Assembly (NCBI GenBank): GCA_030264375.1
Contig: JASCQW010000001.1
Coordinates: 71,330,264-71,394,225 of the forward strand
Source: Carcharhinus longimanus
Taxonomy: Eukaryota
Length of the DNA stretch: 63,962 bases
Reading direction: 5' to 3'
Numbering within the stretch: position 1 is the first letter of the stretch; each line of letters begins with the position of its first letter. The notes beneath the pieces were generated by a model. That model was not told the DNA's origin. It searched no databases and saw only the letters and a list, made by a program, of their open reading frames with translations. Positions 1-63,962 of the stretch are shown here, piece after piece. The position numbers and the translations under genes were made by a program.

Positions 1-229
1 ACTAGTATTTTGTGATTTTCAAATGGCTCCTGTGATTATTTTCTGGAAAAGATTTTGATCTGGGTTTGACTTGAACTATGAAGGAAGGGGATTGTGGTAA
101 GAGGATATGATCTACCTAGTGTTTTTTTTGTCTCTAATCAACCCCTCATTAGGTCCAAATTTGTTGGTTGAACTTGTGATGTTTCATGTGAGATTGGTAC
201 TGCATTATCAGCCTCAAGTAGTTTGCTTG

Positions 230-520
230 GCCATTTCAGAGGTAGTTAAGAGTCAAGCACATTGTTACTGCTCTGGAATCACATATAGGCTAGACCAGGT
301 AGGGTTGGCAGATTTCTTCCACTAAAGGACATTAGTGAATTTACAACTATCTGATAGTTTTAGGGTCACCATTACTGAGATTAGCTTTTAATCCCAGAAT
401 TATTCGTTGAATTATAATTTACCATTGGCAATGGTGGGATTTGAACTTGCGCTCCCACAGCATTAGCCTTTGCCTCCGGATTACTGATTACCATAACCAT
501 GATGCCATTATCCCCAATGG
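230..520 (-). mobile_element. tRNA-derived SINE, family distinct from the HE1-like SINE
   Basis: B-box-like GGTGGGATTTGAAC; body GGCAGATTTCTTCCACTAAAGGACATTAGTGAA shared with 29455-29800, 41660-41995 and 47385-48215. Confidence 0.65.
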
Positions 521-825
521 ATGAACAATGCTAAGAGCATAGGATATAAAAGACCTTTGTGTGATCAATTCCAATCAAAATAGTAGGAACAAGGAGTGAA
601 CATTCCATCCTATAACTATGCTTACAAGCCCTGTCTTTCGTCTTTTTAGAGGCTAATTGAGTAAAATTTCCATCCACACCCAATGTTCTTAACTCCTCTC
701 ATAACAGAAACATATATTACAAGTAGATCACCGGGGGCGTTGTTTATAGATAGAGGGATCTTGCATACAGCATGTGATAGTTACCATTGTCCAACTGCTG
801 CCTCCAGAGCAACATCAGTTAACTG

Positions 826-1025
826 CTGGAAAAACTCAGCAGGTCTAACAACATCTGTGGAGAGAGAATAGAGCCAACATTTTGAGACTGAGCTCTGAAG
901 AAGGATCATCCAGATTCAAAACATTGGCTCTGTTCTCTCTCCATAGATGCTGTTAGACCTGCTGAGATTTTCCAACATTTCCAGTTTTTGTTTCAAGATT
1001 CCAGCATCAGCAGTAATTTGCTTTT
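826..1025. mobile_element. Fold-back element with about 60-bp inverted arms and a decayed hammerhead core
   Basis: Arms at about 824-885 and 916-977 are reverse complements. Flanking 12-nt direct repeat ATCAGTTAACTG (814-825) / ATCTGTTAACTG (1026-1037). Confidence 0.75.
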
Positions 1026-1339
1026 ATCTGTTAACTGTTACTGTGACACAACATGTTTACTGAAATTTGGCATTCACATCTTGGCTGCTGTGTTTGTCCA
1101 TTGACCTTTCTCTGACATTCTTCTTGGGGGAGAGTGGTCGCCCTTGAGTGTTATCTCCCATCACATGAAGAGACACCTTTTTCAGATTTCCTCCCAAAAT
1201 AGCCTCCCTTTCTTTTATGGTGTTTTATCCAGCCGTGACTTTTAGTTAATGTTATTTAAACTTTGTGTTCTTTTTCTCCACCTCCTTCCAATGTCACACT
1301 CCCTACTTTTAGTGTTTCACAGCCAAGGAAATGTTTTTA

Positions 1340-1625
1340 ATGTGTGGCTACTGTTGTAACATAGGAAATAGTTAAGAGATGCACAGCAAGGTCCCAAAAG
1401 CAATAAACAGATTAGTGGCCATATATTGCGATTTTGTGATTTTTTTTAAGGGATAGATATTGCCAAGGAGACTGGGGAGAACATCCTTCTTTGTATAGTC
1501 CCATGGCAGTTTTCCTATCTACCTGAGCAAAACAGACACAACATCCTATCTGACAGATAGTACCCTGGAGAATGTGGCACTCCCACAGTGCAGTAGCAAA
1601 CAGTAATAATGGAATCAATCATTGA
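1340..1625 (-). mobile_element. DeuSINE-like (SacSINE1/AmnSINE1-type) ancient SINE
   Basis: GCACAGCAAGGTCCC...GGATAGATATTG-CCAAGGAGACTGGGGAGAAC...ACCTGAG...GCACTCCCACAGTGCAG resembles the Deu-domain as I recall it. Related fragment at 12040-12175. Confidence 0.55.
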
Positions 1626-1790
1626 GTAAAGCAAGCATCCAAGCAAACGTCTGAAGAACAATGAGAGATGGACAACATAGTGACACTCACATCTCATTAA
1701 AGAATAATATACAAAACATGTTGTGCTCTTGCCTGAAACACATAGAATCTCAGAATAGTGGGTGTGTGGATACACACTTATAGAATAGTG

Positions 1791-2084
1791 AGTGGCACAG
1801 TGCCAGGGACTCAGATTCAATTCCTGGCTTGGGTCATTGTTTGTGGAGTTTACACATTCTCTCTGTGTCTGCATGGGTTTCTTCCAGGTGTTCCAATTTC
1901 CTCTCACAGTCCAAAGATGTGTGGGTTAGGTGGATTGGCCATGCTAAATTGGCCCTTCGTGTCAGGGGTACTAGCTAGGATAAATGCCTGAAGTTACAGG
2001 GATGGGGGGGTGGGTAGGGTGGGATTGTGGTCAGTGCAGACTTGATGGGCTGAATGGCCTCCTTCTGCACTGTATGATTCTATG
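1791..2084 (+). mobile_element. HE1/V-SINE-like SINE with CR1-type tail
   Basis: Core TGTGGAGTTT-CACATTCT...GGGTTTC...AGTCCAAAGATGTG...GGCCATGCTAAATT; tail GATGGGCTGAATGGCCTCCTTCTGCACTG...TTCTATGA. Confidence 0.85.
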
Positions 2085-2368
2085 AATCCCTATCTTGCAG
2101 AAGGAGATCATTTGGCCCATCAGATCTGCACTGGTTCTCCACCAGAGTATCCCACCTAGGCTCATCTGCATCCTATCCCTGTAACCCCACGAATTTGGCC
2201 TGCTAATCTCCCTATAACCTGCGCATCTTGGAACACTAAGGGGCAACTTGGCATAGCCACAACACCTTTCCTGTTCTTCGGACACTGAGGGGCAATTTAA
2301 CATGGTTAACCCACCTAACCTGCACATTTTTGGACTGTGGGAGGAAACCGTGCGGACCCGGGGAGAAC
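2081..2368 (-). mobile_element. HE1/V-SINE-like SINE, 5'-truncated, tail-to-tail with the previous copy
   Basis: Reverse complement of the same core and tail; internal duplication of ACACT-AGGGGCAA. Confidence 0.8.
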
Positions 2369-2399
2369 AGAGAGATTAAAATCACTCGGAAATAAAGAA

Positions 2400-2998
2400 C
2401 TACAGTTCTCAGAGGCCGAATCGAGCAGGTGACGTGATAAACTATGTGGAATGTGGGCATTTAGCATAGAGGATTATAATATTTTGCCGTTGTTTGTGTT
2501 ATAACAGTAATACAGTGAATGAGTAGTGTGTGTGGTTTGGGAGGCTGGCCAGTGGCTGTGTGTGTGTGTGTGTGTGGGTGGGAGGTGGCTGCAGCTCTGG
2601 GGAGGAGTGGCTATTCTGTTGGGTTTCAGCACTGCGCTCACTGCGGATCAGAAGCAATGTGAGCGCTTCGGAGCCTCTGTGCGAAAGAAGGCAGATTTAC
2701 GCCGAGTTTTATTTCACCAGTGCTGGTACGGGGTTAAACTCCTCATTCCTCGGGTACACATAAAAGTGCCGCCTGCGACTTGAGAATATGGATTTGCATC
2801 GATTTGTAATAAGTGGGGACGTTTATAAGCAACTCTGAAAAACCAAGAACATTGTTGAACATTCAAGTTTTCAAGGACACCTATTCTCCCCAATTTGGGC
2901 GACCAGGTTTTATTTTCGATCGGTCACTGAAGAAGCCAAACCAGCCAGTGAGCTTGTCCTCTGGCTAGAGTTGTACATTGATGTGAAAGCTGGAAACG
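2400..2998 (+). promoter_or_regulatory. Probable promoter / 5' UTR of the short DLC1 isoform
   Basis: CpG is locally enriched relative to the flanks, there is a (GT)n tract at about 2557-2576, and the segment sits directly upstream of coding exon 1. The TSS cannot be determined from sequence. Confidence 0.55.
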
Positions 2999-3011
2999 AT
3001 GATTTTAACAC
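2999..3011 (+). CDS. DLC1: DLC1 coding exon 1 (short isoform start, MILT+Q)
   Basis: ATG ATT TTA ACA C followed by donor GTAAGC at 3012. The phase-1 C joins AG of exon 2 to give MILTQIEAKEACDWLR, the N-terminus I recall for p122RhoGAP/DLC1 short isoforms. Confidence 0.88.
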
Positions 3012-3543
3012 GTAAGCATGTGATGTTTTTCCTTTGAGGTGCTTTCTCCCCCACAATATGATGTGGATAGTGAATTGACAGATCATTTGCAGTGAGCTGG
3101 ATCTTTAATTGGCTTGGATTGTGCGAACAGAGAGTTTGATCTTTACTGAGCTGTGCAGAAAATGCGATTAGGGTCATTGTGAAGTGGGTACATGATCAGA
3201 AGCAGGCACCTCAATCTGTGCTTTCCGTAGATTCCTAAATGCTCCGAGCTGCAGCGTTCCATTTTATAGCGAGATATCACTTCAAACGCATTCCTGCTTA
3301 CAGTATATACTTAGCGCCCCAACGCAATGGAGAGACAGGCGGCAGGGTTTAGTGTTTAAGACATTGTTTAAGATTTCTGTTTCCCTCTGTCTGGTTTGGT
3401 CATGGGGGTTGAATGTGAGCAGGAAGATGTGTTTGGGGGTGTGGAGGAATCATCTGCAAACTCTACCTGCGGCGAAAGATGTCAGATAAGGAGGAGTTGT
3501 GGAGCACGTCTCCCTGATCCCAGTGAGAGCAGCTCTCCCACTC

Positions 3544-3600
3544 CACACACACACAGACACATACAGACAGACATATATACACAGAGACACACACACCCAC
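3544..3600. repeat. Imperfect (CA)n microsatellite
   Basis: cacacacacacagacacatacagacagacatatatacacagagacacacacacccac. Confidence 0.85.
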
Positions 3601-3949
3601 TAGACTTTTTGCTCCAGCCTCCTGTGCCCTGTCTCATCCGGGATGTCATTCACTCTGGGAAAGCTCGTGTTTCGTTTACTGTTTTATTGAGATGATAAAA
3701 AAGTAGATTTAACAGAAAACCTGCAGGAAGTTAAATTCTCCTGCACTTGGGAGTGGAGGGTTTTTTTATTGTTGTTGCATTTTTTAAATATAAATTGAAG
3801 CGTTCTGCCTATGGATCTGATTATATTTGAATGGTGCGATAGTTTGAGAGAGCCTCTCAATTGGTTGCCGCACGGTGCAGGATGCGTGCCTGCTATCTGG
3901 GTTGGAGTTGCCAGTGGGAACTAAGACCTGGCGGAGTCTGCTTGTTTGG

Positions 3950-4213
3950 GGGCAACTGTCTGTGCTTTATATGCTCTGTCTGAGGCCAGAACTCTCCATT
4001 CACCTGACGAAGGGTCTAACCCGAAAGCTANNNNNNNNNNNNNNNNNNNNNNNNNNNNNNNNNNNNNNNNNNNNNNNNNNNNNNNNNNNNNNNNNNNNNN
4101 NNNNNNNNNNNNNNNNNNNNNNNNNNNNNNCGAAGGGTCTAACCCGAAAGCTTGTGAGTATATTATCAAATAAATAGGTTGGACTAAAACCTGGTGTTGT
4201 CAGACTTCTTACT
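3950..4213 (+). mobile_element. Penelope-like element terminal repeat, split by an N-gap
   Basis: CACCTGACGAAGGGTCTAACCCGAAAGCTTGTGAG...AAATAAATAGGTTGGACTAAAACCTGGTGTTGTCAGACTT. Near-identical to the minus-strand copy at 13632-13705, which is linked to GIY-YIG coding sequence. Confidence 0.8.
3998..4159 (+). ncRNA. Minimal type-I hammerhead ribozyme motif (reconstructed across the gap)
   Basis: Stem I ATTCAC(3998-4003)/GTGAGT(4154-4159); core CTGACGA(4004-4010); stem II GGGT-CTA-ACCC; GAAA (4023-4026 and 4146-4149); palindromic stem III AAGCTT. Confidence 0.65.
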
Positions 4214-4620
4214 GTGGTTGGGCCAGCAGCAGCGCTGCAGTCAGTGGCGGCCCCCTTTTGATCCCCGTCCCGTTTCCACCACCCCCCCCCGCCCCCAGCG
4301 GCACCTTCCCCCGCCCCCCACCGGCGACGCTCCATCCCCGGCGGGACTCCCCCGCCAGCCTCCTGTCGCCAGCTGCCTCAGCACTGGCATAGAGAGAGAG
4401 GTCAAACAAACAGGCGGCTTGCAGCATTGCCCCGCAGGCTCCAGCCTTCCTACCTCCCCATTGACACAGCTCAGAATCTGCACCCTGTCAGTCTGGCAGC
4501 CTGGCCACTGAGATCAAAGATTTGACAGCCAATTCTCTTCATCTTTCCAAGGAATGCATGTCTCCATTCAAAGTGAAAACTTGACAGTTCTCCACGTATA
4601 TCCATCCTAATGAAAGATAT

Positions 4621-4715
4621 AGAAAATGGAAGCCGGAGTAGACTATTCAGCCCTTCGTGCCTGTTTCACCATTCGTTTTGATCATAGTTTATCATCAAAT
4701 TCAATATCCTGATGC
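4621..4715 (-). mobile_element. CR1 LINE 3' end fragment
   Basis: GGAAGCCGGAGTAGACTATTCAGCCCTTCGTGCCTG matches the CR1 tails at 32110 and 52350. Confidence 0.6.
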
Positions 4716-6026
4716 TGCCTGTTTAGGCTTTAATTGCCCCACTCATGCTGTACCTTTGGGATTGGCACAGGAGAGACATTCTGTGCTATACTCAGTCCAA
4801 ACGTCTAATACATAGTTGTTGATTTTATAGAAATTGGTGACTCCTCCATTGGGAGAGCCCCAGGCTCCACTCCTACCAGTTCCTGGTAGTTAGCTGGTCT
4901 CACCTGGCGTGATGATAGAACTAGAAGCATTCGTCTCTGCACCCTGATTGTAGGAGAGGAAAATGTTCGAGTGGCCTTAACCGCTGCAAATTGCAAAAGG
5001 GCCCAATTTGTGTTAGGTCCAGAATACATTTGATTACTTCTCTTCCCCCGTGGTTCAGTAGCTGCATCCTTGCCTAGACTGATGTCCATAGAGTGGATGC
5101 TGACTAATGCTTGTAAAACTACGCAACAAAGCTTTCAGGAGGAGGGGACAACATTGGCAGAGAAAAAGGCAAAGAAATCAACTGGGAAATTGGAGTTTAG
5201 TAATTTGTTCATTTGAAAAAGATGCTCTTGCAATATTAATGCGATGTTTTGAAATGCTGCTGCAACTGTCACCTTTCGGTGTTTAGGAAAGGCCTTTCTG
5301 CCATCAGAAATTCTACCAACAATCAAAAATTGACAACACATTATGCCTAGATGTCAGTATGTGTGCACAGAACACTGCATTCACCTCACTTTAATACAGT
5401 GGAAATAGGCAGCATTGCTGCAAGTATGAAACACACACCTAACACTGTACCATCAGTGCTGTATAAATCGGCTATTAAAGTGGGATTATCATCTCTGTGA
5501 AAATGTCAGTCCAGTACTTTCCCACTTGTAATTCAGAGGCAAAAACTACCATTCACTTGTGATTAAATTTTGCATCAGAGTTCAGCATCACATCACTTCC
5601 ACATAAAGTCATTGCGATACAACTGTTCAACTCTTCGAAGCTTTTATGTCCCCAAAGTAATACCAATGGCTTTTTTAAATTCGCTCATATATTTGGTCAA
5701 CTGCACAAGTTCATATCTATAATTTTGCAAAGGTTCGTTACAGAAGTAATCAGCCAGTCAGATCCCTCCACCCCCTACCTGAATCAGCAATCAAAGAACA
5801 TTTACATATGGATGCTTTGACACATTACAGCATTTGGCAAATAAATCTCCACTAACAAAGCCATTGACAATAACAATAGCTAGTTCTAACCAATGATGTT
5901 GGGAAAATAATCAGCTGTTAGAGAAGCGTGTGTATAAAACATTTTCACAGCTCACTAATTAGTAATAGGTAGCAGTTTTAATTCTGTTGGATTTCAGTAA
6001 TGACTAGTTAAAATTGCCAGTTTTTA

Positions 6027-6333
6027 GTTTATTTATTAATGTTACAAATAGGCTTATATTAACACTGCAGTTAAGTTACTGTGAAAGTCCACTCGTCACC
6101 ACACTCCAGCCATTGCCTGTTTGGGTACACTGAGGGAGAATTTTGAATGGCCAATGCACCTAACTAGCACATCTTTCAGACTGTCGGAGAAAACCAGAGC
6201 ACCTGGAGGAAACCCATGCCGACATGGGGAGAATGTGCAGACTCTGCACAGGCAGTGACACAATCTGGGAATTGAACTCAGGTCCCTGGCACTGAGAGAC
6301 AGCAGTGCTAACCGCTGTGCCACCTTGCTGCCC
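6027..6333 (-). mobile_element. HE1/V-SINE-like SINE with alternative (type B) tail
   Basis: tRNA head and core as in the other copies; the tail is the reverse complement of ...CACAGTAACTT-A-TGCAGTGTTAAT...AATAAATAAAC. Confidence 0.85.
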
Positions 6334-6728
6334 AAATGTGAATTGTTTCAGAGTAATATTAGTATTAATATAAGTATTAGTTGAAAATGTCATCTGTAGT
6401 AAGACCTGCATTGCCCACATCACTATTAGAGGTAATGCTGCTATAATTTGCACAGAACAAAGCCTCCCACAAAACTTCATCTCATTACATAATTTATTTT
6501 GGAATTTGCATTTCTATTTTTTGTCAAAATCAATATAAAATATTGATTTTTGTTATTTATAATGTACTTGTGTCAATCACTGCATTCAGATATTTCTGTA
6601 ATGTATAAGACTTGGGCTCTTTTGATTACCTGCAAATCTCTATAATCTGCTGATGGTCCTTGCCATTGTGGCAGATAGCAAAGATTCCACTATAAAAGCA
6701 ATGTCACTACTATACGAAATACATGATT

Positions 6729-7170
6729 GCACGGTGGCGCAGTGGTTAGCTCTGCTACCTCAAGGACCCAGGTTCGATTCCTGGCTTGGGTCACTGTCTT
6801 TCCAGAGTCTGCACGTTCTCCCGTGTCTGCATGGGTTGCCTCTGGGCGCTCTGGTTTCCTCCCACAGTCCAAAAGACATGCTGGTTAGGTGCATTGGTCA
6901 TGCTAAACTATCCCTCAGTGTACCCAAACAGGCGTTGGCTGGGGTGTGGCGACTAAAGGATTTTCACAATAACTTCATTGCAGTGTTAATGTAAGCCTNN
7001 NNNNNNNNNNNNNNNNNNNNNNNNNNNNNNNNNNNNNNNNNNNNNNNNNNNNNNNNNNNNNNNNNNNNNNNNNNNNNNNNNNNNNNNNNNNNNNNNNNCG
7101 ACTAAAGGATTTTCACAATAACTTCATTGCAGTGTTAATGTAAGCCTACTTGTGACACTAATAAATAAAC
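6729..7170 (+). mobile_element. HE1/V-SINE-like SINE, type B tail, gap-interrupted
   Basis: GCACGGTGGCGCAGTGGTTAGC (A box) and GGTTCGATTCC (B box). About 49 nt of tail is duplicated on both sides of gap 6999-7098. Confidence 0.85.
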
Positions 7171-8536
7171 TACTTCATTCTTTTATATTGTAAATTCTCA
7201 GTATAAATGCACAGAAAAGTGATGACATTGCGCATCAGCTGATGGGGCTGTCCTAAAATAGTCTGTGGACGTGTCTTTAGTCAACATAGATGAATGCATT
7301 GGCTCTTTTTTATCTAGTGGCTGTACAGTAAAAATTAGCATAGAGCAGGCAAGCAGGTCAGTCAGAAGCTGGTGTATATAAATCTGTCACCACCATAAAA
7401 ATAATCTATTGGCTTGTATGTATTCAGTGGGTCCATCTGGCCTGCAGGCATCAGTATTCCATATTGTAGATAATTAGCAATTGCTATCTCCATTATTTCT
7501 CTTAAGTTTGTGTTTTCAGTGTCTTCTTTCAGTGTGTAACAGATGGCTGTGGCCTCCTGTAGCCTTCTGACTGGCCTTTATGATGGGAAGAATTTTGAGA
7601 CAGATTTAAGTCCTGCGCATGTGCAAGGTAGCCCAGCAGATGTGGTTTGATGTCAGCCCTGATCACTTGTGTTTGTTCAGGATGCATCTGCTGGGCTCTG
7701 CTTGCAATAGAGGGCTTTTTTTCTCTACAGGATGGTCCAGCATTGTAAACAGCAGTCTCATGCTTTATTTTGCCTCTTAGCAACAGGAAGAGAGCACAGG
7801 AAAGAAGGTAGTGCAAAGATCCTGAATGGCTCCAGACATCTTAAACTCACCATACAACATGCCAAACTCATCATGTCTATAAATAGCATGGAACAAAATA
7901 AGAATTGTAACAATCGATTCACTCATTTTTTTCTCTTATGTAAATACATGTGATTAGTCTCATATTAGGCTACAATGGTTTACTAGATAGCAGCAGAAAC
8001 CCACCTTATATTGTATTAAGTAGGTTGCACCACACCTAATGTAGTCTTCCAGACTAAATATAGCAGGAGTACACATGTACATACACACACATACCAGCTC
8101 ACTAACTCATGTTATGCTGCCTGTAACAGTTATCATATTTGAGAACTGACATTATCTTGAATGCTAGACGGTTATATGAGTGCATTATCAGGAATTATTA
8201 GTCATCACGAACAATTACGTTCTTCAAAATATGGTAACCAGTTACATTCTGCACCTAGACAAAAATGTAAAGCACAATAGTTACATTGTATTAAGCTCAA
8301 ATGTACATCAATACTCTTCTGTTCCTAATTATTTTCTATTTTGTTTGCTTGTCGTCTTAAATTGCTTAAAACGGCTTTACTTAGACATTTAAACTATGTA
8401 TCTCAATTTATTTTGTGCTCAATTTTATTTTCTTGCCTCTTCCTATTGTTTAAAATGTTTAGTTATTCAAACTAATTTTTTAGAAATCAATAATTGAAAG
8501 AGAAATTGAAGTGAGTTACAATTTTCAATCATAGGG

Positions 8537-8853
8537 GGATGGCACAGTGGCATAGTGGTTAGCACTCCTGCCTTACAGCACCAGGAACCCAGGTTTGATT
8601 CCCAGCTTGGGTCATTATCTGTGTGGAGTTTGCACATTCTCCCCATGCCTGCGTGGGTTTCCTCCGGTTCCTTCCCACAGTCTATAGGTGTGTGGGCTAG
8701 GTGGATTGGCCATGCTAAATTTCCCCTTAGTGTCAGCAGGACTAGCTAGGGTGAATGCATGGAAACATGGAGATAGGCCTGGATGGGATTGTGGTCGGTG
8801 CAGACTCAATGGGCCAAAAGGCCTCCTTCTGCACTGTAGGATTCTATGATTCT
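8537..8853 (+). mobile_element. HE1/V-SINE-like SINE with CR1-type tail
   Basis: Full head, core and tail ending GGATTCTATGATTCT. Confidence 0.88.
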
Positions 8854-10010
8854 TGAGTTATATATCTAATGATTTATCCTAAATCTGTTCAATATGTTCA
8901 GTATATTTGTCATGTTAATGATCAAAAATGGGCATGTATTTATTATGTTTGCCAACAAGTTAGTCTTTTTACATGTGATAGTGCAAAGAGTTTCTTTAAA
9001 GGATTCATTAAATTGCATTAGCACAGTTTTTCCAAATGCCTGATACTCTGTTGTTGTAGATTTGACAGGACAGTGTTAAATCTCGGAAATGTTACTCTAT
9101 TCCCATAGACACAGTAGTTTAATTTGAGGATGTTTTGGTTTAAACAATAGCAGACATTCTTGGCAAACCACATCCCAGCCTGAAACGTCTGTTAATTTGG
9201 AATGACCTGATGTTTTTTGTCTGGCACTGTACAATGAGTGGTTGGAGCTACCTATTGTTAAGTGCAGTATTTATGGTAAAACAATTAAGATTACATGAAT
9301 TAAGGTCAGCTTTGCACATTGATGTGGTACACGCTGCCAATAAATATCTTTTTAGCATTGTCTGCACAGAGACTACTTATGATAATTATCTATTGAGCTA
9401 AAAGCACATAGCTACTCAAAATACAATAAGGAAATCACACATTACACAGTGAATCTGCAAGAGGATACTGTCATGTGCTCCAGAATTTGAAAAATTATAT
9501 TCGTCAATGCACAAATGACCACCCTTGGGTTAAAGGTGCCCAAAGGAATCAAAATGTTTCCACTGTGCTTCCTAGTTTCATAAACTAAAATAGAACAGCA
9601 ATGGACAAGGTCAGAATAAGTTTAACATTGACTGGTGCAGGCTTTGAGTAACATAACTCATACATGTCTGCTCAAAATGAATGTTTCCCCTGGATTCGTC
9701 TATTTGTGTCAACCTCAAGGTTTCTGGTCTTTGATGAATGTTGTTTCCCAACAAAATCATTCACAATATTGAAACACAATGAAAATCAAAATAGTGCAAT
9801 TAGGCTGACTTTCAACTGCTAGCAATTTGTGAAAATAACACGGTGGTTTAAATTTTAGGAGTGTTTCTACTGCCCATAATAATGAGCTTATACTTGCTTC
9901 ACATATGAGTTAATGGATAAAATTAGATCACTTTTAAAAATATATATATAATTGCATACAAATGGGGTTTTCTTTATAGTACATGATCTTATAAGTGGAT
10001 TTTACTGTAC

Positions 10011-10320
10011 AGCGGCACGGTGGCACAGTGATTAGCACTGCTGCCTCACAGTGCCAGTGACACGGCTGCACTTCCCGGCTTGGGTTACTGACTGTACACA
10101 TTCTCCCCATATCTGCTTGGGTTTCCTCCGGGTGCTCTGGTTTCCTCCCACAGTCCAAAGATTATGCGGGTTAGGTGGATTGGTCATGCTAAATTGCCTC
10201 TTAGTGACAGGTGGATTAGCAGGGTAAATGCATGGGGTTATGGGGATAGGGCCTGAGTGGGATTGTGGACGGTGCAGACTCAAGGAGTCGAATGGCCTCC
10301 TGCTCTGTAGGATTCTATGA
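10011..10320 (+). mobile_element. HE1/V-SINE-like SINE with CR1-type tail
   Basis: GCGGCACGGTGGCACAGTGATTAGCACTGCTGCCTCACAG...GGATTCTATGA. Confidence 0.88.
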
Positions 10321-10884
10321 AATTCAAATGCTTTCACTGCAAATATAGTCAAATAGACCAGCACCCTTCCTTTTCAAAACTGGGATCCCACTGGCTATTT
10401 AAAGTTGAAGTGGCTGGTAATGGATTCAAGAAGTATAGCTTGCATTGAATTATTTTGTATTTTGGAAACAACTTTGTGTATCATGAATGTTCAGAAGTAC
10501 AACTTGGATTTGCTGCAGACTAGCTCTACTGTACATCCTTATCTTCGTGTTTGCCACTGAAGCACACACTTACGGTTATGATAAAACCATAACATACCCC
10601 ACATAGTGTTTATGCTTTGTGTTGCTAAATTGTGGGTATCTTACTGATTCTTGGTTTGTTGGAGGTTTTTTGGATTAGATGTGCTTTTTGGGTCAGCCAT
10701 GACTGAAAGACACAGAGTTAGATCCATTGTTATATGTAAAGGTCTCCAAATCAAACTGCATAGAAATCCAAACAGGTAGAGTTTCTGCAATGTAGATTGC
10801 ACTGTCGGCCCTATCAGGACAAACTGCCCAACCACACTTTACATGGATCTAGGATAGCTAAGATGTAGCTTTGTAGAATCAAAC

Positions 10885-11040
10885 ATCACAGACCTTCAAG
10901 TGGTTAGACTATGTGCATTGGTCCTGCTAAATTCTCCCACAGTGCACCTGAACAGGTGTTGGAATGTGACAATTAGGGGATTTTCACAATAATTTCATTG
11001 CAGTGAAGTAAACATACTTGTGACATTAATCAATAAACTT
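10885..11040 (+). mobile_element. 5'-truncated SINE, type B tail
   Basis: GTGCATTGGTCCTGCTAAATTCTCCC...GGATTTTCACAATAATTTCATTGCAGTG...AATAAAC. Confidence 0.75.
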
Positions 11041-13631
11041 AAGCTTAAAAGCGTGCACCTGGGTACTGCTGGGGTTTAACAAACTGAACTCATGCAGCTT
11101 ATCAGCACAGACTTCTATTCTTCCTATTGCTTATCCAACCAGTGTAACCCTATCAGTTAAAGACATTGGTTCACAGAGTTATGTGGAGCAGAGTAAGAAG
11201 GATCAAACGTCCCATGATGGGTTTATGTCTCCAGGTCCAAACACTGAGGCAGATTCAGTGGTCAAGCTTTTGACAGTGCTACTGATGGTTTAGCATTAGT
11301 TATGTACTTCCACCACGACCATAAGGAACATGCTTGACCTCAAAAAGATCTTGCATGGGGAGGAAAGCCACAAATTGGCTGTTAGATAAATGCAAATTTG
11401 AGACTTTCCCAGGCAGGCAGAAGATTCTAGCAGTGACTCATGAGTGGCCTAACTGCTGACTACAACCACAATAACCATTTCCATAATGTGAGAAGTGGCC
11501 CCAGGGTGCTTCACAGAGCTGTAACCAAAAGTCGGGACTTTGAATGAAATAAGGAGATATTAAGAAGGATAAAGCTTGTTCAATATAATGGATTTTAACA
11601 AGTGCTTTAAATGACAATATGGTGATAGAGATGTGGACGAGATTCGAACCAGAAAGCCTTATATGTCAAAGGATATTTGTAAAGCGTTGGTTTTCTTCCG
11701 CATTCTGCAATTAACTAAGGGTTTCCAAATAGGTCAATGTTTGGCAAACAATATTTCACTGTTGTGCTGATGTGGTCCAATGAAATAATTCATAGCAATC
11801 CAGTTCATGAAATAAACCTCTGATGATTAACTTCAACTAACTTTATCCCTTAAAACAGAACTCATCCAGAATTTTGATAATTTTCTGATAATTAACAAAG
11901 AAAATGCGCCCAGGTAAACTGCCTGAATGAATGGAAGCATTTACAGGAAACAGAAATGTTTTCCATTTATATCTTGTCTCTCCTGAAATCAGGATGTCCC
12001 AGAGCGTAGCCTGTGTGATATTTCTGAGGCCCGGCCATTGTAGTAAGAAACACAATGGCCAGTTTGTGAACAGCAAGATCCCAATATCAGCAGTGAGATA
12101 AATGACCAGATAATCAGCTGTGGGTTGAATGTCCTGTGAGTCAGAAGAGAACTTGCTACTGTTGAGCCAAGTAGGAAATCGATGCTTTCCGAAGTAGCTT
12201 TTCATCTTAAAAAAAGATTTTTCTGTGTAGCTTTATAAATGTATTTTAGCCTTTTACATAAAAAAAGAGTTTGGGTGTCATTTTGGCACGGCACAGTGAT
12301 GCTTCTATTTTTGTAACTCTGGCAGGATTCCCTTTTGCGCTCTCTTTCCTTTTCTGAAGGCACTGCTGTTTACTTTTCATGGACAGGCTTTCAATAGCTC
12401 ATCTGGTGACCACTGCTCACATTATAAACTTAGTCGGTCATTGTTGGCATGCTATTTTGGAAAACATCACAATTGAACCTTGCCTTCACGCAATCACTTC
12501 CCAGCAGAAGTGACTAGATAGGAATCGGAGCAAGAACCTTTACAGATTTCTCTCTCCCCACAGCAGTGTACTGAGACTAAAGGTCACACCCCAATGACTT
12601 GAGATTAATTAACTCCATACCAATCAAAGATCAATTGTGACATACTTTCCAGGTGGTCTTTATGCTCTATGGCTTTTGGAGAATTCACCAACAAATAATG
12701 TTGAGGCTATGATGAGAGTCAGTCTGTAGGAATATTGTGAATAAAAAAGATTCTGGAAATTTAAACATGAGTCAGTGACTGGCATTTTGACATTTACCTG
12801 CAATGCATAAGTCCTGTTAAAATCAGCCCAAAGAACTGCGATTAAACTGAATACATTGGAGGCCATCATGATACATATATCAGCATGGACTTTGTGTTCT
12901 ATTCCTCTGGCAGAAAATTGTCTTGCGTTGCTCGCTTAGAGGGACTCCAGTATTATCTACTGTAGTTTAAATCATGTAGCATCCCAATAATAACGTCTTC
13001 TGATTCTGTTAGCTCTCAACAGCTGCCCTCGTCACTGCCACCTCAGTATTACTTTGTATTCTGTAGGCAGATACTTCCTATTGTTCTGGGAGATACTGAG
13101 GGCAGCTAACGGTGGCCTGGTTTTAAGCCATTTGTTTAGCGTGTTGTTATTATGCAGTTTCTTACTGTTAACAAAGCCATTAGAACTGAGAAGTCTTCTG
13201 ACTTGTGGTAGCCAAACAAAAGCAAGCATTGTTGGTTGTGATATTCACACATTTGGATGCTGCTGCCACTGAGATTTTTCAGCAGAACTGTAGTTGTATA
13301 TTTGTTATCTGTAAGGAATGAGCAATTCCCTTCTGCAAACTTACGAACCAAAGGGAAAAAATGACACTTGCTTTCACAGACATAAACAGCTTTAGTTTTA
13401 AAGAGGGTGAGAACAACAGTTACGGAAAAGTCATTTCTTAATGTGCGCTTGCTGAAGTCTTGTTTATATCACTCTTTGACTGTTTAAGAAAGCTCCATGA
13501 GTCAAAAAATAGAGCAGAGGTATAGGGCACATCAACACAACTTGTGCAGGACAGTGCCAAAATGTTAGAAATCCCCTGTCCTCCAAAGTCATGACGTGGC
13601 CTCATGTGGGGAATTCTGTGGGAATCTTGGA

Positions 13632-13885
13632 AGTAAAAAGTCTGACAACACCAGGTTTTAGTCCAACCTATTTATTTGATAATATTCTCACAAGCTTTCG
13701 GGTTANNNNNNNNNNNNNNNNNNNNNNNNNNNNNNNNNNNNNNNNNNNNNNNNNNNNNNNNNNNNNNNNNNNNNNNNNNNNNNNNNNNNNNNNNNNNNNN
13801 NNNNNTTCGCCAACAGGAAGGGAACAGTCTTGCCTGGTAACTGTCGAGCGATGTTCATTCATCCGTTGTCGTAGCGTCTGCATGA
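13632..13885 (-). mobile_element. 5'-truncated Penelope-like retroelement (GIY-YIG remnant plus terminal repeat)
   Basis: Minus frame reads MQTLRQRMNEHRSTVTRQDCSLPVGE, the segment that follows YIGET in Penelope GIY-YIG endonucleases. After the gap comes the same terminal repeat as 4139-4213. Confidence 0.8.
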
Positions 13886-16800
13886 CCCACATCAATCTTG
13901 GAAGTGGCAGAGCCTTCCCCTGCCCCACACTGAGTCACGCAGTATCAATGGGGTTGGGTCAGGATACTCAGGATTCCCAATCACGGGGTTTCCCCATTTC
14001 TGGCCCTCAGAGGAAAGTGGCATAGAATCAGGAGTGGTAGCAACCAAACTGCAGAATTGGAAACCCACCTGGTGAGGGCATAGGAGAGGCAATGAGGGCT
14101 CAGGCTGGAATTGTTGCAAAGTGGAGGCAAAGTTTTTGCATATATTTTGTACCCATTAAAAGATTTCTGTTTGCAATTTCCAGAGGGAGACTCAGCAACT
14201 TGCAAAGTCTCATTACCACCCCAGATTGTGAAGCAGCTAGGTGCTCTAGATGCACCCACCATTGCCGTCCTAGATAAGGAGCTTCCTCATAGTTACCATA
14301 AGGCTCAATCCCTGTTTAACTCATGAGATTGCTGGCTCACTCATTTTCAGGCTGTTGTATTGAATTGAAAATGAACCATTTTTTCAAATATGAAATCACA
14401 ATTTATCCTGCCCCTACTTCCAGTTAGTTTTGGATAGAGAGCATTCAACCTGGGCTGATCTGCATGCTGCTTCCAAATCACCAATTGAGATGCGCGCATT
14501 ACAGAATGAGTTTGCCACAGAGCGTGAGGAGTTTTAACTGTGATGAGTTGTGCCTGGAGGATCTCCAATTATCAGCACTGTTTCAAAATAAAACCTTTAA
14601 CTGTGGGACAAAACTTAAACCTTGATATGAAAAAAATAGCGCTGCACGAGATATTGTTCTTAAATACTGCACACTATAGAACTTATCTTTCCCTAATTGG
14701 TAGCTATGACCTTGCTAACTGTGCTCTGAATGACTCTTTTTCATTCCTAGATGACAAAGACAGTAAACATTCTTTCTTTCTGCCTACTCTTGTCGTACAC
14801 TAGCAAACTGAATTTTAACAATAGTTAGTTATTCGTTGCAATTTTTTTCCTTGAATTCTCCCTGAAACATAGGAGTGGTTTTATGGTCCTGCTACCAGCG
14901 TATTTGAAGGTGGGGGTGGAGGGATATGTAAAGTAAAGCAAGTGGCCAGCCCACCAACTTCGCATCCACCCTGACCTGTGCCCGATATTAGATGGGTAAG
15001 GTGTCAGGCATTCTGTCTGCCCTTCGACCAATTGAGGCCCCTAACTAGACAATTAACTGCCTCTTAAGTGCCTCTGTCCACCTCTGTTGCAATATTTCGA
15101 CCTTAAGATGGAAGGAAGGCACCTAGCTGGCAGCTATGGCACTGTAGACTGTCAGGAAGGAGACATTGCTATCTGCATGGGGGATACCCAATAATCATCA
15201 GGGTCACCCCACCCCAGGATTATACCCCCATTTGTGTCTCTTAAAACACAACACCCTCCCTCCAACCCTCTCTTGCTGCTCACCCAAAATGCTCGGTTTA
15301 CCTTCAAATTGGGAGACATTGATCTGGGTTGACCCAGATCTTCTGGTCTCTGAATAGGCAGAGACACAAAGTATGTGCAGGATCCACTGGAAGTCCCAAC
15401 CAAGGAACATACTCAGTACCTATGTGGTAAATTTAATCTTCTGATTGCTGGTGTTACCTTGCCAGGATTGCTCCATGATTAACCAAAACCATGCAGATTT
15501 AAGGAGCTCACTCTGTATTTACCCGGTTTTTACATAGATTTATTGAGGAATTTTCAGAGCAGGTATAAAACCAGCTAAATTCTAAGTAAATCACTAAGTA
15601 AGTGTTCAATTAAGGCCACCCTCAGCATAATATCACTGCAGGGCAGCTGGATTTAAAGTCGGCAAGATGCCGACTTGGAGAGGGGCCTCCCTCCATTCTA
15701 AGCCCACCCTATATCTGATCCCTGGTATCTTGCCCTCATTTCCATTCATCAAATGTGTGACCAGAGAGTGGGCTACTTAACTTAGGAAATTACAGTCAAA
15801 GTCAGACTGATTCCCACCAGATGTCCATGTACACAATTCTGTCCACCAATAGAGCTTGGTACAGTCCGTGGTGTGTGCAGAGTAAGCTGATCTCAGTTAT
15901 AGACATAATTAGCTTGCACGCTCCCGGGCTTAAGGGAAAAAATGGCTGCCAATCCATCTTATTAACATTATCTAGTTTAGTGACCCCTGCAATTGGCCTC
16001 AATAGCCCTGGGCTTGGGAGTGGTGAAATCAGCCAGGATTCTAGTTCCAGATCACTGTCTAGTGAGTCCTGTCAGCAAGTGGCCACGGTTGCATGTCAGT
16101 TGTGTCAATGTCTGCTTTCTGACAGGATTCACACAATAGTTCTGGTTCAGTGTTGTTTCCTCTTGTCCCCGTGGTCAGAAAATTGCTAGCTCTCTCAAGC
16201 TGAAGCAATGCTTGAACAAAGTACTAGAGAGCTGCGAGTGCTTATAGCGTAATGAAAAACTATCTTCAGGTGAGACCAGGTAAGAGGAAATAAAATTTAG
16301 CAGGACAAAAAACCACATTACTCCAGCAAAATCGCATTTACCAACTTGGCAAACCTTCCAGAGCATACTGTCATGGAACTGAACGCATGAAAACTTCCCA
16401 ATGGAGTATAGTATCCATTTAAGCAAAACAGTGAATGGCTCTTCAGAGTTGGCTGTATCTATAAGGCAGAAAATGAATGCCAAAAATGTTGCAGTTGGCC
16501 AACTGATTGACAAGTAGCATTATCTTCAGAGCAAAGCTTTGAAGAATGCAGAGGCTGTGAAGCAGGAGATATGGGTGAAGTAGGTGGCAAAATGCTCCAC
16601 TTGCTTGTGTCTAATGAAGCTGTGTGTTCTGCTCCAATGGGAGGACTAAATGGGGCCAAGGCTGGTTAAATGCCAGGAATTCATAGTTGCTTGCCACCTG
16701 TAATCTTGATTTGACAATGTGTGAAAGAGTGAGCTATGATCATTTGGCAGCATACAGCAGATCTGCTTGAGGTAATCTATTGCAGGCTCATTCCTTCCAT

Positions 16801-18792
16801 TCAGTTTATTCTGCGAAACCACTATATTTACTACTCAGCTGTTAACTGCTGGAAATTTTACTTAAGAGTGTTGAAATGATGCTGTTTTGCTTCCAATTGT
16901 TGTTTAATTAGTCAACACAGAAGTGAGTGTCACTAAAATGGTTAAAAGGAAGGAGGCAGAGTACCCATACTGTAATGCATTACTGCAAAGCATTCTTTCA
17001 GAATAAACTCCAGGACTCTTATTTTTCCCTTTCCTGCTGTAAGGATTGGACCTAAAAGAAAAGGGACTTGTTTAGAGGAAGGAGGGAATAAAATTGAACG
17101 TTGAAAGCTTTTATTAATTCAGAAACATTTTGAAATAATTTGAACAGTTGTACAATTGTTATCACATTATTCCTCAATGTAGGAAGGCTGACTAATTCAG
17201 ATTGTAATATAATTCTATGTTGCACTGATGACGTACTTGAGATGAAAGATATATTAAAATACAGTAACCTCCAGTGCAGAGATTGAATAGTGCCTCAGTG
17301 TCCTGGTTGTTGGTGGCCTTTAACTTTCAGAGTATTACGCTTAGTAGACATTCCATTCTGAGGAGACTAGCACTGCCAAGGGATTGTGTGATTTAATGTT
17401 TTAATTCCCTGTATGCACACTGTCAGTGCTGGTTACCACCATAGGAAGGAAGTTTCCCTGATCTCTGAAAGGACCATTGGGTTTCGCTATAATAATATAT
17501 TAAAAGATTACAAATCCCCAAACATGATATTATGTTTGTACACACTAGCAGTACAGCATTAGAAATCAGCGCAGGATTATAGCCCTCTGAGCGCAGTCAG
17601 GCATATCTATTTCTGTGGAAATGGAAAAGACCCTCTGCTCCATCAAATCAAGTCTGTCCCACACCATTGTGATAATTTAAGTAGTAATTATATGCCCTCC
17701 ATTCATAAAATGTAAAGGTGTCAATTGTGTTTCAATGGTCAATTTTAATCCTTATTTTCAGTTTCAATTTCTTGAAAAACAGTGAATGCTAAGCAGGAGG
17801 GGAATGTTTAAAATGAAGACTAGGTTGGAAAATGAAAGTAGTCTAAGGAGTTTTTAAAGCAGAGCGAGTGAATAGAGGGAGCAGGACTGTAGTGGTTACA
17901 TTTGGCAACATCAATAATGAAGAACTGAAAAGTGGTGAGAAGCTCAGTATTAGAGGCATGGAGGGGGTATGCAGGAAATTTAAAACTAGGCCAAAATTTT
18001 TGAGTCACCCCTCTAGGGTTTCCATAGTGTCTAAGCCGAGAGAGAGCAAGAAAGTCGGGAGTAGCATTCAGCCCACCCCTCATCGCCAAACTTTACATTA
18101 CAGATATAGTTACCCCTTCAAAAAGCCAGCAGCAGCTTTGGGCCCTTGCAGTATGTCTCTCTGTAGTCAAGTTACTAGAGAGAATGGGCCTGATTTTAAC
18201 TTGGTGCAAATGAGCAGATTTGAATAATTTAAAATCTTGCCTCAAGACAGTGGCCCTGAGTGGTCCCACCTGACCCAGCTCCTGCCAGCAGCAGAAAAAT
18301 CCTGAGATTTTACAACTCTCCCACAGGACTGAGAGGAAAGTTGAATTTGACTGAGAAATAATGGGTGATAAATGATGTGTCGGGGTTCACAGCTGGCTAG
18401 AGAGCTGGCGAAAGACCAACACTGCCTCTTCTCAAGATGGCCTACAAAATCACATGCCTGTCAGGCTTTGAGGAACCCACTGGGTGGACCTTCCTCTGGA
18501 ACCAGGTCTCTGGGGTGGAAGTCCCCACCTAGCAAGAGTTACCAGCTAGTCAGCAGCTGGCAGCTCTTGCACGTAACAGGCGGCCGTGATTGCTGCTAGA
18601 AAAACATCCCCCCCCCACCCAGGGTGCCAGGGATCATGGACAAAGGGAAAGTAATATCACCTTAAGTGGCACTGTGTCGATTTTTCCTCTCATGTTGCTT
18701 CTGTGAAGCATGTGAGACATTTTATTATATTAAAGGCACCAAATCAATGCAAGCTTTGTTGTTAACTATGAGATGTTCTTTTTCCTTTTTAG

Positions 18793-18864
18793 AGATTGAG
18801 GCCAAGGAGGCATGTGATTGGCTGCGGGCAGCAGGGTTCCCCCAATATGCCCAGCTGTATGAAG
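18793..18864 (+). CDS. DLC1: DLC1 exon 2 (SAM domain)
   Basis: Acceptor tttccttttttag, IEAKEACDWLRAAGFPQYAQLYE, donor GTGAGG; 72 nt, phase 1-1. Confidence 0.97.
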
Positions 18865-19410
18865 GTGAGGCACCACATACCATAGTTAGAAACTAATACA
18901 TATCATCAGATAAAAGTTGACATGAAAAAACATATTTTTGAGTCTTGTGGTAACTATTAAATTTACACCTTAAAGACAGGTGAAGTTTCCCACTGTGCAC
19001 TAACCACAGTTCTTCTATTTAGATCACTCAAAACCACAACACATTGATGGCGATTATTTTATTGCCAGGGGAAAATTTCTGAAGTTTGTTTTGGAAAACC
19101 TTTTTAGCAGACTAGCCCATCATTTTAAGTTGTGGTATTGGAGATGTTTAAAGCTTCACAAAATGAAAGAAATGAAAATGTTGAAGGTAGATTTTTAATT
19201 ATGGTTTGAATTGAGGATTTGGGAAAGAAAAGGATTGAGACAGCTCAGGTTCACTTATGATGACCCCCATATCTGAAAACTCTGACAGTCTGGAATCACA
19301 TAAAAAGAATGTGTCAGAGGATCCATAGCTCAGCAAGGAATCAGTGCTTCAGGGGAGAGGAAAACTGACAGATAAACTTCATAAACATTTTCCTCTGGTA
19401 TAAAGAGATT

Positions 19411-19771
19411 TCATAGAATTGTTACAGTGGAAAAGAGGCCATTCAGCCTATTAATTCTGCATTGACTGCCTGACAGAGTAACTTACCCAGGCCCTTTGCC
19501 CTGCCCTAACCACAGAACCCCACATGTTTCCCATGGCTAATCCATCTAACCGACATATATGGGACCCTAAGGTGCAATTTAGGATGGCCAATCCACCTAG
19601 TCTGTACATCTTTGGTCTGTGGGAGGAAACTGGAGCACCCCAGAGAAAACCCATGTGGACACAGGGAGAAGGTGCAAACTCCCACTCAGACAGTCACTCA
19701 AGACTGGAATCAAACCTGGATCCGTGGCGCTGTGAGATAGCAGTGCTAACCACTGTTCCACCGTGCTGTCC
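19411..19771 (-). mobile_element. HE1/V-SINE-like SINE with CR1-type tail
   Basis: Reverse complement of head, core and tail. Confidence 0.87.
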
Positions 19772-20744
19772 TTTGTTGACTGATTATGGAAATGAAAGGA
19801 TTGAAAAGTAATAGTTTGACAGAAAACAATAAAGTGATAATGTGTGTTCATGTGACTGGCTGGGAAATGAGAAAACTTCCAAATTTCAACAGGTACCAGT
19901 CAATTCTTATAGTACTGTGCCTATGAAAAGCAAAGAATTCATTCATTCCAAAAGATAATGTGGCTATTATGAAAAATAAATTTAAATGAGGTTTGCTGCC
20001 CTTTAACATTCCTCTTGGCAGAAAACCCTAATTTCTGTTTATCTTGCGTGATTTGCTTCTTGTGGTCACCATTGTTAGTCAGTCTTTCCAACCCCCTAAC
20101 TGAATTTAAAAGAACCACACTGGATGGAAAGTGATCCCATAATAAGTGTAAATTTATCTAGTGCAATTATGGAAACAAAAAGCAAGTAAGCGCCACCGGG
20201 AATAGTTTTCACTTAATGATAACTCTTTCCCCTCACCATCGTGAGGTAAAAATATACAGCATTGCATTGATGCTTGATCGGTGGTGTTAAGTAGTATTGG
20301 GGTATGTCAGTTAATGTACTAAACTAGTAACCCAAGTTTTTAAATTCACATGCCATTGTTGACTGTGAAATTAAATTGAAGAACTTTGGTAATTGTGTAC
20401 TGACATTTTGATGGAATAACTATAAAAGAGGGAAGGTCTGAAAGACTGAGGATTTTCAAATCCTTTGCTTGCAACTTAATCCAATGACTTTAAGATTACT
20501 TATGATAATTGTATTTATTTCTCTCTGCGTTGTACCCATTCCATGAATTCCTCAGATTTAAAATGCAAACTTTCGTCACATCTTACAAGGACTGTTCATG
20601 TTTTACTAGAATTTATACTGTTTACCTTGGTGGGTTAAGTTTTCTCTGTTTTGTAGACCAATAGACATCTGGCTTTATTATACAAAGCTGCTCTGATTAG
20701 TATGAATTGTGTTTTTCTTAACATGAATCTTGATTACACAACAG

Positions 20745-20826
20745 ATTCACTCTTCCCCATTGACATTTCATCAGTGAAGAGGGACCATGACTTTCTGGAT
20801 CGAGATGCAATTGAATCACTTTGCAG
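20745..20826 (+). CDS. DLC1: DLC1 exon 3 (SAM domain)
   Basis: Acceptor acaacag, DSLFPIDISSVKRDHDFLDRDAIESLCR, donor GTAGGC; 82 nt. Confidence 0.96.
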
Positions 20827-21082
20827 GTAGGCATTGATTGTTAGACATCATTCCCTACTTTGTTCAGTACATGGCAGAATGATTGGAGGCCTCAGACGCA
20901 ATCAGATTTTTTTTATCCATGGCAGTTCACGAATGAAGACTTTCAAAATCTCTTTGAACATATTTTGGTCTTCAGAAATGCTAAATTATATAACTGCACC
21001 AACCAAAGCTGTGGAATAGAACAATCAGTCTATTCAAATGTCTGTATACTGGGAAAATTGGTAGGACACGAGGTTTCTGAGA

Positions 21083-21190
21083 CAAAATAAAAAACAGGAA
21101 GCGCTGTAAATACTCAGCAAGTTTGGCAGCATCTGTGGAGGGTGAAACAGAATTGACATTTCGAGTCGAATGTGCCATTTCTTCAGGGAG
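21083..21190 (-). mobile_element. Single-arm copy of the 826-1025 family
   Basis: ACTCAGCAAGTTTGGCAGCATCTGTGGAG matches the arm. The minus strand reads CTGAAGA...GACTC-GAAA-TGTC. Confidence 0.65.
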
Positions 21191-21289
21191 GATTCTAAGT
21201 GTGCTTTGTGAAGTGTGTTGGTGCTGCAGCAACATGTACTGTGGATAGGATTCTCTGATCTTGTCCCTGACTGGCCCACTGCAAGTAAG

Positions 21290-21505
21290 AACAGAGAATT
21301 TGGTATTCAAGCCAAAATTCCATTCACTTTCAGCAGCACTGGACAATCTCAGCCGTGACCGAGGACAGACAAAGCATGCCATTCATAGAGTATATAGGGG
21401 ACAAGGAAAGGAGAGTGTGCAGAATGTAGTGTTACAGTCATAGCTAAGAGTGTAGAGAAAGATCAACTTTAAAAAAAGTAGGTCCATTCAAAAGTCTGAT
21501 GGTAA
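21290..21505 (-). mobile_element. Probable LINE 3' end (Rex1/Babar-like, tentative)
   Basis: GTGCAGAATGTAGTGTTACAGTCATAGCT...AGGTCCATTCAAAAGTCTGATGG resembles the 3' region of fish and shark Rex1-type LINEs as I recall it. Confidence 0.4.
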
Positions 21506-23762
21506 GAGATTGAAGTAGAGCATTGTTAGAGAGTTTATAAGAGGTAGTGTACAGTTTTAAAAGCATAGGATGAAAGTAAGAGATAGAATTAGAGGGTATG
21601 CTGGGGCTAGTCACAAGAAGTCTCCATGCTCTGGTGCCATCTGACACTATCAACAATCGAAGAACAATACATTGTTTAAGATTTATAATTATAAAACCAT
21701 TTCTTGTATTCATTTCATATCATTAGTGAGGTAAAGCTAATTTAACAATGGGGGTTAAATGGAGAAGCTCAGTTTGAAGAAGTATTTTGAATGAAAGTTA
21801 TATGCCCCTCCTTCACATCTCCATTACCACTGCCCATCTAGTGAGGCTCCTACCTGCTATGTGCAATCTAACATTAAATCTCTCCCCCTCTCCTAACGAT
21901 TGCTGTGTACTCAGCCAGTATAGTACTGATTTCAAGCTATTGATGTCTCCTGATCTGTAGCCAGGACTAAAAAGATTGTTGATCTCTGGTGATTATATGG
22001 AGCCAGCCACTAACCGACAAGAGCTGATAGCTGATGTTACTAGGATGGCTGTCTGGTTAGAGCACAAATTTCAGGGAAGTCTTTCAAACTCAGAACTTGA
22101 GTTTCAGGGACAAAATTAGTAGATCTGGAGTTGTGAGGAGAGATTACTTCTAATATACCAAATTGGAGATTATTAGCGAGATGGAGGAATAATTTGCATT
22201 AAAACACCCAACATGCGCACGCGCACGCATGCACACACACAGACCCCTTTATTAACAGTCGTGACATTATTTTCAGAATATCAGATCGTAGTGATAACAT
22301 TTATCTTGCTGTCAAAACATGCTAGAAATTAACTGGAACAATTTTGAATTAATGACGTTGTCAAAAGATTGGTCAAGTAGATTCCACTGATAAAGCACTT
22401 AGATACTTTGTAACGTTTTACAAGAGAAAGTGATACATTTGATAAGGGAATACATTTTTGCATGTGTTGCTCACCTGGCTTTTAGAGGAATGTACCCCAT
22501 CAGCGCCGTGCCTTTTTATTTTGTTTACCTTCCTGCCTCCATCGCTGTAGACACTTGGCTTATCTGTCACAGCTGACAGGAGGTTTGTGTGAATGTCAAT
22601 GCACAACAAAATGTTCGAATTATCAAAGGCATTCTTATCAGGCAGGCAGTTCATTTTTTGTTTCCCACATCAAAGTAACCGGGACTCCATAAGAGCACGA
22701 TTGCACAAGGTGAGGAGACAGTAGGCACTAGTCAGGAAAAAGGAGCTGCTTGCTCTCATTATGTAAAAAATGATCATCGTTCCTGCCTAAAAATTCTCAT
22801 TGCTGGTGAACATTCAATATTTCATTCCCCGTCTGAACTGAGAACTAAACCAAGAGTAAATGAACCCTTATGCAGCCAAAATTCACATCTGAAAACTGAA
22901 GGGGTGCAGGCGGGAATACTTGAAAGTGAGATGATCCACAACAGGCCTGCACATCTGGAAGCAGTTAATATGTAATTCTTTCACTCGCTGTGGTACAGGA
23001 TGGAAAGGAAGCCATGCTCAAGGACAGTACAAAAAAGTAGATTGATAGAACAGTTGATCTGCTGACTTATACAGTGGTGATGGTTATTGAGGAACCTAAA
23101 TAAAGGGCCAAGACTCAGGGTGCAGGACACCAGCAAGGGTGAAAAGGGAAGAAGACAAAAAAGGTAAATTGGGAGAGTAAGGGAAGAAAGCCGAGGGGAA
23201 AATAGGGAGTTCCAGTTTTGAGTTGGTGGGAAGGAATGAGCTAGAATAGAAAATGATGCCGAAAGCCTCAATCTTAACAGAAAAAAGAAATGTGTATATT
23301 ATGTTTCATAATTTATAAACATTATCATTTTGATATTTTATGGACAAGTTGTATTGGAGATAACTGCAATCATGAAATAAGTTAACTGAAGTCTATTGCA
23401 TTTTAATAATGCAATGAGTCTGGATGAAATGGAGTTTTTCTCACTTCTTTCAAAACAAAGTGTGTATACATTCCACAAAGTTACCAGGGGAACATGTAAA
23501 GACTGTGCTGTAATCAGGGTTGTACATTTGTTCTTTTGTTCTGCAGTTTCCCTACAGCACAGTGATTACCTGTCGAGTATAATGGATACTAATTGGAGCC
23601 TTTCATATACACATTTTTATGTAGATGAGCTCCACAGGCACTGTATAGAGCATATTCATGGTGAGGGGAATGGCAGGGGATGGGGGAGGGGAGGGTGGCT
23701 GGGGAAAGGATGTGCCTCTTGGTGCTGCTTGTCAATATTATTCTGTTTCTCTTTCTTTTTAG

Positions 23763-23826
23763 ACGATTGAACACCCTTAATAAGTGTGCAGTGATGAAAC
23801 TAGAAATCAGCCCACAGAGAAAACGA
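23763..23826 (+). CDS. DLC1: DLC1 exon 4 (end of SAM domain)
   Basis: Polypyrimidine tract plus AG, RLNTLNKCAVMKLEISPQRKR, donor GTAAGT; 64 nt. Confidence 0.97.
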
Positions 23827-24619
23827 GTAAGTTTAACCTTACACAGAGGTTTTTCGCACAAATTGTTAATCGCATGCTAGATTTTCCAGGTTTGTTTATA
23901 TTTTCATTAGTCATAGCAGCCGTCTTTTAATGGTGAAAGTGTTCCTGTTTAGCAAGGAGTTATTCAACATGCCAGTGGTGGCAGTAACATAATGTATGAA
24001 TGGTTTGGTGCCCTGATGGGGTTCACTAATTTTCAATTGTGATTGTATTGTTTGAGTTTGGCATTGTCCAGGCACTTCCCCACAGGACAGAAAATCAAAG
24101 GTCATGTCCCTGTGGGCAAATATCAGACACCTCTCCACAATGTTGGTATGGGCCAGCGTTGCTAGTAGTGACTAGCCCACTCACCTAGGGCATGTACTGA
24201 GGAGCCGAAAGAAAGGGACCAATATAATTAATAAAAATGCGACACTAAAATGAGAGAGAGCGTGAGTACACAGCAGAGTGTATATGATATCACTAATTCC
24301 AGAGCAGAATTTCAGTACAAAGTGGTGGACAGAAAGATTACTATAAAAATAATTCTAATCTACATTTATTTTGGGGGAAATGTAGTTATTAGGCTTTAAC
24401 TTCTGTTTTGAGGGAATGCTACATTTCCCTTTGTAATGTTTATCGGTCAGATTATGGACCACTGTTGTCACCCCCCAAATTTCAGCTTCAGTTTCACAAG
24501 CCAAAGAGGTACTTCCCAATAACATGTACCAAGATTACAGTGTTGGAAATGCTTCTCTTTTCATGAGCTCTTCAAAAGCAGTCAATGCTGCAGCAAATTG
24601 TCCTGTAATGCTTTGCACC

Positions 24620-25170
24620 TCAAAGTATTGCACCAAAGCATTACAACCAAAATTTGGCATCAAATCACATAAGGCAAATGACAAAAGCTTGGTCAAAAGG
24701 GGTAGGTTTTAAGGAGTGTATAACAGGAAGGAGGTGCAGATAAATTTAAGGAAGTCCAGAGCTTGATACACTGCTACTGAAGGAACATCCAGGAGTGGTG
24801 GAATAATTAATATCAGGGATCTACAAGAGGTTTTGAATTGGAGGAGTGTCTGGAAAGATTGGGGAGCTGAAGAAAGATAAGAACTAAGAGCAAGAGTAGA
24901 TAATTCAATATGATCATGGGTGATCTCATCTCGACCTCATCTCCACCTTCCTGCCAGTTCCTCATAATCCTTCATCCTGCTAATAATTATGATAGGGAGG
25001 GCAAGGCCATGGCGGGATTTTAAAACAGGGATGAGAATTTTAACATTGAGGCATTGCTTAGTTAAGGATCAGTGTAAACAAACACAGAAGAATTAAGTGA
25101 ATGGGACTTGCTGTGAATTAGGGTACGACAACAGAGTTTTGGGTGACCTCAAGTTCATGGAGACTGGAAA
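24620..25170 (-). mobile_element. Decayed L2 LINE 3' region with an inserted CR1 tail (about 24875-24985)
   Basis: AAAGCTTGGTCAAAAG...GGTTTTAAGGAGTG and GAATTTTAACATTGAGGC are shared with 62720-63380. Confidence 0.6.
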
Positions 25171-27407
25171 AGAAGTTTGAACAAAGAATTACCATTCAGT
25201 ACATTTAGTTTGATCTGCTCCAGTCTATGAATTTGACTACATACATAATGAAGCTATTGCTCAGTGGGCTAAAGGAACAACAAATACTCCTGTTGATTTG
25301 TAAATAGGTGAGGGACAGAGATTGCCTGCTCATTCCTTTTGGTGCCACCCTGACTCAAATAGGAATGCATTTCAGCGTGCTTGAAAGTTCTTGCCCTTCT
25401 GTCTTTCTCTTGTCAGATTATGGTATTTAGTCATCAGCAAGCTACTGTGATTTGAGATTGGGGTAGATAAAGAGCACATAGGTATTTGCTTCTGTAAATA
25501 TAGTTTTGTAAAACAAGTATACTACATAGTGTAATCTCAACTACCATCTAGCTCCGGTATATACAGATTCTAAGATCAAAGCTCTATCTCAATTTAAGGT
25601 CCCCATTACTTGTTACACAATGTAAACATCAATAAAGGATGATTTTGAGAAAAAGAATGTGTAACTCATTGCAGTTCTGTTTGCTGGACATGACATTATT
25701 CAAAAGCCTTGTCTTCCTCGTGCATTTACAACTTTATTGGAGAAATGCTTTCACACATTGTGCTTCTCAAAATCCTGCAATTAGCAACTTGCATTATTCC
25801 TGGAATAAAAATAAAACCCTAACTTTTTGAAGAATAAATAGACAAGATTGTCAAAAATAGTCTATAATTATATGAATAGTGACCATCTTAAAAAGACAAT
25901 TAAATCAATAGCACGTGGATGCTTGACAAATTCATATGATGCTTTCTGTCCACTATTTTAACAGAAGAATTCATTCATTCACTTTAATAAGAATGTCATG
26001 CAAATGCAAGAAGCATTTATCTGATCCTTGTCAATTACTATTTATAGTCTGGAACAATATTTGTAAAGAATTTTTTCTGATCAATCTTCCTGTCACTTCT
26101 CCATTCCTGAATGCATCGATTGATATTTTACTGTTTTTGGTTCCAAAGGTACAGATTGACTTCCACTCACTTGTTGGAAGTGGCCATTACACATGTATGA
26201 GCCTTGGCAGGGTGCGACATGCACATAAAACTATCAGACCTGGGTCAATTTAGTCTGTAGCATCAGCCTCAGTCACTTGTCATTAAATTAGTAATCACTA
26301 GAAGTTAGCAAGATAGTTGATGATATTAAACCATTTTCAAACTGAAGCCAAATATATATTTTTAAATTCGAAGTCACTTAATGCCAGTAAGTCACAATAC
26401 AACTTATAGAATCATTGGTGCTTGATGTTTGAGAATGGTAATTAGACACAGTGTTAAATTACAGAGTGCTGGGTCAGATCTGAAACTCTCCAGGTTAGCT
26501 TTGCAGTGTCATCTGTAACAGGCGACAGGGGAGGACCCTAGGGCATGAACTGTGGAGATTTAATGGCCATGTGTCGCCATCTCATTAGTCACAGTTGGGA
26601 GATACAGAAGTCCTGAGACAAGTGCTACAATAGTCAAAATTGGATAAGGCTTTGAGATACGTTCGTAATTACCATTCAGGGAATTATAAAACAAGGTAGC
26701 TGTTAGAAGGGCCTTGGGTCATTTGTGAAACTGCATCCAGTACTTTGTTCCCTTACTGGCATTCATTAGTGCTGGGGAATGAGAAATGTTTTCTGTCTGT
26801 AGTGGGGGAAACGACAGTGGCTCATGTCAAATACAATCTTAAAATGTTGACTTGCTGTGACAAACAGCATCAACTTTCAGAAACACAACCCCATTTACTA
26901 GATTCAGGCCCAATCAGAAATTCCATGGAAAAGAGAATGTTACAAGTACACACTGTTGCTCAGGATCTGTGATGTATATTGACAATTTTATATAGGGCCA
27001 TTTCATCATTTTATTAGATGTTGCCTTTATCTCTGTCGGTCCCTCTGGACAGGAGTTTTCTCTGCTGTAACTTTGTTGTGAAATAAATACATTTTCCACA
27101 GAAGTTATAGTGACAAATCAAGGGCATTCTCAGTTTGGGCATCCCAAAATACTATCTAAAATAAGGTTCCGTGATGAGAAGTATAAAATGTTCATTCTAT
27201 TTTGTTTATTCAGCAAAAGGAACTACTAAGTTAGGTTTCATTTGTTTGTCTAACAATGATGCTGTATATTAATATTTAATAGTAGCATATTACTCAAGGG
27301 GCCGAATGGTCTACTTCTCCTATTTCCTACATTTGTATGTCTATTTGCATCAAAATGTATCTCTGCACTTGAGTATTCTCTCCCTCACAGCTCATATTTT
27401 CTTTCAG

Positions 27408-28828
27408 AGTGAAGATTCAGATGAAGATGAGCCTTGTGCTATCAGTGGGAGGTGGACCTTCCAGAGGGACAGCAAACGATGGTCACGGTTGGAGGAATTT
27501 GATGTTTTCTCACCAACCGAAGTTACAAATGGCATTTCTGCTGAGGAAGCTTTGCTGAGGAATGCCGTGAGTAACGAGAGCGTACTGACTGATCTCAGTG
27601 AACGGCAGGAAGTGGCATCCATTCACAGTGCTAGCAGCACAGAAAGCAATGGAGCAAACTTACAAAAGAACACAGAGAGCAAAAGGACAAATTCTGAGAT
27701 CAGTGTGATCTCCTCGGGGACCTCTGTTACCCATATTGAGTCATTCGGTACTCCCCCTTCACCAAAGAGCCTCTCTGGTCTCACATTCAATGTGAAAACT
27801 GAAAGGAACACAAAATCCAAGGCCAAGAGCTTCTTGAAGAGAATGGAGAGCCTACGCATCAAAAGCTCTCACAGCAAGAAGAAACTTCCTTCAAAAAACA
27901 ACTTGGTCATCAGTGGACCTGTACTGCAAGAAGGCATTGATGAGGAAAAATTGAAACGCCTGAACTGCATTGAAATAACTGCACTCAATGGCAACCACAT
28001 GAATGTTTCCACAGTACGAAACCAAAGTGTTTCTTATTCTACGCAAACAAGCAGCAGCAGCAGTCAGTCGGAGACGAGCAGCGCAGTCAGCACACCCAGT
28101 CCCGTCACAAGAACACGCAGCCACAGCACTTGCAATAAGCGAAGTGGAATGTATTTGGAAGGCTTTGACCCTTTCAGTCAGTCAATGCTGAATGACACCA
28201 GAGAGCGGAATTTAAAGAATGAGAAGGGTATAGAAGAGGACATCATCTTCTATATACCAGAGGATCACAAGCCAGGCACCTTTCCTAAAGCACTTTCTAA
28301 TGGCAACTCTTCCCCCCCAGACGGCACTTCTGTAAGCTGGAGAAATGGAAGTTTTCATGGACATAGACACCATAGCCTTACCAGGGAGAGCAGTGCTGAC
28401 AGCTCAAAGGAATCTAGCTTTAGACGGAGACGAAACTCATGCAGTTCTTCAGGCAGCCGCCTTAGTATCTATGACAACGTGCCAGGGTCCCACCTTTACT
28501 CCAGCACTGGTGATCTGGCAGATCTTGGGAATGAGGAGGACATTTTCCCAGAACTAGATGACATTCTGCACCATGTCAATGGACTACAAAGGATGGTGAA
28601 CCAATGGTCGGAAAAACTCTCTGATGAGGGGGACTCAGATTCAGCAATGGACTCTATTTCCCCTTGCCCATCTTCGCCCAAACAAATACATCTGGATATT
28701 GAAAATGGCAGGGCCTCACCTAGCGATGTTGACAGCACTGGGAACTCGATCACTGAAACAGAGGATCATTCAGTAATCCGAGAAAGGAGGGACTCGGGTG
28801 TTGGTGCATCACTAACAAGATCTAACAG
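27408..28828 (+). CDS. DLC1: DLC1 exon 5 (large serine-rich linker / focal-adhesion targeting region)
   Basis: Core of ORF 27306..29030, from ctttcag|SEDSDEDEPCAISGRW to RRDSGVGASLTRSNR|gtcagt. Contains SSSSSQSETSSAVSTPSPVTRTRS, EDHKPGTFPKAL, SIYDNV and the LD-like motif LDDILHHV; 1421 nt. Confidence 0.97.
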
Positions 28829-29454
28829 GTCAGTAAAATCATGTGTACTTGCAGTTTCTCAGATAGTAAGCTATACTGTACCTTTGGCTCAAGCATGGAT
28901 AACTGACAGCTTTCCTTTGGGTAAAAAAATCAAAAATAATCCTGTTTCTCATATGCTAGTTCTCAGGTTATGTCCAGGTACCACAACACTAAAAAAATCA
29001 ACATTACACTATGCAAATTCTTTAATTTGATGAATTCTAAATAGTTTTTTCACAGTAAGTATTCGTAGAATGAACTTAAAAGCTTGAAAATTATCTTTGC
29101 AATTGATATTTTTAGAGGCATTCTGTCTGCCACATCTGTTGCACCCACTCTCAGATCCATTTCCTTGGGCCAGATGGAACTCTTGCTTCCAATCTATCCC
29201 ACCAGTGATGCTGAAGAATATTAAACGAAGATCGTTCCACCCACTCTTGAGCTTCATGTTCCTCCCAGCGCTCACATCATCTCATGTACTTCTGCAAGTC
29301 AATCCTGCTTATAAATGAACGTTCATTCTGTATCGCTCCTTACCATTTATGGCCTCCTCTTGTGTTTCTCCTTCCTTTGCCCCTGTGATTTATTGCCTGA
29401 TCCCTATGACCTTACACTGCCAACTTTCTTCTTAGTTCATGCTTGGTATTGCTG

Positions 29455-29800
29455 GCAATTCTGGCATTTATTGCCCATCCCTGGTTGCCATGAAAACTTT
29501 CTAACAGTTTGATGCAACTGAGAAACTTGTTAAGACACTATAGAGGGCAGATAAGAATTGGCCAAATTCTTGTGGGACCAATGCAACACATAAACCTGAT
29601 TAGGAATGGCAGGCTTCTTCCCTAAGGATCATTAGTAAATCATTTAGGTTTCAAGGAACAATCAGTAACTTCATGATCACTTTTTAATTGATATTTCCAG
29701 TTGATTATAAAGAAATCCAAATTTTCAAACTGTGATTGTGGGTTTTGCAACAAAATTCTCTAGATTATTATTGACATAATCACAACATCACATTTACATT
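29455..29800 (-). mobile_element. tRNA-derived SINE (230-520 family), decayed
   Basis: GCATTTATTGCCCATCCCT...GGCAGGCTTCTTCCCTAAGGATCATTAGTAAA. Confidence 0.55.
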
Positions 29801-29989
29801 GTATGCCAAGTCAGGCTTTAGCCATGTGTACTTTAACTCCAACAAGAAAATGTTCTGTCATTATTGAAATTGGGCAGACACATGAAGGGAGGGGTGGGAG
29901 AATTTTCCCGTCCCACCACCATGGGAGTCGGAGCAGGTGGGACACATACCATGCAAAGGATGGTTGATTTTGGGCAGGATTTTCCAGCC

Positions 29990-30280
29990 TTAGAATTGTA
30001 GAATTCGTACAGTGCAGAAGGAGGCCATTTGGCCCATTGAGCCTGCACTGTCAACAACCCCACCTAGGTCTAATCCCTATAGCCCCTCCATATTTACCCT
30101 ACTGATTCCCCTGACACTAAGGGACAATTTAGCATGGACTGTGGGATGAAACTGGGGCACCTAGCGGAAACCCATGCAAGCACAGCAAGAATACGCAAAC
30201 TGCATAGGCAATGACCCAAGGCCAGGATTAAACCTGGGCACCTGGCACTGTGAGACAGCAGTGCTAACCACTGTGTCACC
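29990..30280 (-). mobile_element. HE1/V-SINE-like SINE with CR1-type tail, apparently inserted in a MITE-like repeat
   Basis: Reverse-complement SINE, flanked by GGGTGGGAGAATTTTCC (about 29891) and GGAAAATCCCACCC (about 30305-30319). Confidence 0.8.
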
Positions 30281-30707
30281 CCACTCCTTGGTGCGCACGT
30301 AGCCGGAAAATCCCACCCCTGGAATCATATCATAGAATCCCTACACATTAAAAGGGGGCAGATTGACTGTGGCAGAGTGATGAGTCTTCAGCAGAGGAAT
30401 AACCAGTAAATAAGATATGGGGAACTGTGGTGGTCTACAAGTATACAACACAACAGAAGGAGATCGAGGTGCTGTTGGTGGATACCTTATTCAAAAGCTC
30501 ATGGTGTAAAGGAGCTGAACAAGACCAAAAGAGAAACAAGTTTGATTTTAACTTCACAGATAGTGATGGATATTTGAAAAAAATCGATGGAAGCAGTAAT
30601 ACCATCCACATTCGAAAGAGAGCTGAATGGTTTTATTTGAAAATCAGCAATAGACTAAGAAAATCCCACTGGCAAGAAGGGCTGGAAAATTCTAAACCAT
30701 TGTGTAT

Positions 30708-31344
30708 TCATAGAATCCCTGCACTGCAGAAGGAGGCCATTTGGCCCATCGAGTCAGCACCAACTCTTATCCATTCATACTCTGTAACCCCAAGTATTTA
30801 GCCCACTAATCCCCCTAACCTATTCATCTTTAGAAAGTAAGAGGCAATTTACCATGGCCAATCCACCTAACTTGCACATCTTTGGACTGTGGGAGGAAAC
30901 CCACACAGACACAGGGAGACCGTGCAGACTCCAACACAGACAGTCACCCAAAGCCAGAATCAAACGTGTATAAGATGTTGAGAGGTATTGATTGGGTGGA
31001 TTCTCAGAGACTTTTTCCCAGGGCTGAAATCGTTGCTACGAGAGGACACAGGTTTAAGGTGATTGGGCGTAGGTACAGAGGAGATGTCAGGGATAAGTTT
31101 TTCTCTCAGAGGGTGGAGGCTGAGTGGAATCGGCTGCCGTCAGTGGTGGTGGAGGCAAATACGATAGTGTCTTTTAAGAGACTTCTGGATGAGTACATGG
31201 GAACTTAACAGGATTGAGGGTTATAGGTAAGCCTAGTAGGTGGGGATATGATCAGTGCAACTTGTGGGCCAAAGAGCCTATTTGTGCTGTAGTTTTTCTA
31301 TGTTCTATCCTTGGCACTGTGAGTCAGCAGTGCTAACCACTGTA
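30708..31344 (-). mobile_element. HE1/V-SINE-like SINE interrupted by a CR1 fragment
   Basis: SINE tail and core at 30708-30964; the head resumes at about 31308 (CCTTGGCACTGTGAGTCAGCAGTGCTAACCACTGT). Confidence 0.82.
30965..31307 (+). mobile_element. CR1 LINE 3' fragment (ORF2 C-terminus plus 3' UTR)
   Basis: VYKMLRGIDWVDSQRLFPRAE...TRGHRFKV...FFSQRVEAEWNRLP...FKRLLDEYM, with a TTCTATG repeat tail. Confidence 0.9.
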
Positions 31345-31852
31345 CTAGTTGTAATATTAGTGCATTTAACTTTCAAACTAGCTAAATAATCCTTTCTTAT
31401 GAAAATTGTACAATTCAATGCATGGATGCTTAAAATATTTCACTATAAACTAAAAATTCTGAGTCCAGAATTCACTATGGGCTGAAATGATTAAATAATA
31501 GCAGATACTTTTAAAACCATTAAAAAAAAAGCCAAATTACGTAGTATGGGTTTAGTCTAAAAGTACTGCCACTTATGAAATCTTCTGTTACTATCTACTT
31601 TGCTTCTTGCAAATGCCTAGGACAATTTGAACAGATTTGAACAGCAGTTTTAATATATTAAATAATATTTTAAAGCAATATAAGATTGCACGGTTGAAGC
31701 CAGCAATACTACATTAGCTTCAAGTTACAAGCATTATGTCAGTAATTCTCTTAACCCTGCTTGACTAATTATGTAAGTTGCACTTGCATTCAAGATTATT
31801 ACCCAAAGGTAATCCAACTATTGATGATTATTATTGTTGTTTAATTAAATAG

Positions 31853-32032
31853 GCGACAGCGATTACGATGGGGCAGTTTCCAGATCTCTCATCGGCCAAG
31901 TTTAAATTCGGCCTCACTGCAAATCAACAGCCAATCTGTGGCACAGATGAACCTGCTGCAGAAATTCTCTTTGCTTAAACTTACTGCCTTAATGGAGAAA
32001 TACTCACCTTCTAACAAGCATGGATTTAACTG
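31853..32032 (+). CDS. DLC1: DLC1 exon 6
   Basis: aaatag|RQRLRWGSFQISHRPSLNSASLQINSQSVAQMNLLQKFSLLKLTALMEKYSPSNKHGFNW|gtaggt; 180 nt, phase 2-2. Not in the supplied ORF track. Confidence 0.96.
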
Positions 32033-32109
32033 GTAGGTACTGAAAATGAAACGAAAATAAATGAATGATGTGTATGGACCTCTAGGTGATAATCTATTTG
32101 ATAGTTATT

Positions 32110-32290
32110 AAGAAAATAAGAACTAGGAGCAGGAGTAAGCCATCTGGCCCCTCGAGCCTGCTCCACCTTTCAATAAGATCATGGCTGATCTTTTAGCGGA
32201 CTCAGTTCCACTTATCCGTCCATTCACCATAACCCTTAATTCCTTTATTGTTCAAAAATGTATTTATCCTTGCCTTACAAACATTCAATG
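32110..32290 (-). mobile_element. CR1 LINE 3' fragment
   Basis: AAGAACTAGGAGCAGGAGTAAGCCATCTGGCCCCTCGAGCCTGCTCC, near-identical to the start of 52350-52830. Confidence 0.85.
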
Positions 32291-34591
32291 AGATTGAATG
32301 AATGAGATTAAATTAATCTCAATGAATGAGATTAAGTTGTGTTTAATGCGGGCTGGAGTTAAAGATCTTTTGTTTTAACACAGAAAACTGTTGGGAATTG
32401 GAACGATCTTGCACCAGATCATTTCATTTTGCCATGGAAGGATTGTTCAATGTGGCCTATCAGATTGTTAATCAGCCTGAGAATTCTTTCAATACTCCAC
32501 ATAATTCGGCAAACGGAAAGAGTTTAAATATGCGAAAATAAACAATTAATGGATTCACACAATGTTAAGCTGTAAAATCAATGCTCCTTCCATTCAGTTC
32601 AGAGGCACAACAGTGTATAAACACAACAGGGGGTCCTTTATTTTTGGATCAGGGCACTCTTTTAAAAAGGTGTCTTGATTGCAGTGGAGCCAGCCTTGCT
32701 GGCTCCATCAGGCCCTGCCCCACCATAGTGATGTGCAAATCACGCACCCCTGCTCTTGACGAAGTTTCAGAAGATCTGGAGTGAAATCCTGACTGTGTTT
32801 CTGGGGACAAACATGCCGGTTTTTCAGTCAGAACTTGACACTGTGCCATTTTTCTTGATAATTCCTCCGCTGAGACATGCTGCCCTTAATTTCACTTCCT
32901 TGCTGTGACCCCGCCCAGTGCTGTACATGACCCCTTTAGGAATAGGTATTTCCATCAATTTTTCTGCAGTGAATTACTTGGCCAGCTCTCCACGAACCAT
33001 ATCAAAAATGGTAACCTTATTTCCAATTCCTTTAGAAATGATGGTGTATATTTTTCACAATGTTCCACAATACTCTCATTGTCTAGCCTATTCCAAGAAA
33101 TGTTCATGACTACAAGAATGGTTCCATCCTTCCTCCTTCTCTAACAGTAGCACTTTGTATATCTAATAGAAAGATGCCCAGTGTGCTACTTTTTTAGTCC
33201 GCACATGTGATTCAGTGTTTCAAGTTGAGCACAGCAATACATCTTCAGTTCATCGGGTATTTTTTGTACATTAAAGAAGTATGTGAAGTGCACAGATTGT
33301 AGATGTTTGGTTCTTCTCACTGGTGATGCTTGTCAAACTGTGTTTCCCACTAACAGCGCCTGAACTTTCACATCAATTTCATACTGTTGTAAATGATAGT
33401 GCACATTCTAGCTGCCTTGAGGCTTAATGGAATGGAGTTCTGGTTACACAAACCCCACATTGTCAGCTTAGCTGTTCAATCCAGGCCTACAAGAAGTGGC
33501 ATCATTTAGTGAGGTGGAACACTAGGTTTCATTTTGCCTGGGATACAAATCAACCAGAGATCACTTTTGTTTTGTTGTTTTGCCCAGAGCTCAATGTTCT
33601 CATTGACAGTGGAACATGTCAGTAGTGTGGCCAACAGGCCCTGGTGCTTGTTTGATGTTTCAGATTTAGAAAAAAATCAGTATCAGATTGGATTACTGAC
33701 AATTAGAAAATCAAAGCGGATATTGGTACTTCATAGAAGATGCCAAAGAGAATCTGATCCTGGCAATCGTATAATGAAAGGAAGGCATGTCAGGTCATTT
33801 CAAATAGTAAATGAAAAATTCCAATTAACTCTTAGTCTGCTGATAAATTCAGGGAAATTCTTGAAGCCCTGGGTTTAATTTAATGTTTATTTATAGTTTG
33901 TGTTCTAAGATGATGAACTAAATATTGATATACAGTAATAAAGTTACTCAACAGCAACTCTGCATTATTCACTCTAAACCATGTAGCCAGGTAGATTTTA
34001 ACTATTGATAGGACAAGCAAGCAATGTGCATTAACCCTGTTATACATCCTGACCAATTTCCAGTGCTACTGTCCATTCTTCACTTCCACTGGCAGCTAAA
34101 TTCTGCAACTTTACATCAAATAGAGACCATTAATATGACGTATCTGTGCTCAGCCTCAGCCTGTTCTTTTTGTCATTCCCTCTCTCAACCTGTTACCAAA
34201 TTGTTCTTGACACGGCTGTAACTTGAAAATGAGAATGTCTTGCTGTTGATAAGTAAGCTTGTTGCCTGTTATCCCCTCATCCTGGTAGTACCCAAACTAA
34301 ATGTAGCTTATCAATAAGGACCACACTGGCTGACAGTACTCATAATTCTTGAGTGAGGGCAGTCCCAGGATTGATTGTGGTAGGTACCAGCAGTCTGTGC
34401 CAAGGCTCTCTGATGAATAATGTTCATGGTGCAATTTCAGGGTGTACCTAGTACTTGCAAAATCATGTTTAGTAAGGAGTCAACTTCTAAAATCAAGGCT
34501 AAACTATATGCTGATACTTCCACTGTGGTGAAGAATCTTGTCTTCACTGAACCTTCCAGATGGCAGCATAGTTTCAATACAAAATTCATAG

Positions 34592-34820
34592 TTAGAACAT
34601 AGAACATAGAAAAACTACAGCACAAACAGACCCTTCGGCCCACAAGTTGCACCAAACATGTCCCTACTCACTAGGCTTACCTATAACCCTCAATCTTACT
34701 AAGTCCCATGTACTGATCCAGAAATCTCTTGAAAAACCCTATCGAATCCGCCTCCACCACCACTGCCAGCAGCCGATTCCACAGACCCTCTGAGTGAAAA
34801 ACTTACCACTGACATCTCCA
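34592..34820 (-). mobile_element. CR1 LINE 3' fragment, same subfamily as 30965-31307
   Basis: (AGAACAT)n tail; CTAGGCTTACCTATAACCCTCAATC is the reverse complement of about 31212-31236. Confidence 0.85.
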
Positions 34821-35076
34821 GTTCTGCCCCATTTCATTAAGCTGGCAATGTCATAATCTAATGGTCAAACATCATTTACCCCCCCTCCCCCCCGCCCCGA
34901 CATTTCTTCCTTCCTCCTCTGAGGGTCTTCTAGCATTGCCCCAGGAGATCCTGTGAACTTAGTATCAGCAGGTTGTTGCTTGTATAAATACAACTCTATT
35001 CAATCAGTCAAGCTCCATTGTAAGTGTGCGTGAGATGCATTCATATTCAATCTGATCCCTGTTCACTCTTTTCCAG

Positions 35077-35236
35077 GGCTGTGCCCAAGTTTATGAAGAG
35101 GATCAAGGTTCCAGACTACAAGGATCGGAACGTTTTTGGTGTTCCTCTGCTTGTGAATGTCCAGCGCTCAGGGCACCCTCTTCCTCAGAGTATTCAGCAG
35201 GCCATGCGCTACCTCCGCAACCAGTGTCTGGACCAG
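35077..35236 (+). CDS. DLC1: DLC1 exon 7 (RhoGAP start)
   Basis: ttccag|AVPKFMKRIKVPDYKDRNVFGVPLLVNVQRSGHPLPQSIQQAMRYLRNQCLDQ|gtcagt; 160 nt. Confidence 0.97.
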
Positions 35237-35363
35237 GTCAGTGCTTTACTGTAGAGATTGTGAAAAAGGAACACAATGGCACTTCATCATGATTCTGATG
35301 TTACTGTTGACCATTCTTTACGAATTTGTTTTAAAGTAACATTTTAATATTTTTAATAAACAG

Positions 35364-35562
35364 GTTGGGTTATTCCGAAAGTCTGGAGTTAAGTCTCGAA
35401 TTCAAGCCTTACGGCAGATGAATGAAACTTGTGCAGAAAGCGTGAACTATGAAGGCCAGTCTGCATATGATGTAGCAGACATGCTTAAGCAATATTTCAG
35501 AGATCTGCCTGAGCCACTGATGACCAGTAAACTCTCAGAAACATTTCTACAAATCTATCAGT
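35364..35562 (+). CDS. DLC1: DLC1 exon 8 (RhoGAP, arginine finger GLFRKSG)
   Basis: aacag|VGLFRKSGVKSRIQALRQMNE...DVADMLKQYFRDLPEPLMTSKLSETFLQIYQ|gtaagt; 199 nt; catalytic Arg intact. Confidence 0.97.
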
Positions 35563-37489
35563 GTAAGTAATTGCAGAAGTTTCCAGATCTTAATACACTG
35601 GATTGTCTTTAGTTTTTGACTAGCGGCTTAAAGGAAATTTTAAACCAGGAGATATTAACATTACAGGAGCTCTGAAAACCCAAGAATGTTGCTTGTCCTT
35701 TACAAGGCCTTCAACATGAGGCCTGGGGGCAAGGTCATAGTTCAACAGCATGCACATTCTTTAGTACACGATGTATGTCCCCCCGCCTCTACCTGAGAGC
35801 CTGGACTTCTGAAGAGTAATTTGTTTGTGGTTTTGGATAATGGTTTTATGGCATTTCCCCTTGTAGAAAGAGGATCCTGTGAGTAACTGGCAGATGTCTC
35901 AATCTGGGGAATTCAAATCACCTTCTTTACGTTCTGGGATTCTTCGGTGGGATTTACGGGTATCCTTGACAGGGACATCTATATATAACTCTAGCCAGCC
36001 AAAGGTATTTAAATCATAGGATCTCCCACTGAGCTTGCAAACTTTGCCAGGGTCCAGTTGAAATCTGGGGCCGCTCTGTTAGGATTTGGTGTTTTCTTTG
36101 CAGAAGTGGAGAGACTGTGTTTCATTTTTGACACAATCATTTCCTGAGCAAGTAGTGAAATGATACATTTGAACGCAATTTATTTTCTCTTGCTTTGCAC
36201 TTGTAAGCTGGCAGTTAACATTTATTCTGGTATTCCTGAAATTCATAAAAGTTACCACATCATAATTTGACAAGTTTTCTCTGAGAAGTGTGGGAATATG
36301 ACCACTTTCTAAGATGTTCAGGGCGGCGTGATTTCATAAGCAATTCATAGTTGGAAAGATCTTAAGAAGTCATTGTTTAAATGTCCCCATGCTTTCATTT
36401 CCTCTTCCTATGTAAATATTCTGAGGGTGTTCCATTTTGAACTGGTGCATACTTTGGAAATGAAAATGTGTATTTTGAGGAATCTTAACATTTTGTGATA
36501 ATATATGTTTTGATGGTAAAGTACTACTCCCAGTATCAGGATACCATTAAAGTGTTCTGCCTGAAGTAGTGGGCATGTATTTTCAACTCAACTCCTAGCA
36601 CAAGGAAAATAAAACAATCCTACATGTCCCATCAATCATTAGGAGCTTCAACACGCTTGGCCTTCTAACAAAAACATAAACTAATCGTGCATTGAAGAAC
36701 TAAGAAGGAAGTTCTTTCATTCTGTTTGGGATAAACTAATATGAGTTGAATTTGAGTTGAGTTTATTATGTGCTCTGTGTTAAAAGGGTATCGTAGCTTC
36801 CCAACAGTGAAAAAAAGGCATGAAAAATTAGCTAAATTATATCAAATGATAGAAATACTTTTTTAAAATTTTCTGCTCTAATGTTCCCTTCTCCCCTCCT
36901 GAAGTCAAAAGCAGGAAAGTGACTGACTTTTTTTTACTCCAACGTCTTCTGAATTGCCTGTACTATACTGTTGGTCTGACTGAGATCAGCTCATTTTGAA
37001 GGCCCGGAAATCAATATGTTTTTCTACCTAAACATCTATATTTTGCAAGATTTTTTTCTTTGGCTGTGATTAAAATGCAATATATATTCAAGTTGTTATT
37101 GCTAAAACAGAGACTTCCTAGTTGCTATGGTTCAGTCCCAAACTGGGCACTGTATTTACCAACTTAAACTGAATGTGGCTTGGCTGCAGCTTAACGAGAA
37201 TGCATCGGTTCCCATTTTCATCACTTTCACCAGGCTTCCTTTTGGAATCTGTCAGTAACATGACTTAAGTCAGTAGCTTTGGACACCTTTGCACTCAAGC
37301 CTAGTAGTAAATGTGCACTGTGCAGCTGTCATTGCATCTCAGTGTTGGTTCATTTGCACATGGAGCCCTTGGAGATATTCCAAGCAGGGACTTTATAAAA
37401 TGCAAGTTTTCTTTCTCTAACCATTGAAGCACCTTCAACTTTTTCTCCTTCAAGTCTGAAAAATAAATGAAAATTATTTTGTGCTGCAG

Positions 37490-37703
37490 ATGTCCCAAAG
37501 GATCAACGCTTCCAGGCCATTCAGGCCGGCATCATGCTGCTGCCCGATGAGAATCGCGAGGCTCTGCAGACTCTCCTCTATTTCCTTAGTGACGTTACAG
37601 GCGTCGTGGAAGAAAACCAGATGACACCCACCAACCTGGCAGTGTGCCTGGCCCCTTCGCTCTTCCACCTCAATACTCTGAAGAGAGAAAACTCCTCTCC
37701 CAG
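37490..37703 (+). CDS. DLC1: DLC1 exon 9 (RhoGAP)
   Basis: ctgcag|VPKDQRFQAIQAGIMLLPDENREALQTLLYFL...NQMTPTNLAVCLAPSLFHLNTLKRENSSPR|gtaccg; 214 nt. Confidence 0.97.
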
Positions 37704-37759
37704 GTACCGCTTCCTTCTGAAGCACAAAGGTTGTATGTAGTTTAAATTAAAAAAAACAT

Positions 37760-38492
37760 CGGGCAGGACTTTCCAGCCCATCATGCCCAACCACTGGCCT
37801 CCTGAATTTCTCCGAGCCTGCTCTGATTTGTCCACCTCCCCCCATCCTTTCTCTGGCAGCCCTGATCCTTCCTTCCTCCTCCTCCTCCTCTCCTCTNNNN
37901 NNNNNNNNNNNNNNNNNNNNNNNNNNNNNNNNNNNNNNNNNNNNNNNNNNNNNNNNNNNNNNNNNNNNNNNNNNNNNNNNNNNNNNNNNNNNNNNNNNNN
38001 NNNNNNTCCCCCCACCATAGGCCTGCCCTCTCTGGCCATTCCTCCTTGGCACTGCCTGATGCCCAGTGGGCAGTGCCAAGGTGCCTCTTAGGTAATGCTG
38101 GTTTATTCCTTGGGCAGTGCCAGGAGGCCAGGCTGACACTGCCAGACTGGCACTGCCCAAGGTGCACCTTCCCTTATTCCCAACCTCCGGGGGGGACCAC
38201 AGTGGCTTATCATCCCTCCAGCCAGAATAGCCGCCTGTTCCCCACTTTTGGGAGCAATAGTAAACCCCACTGGGTTGCGGAGATGCTAGTGGGCCCAGAG
38301 ATCTCAGTCTTGGGCCTTTGAATAGGTGCAAATCCTGATTTCAATATTGAATTCAGCTCCGCGCTGGAAATCAGCTAAAAAACTTTTCCCTGGAGATGCA
38401 TGGAGGCCATGGCACCCAACAGGGAGCCCGTGAAACGTCTCCAGGCAAATTGAGCTGCTAGAGCAACACAGCGGGCTGGGAGAATCGCACCT
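37760..38492. mobile_element. MITE-like non-autonomous repeat with internal GGCACTGCC/GGCAGTGCC units
   Basis: Imperfect inverted termini GGGCAGGACTTTCCAGCCC ... GGGCTGGGAGAATCGCACC; related to 51680-52350 and 32720-32870. Confidence 0.5.
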
Positions 38493-39316
38493 CCCCCCCC
38501 CCCCCCACCTTGATTTTTATTTAAAAAGTGATAAATTGGATGGCTTAATTCAAAGTAAAAATCGTGAGAGATATAAAATTGGCCGGCAAGACTAATTATA
38601 TACACAGCTGCACATTTGCGTGGGGAGAACAGTAATATATGGACACTATATACAGATGCACAAGGACATCAGTAACACAAATTCACATATGCAAGGGGAA
38701 GATCAGTAATCCTTGCAGCGGAATTGTGGAAGAGTTGTAGAAAACCCCTTTGTTTTCCAATTCACCATCAAGAAGGAGGAAAATTCCATTACGTAACCAC
38801 CAGGAAGCAGTTGTCAGACTCCCTAACTAAAACAGCGCCAGTACGAGAGTGCTGTTTTTATGATCTCCTTCCTAATTGTTTGTTATGTGGAACTATTGTG
38901 TAAAGCTGTCATCTGTGGGTGAGTAAAACTAATAAGGACCTGTTCCAAGTTGACATTTTAAGTACTGTCCCCGTGCTGCATCACTGCCTCAAAGACCTGA
39001 ATTAAAATAAAGCTTTGACCTTGCCACGCTGTCGACTGGCTAATTTAAAGACAAGTCACATTCAGCACGGCTCCTAAAGCAGAGACAAATTGCTGCCCGC
39101 TTACTGGAGTGAAAGGATTTTTACTCCTATGCAAGTTTAAGTGTGCCCCATAAATTGCTTGCTTATCGTTGATCCTTGTGCAGGTTTTAGAAGGTTTGCT
39201 GCTGTTTAATGATCCTTTTGTAAAACTCGGTAAATATCTGTGCTGGCACCTAAGTGTCTGCACTATTGTCCTTACTCATTTATGTATTAATGAGGCCTTA
39301 TTTCTTTTTAATCCAG

Positions 39317-39431
39317 AGTGATACAGAGGAAACAAAGCTTAGGCAAACCTGACCAGAAGGACCTGAATGAGAACTTGGCTGCTACCCAAGGTCTGGCCCA
39401 CATGATCGCTGAGTGCAAGAAACTTTTCAAG
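39317..39431 (+). CDS. DLC1: DLC1 exon 10 (end of RhoGAP)
   Basis: atccag|VIQRKQSLGKPDQKDLNENLAATQGLAHMIAECKKLFK|gtgtgc; 115 nt. Confidence 0.96.
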
Positions 39432-40803
39432 GTGTGCTTTGATAGTGATTGTTCATTTTTATTTTGGACCCAGCAATAGTTGAGGGTGGGATTTTCCAGC
39501 CCTTCCTACCAGTAGGAAGTTCATGCCCCCCCCTCCCCCGGCACGCATGTGTTTCCTGGTAGAGGGACAGGGTAGCCACGCAAAGCGTCCTGGACGACAA
39601 GACTGGAAGATTCCGCTGACAGCCAATGATGAGCTGCCACTGTTGAGCCGTNNNNNNNNNNNNNNNNNNNNNNNNNTTGGTCAATTGTGAAAATATATCT
39701 GTTGAAGAGTTAGGTCTTGTTCTATCTCTGCAGATACTATCAGAACTATCAGACCTGCTGAAATTTTCCAGTATTTTCTATTTCTCTTTCAAAACATGAC
39801 GTTAGATTTTGTTGTTCACTATGTTCTCTACACAGCAGAGTGGGGATGTAGACAACAGCCTGTTGAGTCTGGCTTCACCTATATAAGCTACTGATGGGCT
39901 TCCTTTAATAGATAGATAGAAATGGGCGTTCAGCTGCAACGGGTGGAATCCCATTGCAGGACAAGCCATTCTGACCCTCTGGCTACCCTAACAGAGAGGG
40001 ACACCCCCAAAAGTTGGCATTTGGAGCAGGGACTAGGAGCATCCCAGAAATTTCCATAAATAAAAGGACTTTTAAATATTTTACCCGTGCCCAACCACCA
40101 TGACATTCCAACAGCAGTCTTAAACGTCTGCCAATCCCCATGAACTCAGATACAGGCCTCCCCTCTCCCCGATACCAAACAAGGCTATACCAATCTCTCC
40201 AAAACTCCCTTTAGACTGTGATAAATACCACTTCTAAGTTGAGGGCATATGCAGGAATTAACATTTCAGAGTAATTTGTATGTAAGTGTTGGAGAGTTGG
40301 TGTTTAATCATTTATTTTAACTCTTGGACACAGTGCTGGTGCACAGAGGCAGACCTTATGCCCAGTCCACCTCACACTCATCCTGGGGTCACGTGGCCTG
40401 ACTCCCAGAGAACCTCGCCATTCCCGAACAAACATTGCAACTTCCAGATTCTGTGCTCCAAACCTAGGAGCAGATCCTCAGGCCCAAATTGATAGCGTAA
40501 CTGCACTCTTAAAGGAAGCAGGAGTAACATGCCTGTTTTAATTGATATGTTGCTTTTACATTGGCAGCATTTAATTTGGATTCCAGAAGCTAAATCCAGC
40601 TTCCTTATCCTGACGGCAGATTTCTAGACTCCGGTGTTTAATGTTTGCTAATGTGAGGCTGCAACCAGGACAAGGGAGCCAGACTAATCAGTGTGAACTG
40701 ATCATAGATGCTGAACATCCAGTACGAAGCTAAACAGCAATAATATAAACGCAGCAACATTTGCTGACACCGTTATAAGTGTGGCTATATTGTTATACCT
40801 TAG

Positions 40804-41025
40804 ATTCCAGAGGAAATGATGAGCCATTGCCGTAACTCCTACATGGAACAGGATTTGCAGCCAGTCAGCTTGGAGGAGCTGGGCAAAACCAGTCAGGGAG
40901 AATCTTCGGACTTCCGCGCTCACCTGCAGAACTGCATCGATGCTCTACTGAAAGAGGCCAAAGACAAGTTTAAAGGCTGGGTCAACTGTTCAACATCAGA
41001 ATCGGCAGAGCTAGCCTACAAAAAG
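40804..41025 (+). CDS. DLC1: DLC1 exon 11 (linker / START start)
   Basis: accttag|IPEEMMSHCRNSYMEQ...LLKEAKDKFKGWVNCSTSESAELAYKK|gtgttt; 222 nt, phase 0-0. Confidence 0.96.
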
Positions 41026-41659
41026 GTGTTTATTATTGTTTGAAGTGGAATGCTCCAATAGACTGCAATAGCAATAGACCTTTATGTATGTATGTGTGTG
41101 AAAGCAGAGAGTACAGGCAATGTAAATGAATATTTGAAGTGAATTAGCCATTTTCACCAAGGAGTGGAAGATAGCTGTGGAATTCTACAGGGAACATCCT
41201 GATGACTATGCCAGGATTGCACTTTCAGCCTCCTAATACTGACCCTCACTGGCATTCAAACTCCATGGGCCCAATTTTAATCCATGTCAACCCCATTCAC
41301 TTGCACAGAACTAAAATCTGACTCACTGACAGTCACCAATTGCATATGACAGGCAGATCCAACTACTACTTGGGCCCATCTTTCTCATTTGGTTGCCAGC
41401 AGGAACTTAAGCCAAATTTCTGCACAGACAAAGATGATCTCTGTCTTTGAGAAGATGGCGCTGGGGATTCAAGCCTGAAAGTCCTGTACCTGAATCCAGT
41501 CCCCACCATTTTCACAGCCAGTGCTGGGGATGGATCAAATTTTGAACATCACTAGCTTACGGAGGCAGCTGCACAGGTTAAAGCACCTGTCAGTTCACAG
41601 TTTGATTGATAGCCCCAAGTACTTATAATCTCTTTGACATGACGTTATGAACACAAATG

Positions 41660-41995
41660 CCTGTTCTTTATTCCTTCATGGGATGTGGTCATTGCTGGCA
41701 TGGCAAGGCCAGCAATTGCCCTGAAACTGAGTGGCATGTTAGGCCACTGCAGAAGGCAGTTAAAAGTCGACCATATCGCTGTCGGTCTGGAGTTGCATGT
41801 AGGCCAGACCGGGTAAGGATGGCAGATTTCCTTCCCCCAAGGGCATTAGTGAACCAGATGGGTTTTTACAACAATTAATGATAGTTTCATGGTCACTAGC
41901 TTTTAATTCCAGAATTTAAATTCCATCAGCTGCCATGGTTTGGGTCTCTGGTTTACTACTCCAGTGACATTACCACTAGGCCACCATATCGCCAG
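41660..41995 (-). mobile_element. tRNA-derived SINE (230-520 family)
   Basis: GGCCAGACCGGGTAAGGATGGCAGATTTCCTTCCCCAAGGGCATTAGTGAACCAGATGGG. Confidence 0.7.
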
Positions 41996-42580
41996 AGGAA
42001 TTAAAAGGGATTAATCCAGTGAATAGATTTTTATCAATGAGAGTTTTATAGTGAATTCACCAATAGATACTTAAGGCTTTCATTTAATCTGAGTATGGGT
42101 TCTGAGGTCTGTGCATGGTGGATACTAGGTGAGTTAACATACATGGTGTAAGGGCATACGATGATGGGTGGGGCATGGGTTGACATGAGTTGGCACTAAG
42201 TTAGCATGGGGCTATAAAGGACCATGGGGTATGAGTGGAGGGTGTAGGTTGGCATGGAGGATATGAAGTGCAGTTCACCCAACCCAGCTTTGTACCTGGC
42301 AGCTTCTATGGCTCACTCTGGAGGTAGCTGGTACCACTCCCATAAAGGAGGGGGAATTCAAATCTCTAGGGCAGTTTTTCAGGAGTCACTAGAGCCCAGA
42401 ATTCTCCCAACCCTGATGCAAGAACAGAGATTCAGGCCTTATTCTTCTTCCAAATTTCAGAGAATGTGTGTCATTTTTCAGCCATTTTTATGCAATTGCA
42501 TCACAAAGTAATCACCTATGTTGGCTGCTTCTTTGAGGAATGAAACGATTTAAAGGGTATTTTTTTTTTGTTTTTACTAG

Positions 42581-42798
42581 GTTTGTGATGGACCACCTCT
42601 AAAATTGTGGAAGGCTTGTATTGAGATTCCTGTTGCACCAGAGGACGTTCTGTGGCGGATACTACGGGACCGTCATCTCTGGGATGATGACCTTCTGAGT
42701 TCAAAGGTCATTGAAAGTTTGAATAGTCAAATGGATATCTATCATTACGTGCAAAGCAGTATGGCCCCACACCCGACCAGAGATTATGTACTCCTAAG
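42581..42798 (+). CDS. DLC1: DLC1 exon 12 (START domain)
   Basis: tttactag|VCDGPPLKLWKACIEIP...SMAPHPTRDYVLLR|gtaaac; 218 nt. Confidence 0.96.
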
Positions 42799-44268
42799 GT
42801 AAACATTTTAAAATTCTTTTTAAGTATTTTCTGCAGGATAAAGAAAAGACTTTAGATTAGCTAACATTGTTGCAAATGCCCATACAAAGCAGGAAGATGT
42901 CTTATTTTGGTCCTGGTGTATATAGTTAGCTAGTCTCAGTTCAGCAGCAGTTGGAGTACCACAATTAGACACCATTTCTCTAGGCAAAATAATAGGAAAG
43001 CAACCTATGGTTTTCACTACAGTGATGTCTTCCAGGAATGCCTATGTGTGACCATTAGGCAAAATCAGCTACGATATTCCACACAGTTGAAAATCTGTCA
43101 TGGCTCACACGTGGGTCTTTTTGTTGATTATTGGTGAGGTGCTATGCTCCTATATGAAGCTGTTCTTTCAGGAAGGGAGGGAAAGTAGGAAAATCATTTG
43201 TGAATCAGTGCAGCACTATGGCAGAAAGTTGTTGCACTCGCTCGGGAGTCTCTGACAAACAGAGGACTGCCTTGCGCATGTCACTCATTCGAATCAGGTT
43301 TGAGGTTGATGTAACTTCAGTATGAGATTGAAAGGCTTGGTGAAATACCACAGATGGCTGTTTTTGTGAGGATTAAAGAGACTGACCTATCTTTTTTTTT
43401 ATATACATTCATGGGATATGGCGTCGTTGGCTGGCCAGCTTTTATGACCCATCCCTAGTTGCCCTTGGTTGGAAGAATTGAAATGGGATTTTATGCTGGC
43501 AGGTTTCTGACAGTTTGGCTCCCACCAGATTCACTGCACTCACCAGGGGCAGATTGGGAGCATTTCACCCAGCTTTTTATGCATCTTCATAGCTGGGTCT
43601 TCCTGTCCCAGTTGCAGCAATGATCCCTCAGTATAGCCATCCACAAAGAGCAATGGCAAAGAGGAGCATTGGAGAAGACACACATCCCTTGTTACAACAC
43701 CAGCACAGTATTCAGGTTGTTTTTTAAAAGAATTTTAATGTAGTTTGTGAGTGGGTGCGTGTGTGGGCTGGGTGTTTTATCGAAATGGGTGGTCAGGTCA
43801 GTGGTGGATGGGCATTCGGATCTAGAGGAGATTGGTTGTCGAGTCAGTGGAGTGAGTAGACAGGTTGGGAGTGTAGGGGGTAGGTGGGTTGGGTGTTATT
43901 CACTAATTTGCACTAGAAATTAACCCATACGACAACACTGCTGTAAGTATTCATGCATCTAGCCAAAGTGTCCAACCCTGAGCTCAGTGTCAGAGGTGTT
44001 CTTGGAGTGATCTGGGCAGCTCAAATCAGTCCATTGGAAATTTAAATTTCCCAGACAATTACCATGCATGTGTACTGTCAGGACTTCCAATGGATCCTAA
44101 AGCACAACAGCGGTGGTCATCTCCACATCCACATTTGCCACTGTGGACATTGGAAGATCCTAAATTTATGATTCTATCGAAATACATTTCTCTTGAATAT
44201 TTGATTTTTACCTTGTACTTCTTCTGTTTAAGAATCTACATTTCTAACATGTTGATTTTCTTTTTCAG

Positions 44269-44445
44269 GACTTGGAGGACCAACTTGCCCAAGGGAAGCT
44301 GTGCATTAGTAGCGACCTCAGTGGAGCACAATGAGACACCGGTGGTTGGAGGAGTACGAGCTAATGCTCTAACTTCACGATATCTAATAGAACCTTGTGG
44401 CTCAGGAAAATCCAAACTCACCTACTTGTGTAGAATAGACACAAG
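44269..44445 (+). CDS. DLC1: DLC1 exon 13 (START domain)
   Basis: tttttcag|TWRTNLPKGSCALVATSVEH...SRYLIEPCGSGKSKLTYLCRIDTR|gtattg; 177 nt. Confidence 0.96.
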
Positions 44446-44904
44446 GTATTGGCATGCGTCTTTTTCACAGTATTAGTTATTAATATGTACTACACTGTAT
44501 TTCTGACCAGTGCTGTATGAACGCTTTAGACAATCACACCAAACCTTGCTGTCCACTTCTTTTAAACACACATGATTAAAGCTGATTCCCTCTTACATTA
44601 AAATGCAACAAGGAATTAAGTGTGATTTAGCTAAATATTCATGCAGCTACCATATTGGCAAGAAAACACGCTGCTATATGAATACAAAAATGATAAGACA
44701 CACTGTGCAAAATGTATATTATTTAAATGTTTTTAACTTTCAAAATTTATTTTATCATACATTGAAGAGAAGATTTTGATCCAAGCATTTAGGCATTTTT
44801 ACAGGCACAATTTTCAATGAACCCTAGCATGGTTTAATTAAACCCACAATCCATTAGAAGTACCATTGTGTCTATTGCTTATGGTGGCACCAAGAAAAAA
44901 CAAG

Positions 44905-45109
44905 GAAGTCTTATATAGTGGTAGCATTCCTACCTCTGAGCCAAAAGCTCTGGATTCGAGTCCAACAGCAGGACTTGTTGGCCACGGAAGGGCATTCATG
45001 ATTCGTTTCAATGGGTTGATAATCTGCTTGGGAATCTTGTCACTACTTCCCCGATTCATCCCCAAAGGGAAAAACAGTACGGATGTGACGATACACTTTT
45101 AAAAAAAAG
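44905..45109 (+). mobile_element. Short tRNA-derived SINE of a third family
   Basis: A-box-like TAGTGGTAGC, B-box GGATTCGAGTCC (44952-44963), and an A-rich end. Confidence 0.55.
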
Positions 45110-45625
45110 TAAACTGAAGAAATCCATTCTGAGATACAATAACATACTCACACAACCCAACAAATTTTGCTTCCATGCAAGTTCTAGTGCAAAGCTGCAT
45201 TTTGATCTTTCCTAATGGACGCTACTCGGAACAAAACCAGAACAAAACTCTGGCCTGCGGCATTCAGCTGTGCAAGCAGTATCAATTTTGTAGTGATGTG
45301 ACTGCAATGGGGAGGGCAGATGGGAACCATTATGGAACTGGGCCTCCATAAAGCCTCGCAAGTGTAATCTCATTTATATAATTATCCTGTAATCTGAATG
45401 GGAACTGCCGTAAGCTACAAAGATAGGGCCCCAGAACTGTCTTCTAACTTTGTTTATTTATTAGTGTCACAAGTAGGCTTACATTAACACTACAATTAAG
45501 TTGCTGTGAAAATCTTCGCCTGTATAGTCAGCACAATATATATTTTAAAAAATCAAACATGTTAGTTTAATTTTTCCATCAGCATAAAAAAATCCGATAT
45601 AACATTTTTCTGTCCATTCTTTCAG

Positions 45626-45743
45626 GGGGCGGATGCCAGAATGGTACAATAAAGCATTTGGACACTTGTGCGCAGCAGAAATTGGTAGAATACGAGACTC
45701 TTTTAATACTCCTGGCTCTGACAGTCAAGAAAGCAAGCATTAG
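45626..45743 (+). CDS. DLC1: DLC1 exon 14 (last coding exon, stop TAG 45741-45743)
   Basis: ctttcag|GRMPEWYNKAFGHLCAAEIGRIRDSFNTPGSDSQESKH*. The 14 exons sum to 3255 nt, or 1084 aa. Confidence 0.95.
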
Positions 45744-48700
45744 GACACTGCTTCATTGAGACAGCATATTAACTCTGAAGCACAGCGCTTCAAAGAGCAA
45801 CTGTATGTACTTCGAAGGAAACTGTGGTGGACCCAAATGAACGCTTTTATAATGGAGGCCTGCATGTTCAGACCTACTAAATGAATTTTTATTTTTAATA
45901 AAGTTCCTAATTATGACTGTAGNNNNNNNNNNNNNNNNNNNNNNNNNNNNNNNNNNNNNNNNNNNNNNNNNNGGCCTTTACTGGAATACTGGGATGGGAC
46001 TAGTGGCTCTTTGATAAAGGTGAGGTGCAAAAATGTATTGTACTTGCTTGTTTAGGGGCCACAATTGCTTCTATGAAGCATCAAGCAATTTGTATAATAT
46101 AAATCATGCATATGTAAAAGAATAACCTGGTGTGTTCACGTCATTTGCTATTTTTTTATATTTCATTCTATATCTTCATAGTTTATGAACTATTGCTATA
46201 CTTTTTGGAGTTCTGCATTTCAGTTGTGTTTGTTTGGTTCAGCTTAGCATGGTGCATCTAGAGGAGTGCGTGCTTGTGATTGTGTTTCTAAGGAGCTGAA
46301 ATGTGAGAGATTGGGTGAGGGACGGTGTCTGGTACACTGCTTGCTCGGAAGGCACTGGCGTGGCAAAATGATATCCATCAATTGATGAGTTTCCAGTACA
46401 GTTAAACCTGTCAATATAGTATTTATGTAAAAGGTGATGGAGACCACTTTAGGGCCAATTTTTACCAACAGGATTTGGATTTTCCCTCTTGGTGGATGGA
46501 CTCTTTAACATTTCTACCAAAACACAGTCCATCTTCCAGAGATTAGAAGACGGTTTGGTTGGAATGATTGATGATCCCTCTAAATGTTCCTTGAAAATAT
46601 AACTGGACTCCCAACTACATTTTCAAAATAAAAGGATTGGGGGTTTTGTTGATGAACAAACCCAAATCCTTTGTATTTCTCACTGGGTGAGGGCCTTCAG
46701 TGGTCTTCAAAGTTTGCAGGGATAAAAAAAACATCATTTCAAATGTGATACTTAATACTACAGAACGTTAATACATGCAGCCACACTCAATAATCAATGT
46801 GGCCTTTGCTCTATCTAAGGCAGGGAAGAACATTGCAAGACTGCTGCTGTTGCAAAGGTGTTGTGTCTTTTAAAAGCGATGTCAAAAACTGCTACAAAAC
46901 AGAACATTTTGGAGAAAGTGAAAGGGGACATAGTCCTGCTGATTTTTTTATAGAACAAACTTATTAAGTATTGTGGCAATGTTAGCTTCTTTTTTTATGT
47001 GTTGTCAGGCAACTTGCACGACTCATCTGAAAATAGATTAAAATGTATCCTTCCTCTACCACTCAAGCAGTAAGATTTGTCTGGATGGTACTTTCCTGTC
47101 TGTATTCTAATAGATCAGATTTTACTGGAAAACCACTTGACTTTGAAAATCACAGGAAGCAATAGTTTAGCTAAAGTGTGGAAATGCATCTGTCACCATC
47201 AGCAGTTGAGCCCCACAAACACTCATGGGTTCGGGGGAGAGTCCTTCGTTATCATGATAATGGGTGTCTATACTGTTAGTGGCGCATCTGAAGCACATGC
47301 AATTGGCATCAGACCAAAGGTGGAATGCTCCAGGGTATAGGCAGCCCTAATTGAGAGGAACCGCTTTTAAATCGAGTGAGGTAACTAAGTGGTTGTTGTA
47401 CTGAACCAGCAATCCTGAGGTCATAGCAACCCTAAGATCATGGGTAAAATTTTATGATCCCCTGCTATTAGGTTTGAAGGTGGGGAGGAGGTTTGTACAA
47501 TGCAGGGCATTGCCTGCCACCTCCCCATCCACCAACCAGTAGCCACTTAAGTGCCTCAGTCCACCCCACCAGGGGTGGCCTATACTTGGTGCGTTGCTCA
47601 GCAGCTTTTACTGGGCAAGATAGTGACAGGCTTGATTGGGAGAGGGGATCTCCTTTAAGCTTCCCTTGTGCCCATCAGAGGCACACTTTCACAAGGTCAT
47701 AACCTCCATTTAATGGCCCCCCTCTCCTTAGCAGTGATCACAACTTAAACACGGCACTGCTGAAAAATTGGGATCGGAGGTTTTACCCCCTAGCCAATTA
47801 ACATTCCATCAAGGATTAAGTGGCTGCAGGATAACGGGCATCAATGGGGTACATTCCCCGTTGACTCTTTCGGTGATTGGGCAAGAAACTTTGCCATCAG
47901 AAAAATCCTGGGCCATGAATTCAAATATCTACACATCACGTTATAAAAATTGAGTTTAATAAATCTAATAATATTCAGGGTAGCAAAATGACCCATGAAA
48001 CCTACTGATTGAGGTAGAAAACCAACTGGTTTGCCATTGACCTTTAGGGAAGCAAACTTGCCATCTGTTGTGGGTCAGCTTACATTTGCTTCCAAATCCC
48101 AAACCTACATGTTGGGCACAAAATGCACAACGGACATCCCTTATTCAAGAACTCAGTAACTACCATCGCAACACAATTGGGATTGAGTAATAAATGCAAC
48201 CTTTCAGCACTGCCACATTACCCCTGTCCTGAAAGGAAATAGATTAATCTGCCAATTGTTTTGCAGTCCAGGGAAATATTCAGGTCTGAATTTCCAGGTA
48301 GGCCCCACAACCACCAGTAGTTAAACTGCTGAGCCCGGTCTGACCTACATCAACTATATACCATATCTCAAAGAAGGCTAGAGCACATGAGCTTCAACAT
48401 TTGGAATCCCCATTTACAATGATGTCCTGGCAAAGGGGCAAGCAAAAGCTCCATTCCCCACATGGCCATCTCAGTCATTTCGGCAAAAATATGGACCCCG
48501 TACACTGGCAAAGTTCTGCCAACAGTACAGTGGCAAATCTGTCCATGTGTTAATTCAGCAGATGAATATTTTACTCTATTCATCACAATTACAGTGTAAG
48601 ATCAATGTAGTTTTTCATGGGTTCAGAGCTATGGTATTTCACAAAACAAATTCTTCAAAATTGCCCACGAACTTGCAGTGTAAATCACAAGTCAATAGGG

Positions 48701-49640
48701 GCAAAGTTGTGGCTATATCACATGTCAAACCTCTAAATAACACATAATGTTATCACGTGTGCTTATTGAGTGTAGACTATGTTTCATAATAGAACCAAAC
48801 ATTCCTCAATTCTCATCTAACATTCACTAGTATATGGTATCGGATAATATTTGTAATGGTGTGCATCAGAAGGTCTCCAATTTTTGTTTGTGAAATAGTT
48901 CTGACGTGTTAAAAATAATTTCCAGTGTTTTCTTTCACTTCTCTTTTTGTTTTAATTTTTTATTTGTCATCCTCACATGCCAATTCTTAAGATTTTATTA
49001 ACAGTTGTGCTAAGATGTTGCCAAGTGGTCCTCTCACAGAAGGTGGTCTTTTGTACAGGTTTTACTGTAACATATACTGTTTGTATGAGGCTTTAAATGG
49101 AATGTAGTTACTAGTTAATACAGAACTGCCATTGGGAACTCAATGAACCTTCTTAATATCTGGGTGCTGGAGCCCTTAATGAGCAGAAATTAAAAGAAGG
49201 ATTTATCTAATAATGTTAAAAATATTTACCATTCAGTGTTATGTAAAGAGCTTTTAGTGAAATTTGTGGCAATAAGAACAATTTTATCAGTAATTATTTC
49301 AGTGTTATCCCTTCACTTTAAAACGCTTACCATTCTGTGTGTCTATAGAGTTCAATTGGTATTTGTAGAATTTGATGTCACTGTATATACCATTGTATTG
49401 TAAACGTGTATACATGTCTAGCTGCATACTGCCAAACAGGGATAACATATGTTATTAATTATTTAAATATTCATGTATTTATACCTCAATTATACTTATT
49501 TTGTACCTTTTTTTAAAATTGTAAATATTTTACTCTCTAAATGCTAAGACATAAAGAATCAAGAAAGTGTTTATATCTTTGTATGTCTGTACAGTTATAA
49601 CCATAAAGTGCACTATTAAATGTGTTAAACAAGTATAATC
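45744..49640 (+). other. DLC1: Probable DLC1 3' UTR with proximal and distal polyadenylation signals
   Basis: AATAAA at 45897-45902. An AU-rich, repeat-poor distal block ends in ATTAAA at 49615-49620, followed by U/GU-rich sequence. Confidence 0.6.
47385..48215 (+). mobile_element. SINE (230-520 family) split by a MITE-like insert, inside the putative 3' UTR
   Basis: Head GTGGTTGTTGTACTGAACCAGCAATCC; the body resumes at about 47915 with ...CCTTTAGGGAAGCAAACTTGCCATC...AATAAATGC. Confidence 0.5.
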
Positions 49641-51679
49641 ATCCTGTTTCTGGACATTGTTCTTTGTATGTTACAACAGACGAATCCAAAGGTTACAGAG
49701 ATAAATCAGGGAAGTGGGATTAGGTACACTCATAGGTCAGGTCGCCTCTCTTTCAGAGAGCCAATGGTGAGTCGATGGGTTGAATGGCCCTCTTCTGCAC
49801 TGTAAGGATTCTGAAACCCAAGTCCGTGGGAGATAGCCTGACAATCTGTCTTCAATCTGATCTTGGTATTTGTTGGCCTGCCCTGTTGACTTCTGTTAGA
49901 ATGGAATTTAGAAAAGATTTAGTGCTGTTGCTAAAGTAATATATTAGTATCAAATCGGAGAAACAAGATTTCAAAGAAATGATAGTTTAGGGTTATTGCA
50001 AGTTAACGGGAACTCTGATTTTAGCTTTGTATGCACACTGCAAGGCATCCTGTGATGCACGTACAAAGATTGAAACGTTGAACACTGGAATACTCAAGGA
50101 TGAGGCCAATGCTATTCAGAGAACAATGCCCATTTATATTTCCACTCCATTAAGGAACTGCAAGAACAACCACCGTTATATTCCAACTACCTCTTTGTTA
50201 CTAGTATCAAGAGTGATGCAGAGACAAATTCTTATTGTTCTCTGGCCTGGAGCAACAGACTGACATGATGGGCCCAATAGCCTCCTTCTGTGCTGTAACC
50301 ATTCTCTGAACTCTCTGTATGCATGCTTTTAGGTTTGCATACAGCTCTACTCACCACCTTCTGTAGGGACTGTTCCTTGAAGTGCCAGATGCTTCAATGG
50401 CCCGACAGCAATACTAACAGAGTTTTAACTTCTGGGAGGGTCACCCAAGCCCCAGGCAAGTCAAAAAGTAGGAGCCAGACTAAAGATAACCCAGCAATGG
50501 TCCTAGTATAGATTGAGAGTTCAGTTAACAGCAATGTCTTTAGTTAGACAAACAACACACAAGTCTACAATATAAACTTATAACTGGAGGATTATGATCT
50601 GCTGGATGTAAGACATAATACTCTTAACTGCAATCAAATATTATGCTCTGAACAGACAGCAGTGAAAGACATGGATTGCCTCATGTACCTGTGCCACAAA
50701 GCACAAGAGTTCAATCTACTTACTCACTGGCAGTAAATTATCAATATTAATAGAGAAAGCTGAGGCACTACACTTTTTGGCAGAATTAATACAATATTAA
50801 AATAATCAGGTAGAAATGGAATATGCTCATTTTTGGTGATGTGGGAGAGAAAGGGAGGAAAGCCTGTACCTGAATAGTAACGTTCAAGGCATTTCCTATT
50901 TGGGTCTCATCGTTATTAATATCAAGCTGTGGCAGCACAAACGACCAATTATAAAGAAAGATTGGAGCCACCAATTTACAAATATGCCCCAAAATGTCAA
51001 AGTTTGAGAGTGGCCAAAATTTGAAGGCAGTGAGGTCAATTTTCACTCCAATGAATTGATGGGCAGCAACTGCCATAAAATGAGGATGATAGTCTTAATG
51101 CTTCATTACCATTGATGAAGAGGTTGACAACATTACCAAAATACCTATCATTAGGTCCCTAAGCTTTTGTCAGGTGATGTTCCCACCATGGCCACCATGC
51201 ATAGTTGCTGACCATTGAGTGACGACAGCTCAAAAAATTCTGGTGGACAACCTCTCAGTACTCTTGATATTAGTGTTTTTCAAATTTTTTTCTCACTGCG
51301 CATGCACAGTTCAGAGCTCTGATCGTTTCAGGCACGGTAAGTCCCACCCATAGCACAATTCAGACCCGCAATTTTTTTTCAAACTAAGTGCGTATAGGAG
51401 TGCCTGAGAACAAATTTCCAAGTCAGACTTGAATTCCACCCAGATTCAGCACTTAGAATGAATATGGCAAAATTGGGCCCAGTGTGTCTTCAAAAACTCA
51501 GCCTTTCTCTTGTATGAGATTAAGTGGGAGTTCAGCTGTTTTTAAAATGTCGATACAAACGTGATGGGTGAAAGGGCCTCCTCTGCACTGGATGATTCCA
51601 TGATTCTTTTAGATCACCACATTGTCCATTTTTTCACTGGAAATTGAGGGCTTAAAAATAAGTCAAGGAGAGAAACAGT

Positions 51680-52350
51680 GGATAGAATTTTCCCAAAATC
51701 TGAGAGAGTGTCAAGTTCAGACTCAAAACTGATGTTTATTTCTCCAGATGCACTGCCAAGTTTTTGCTCCAGATTTTCTGGCCTTCAGTGCACAGAGCCT
51801 GATAGAGCCGGCAAAATTGGCTCCACAGGGATCGAAGCCCCATCTTCACAGGGTGCCCTGCTCAATGCTGGAATAAATGCCACAGACAGACATCAAGCAG
51901 GTGGACCCCCCAGCAAACATCGGGACGGGTGGCCCCACTGCGGAAGCATCAGTGCCAAACCCAGGCACTACCACATTGGCACTACCAGGGGACTACCTGG
52001 GCATGTCTCCCACCCCCTGCAGCTGTGCACCACCAGCATGGTCATCGCAACTGGTTTTCATTTTTGATAATCAGGAGTGATTTGTGCCGGTGTGATGTCA
52101 CACTGGTTGGATGGGACGATACATTGAGAGCAATAGTAGCAATGTTAAGCCCTATAATGAGTTTCAAACTCATTATAAAATATGTTAATTAAACTCATGC
52201 CCTTCCTGGGTGTAAACCTGATCATGTCATTGGAAGAGAAAGATGAAGACGCCAAACTAAAATCTTGTTGGTGCGAATCCCGTTTTTGGGTCTCTTGCAA
52301 GATTTAATGACCATTACAGGGTTTGTGCTCATGACTAGCATGGTGGTGAG
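51680..52350. mobile_element. MITE-like non-autonomous repeat
   Basis: GTGTCAAGTTCAGACTCAAAACTG is the reverse complement of a segment at about 32818-32841; internal GGCACTACC units. Confidence 0.45.
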
Positions 52351-52830
52351 ATCATAAGACCTAGGAGCAGGGGTAGGCCATCTGGCCCCTCAAGTCTGCT
52401 CCGCCATTCAATAAGATCATGGCTGATTTGTTTGTGGACTCAGCTCTACTAACCCATCCGCTCACCATAACCCTTAATTCCTTTACTGTTCACAAAGTTA
52501 TCTATCTTTGTCTTAAAAATATTCAATGAGGTGGCCTCAACTGCTTCACTGGGCAGGCAATTCCACAGATTCATAACCCTTTGTGTGAAGAAGTTTCTCC
52601 TCAACTCAGCCCTAAATCTGTTTCTCTTCATTTTGAGGCTATGCCCCATAGTTCTAGTTTCACTGCCAGTGGAAACAATTTCACTGCTTCTATCTTTCCT
52701 AGCCCCTTCATAATCTTATATGTTTCTATAAGATCTCCCTTATTCTTCTGAATTCCAATGAATATAGTTCCAGTCTACTCAGTCTCCCCTTATGAGCCAA
52801 CCCTCGCAACTCCAGAATCAACCTAGTGAT
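52350..52830 (-). mobile_element. CR1 LINE 3' fragment
   Basis: Minus ORF MGHSLKMKRNRFRAELRRNFFTQRVMNLWNCLPSEAVEATSLNIFKTKIDNF plus CR1 tail. Confidence 0.9.
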
Positions 52831-52849
52831 CATGGCCAATCAATTTAAT

Positions 52850-53460
52850 ATAAATAAACAAGTTGTTATGGCAAAAATTGAGTGTGTTCGTTATAATTTC
52901 CCAAAGATGGTGATTGAGCAATTGTTCCTTTGGGCTGGTAAATTGCAAATGACGCTCCAATATTTAAGAGAGAGAGATAGAACCCGAGTAACCACAGACC
53001 TGTCAGTTTTATATTAGATATGGGAGAATTAATACGATTCATCATCAGAGACAAATCAACAGAATGTTTGGGCAAGTATGGGCTGAACAGTTAGGAAAGG
53101 TTTATGAATGATAAGTCATATCTGACTAACACAGTGAATGTTTGTGGAGATGGCTGGCATAGTGGTTTGGGATACTACTGGATATCCATACGGTCTTACA
53201 AAGAGGAGTTGGCAAAGCCCCATACAAGAGGTTAGTGGTGAAAGGAGGAAGTTCACTGAATTGTGGCAACCCCATGATGTGGGTCATTGTGGTTATTGGT
53301 TAGAAAACAAAGAGTAGAGATAAAGGGAATGTTCTTATCGAGGGGATGTGACAAGTGATTCTGCAGGGATCTCAGTGTTCACCATATATAATTCATGACT
53401 TAGGTGTGGAATAAATAGTTATATATCCAAGTTTCTAGATGTCACTTAGTTAAAAGACAT
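52850..53460 (+). mobile_element. Old CR1 reverse-transcriptase fragment
   Basis: Decayed motifs AAGTCATATCTGACTAAC (SCLTN-like), CCCCATACAAGAGGTTAGT and TCCAAGTTTCTAGATG (SKFADD-like). Confidence 0.55.
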
Positions 53461-53618
53461 ATTGGCCCAGATCCTTCAGTCAGTGATGGATCAAATGTGC
53501 CTTACACTGACTTCAACTTAAACTGTCCACACACTATTTTACACTGGAGATTTTGCACCTTCCATTCTTGTCCCAGCAGGAAGGCAGCAAAGAACAGAGT
53601 CAGGAGGTTATGTGGCAA

Positions 53619-53920
53619 GGGCAGTATAGTAGCACAGTGGTTAGCAGTGCTGCTGCACAGCACCAGGGATTTGTGTTCAATTCCTGGTTTGGGTCACTGT
53701 CTGTGTGGAGTCTGCACATTCTCCCCATGTCTGCATGGGTTTCCTCCTGATACTCCGGTTTCCTCCCACAGTCTGAAAGATGTGCTGGTTAAGTGCACAG
53801 GCCTTGCTAAATTCTCCCTCCGTGTATCCAAACAGAGTGTGGCGACTAGGGGATTTTCACAGTAACTTCATTGCAATGCTAATGTAAATCTACTTGTGAC
53901 TAATAAATACATAAACTTTA
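53619..53920 (+). mobile_element. HE1/V-SINE-like SINE, type B tail
   Basis: Head, core and GGATTTTCACAGTAACTTCATTGCAATGCTAATGTAAATCTACTTGTGACTAATAAA tail. Confidence 0.87.
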
Positions 53921-54250
53921 AATATAATTCCAACAAAGCCACATCTCCTTTCTCTGCTATGAACTGACTTACATTTTCCAATGGAACTGTTGGGGTTATT
54001 GGGCACACATCACAATAGTGATTTTCAATTTATACCTATTTTCAGCACTTTAATTTTCTGCTTTACTGAGTGTACTGACTACTGTTTGTTTATCTGTTTA
54101 ATGTTCAATAAGCTGATCTAGCAGTTTAAAGCCTTAAAGCATTTAGTCTTTTGCCTATCAAAGGGAAGGAAATCAAGTGGTGGCACAGGGTGTATTCTAG
54201 TAAGGTGCAGTATGTGACAAAGTTTCTCTCAACCAGGGTCTCTCTATATT

Positions 54251-54607
54251 TCATAGAATTACAGAATTCCTGCAATGCAGAAGGAGGCCATTCAGCCCGT
54301 CATGTCTGCACTGACTCTTTGACAGAGGATCTTACCTGAGTTCATTCCCTACCCCATCTCTATAACACTACATTTTATCCCACTAATCTACACATCTTGG
54401 GACACTAAGGGGCAACTTAGCACGGCCAATCTGCCTGATCTGCACATCGTTGGACTGTAGGAAAAAACTGGAGCACCTGGAAGAAACCCACACAGGCATG
54501 TGGTGAATGTGCAAACTCCAAACAGACAATCACCCAAGGCTGCAATCAAACCCAGGTTCCTGGTGCTCTGGGCAGCAGTGCTAACCAATTGTTACACCAT
54601 GCTGCCC
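54251..54607 (-). mobile_element. HE1/V-SINE-like SINE with CR1-type tail
   Basis: Reverse-complement head, core and tail. Confidence 0.85.
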
Positions 54608-57247
54608 CATATCTGGATACTTGGTAGTAAAGGCACATTCAGGCCAGTGGATACAAGGTACCCCAAAAAGAGTAGCTCGTGACACTAAATCCAAAAAAAC
54701 TATCTTGTCTGATAAATAACGCACAATCATTTTTGCATTCTTTAAACATCTCTGTAGCATACGTAGTCATAAGTTCACTGCAGTGAGAGTTAGCTGGCAA
54801 GTCCCAGAATGACCACTAGATGACAGCATTAACACAATGAAGCAAATTCTACACAAATGAATATTTCCACCAGATAAGTGTCATAGATCTTGATTTTGTG
54901 CAACAGAACAAAAGGAGTAATAGTGAATTAGCAGCATCTTTTAGATCTCACCCAATTTCTACTTCCATCGCTTTCACTGGATTGGCACCTTGACTGGGTG
55001 GAGAGGCTCGAGCATTCTGTCAATCCCATGAGTGATGCTGCCCAAATCTTAAACTCCAGGCAGGGTCACCCTGAGGGGAAGGTCGGAAGGGAGCAATCAG
55101 GTAAAGCACAATCCAAAACAAGTCCTCAATGGCAGGCAGATCAGCAGAAGATGCTCATATGGTATCAACAGCTGCGATCTTGGATGAAGGCTGCAACAAT
55201 AAGGAGATCCCCAGTTGACGAGGTCACCTTGCCGCTGGAACTGGACCAATCTTCTGCCAAGGACTGTATGGCTGCTGCTGTGCAATGTCATTCCCATGTT
55301 TAAAGATGTTCTACACCAGGCATCTACCTAGAGGATATCAACACATTCCCCATGTGGACAAGCCCCGTGGTGTTGGGAGAGGTGATGGGAACAGTACCGT
55401 GAGATTTGGAAGTCCCTAGCACATAGGTAGTGGAGTTTGATTCAGTCATCTCACTCTTGGAATAGAAACAGGAGAGTATTTTGGCAGCTTTCTTCACGAC
55501 TGAGCAACCCTACTCAGGTCCCCTAAAAATAATATGTTCCATCTGCATCCTGGCTACAAACAGCATCCAGCGGGCTCATCTTCCTGTGGGCAGAAAATCA
55601 AAGTTAAACTCAATTTCAGAACTTGGAACATACGAACCCTCATAGATAACGTACAGAACAACTGAGCGGAACAGAGAACTGCCCTTGTTGCCCGTGAACT
55701 CAAGCACTTCAGTGGTAACATTGCTGTCCTGCAGGAGACCCAGAGAGCAGGCAAAGGACACCTGAGGGAAGATGGCAGTGGTTACAACTTCTTCTGGAGA
55801 GGAAAGCCCAAAGATTTGACCAGGATGCATGGAATTGGATTCACCATCAAAAACAAACTCGTCAACCAACTCTTGGAGCATCAGCGTCAGCGAGCGTCTC
55901 TTGCCCCTCAGTCTGCAACTTGCCAAGGACCAACAAGCAACAATCATGAATGCCTACACCCAAACCCTTGATGCCAAAAATGAGTCCAAAGAAGGCTGGA
56001 TATCAGACTGTCCAACATCCCGAAGGAAAATAAGATTATCCTCCTTGGGGACATCAATGCCAGGGTTAGAAAGGACTCCCAATTTTGGAAAAGACCAATC
56101 AAAAAGGAATGAGTTGGGAATTGCAACTCCAATGAAGTTCTCCTGCTCACCAATGTGCGGAACGCTACCTTGTCTCATCACCAACCCAACACATTGTCCC
56201 TCCAAAATGACAAGTTCAAGAATTCCTGGAGACATCCACAATCAAAGAACTGGCACATGATGGATTACTTCATCGTCCAATCCTAAGGCCACAAAGATGC
56301 CTTCATACCGAAGTGATAACCAGGGTAGAGGATTGTTGGATAGACCACCAGCTCACCCTCTCTTCTATGTCCATCAAGCAGATGCGGAAGATGAAGAAAC
56401 AGCAAAAAAAATCAACATTGAGCAACTTCTTAGGCCAAGCATGCTAGCAAACTTCCAACAATGTCTTCACCATAATCTCCAAAGCTCTCTCTTGTGTACG
56501 TCATGATTGTCTCTTTAAGATAGTGTGGCAGAAGTGAGTTACCTGACTTGAGGGACCAATGGGAACTGAGAGTGAGTGATCATACCAGTGGGTGGAGTCC
56601 TAAGGCAGCCATGTAGTAAGCTTACATGCTGAGGCTGTACTCAAGGCAGCCTTAGTGTTGCAAACTCTCTATATCATAGTTTTCCTTTATCAATAATGAA
56701 GTCTAAAGCCCCTCTTGACAACTTCATTGTAATGGTGTGGAGGAAAACCGAAAGAGCTGAAGACAACTATATTCTCAAGCTGTGAAGATATCATCAGCTA
56801 CAAGACCAAGAAACGCCAAGACTGCTTTGATGAGAATGGTCACATCAGCCAAGACCTCATCTACAAGAAGAGGAAAGCTCTTTGCAACTGCCAAAATAAT
56901 ATCACCAGAAGGCAAGGAGGAGAGCTCATCAAACACGAAAGGCAAAAGTACAAAGAAGAACTAGGGAAATAAAGAACCAATGGTGGACTGAAAAAGCTAA
57001 GGAACTGCAACTCCTTGCCAACAAGCACAACACCTGGGGCCAAAAAAGTGCCACCAAAGCAATAAATGGACCCAACATCCTCGGCCTCAAACTGGTGCAG
57101 AGTAAGGACAGAATCCTTTTGAAAGACAGAGAAAATATATGTCGCTGACTGGATACAGCTTGATACAAAATGGTCAAGCACAGAAAGGCCTGATGGAAAA
57201 TGTGGCTAACTTCAGAATGAAGAGGCTTTAACTCCAGGCTTATGAGT

Positions 57248-57882
57248 ATCATAGAATCCCTATAGTGTAAAAGGATGCCAATTCGGTCCATCAAGTCTGC
57301 GCCGACTCTCTAATAGGCCCTATCCCCATAATCCCACATAATCCCACCGAATGCACGAAGCATTCGGAATAAAGTGGATGAGCTGGTGGCACAGATCGAC
57401 ACAAATGGATACGATCTGGTGGCCATTACAGAGACGTGGCTGCAAGGTGACAGGGACTGGGAGCTGAATGTCCAGNNNNNNNNNNNNNNNNNNNNNNNNN
57501 NNNNNNNNNNNNNNNNNNNNNNNNNNNNNNNNNNNNNNNNNNNNNNNNNNNNNNNNNNNNNNNNNNNNNNNNNNNGGCGGGGCAGGCTCGAAGGGCCAGA
57601 TGGCCTACTCCTGCTCCTATTTCTTATGTTCTTATGTTCTTATGTTCTTATCCCGCTAATCACCCTAATCCACACATCCTGGGACACTAAGGGACAACTT
57701 AGCATGGCCAATCAAACTAACCTACAGATCTTTGGACTGTGGGAGAAAACTGAAGCATTCGGAGTCTCAAAGACACAGGGAGAACGTGCAAACTCCATAC
57801 AGACAACCATTCAAGGCTGGAATTGAACCCAGGTCCCTGGTGCTGTGAAGCAGCAGTCTAACTTATGTACCACCATGCTGCG
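57248..57882 (-). mobile_element. HE1/V-SINE-like SINE interrupted by a CR1 LINE
   Basis: Tail at 57248-57349; core and head at 57650-57882. Confidence 0.8.
57350..57649 (+). mobile_element. Young CR1 LINE with its interior collapsed in an N-gap
   Basis: Open, CpG-retaining frame NARSIRNKVDELVAQIDTNGYDLVAITETWLQGDRDWELNVQ (endonuclease N-terminus), then the gap, then the CR1 3' end with (TTCTTATG)n. Confidence 0.88.
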
Positions 57883-60800
57883 TCGAGAGTGTGACTTGCA
57901 ATCACTCATGTATGAGTGAGTATGTGATCTGCAACAAGAAGACATGACCTGTGTTTACTTGCAACAAATGTCTTTGATTTTACGATGGGCAATATAAAGT
58001 CAGCAGGATGTTGGATAATAAATGCCTTTGAGGGAGAAGCTGACTGTGATGAATTAGCAGGATGGAAAACAACACCTATCCCTGATAACAAACCCATCCT
58101 AATTGATCAAATGGACAGGAGCCAGATACAAAACAGAGCCAGAAGACTGATTTTGAGTTAACTAAGATAATCAAGGACAGCTGACCCTAAGGTCAGGCAG
58201 CCTGCAATAAACTAATTTGAATGGTACACCAATGGTCAGTGCCTATGTGTGGAAATGTATGTTTTCAGCATGGCTCAGAGGATAAATATTGAAGTCTTGA
58301 AAGCAGAATTGGAAGAAGAAACTTTAAGCTCTAAGCTTGATGAAGTTTGATCCCTCTCTACACCTGTCTAGCATGAGTGAGTAGTGATTCACCTACTGGC
58401 CCATTAGATAAGCATTAGTAGTTGAAAACCTAAGCTTGTAAACTTATTATAGTTGATTTATAGAGTAATGGGAGCACTTACTTGTGAAACAGTGTAAGAG
58501 AAGAAACTTTGTGGCAATCATAAGTATTTAAGGTTTCTTAACATTTTCCTAATACAGACGTGATTTGATTTAAAGAAAAAGTTGTGTGTCTATCAATTGA
58601 CTCAAGCAAGGGTCTCAGTTAACACATCAGCCTTCGATGGAAAGAACACTTCATAGATCTGCTGAACAATGACACAATCATTGATGAGGACCTGTTTGAG
58701 GAGATCCCCCAATTCCCCACAAAAATGATCTTGGACTCCCACCAGGCTTGGATGAAGTTGAAGCTGCCACTAAAGAATGGAAAAGCCAAAGGAGTAGAGA
58801 TTCCAGGGGAAATTTTCAAACTTGGTGAAGAGGTCACCCATCATTTCCATCAGCTGTTCCTGAAAATCTGGGTCAAAGAAGAAATCCCTGGTGACTCAGG
58901 GATGCCGTCATTGCCATCACCTTGAAGGAGTCAGAGCAGACTACAGCAATTACTGAGGAATCACCATTTTTTTCCATTGCTAAGAACATCATTGACCGGA
59001 TCCTCACTAGCTGCCTTCTCTCAGTTTCTGAAGAAATCTTTCTGGAAAGCCACACTGGCTTCTGACCAAACTGTGGAAGAGCGGACATGATTTTCACTGC
59101 TCAGCAACTTAAAAGAAATGCCAAGAATAACATCAATCACTCTGCATGCCCTGATCGATCTGACCAAGATTTTTGACTCAGTTGGGAAGTGCAATGGAAG
59201 ATCCTGTCAAAGGCCAGCTCTCCAAAGCAATTCATCAGCATCCTCTGACTCCTCCATGACAAGATGTCGGCGACAATCCTCACAAACAGAAATATGACAG
59301 AAACTTTTGAGGTCAAGACTGAAGTCAAGCAGAGATGCATCATTGCCCCATTCTATTCTTCATCTTCATCCTACCATCCTTCACCTTGTCAAGAACAAGC
59401 TTCCTAGTGGAGTGAACGTTGCCTGCAGGATGAACAGAAAACCTTTCAACCTCAACTGACTGAAATCCAAGAAGAAAATGACACTAACATCATTCATTCA
59501 GTATGTGCATGACAACGCCATCTCCACTCTCCCAGAAGAGATTCTCCAAGCCATGCATGACACCTTTGAGGGGTGTACCGAAGAATCAGTCTAATCCTCA
59601 ACCTTCAGAAGACTCAATTTACCAGTCCACCCCAGGGCAATTTCTGGTCTCTCCCTCCATCAATATCAATGAAGAAACCCTCTCAAATGTGAAACATTTC
59701 TCTTACCTGGGGAGCCACTTCTCATCTAAGGCTGACACCCAACTTTGCATCCAATTTGTGAGTGCTGCCTTTGGACACCTGAGGATAAGAGTCTTTGATA
59801 ATTGCAATATTCATGCTGACACCAAGATCCTCTGGTGCAAGACAATCGTTCTTTTGATTCTTCTATACCGTTTAGGAACTTGGGCTACATATAGGCACCA
59901 CTTCAAGACCCCAGAGATGTCTCCTCAATGCTATCTGACACCGATTTTCCACATCAGCTGAGAGGATAAGTGTACTAACAGCAATATCCTTGAAGGAGGC
60001 AGGAGCACCAGTACTGAGGTCATCATCTTCCGAAACCAACTCCACTGCCATCCATGTGCTTAGGATGCTAAAGTCCCAACTGCCAAAGCAAATCTTCTTT
60101 GCCAAGCTCAAGGAAGGTATTCGAGGAAGAGGAGGACAAAGGAAACGCTTCCAAAATACCCCAAAGGCTTACCTCAATAAATGCAACATGGCCTGAAAGA
60201 CCTTGTTCGGAAGCGATCTAATTGGAGGAACCTCCTGAAAGAAGGAACACAATCCTTCCAAGATCACAGAAGGCTTGAGGAGGTCTGGAAAGCAAGCCTG
60301 AGTAAGGACTATCAGTGAAATAGAGTCCAAGGACTGAACCCACCTCCCGGAAACACCTGTCAAGTGTGCGGTGAGAGATGCAACTCTATGATCGGGCTTA
60401 TTAGGCATGCAAGGACCCACAGAACCAATGAGCAGTGGATTGGAGTTTCATAGGTGGACAATCATACTCGTTAGTGAATGATCACTGAAGAAAAGAAAAG
60501 AGACTTTCACTCTCTAGCCCTAAAACTAAAATACAAAATTCTATTCGTCATTTTATGTCTCACACTTAAGCATTCCAAATTATTCTTTTCCTTGTTTGTC
60601 TTAATATAATGGAGACTATATATTTATTAAATGATAAAGTATATCTGGCCAAGCAAACAAGGGCAGCTGTGGCCTTTTTTTGTGTCAAGCATTGTAGCAT
60701 GCCAAAGTGAGAACAAAATGAGGCCAAGTAATTGGCCCAAAAACTCTTACCTACTTATCTGTTACTGAATTCCTGTAATCCATTCTAAGCCTTTGCGTAA

Positions 60801-61128
60801 AGTTGCATCTCTGTCTTCTGTATGTGAACAATAAATTTATAATTATTTTTCTGCCTGTGCAACAAGATGGCACCTTTATAAGCCAGAGAATGGCCCATCC
60901 TTGCAAAATGTAGATGGTGTGATGGCTTCTTCTTCAGCACAGCCAAGTAGCTCTGATAGGACTGGCAAAGCTATATAATTAGGTAATGTTAGTCCACCAC
61001 AGATGGAGGNNNNNNNNNNNNNNNNNNNNNNNNNNNNNNNNNNNNNNNNNNNNNNNNNNNNNNNNNNNNNNNNNNNNNNNNNNNNNNNNNNNNNNNNNNN
61101 NNNNNNNNNTGTTCTATGTTCTAAATAC

Positions 61129-61577
61129 CTTCAGCAGAGTCGTGCAGCTGTATCTCAGTGAAGTCTTCCTTCTCAAAGTTCTTCGCTTTCTTCAAGTTTC
61201 CAGGGGACAAGGGGGGATCAGTGGGGATCACGGACATGGACTGGGAGAGGGACGTGCGCTGTAGGTTGGATTTCGGGAACAACTTCTTCAGTTTGGACTT
61301 CTTCTTCTTGTCCGCCGTCTCGGCGACTGCTGTGTCATCGTCGCTGTCCCCTGGGACGTTGAGGCTGGGGACGATGGCTGATGCTGAGTCAGAGAAGCCA
61401 TCTTTCTTCTTCCCCTTGAATTTGTCCTTCAGCCGCCCCAGAGTCGAGCGGGATTTGTCCTTCATCGACAGGTCAAACATGCTGGCTGTCATGTTGTTCC
61501 GCACAAACTGGATGTCTGCCTCAATTTCCCCTCTTTCCTTCTCCTTCTTCCCATTCTTGGACTGTAGCTTGTACCAC
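61129..61577 (-). CDS. RAB11FIP1: Rab11 family-interacting protein 1, internal exon (end of C2 domain and following region)
   Basis: Minus strand: poly-C/tttaag acceptor, WYKLQSKNGKKEKERGEIEADIQFVRNNMTASMFDLSMKDKSR...KSNLQRTSLSQSMSVIPT...LHDSAE, donor GTATTT; 449 nt, open frame. DIQF-RNNMTASMF and KSNLQ-T-LSQSMSV favour FIP1 over FIP2 or FIP5. Confidence 0.88.
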
Positions 61578-62007
61578 CTTAAAGGGGGGGGGGGGGAAAG
61601 AGGGCAGAATCCCATTAGCATCAACTTGCCCTAGCAAATGCAAAACTCATACCACATTAAAAACATGAAATAAAATGAGCAAAAAAAATTGCATTTAATA
61701 AATGCAAGTTGACCAACCGAGAAAAGGTCAAAAGAAATTACTTCCAGTATAAGTGGGGTGACCATTAGGGAAGCACATTGGCCTGAATTCTGTGATTCCA
61801 TACTCCCAATAGGAAGCCACACTCACATTTCTTAAAATATTCCATCTTTTTCAGCATCTGCTCCTACCCTACAGGCAATGTACATGGGATTGAACCTATT
61901 ACCATCTGCTGTCACAATGATGCACTAACATTTTCTCAGGCGGAGATTCTCGACCTTATTGTTTTCCATGTTATATAATTTTGACCTATATAGTTAATGT
62001 TTATTTA

Positions 62008-62261
62008 AAGTTTATTAACACTGCAATGAAGTTACTGTGAAAACTCCCAAGTCACCACACTCCAGCACCTGTTTGGGTGCACTGAGGGGGAATTTAGTAT
62101 GGCCAATGCACCTAACCAGACTATGGGAGGAAACCGGAGCACCTGGAGGAAACCCACTCAGACACGGGGACAATGTGCAGACTCCGCACAGACAGTGACC
62201 CATGCTGGGAATTGAACCCAGGTCCCTGGCGCTGTGAGGCAGTAGTGCTAACCACTGTGCC
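62008..62261 (-). mobile_element. HE1/V-SINE-like SINE, type B tail
   Basis: Reverse-complement head and core with ATTAACACTGCAATGAAGTTACTGTGAAAA tail. Confidence 0.87.
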
Positions 62262-62719
62262 TGTTAAAAGGATTGTGCAATCAATCTCACAAAAAACTGA
62301 TGAAATAGAGCCCCAGGCAGATACTCAAGGCCAACTCAAGGCTTGATTTTTTGGGTAGAGGTTGTCCACTGTGTAGTGACTAAAAGAAAAGGGGGAAATA
62401 ACATAAATATCTTAGTATAGACAGGATAGGAAATGGATCTGAAAGCCAAAGAATGCAACGAGGATTAAAAATAGTTCACTTTCTCGTGTTTAATGTTACA
62501 CAAATATGAGATGTAAACACATCAGCTACAGATTGATAAATTATGAGAAAGCTATTACAAAACCAGGATTTGGACATAATATTACTTCAAAATCACAGGG
62601 AGAGTTGTAATATTGTCATGGTTAATCAGAGAATCTTGACTTTGATTCTTAGACGGCCTGGGGCAACTGGAAAACAAACCACATTATACACTTCAACAGC
62701 AAAAGAACTCGTATTTTTA

Positions 62720-63910
62720 TATAAGGCCTCTAAAGTAATAAAATATTCCAAGTTGCTTCACAGAAGTGTCATCAACCAAGATGAGACTACAGGCTGGAAA
62801 AGCAGACATCAGGACAGATGGCCCAAAGCTTGATCACAAGTTTTAAGGAGTGTTATAAAGATGGAAAGAGGGAGAGAGGTTGAGAGGAGAAGGGGAAATT
62901 TCAGAGCTCAAATCCTGAACATGCAGCTGCCAATGGTCAAGAAATAAAACTGAGGATGTTAAAGAGGCCAGAATTGGTGGAGCTTGGATATCTCAGAGAG
63001 TTTAGGGATTGGAAGTGGTTACAGAGGGAAGGATGAGGGTCTTGGGGGGATCTGAAAGCATTTGTGAATATTTTGTAATTAAGGCGTTGCTGGACCGAGA
63101 ACCAATTAAAGTCTGTGAACACCAGGGTGGTGAGTGAAGAGGATTGGTAGGAGTTAGGACACAAGCAGTAGTGTTTGAGATGACATTATATTAGGGGAGG
63201 ATAGAACATGGGAGGTCAGCCAGTATAGTTGAGTGTCATGGAAACAAAAAGATATGAATGAGGGTTTCAGCAGGTGAGTTGAGGCAAGGGCAGAGTTGGG
63301 TAAAATTATGGATATTAGCAGTCTTAGTGAATGCATGGATTTGTGGTCAGAAACTCCTTTGATTGTCAGATACGATACCATCCACTTTGGAGGTGCCAAG
63401 GATAGGAATGGGGTCCATGTTGAGAGAAAGTAATTTGTGGCAGTAATTGAAGATAACAGGTGGGATATTTCAACCCCTCTCCACAGCATATCTTCTGGCA
63501 ATGGAAGCAATTTGCCATTGGCCATCAGTAGGACGTTTTGGTCTTGCCAGTGTATATGGCATATTGCATGATAAACCCGTCCTGCCACTGGGAAACCTCT
63601 CGTGTGGTTGCCTTCGGCTGGACGAGAAGATCCTACAGCTGGGAAGGGCCAGAAAATCCCACCAATGGCTTCAGCTCAATATTTAGTCAGAGGGAATTTC
63701 TGCTCCTTGTCATTCTGCAGGTTGTTGGAGGAGCCTGAGAGGAGTCAAGAGAAATAATAGAGAGGTAGAGCTGGCTGTCCTCAGTGTACGTGTAAATACT
63801 AATATTGGGCTTTTGAATGATGCCTCCTAGGGACAGCATGTAAATGAGAAAGAGAACACAGCCTTGAGAGATAGCAGCAGTAAGGGTGCCAAAGTGGGAT
63901 CAGAAGCCCT
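62720..63910 (-). mobile_element. Decayed L2 LINE with a MITE-like insert (about 63459-63663)
   Basis: Minus frame WFSVQQRLNYKIF (HWLPV-QRI-FKIL-like). The insert is bounded by GGTGGGATATTTC / GAAAATCCCACC. Confidence 0.7.
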
Positions 63911-63911
63911 T

Positions 63912-63962
63912 GAACATAGAACATAGAACATTACAGCGCAGAACAGGCCCTTCGGCCCACGA
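63912..63962 (-). mobile_element. CR1 LINE 3' end running off the window
   Basis: GAACATAGAACATAGAACATTACAGCGCAGAACAGGCCCTTCGGCCCACGA. Confidence 0.8.

Follow-up and report, generated by a model that had tools for sequence, protein, structure and literature searches.

The hammerhead ribozyme motif described here sits in the 3' end (pLTR) of a Penelope-like retrotransposon (PLE), within the first intron of a shark DLC1-type gene. With a probability of roughly 80%, we read the locus as the 5'-truncated 3' end of such an element, absent in relatives, likely comprising one copy of ~140 nt that is interrupted by an assembly gap and probably without catalytic activity in the pre-mRNA of the DLC1-type gene. 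The motif was confirmed on the sense strand of the window (the whole stretch of 63,962 nucleotides analysed), at the coordinates assigned to it in a preliminary description, and it is complete only when read across a 100-N gap.

The hammerhead motif and its host gene

At the locus, the core CUGANGA and GAAA occur in type-I order, and in intact sibling copies of the same family they are contiguous. The parts of the motif and its immediate surroundings are as follows.

3998-4003, plus strand: hammerhead stem I, 5' strand (sequence; pair probability 0.67-1.0 in 39-nt intact siblings)
4004-4010, plus strand: catalytic core C3-A9 (sequence; published consensus)
4011, plus strand: extra A between positions 9 and 10.1 (sequence; published consensus)
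4012-4015/4019-4022, plus strand: stem II, 4 bp (G10.1-C11.1) with a 3-nt loop (covariation, 70 copies)
4023-4026, plus strand: GAAA left of the gap (sequence)
4027-4029, plus strand: GCU left of the gap (sequence)
4026-4029 and again 4149-4152, plus strand: palindromic AGCU (sequence)
4030, plus strand: position 17, A on the left contig (sequence; family copies)
4031-4130, no strand: 100-N placeholder gap, whose true size may differ; its ends most likely overlap by 23 nt (sequence; sibling gaps)
4146-4149, plus strand: GAAA right of the gap (sequence)
4150-4152, plus strand: GCU right of the gap (sequence)
4153, plus strand: position 17, U on the right contig, with the predicted cut after it (sequence)
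4154-4159, plus strand: stem I, 3' strand (sequence)
4169-4174, plus strand: AATAAA hexamer with a GU-rich stretch at ~4193-4200, a putative cryptic poly(A) signal (54 of 69 copies carry AATAAA no more than 25 nt from the motif)

The order of core, stems I and II, GAAA and GCU proposed in the preliminary description is seen directly in the sequence, and the exact 31-nt core with U17 was found in 266 genome copies versus none for the reversed control. Its assignment to a minimal type-I hammerhead on a Penelope-like element, on the sense strand and ~1 kb into intron 1, was also supported. The motif has no loop 3, and its palindrome is AGCU at 15.1-16.1. As had been suggested, stem III would need a partner copy, and the cut is predicted after 4153. 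On the other hand, the palindrome earlier taken as AAGCUU is present, but its pairing unit is the 4-nt AGCU; in standard hammerhead numbering, AAGCUU opens with core A14 and closes with the cleavage nucleotide.

Position 17 is discordant between the gap ends (A at 4030 versus U at 4153), and the cleavage triplet at the locus would be CUA or CUU, both of the N-U-H form. The A at 4030 was considered as a sequencing error and this was dropped, given the 90 genome copies that carry A17. It should be noted that U17 hammerheads cleave more slowly than those with C17 or A17. N-U-G triplets are described in the literature as not cleavable by hammerheads, and a literature search found no published rates for CUU or CUA. 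Both the extra A and the CUU triplet had been put forward as non-canonical features that may reduce activity. The U at the right end stands, but the left end gives CUA, and CUU fits the published consensus (turtle GCUU). The extra A is conserved in the class (Cervera and De la Pena) and was present in 10,373 of the 10,576 U17 copies of a broad motif, the other 203 having another base at this position; it is known from the literature to cause a moderate rate drop in a viroid hammerhead, a subject absent from the passages of PMC2632901 examined. Because both are part of the published minimal hammerhead (min-HHR) consensus, the extra A and U17 are normal for the class. The hammerhead search envisaged earlier was negative: there was no Rfam match at gathering score in the 64-kb window, and four intact sibling loci searched up to E 10 gave no hammerhead. 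Weak microRNA-like Rfam matches in sibling loci were rejected as inverted repeats.

The sequence indicates a host gene of the DLC1/STARD13 family, likely DLC1 itself. DLC1 was the sole match of the RhoGAP exon (E 1.2e-16), while the SAM exon matched both STARD13 and DLC1, and one DLC1 exon frame searched against Pfam gave nothing at cut-off. The phase-1 splice from 3011 to 18793 yields Q before IEAKEAC, as in DLC1 chains and unlike STARD13. Intron 1 spans 3012-18792 (15.8 kb), with the element ~1 kb in on the sense strand. A minus-strand open frame at 61121-61630 resembles an exon of a neighbouring gene, presumably RAB11FIP-like.

Identity of the element and age of the insertion

The features of the host exon, the insertion and a second copy in the same intron are listed below.

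2999-3011, plus strand: end of the coding part of exon 1 in the short DLC1-type isoform, with ATG at 2999 and donor GT at 3012 (sequence; spliced Q-IEAKEAC matches DLC1 chains)
3944-3953, plus strand: imperfect target-site duplication, 10 nt (empty allele; comparison with 4217-4223)
3954-4030, plus strand: left part of the 5'-truncated pLTR copy (shared by siblings; family contigs extend upstream of 3954)
4131-4216, plus strand: right part of the pLTR copy, ending at the tail-less end point (sequence, siblings)
13632-13705, minus strand: second copy of the locus subfamily within intron 1, 97% identical to 4140-4213 (sequence, profile search)
13806-13885, minus strand: GIY-YIG endonuclease fragment of the second copy, beyond gap 13706-13805 (translation, siblings)

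Siblings repeat the layout with an endonuclease peptide upstream of the ribozyme. The two are linked without a gap in four related copies, over 391-418 nt (L109 and L121 are the same place); for the exact subfamily of the locus, the link to the reverse transcriptase (RT) or the endonuclease (EN) is seen across gaps only. The frames of related copies, read by eye, contain RT and thumb, a linker of the CX4CxxC form and a GIY-YIG domain with CCHH, RT being seen only as fragments. Atlas gave a GIY-YIG match (0.96), whereas Pfam assigned no family at cut-off to four element proteins, and a PDB search with an RT fragment found nothing. The element fits a Neptune-type rather than a Poseidon PLE, a placement made from the linker motif only: Neptune-type EN+ PLEs share the C-terminal GIY-YIG with CCHH and the CX4CxxC linker (Craig et al. 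2021, PMC8557442), and the same source reports this type of linker as missing from Penelope/Poseidon.

The 36 gap-free siblings also carry features of EN+ PLEs, namely a tail, inverted 5' copies and a variable target duplication. Their end points lie near that of the locus copy in 25 and ~35 nt further in 11 (the tail signature), flanking duplications of 7-13 nt were found in 25, and 5 have an inverted 5' part. In many siblings (L004, L010, L011, L026, L027 and L207), such inverted parts join very close to stem I of the ribozyme. Shared with Neptune-type PLEs are 5' truncation, inverted 5' copies, an optional tail of 30-40 bp and trouble in short-read assembly (PMC8557442); unlike full elements of this type, the locus copy has no coding sequence. 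A different high-copy repeat, with a depth peak in four runs, was observed at ~4596-4760.

The insertion consists of 3954-4216 plus the imperfect 10-nt target duplication. In contigs of runs X2, X6, X7, X9 and X12 (four studies, related genomes), 3943 is followed immediately by 4217; the junction lies outside the contigs of X5 and X8, so that five of the seven other runs were informative. The family is abundant in all of these runs. Because the orthologous site is empty in five runs from four studies, the insertion is young and is not a conserved intronic ribozyme. The duplication at 3944-3953 has the letters of 4217-4223 with a longer T run and a longer G run, as if by slippage during fill-in. 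From known PLE biology, together with the observed identity of the element and the empty site, we infer that the RT and GIY-YIG endonuclease of a parent element inserted a copy of just the final part of its RNA at this site in the intron, and that this early stop would have left the imperfect 10-nt duplication.

One copy or two across the assembly gap

The sequence makes it very probable that a single copy of ~140 nt is split by the gap. The same 22 nt lie on both flanks, 4008-4029 being identical to 4131-4152, which agrees with the preliminary description; of the two readings given there, one split copy or a tandem pair, the former was favoured and the latter became less likely, since a direct tandem core was found in none of the 36 gap-free siblings, which were chosen via intact matches and are therefore biased toward short single copies. 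Among the 69 siblings examined, 5 of the 20 100-N gaps that adjoin a core have overlapping ends (11-30 nt, at differing offsets), and further sibling gaps skip merely a few bases. Another 100-N gap in the window (6999-7098), inside a different repeat, has ends that overlap by 49 nt. A contig of run X1, which may be the source sample, is unbroken from the flank into the element up to 3980; none of the X1 contigs bridges the element, the break falling inside the repeat.

Two linked haplotypes, A17 and U17, exist within the young subfamily; they differ in a few flanking markers, and intermediates are present. At the locus, the A17 haplotype is matched by the left marker and by GAGU on the right (GAGU was found in 27 of 28 readable A17 copies versus 5 of 66 other U17 copies), but the right gap end carries U17-type letters, and intermediate haplotypes exist.

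The main alternative is that the gap hides a partial tandem, composed of an A17 pLTR, possibly coding sequence and then a U17 pLTR, whose cis double hammerhead would cut the intron at a low rate. We regard it as unlikely. The A/U discordance at position 17, both letters being real family variants, speaks for it, as does the fact that 100-N gaps elsewhere conceal hundreds of bases: that of the second copy (13706-13805) stands for ~380-400 nt, judged by gap-free relatives. Same-strand neighbours do occur, with four gap-free pairs of different subfamilies 323-1056 nt apart (among 215 loci), plus L092, and the overlap of the ends would also arise if the contigs ran into two different pLTRs. In addition, PLEs typically form partial tandems (Craig et al. 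2021, PMC8557442). However, no gap-free sibling is a direct tandem (0/36), end overlaps are frequent at sibling gaps and also seen at gap 6999-7098, which is unrelated, both markers (the left one and GAGU) fit one haplotype, and dimers cleave weakly in vitro anyway (PMC4209133).

The family in the genome

Counts cover the 2.68-Gb genome. Besides the U17 core, a 28-nt form with a base other than U at position 17 was found in 94 copies (90 with A, including the left half of the locus, 3 with G and 1 with C), and in none for the reversed control. The 90 nt right of the gap gave 965 candidates, and the 40 that were scored match over their full length with 96-100% identity. With the broad motif, A or C at position 17 occurred in 10,235 copies, and G in only 420 of 21,231 (2%); these counts reflect a few founder subfamilies rather than independent events. 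Some U17 copies may be the product of CpG decay of C17. In some copies (L039, L154 and L180), GCTTGTG after the cleavage site is doubled in a row.

Stem II was examined in 70 copies from one contig, the first of those matching the broad U17 pattern, with one row skipped. Pairs at positions 1-4 were formed in 70, 67, 70 and 58 of these copies, and the register that leaves the extra A unpaired gave 265 of 280 pairs, versus 195 otherwise. At the G10.1-C11.1 position, G-C was present in 46 copies, G-U in 23 and A-U in 1, and changes on both sides (G-C/A-U exchanges) were found at 10.2, 10.3 and 10.4. In 57 distinct stems, 149 of 171 cells were Watson-Crick pairs, compared with a mean of 92 and a maximum of 115 in 10,000 shuffles; since the copies are related, no probability is attached to this difference. 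Because stem II covaries and G17 is rare, the family looks to be under selection as a hammerhead.

Comparison with known hammerheads

The motif is an ordinary member of the known PLE min-HHR class. According to Cervera and De la Pena (2014; PMC4209133), metazoan PLE min-HHRs conserve an extra nucleotide H between 9 and 10.1, and their consensus also contains G10.1-C11.1, a palindromic 15.2-16.2 and N-U-H. The shark locus shares the core, the extra nucleotide, G10.1-C11.1, the lack of loop 3, the palindrome and N-U-H with this class, as well as an AU-rich 3' flank and mostly single dispersed copies. In that study, the row for Chrysemys picta agrees with the locus in the extra A and in GCUU. With 4 bp, stem II is shorter here than in the min-HHR families of Schistosoma (7-8 bp), and the ~21,000 motifs compare with ~4,000 in coelacanth and ~9,000 in Xenopus, although search methods differ. 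Supplement file 2 of this paper lists no shark motif, and the literature search found nothing on shark Penelope hammerheads (in the one review returned, 'shark' denoted a shape).

A related case that was assayed is the Poseidon PAc ribozyme of Anolis carolinensis (Frangieh et al. 2024, PMC11167929), which, as here, is a vertebrate pLTR hammerhead beside a tail with two end points. It belongs to a different clade, and the present locus is known from sequence. PAc cuts only with the protein, its cutting is dispensable for insertion in vitro, and the Anolis ribozyme leaves no ends in RNA-seq (PMC11167929). Non-LTR retrozymes (bioRxiv 10.64898/2026.07.22.740005), which also carry hammerheads, derive from PLEs and have been reported in one cartilaginous fish, are tandem arrays, whereas the gap-free siblings examined here are single or inverted stubs (0/36 with a direct tandem), the locus itself being split by its gap. 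The RECK/DTNB hammerheads of amniotes and CPEB3 (PMC6155905, PMC10919898) are likewise intronic ribozyme motifs on the sense strand. They are conserved at orthologous sites in many species, in contrast to the locus motif, which is missing in close relatives and has no stem III alone.

Expected activity and effect on the host transcript

In a tandem transcript of the parent element, two copies would pair via AGCU to form stem III and be cut after N-U-H, probably aided by the protein of the element. We infer this cleavage from published PLE ribozymes, the selection on the family being visible in the genome itself. A lone copy would fold stems I and II, without stem III or a nearby sense partner, and an antisense sibling could pair with it. 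The intron is therefore most likely spliced out uncut.

The computed folds are in line with this picture, it being noted that energies were computed on siblings and omit tertiary contacts of the core. Monomers of 39-nt intact siblings fold stems I and II. The double hammerhead (-17.3 kcal/mol for U17 and -18.3 for A17) was no more stable than two monomers (-19.8 and -20.2 kcal/mol), and in the 122-nt context of the closest sibling, stem probabilities fall to ~0.2. Lunse et al., a paper cited in a review, reportedly deals with dimers of PLE hammerheads. In PMC4209133, the min-HHR monomer was inactive and the dimer weak.

A profile search found no other sense copy in the 64-kb window. In the 200 kb upstream there were 17 profile matches (~1 per 12 kb), 6 of them on the plus strand, and none of the 17 had an intact core plus palindrome when inspected by eye. 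The antisense copy at 13632-13705 could pair with the sense copy across the cleavage site, in a duplex of 72 bp (-118.5 kcal/mol), and thereby mask the ribozyme. It is transcribed 9.5 kb later, so it is unable to block early cleavage. The sense and antisense copies, inverted with respect to each other at a distance of 9.5 kb, could yield dsRNA and be a substrate for editing. The preliminary description had implied an effect on the DLC1 pre-mRNA, which found no support: the insertion is missing in relatives, the window offers no sense partner and published monomers are uncleaved.

A single copy might also act on the host by another route, with a small effect via a cryptic poly(A) site, a cryptic donor GTGAGT (4154) or an edited duplex of the inverted copies. 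We consider this improbable. The AATAAA at 4169 is kept in 54 of 69 family copies, the 72-bp duplex with 13632-13705 is feasible, and the stem I 3' strand (4154-4159) reads GTGAGT, which is the splice-donor consensus; however, the three bases after GTG vary by subfamily (AGT in 18 of 69), and with about one related copy in every 12 kb upstream, such insertions appear to be tolerated. Equally doubtful is an extended form of the tandem, in which a hidden A17 and U17 pair would provide one lineage with a new cis double hammerhead ~1 kb into intron 1 that, with the poly(A) signal, cuts nascent RNA and lowers the short isoform; more broadly, the ~21,000 copies, with their common stem I ends and AGCU, could cross-dimerise within long pre-mRNAs and, when sense-oriented, be disfavoured by selection. 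If the tandem reading were true, the empty alleles in close relatives would serve as natural controls. Least credible of all is the domestication of the motif as a regulatory ribozyme of the intron, as with the RECK hammerhead or CPEB3: although the motif has an intact core, is sense-oriented and lies close to the 5' end of a long intron, and domestication of such ribozymes has been described (PMC6155905, PMC10919898), the orthologous site is empty in all five junction-covering runs, the 96-100% identity to dispersed siblings means that intactness reflects youth, and there is neither an own stem III nor an Rfam hammerhead match.

Significance

Read as one truncated and likely silent copy, the single locus carries little weight, being one of many retrotransposon stubs that occur about once per 12 kb upstream of the window. 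On the other hand, the ~21,000 motifs of the family, with U, A or C at position 17 but G avoided and with a covarying stem II, provide good sequence evidence for cutting in the life cycle of the element, still unproven in vivo. The A17 and U17 haplotypes form a natural pair for comparing cleavage rates, and a young copy on the sense strand, whose site is empty in relatives, offers a convenient test of effects on host transcripts.
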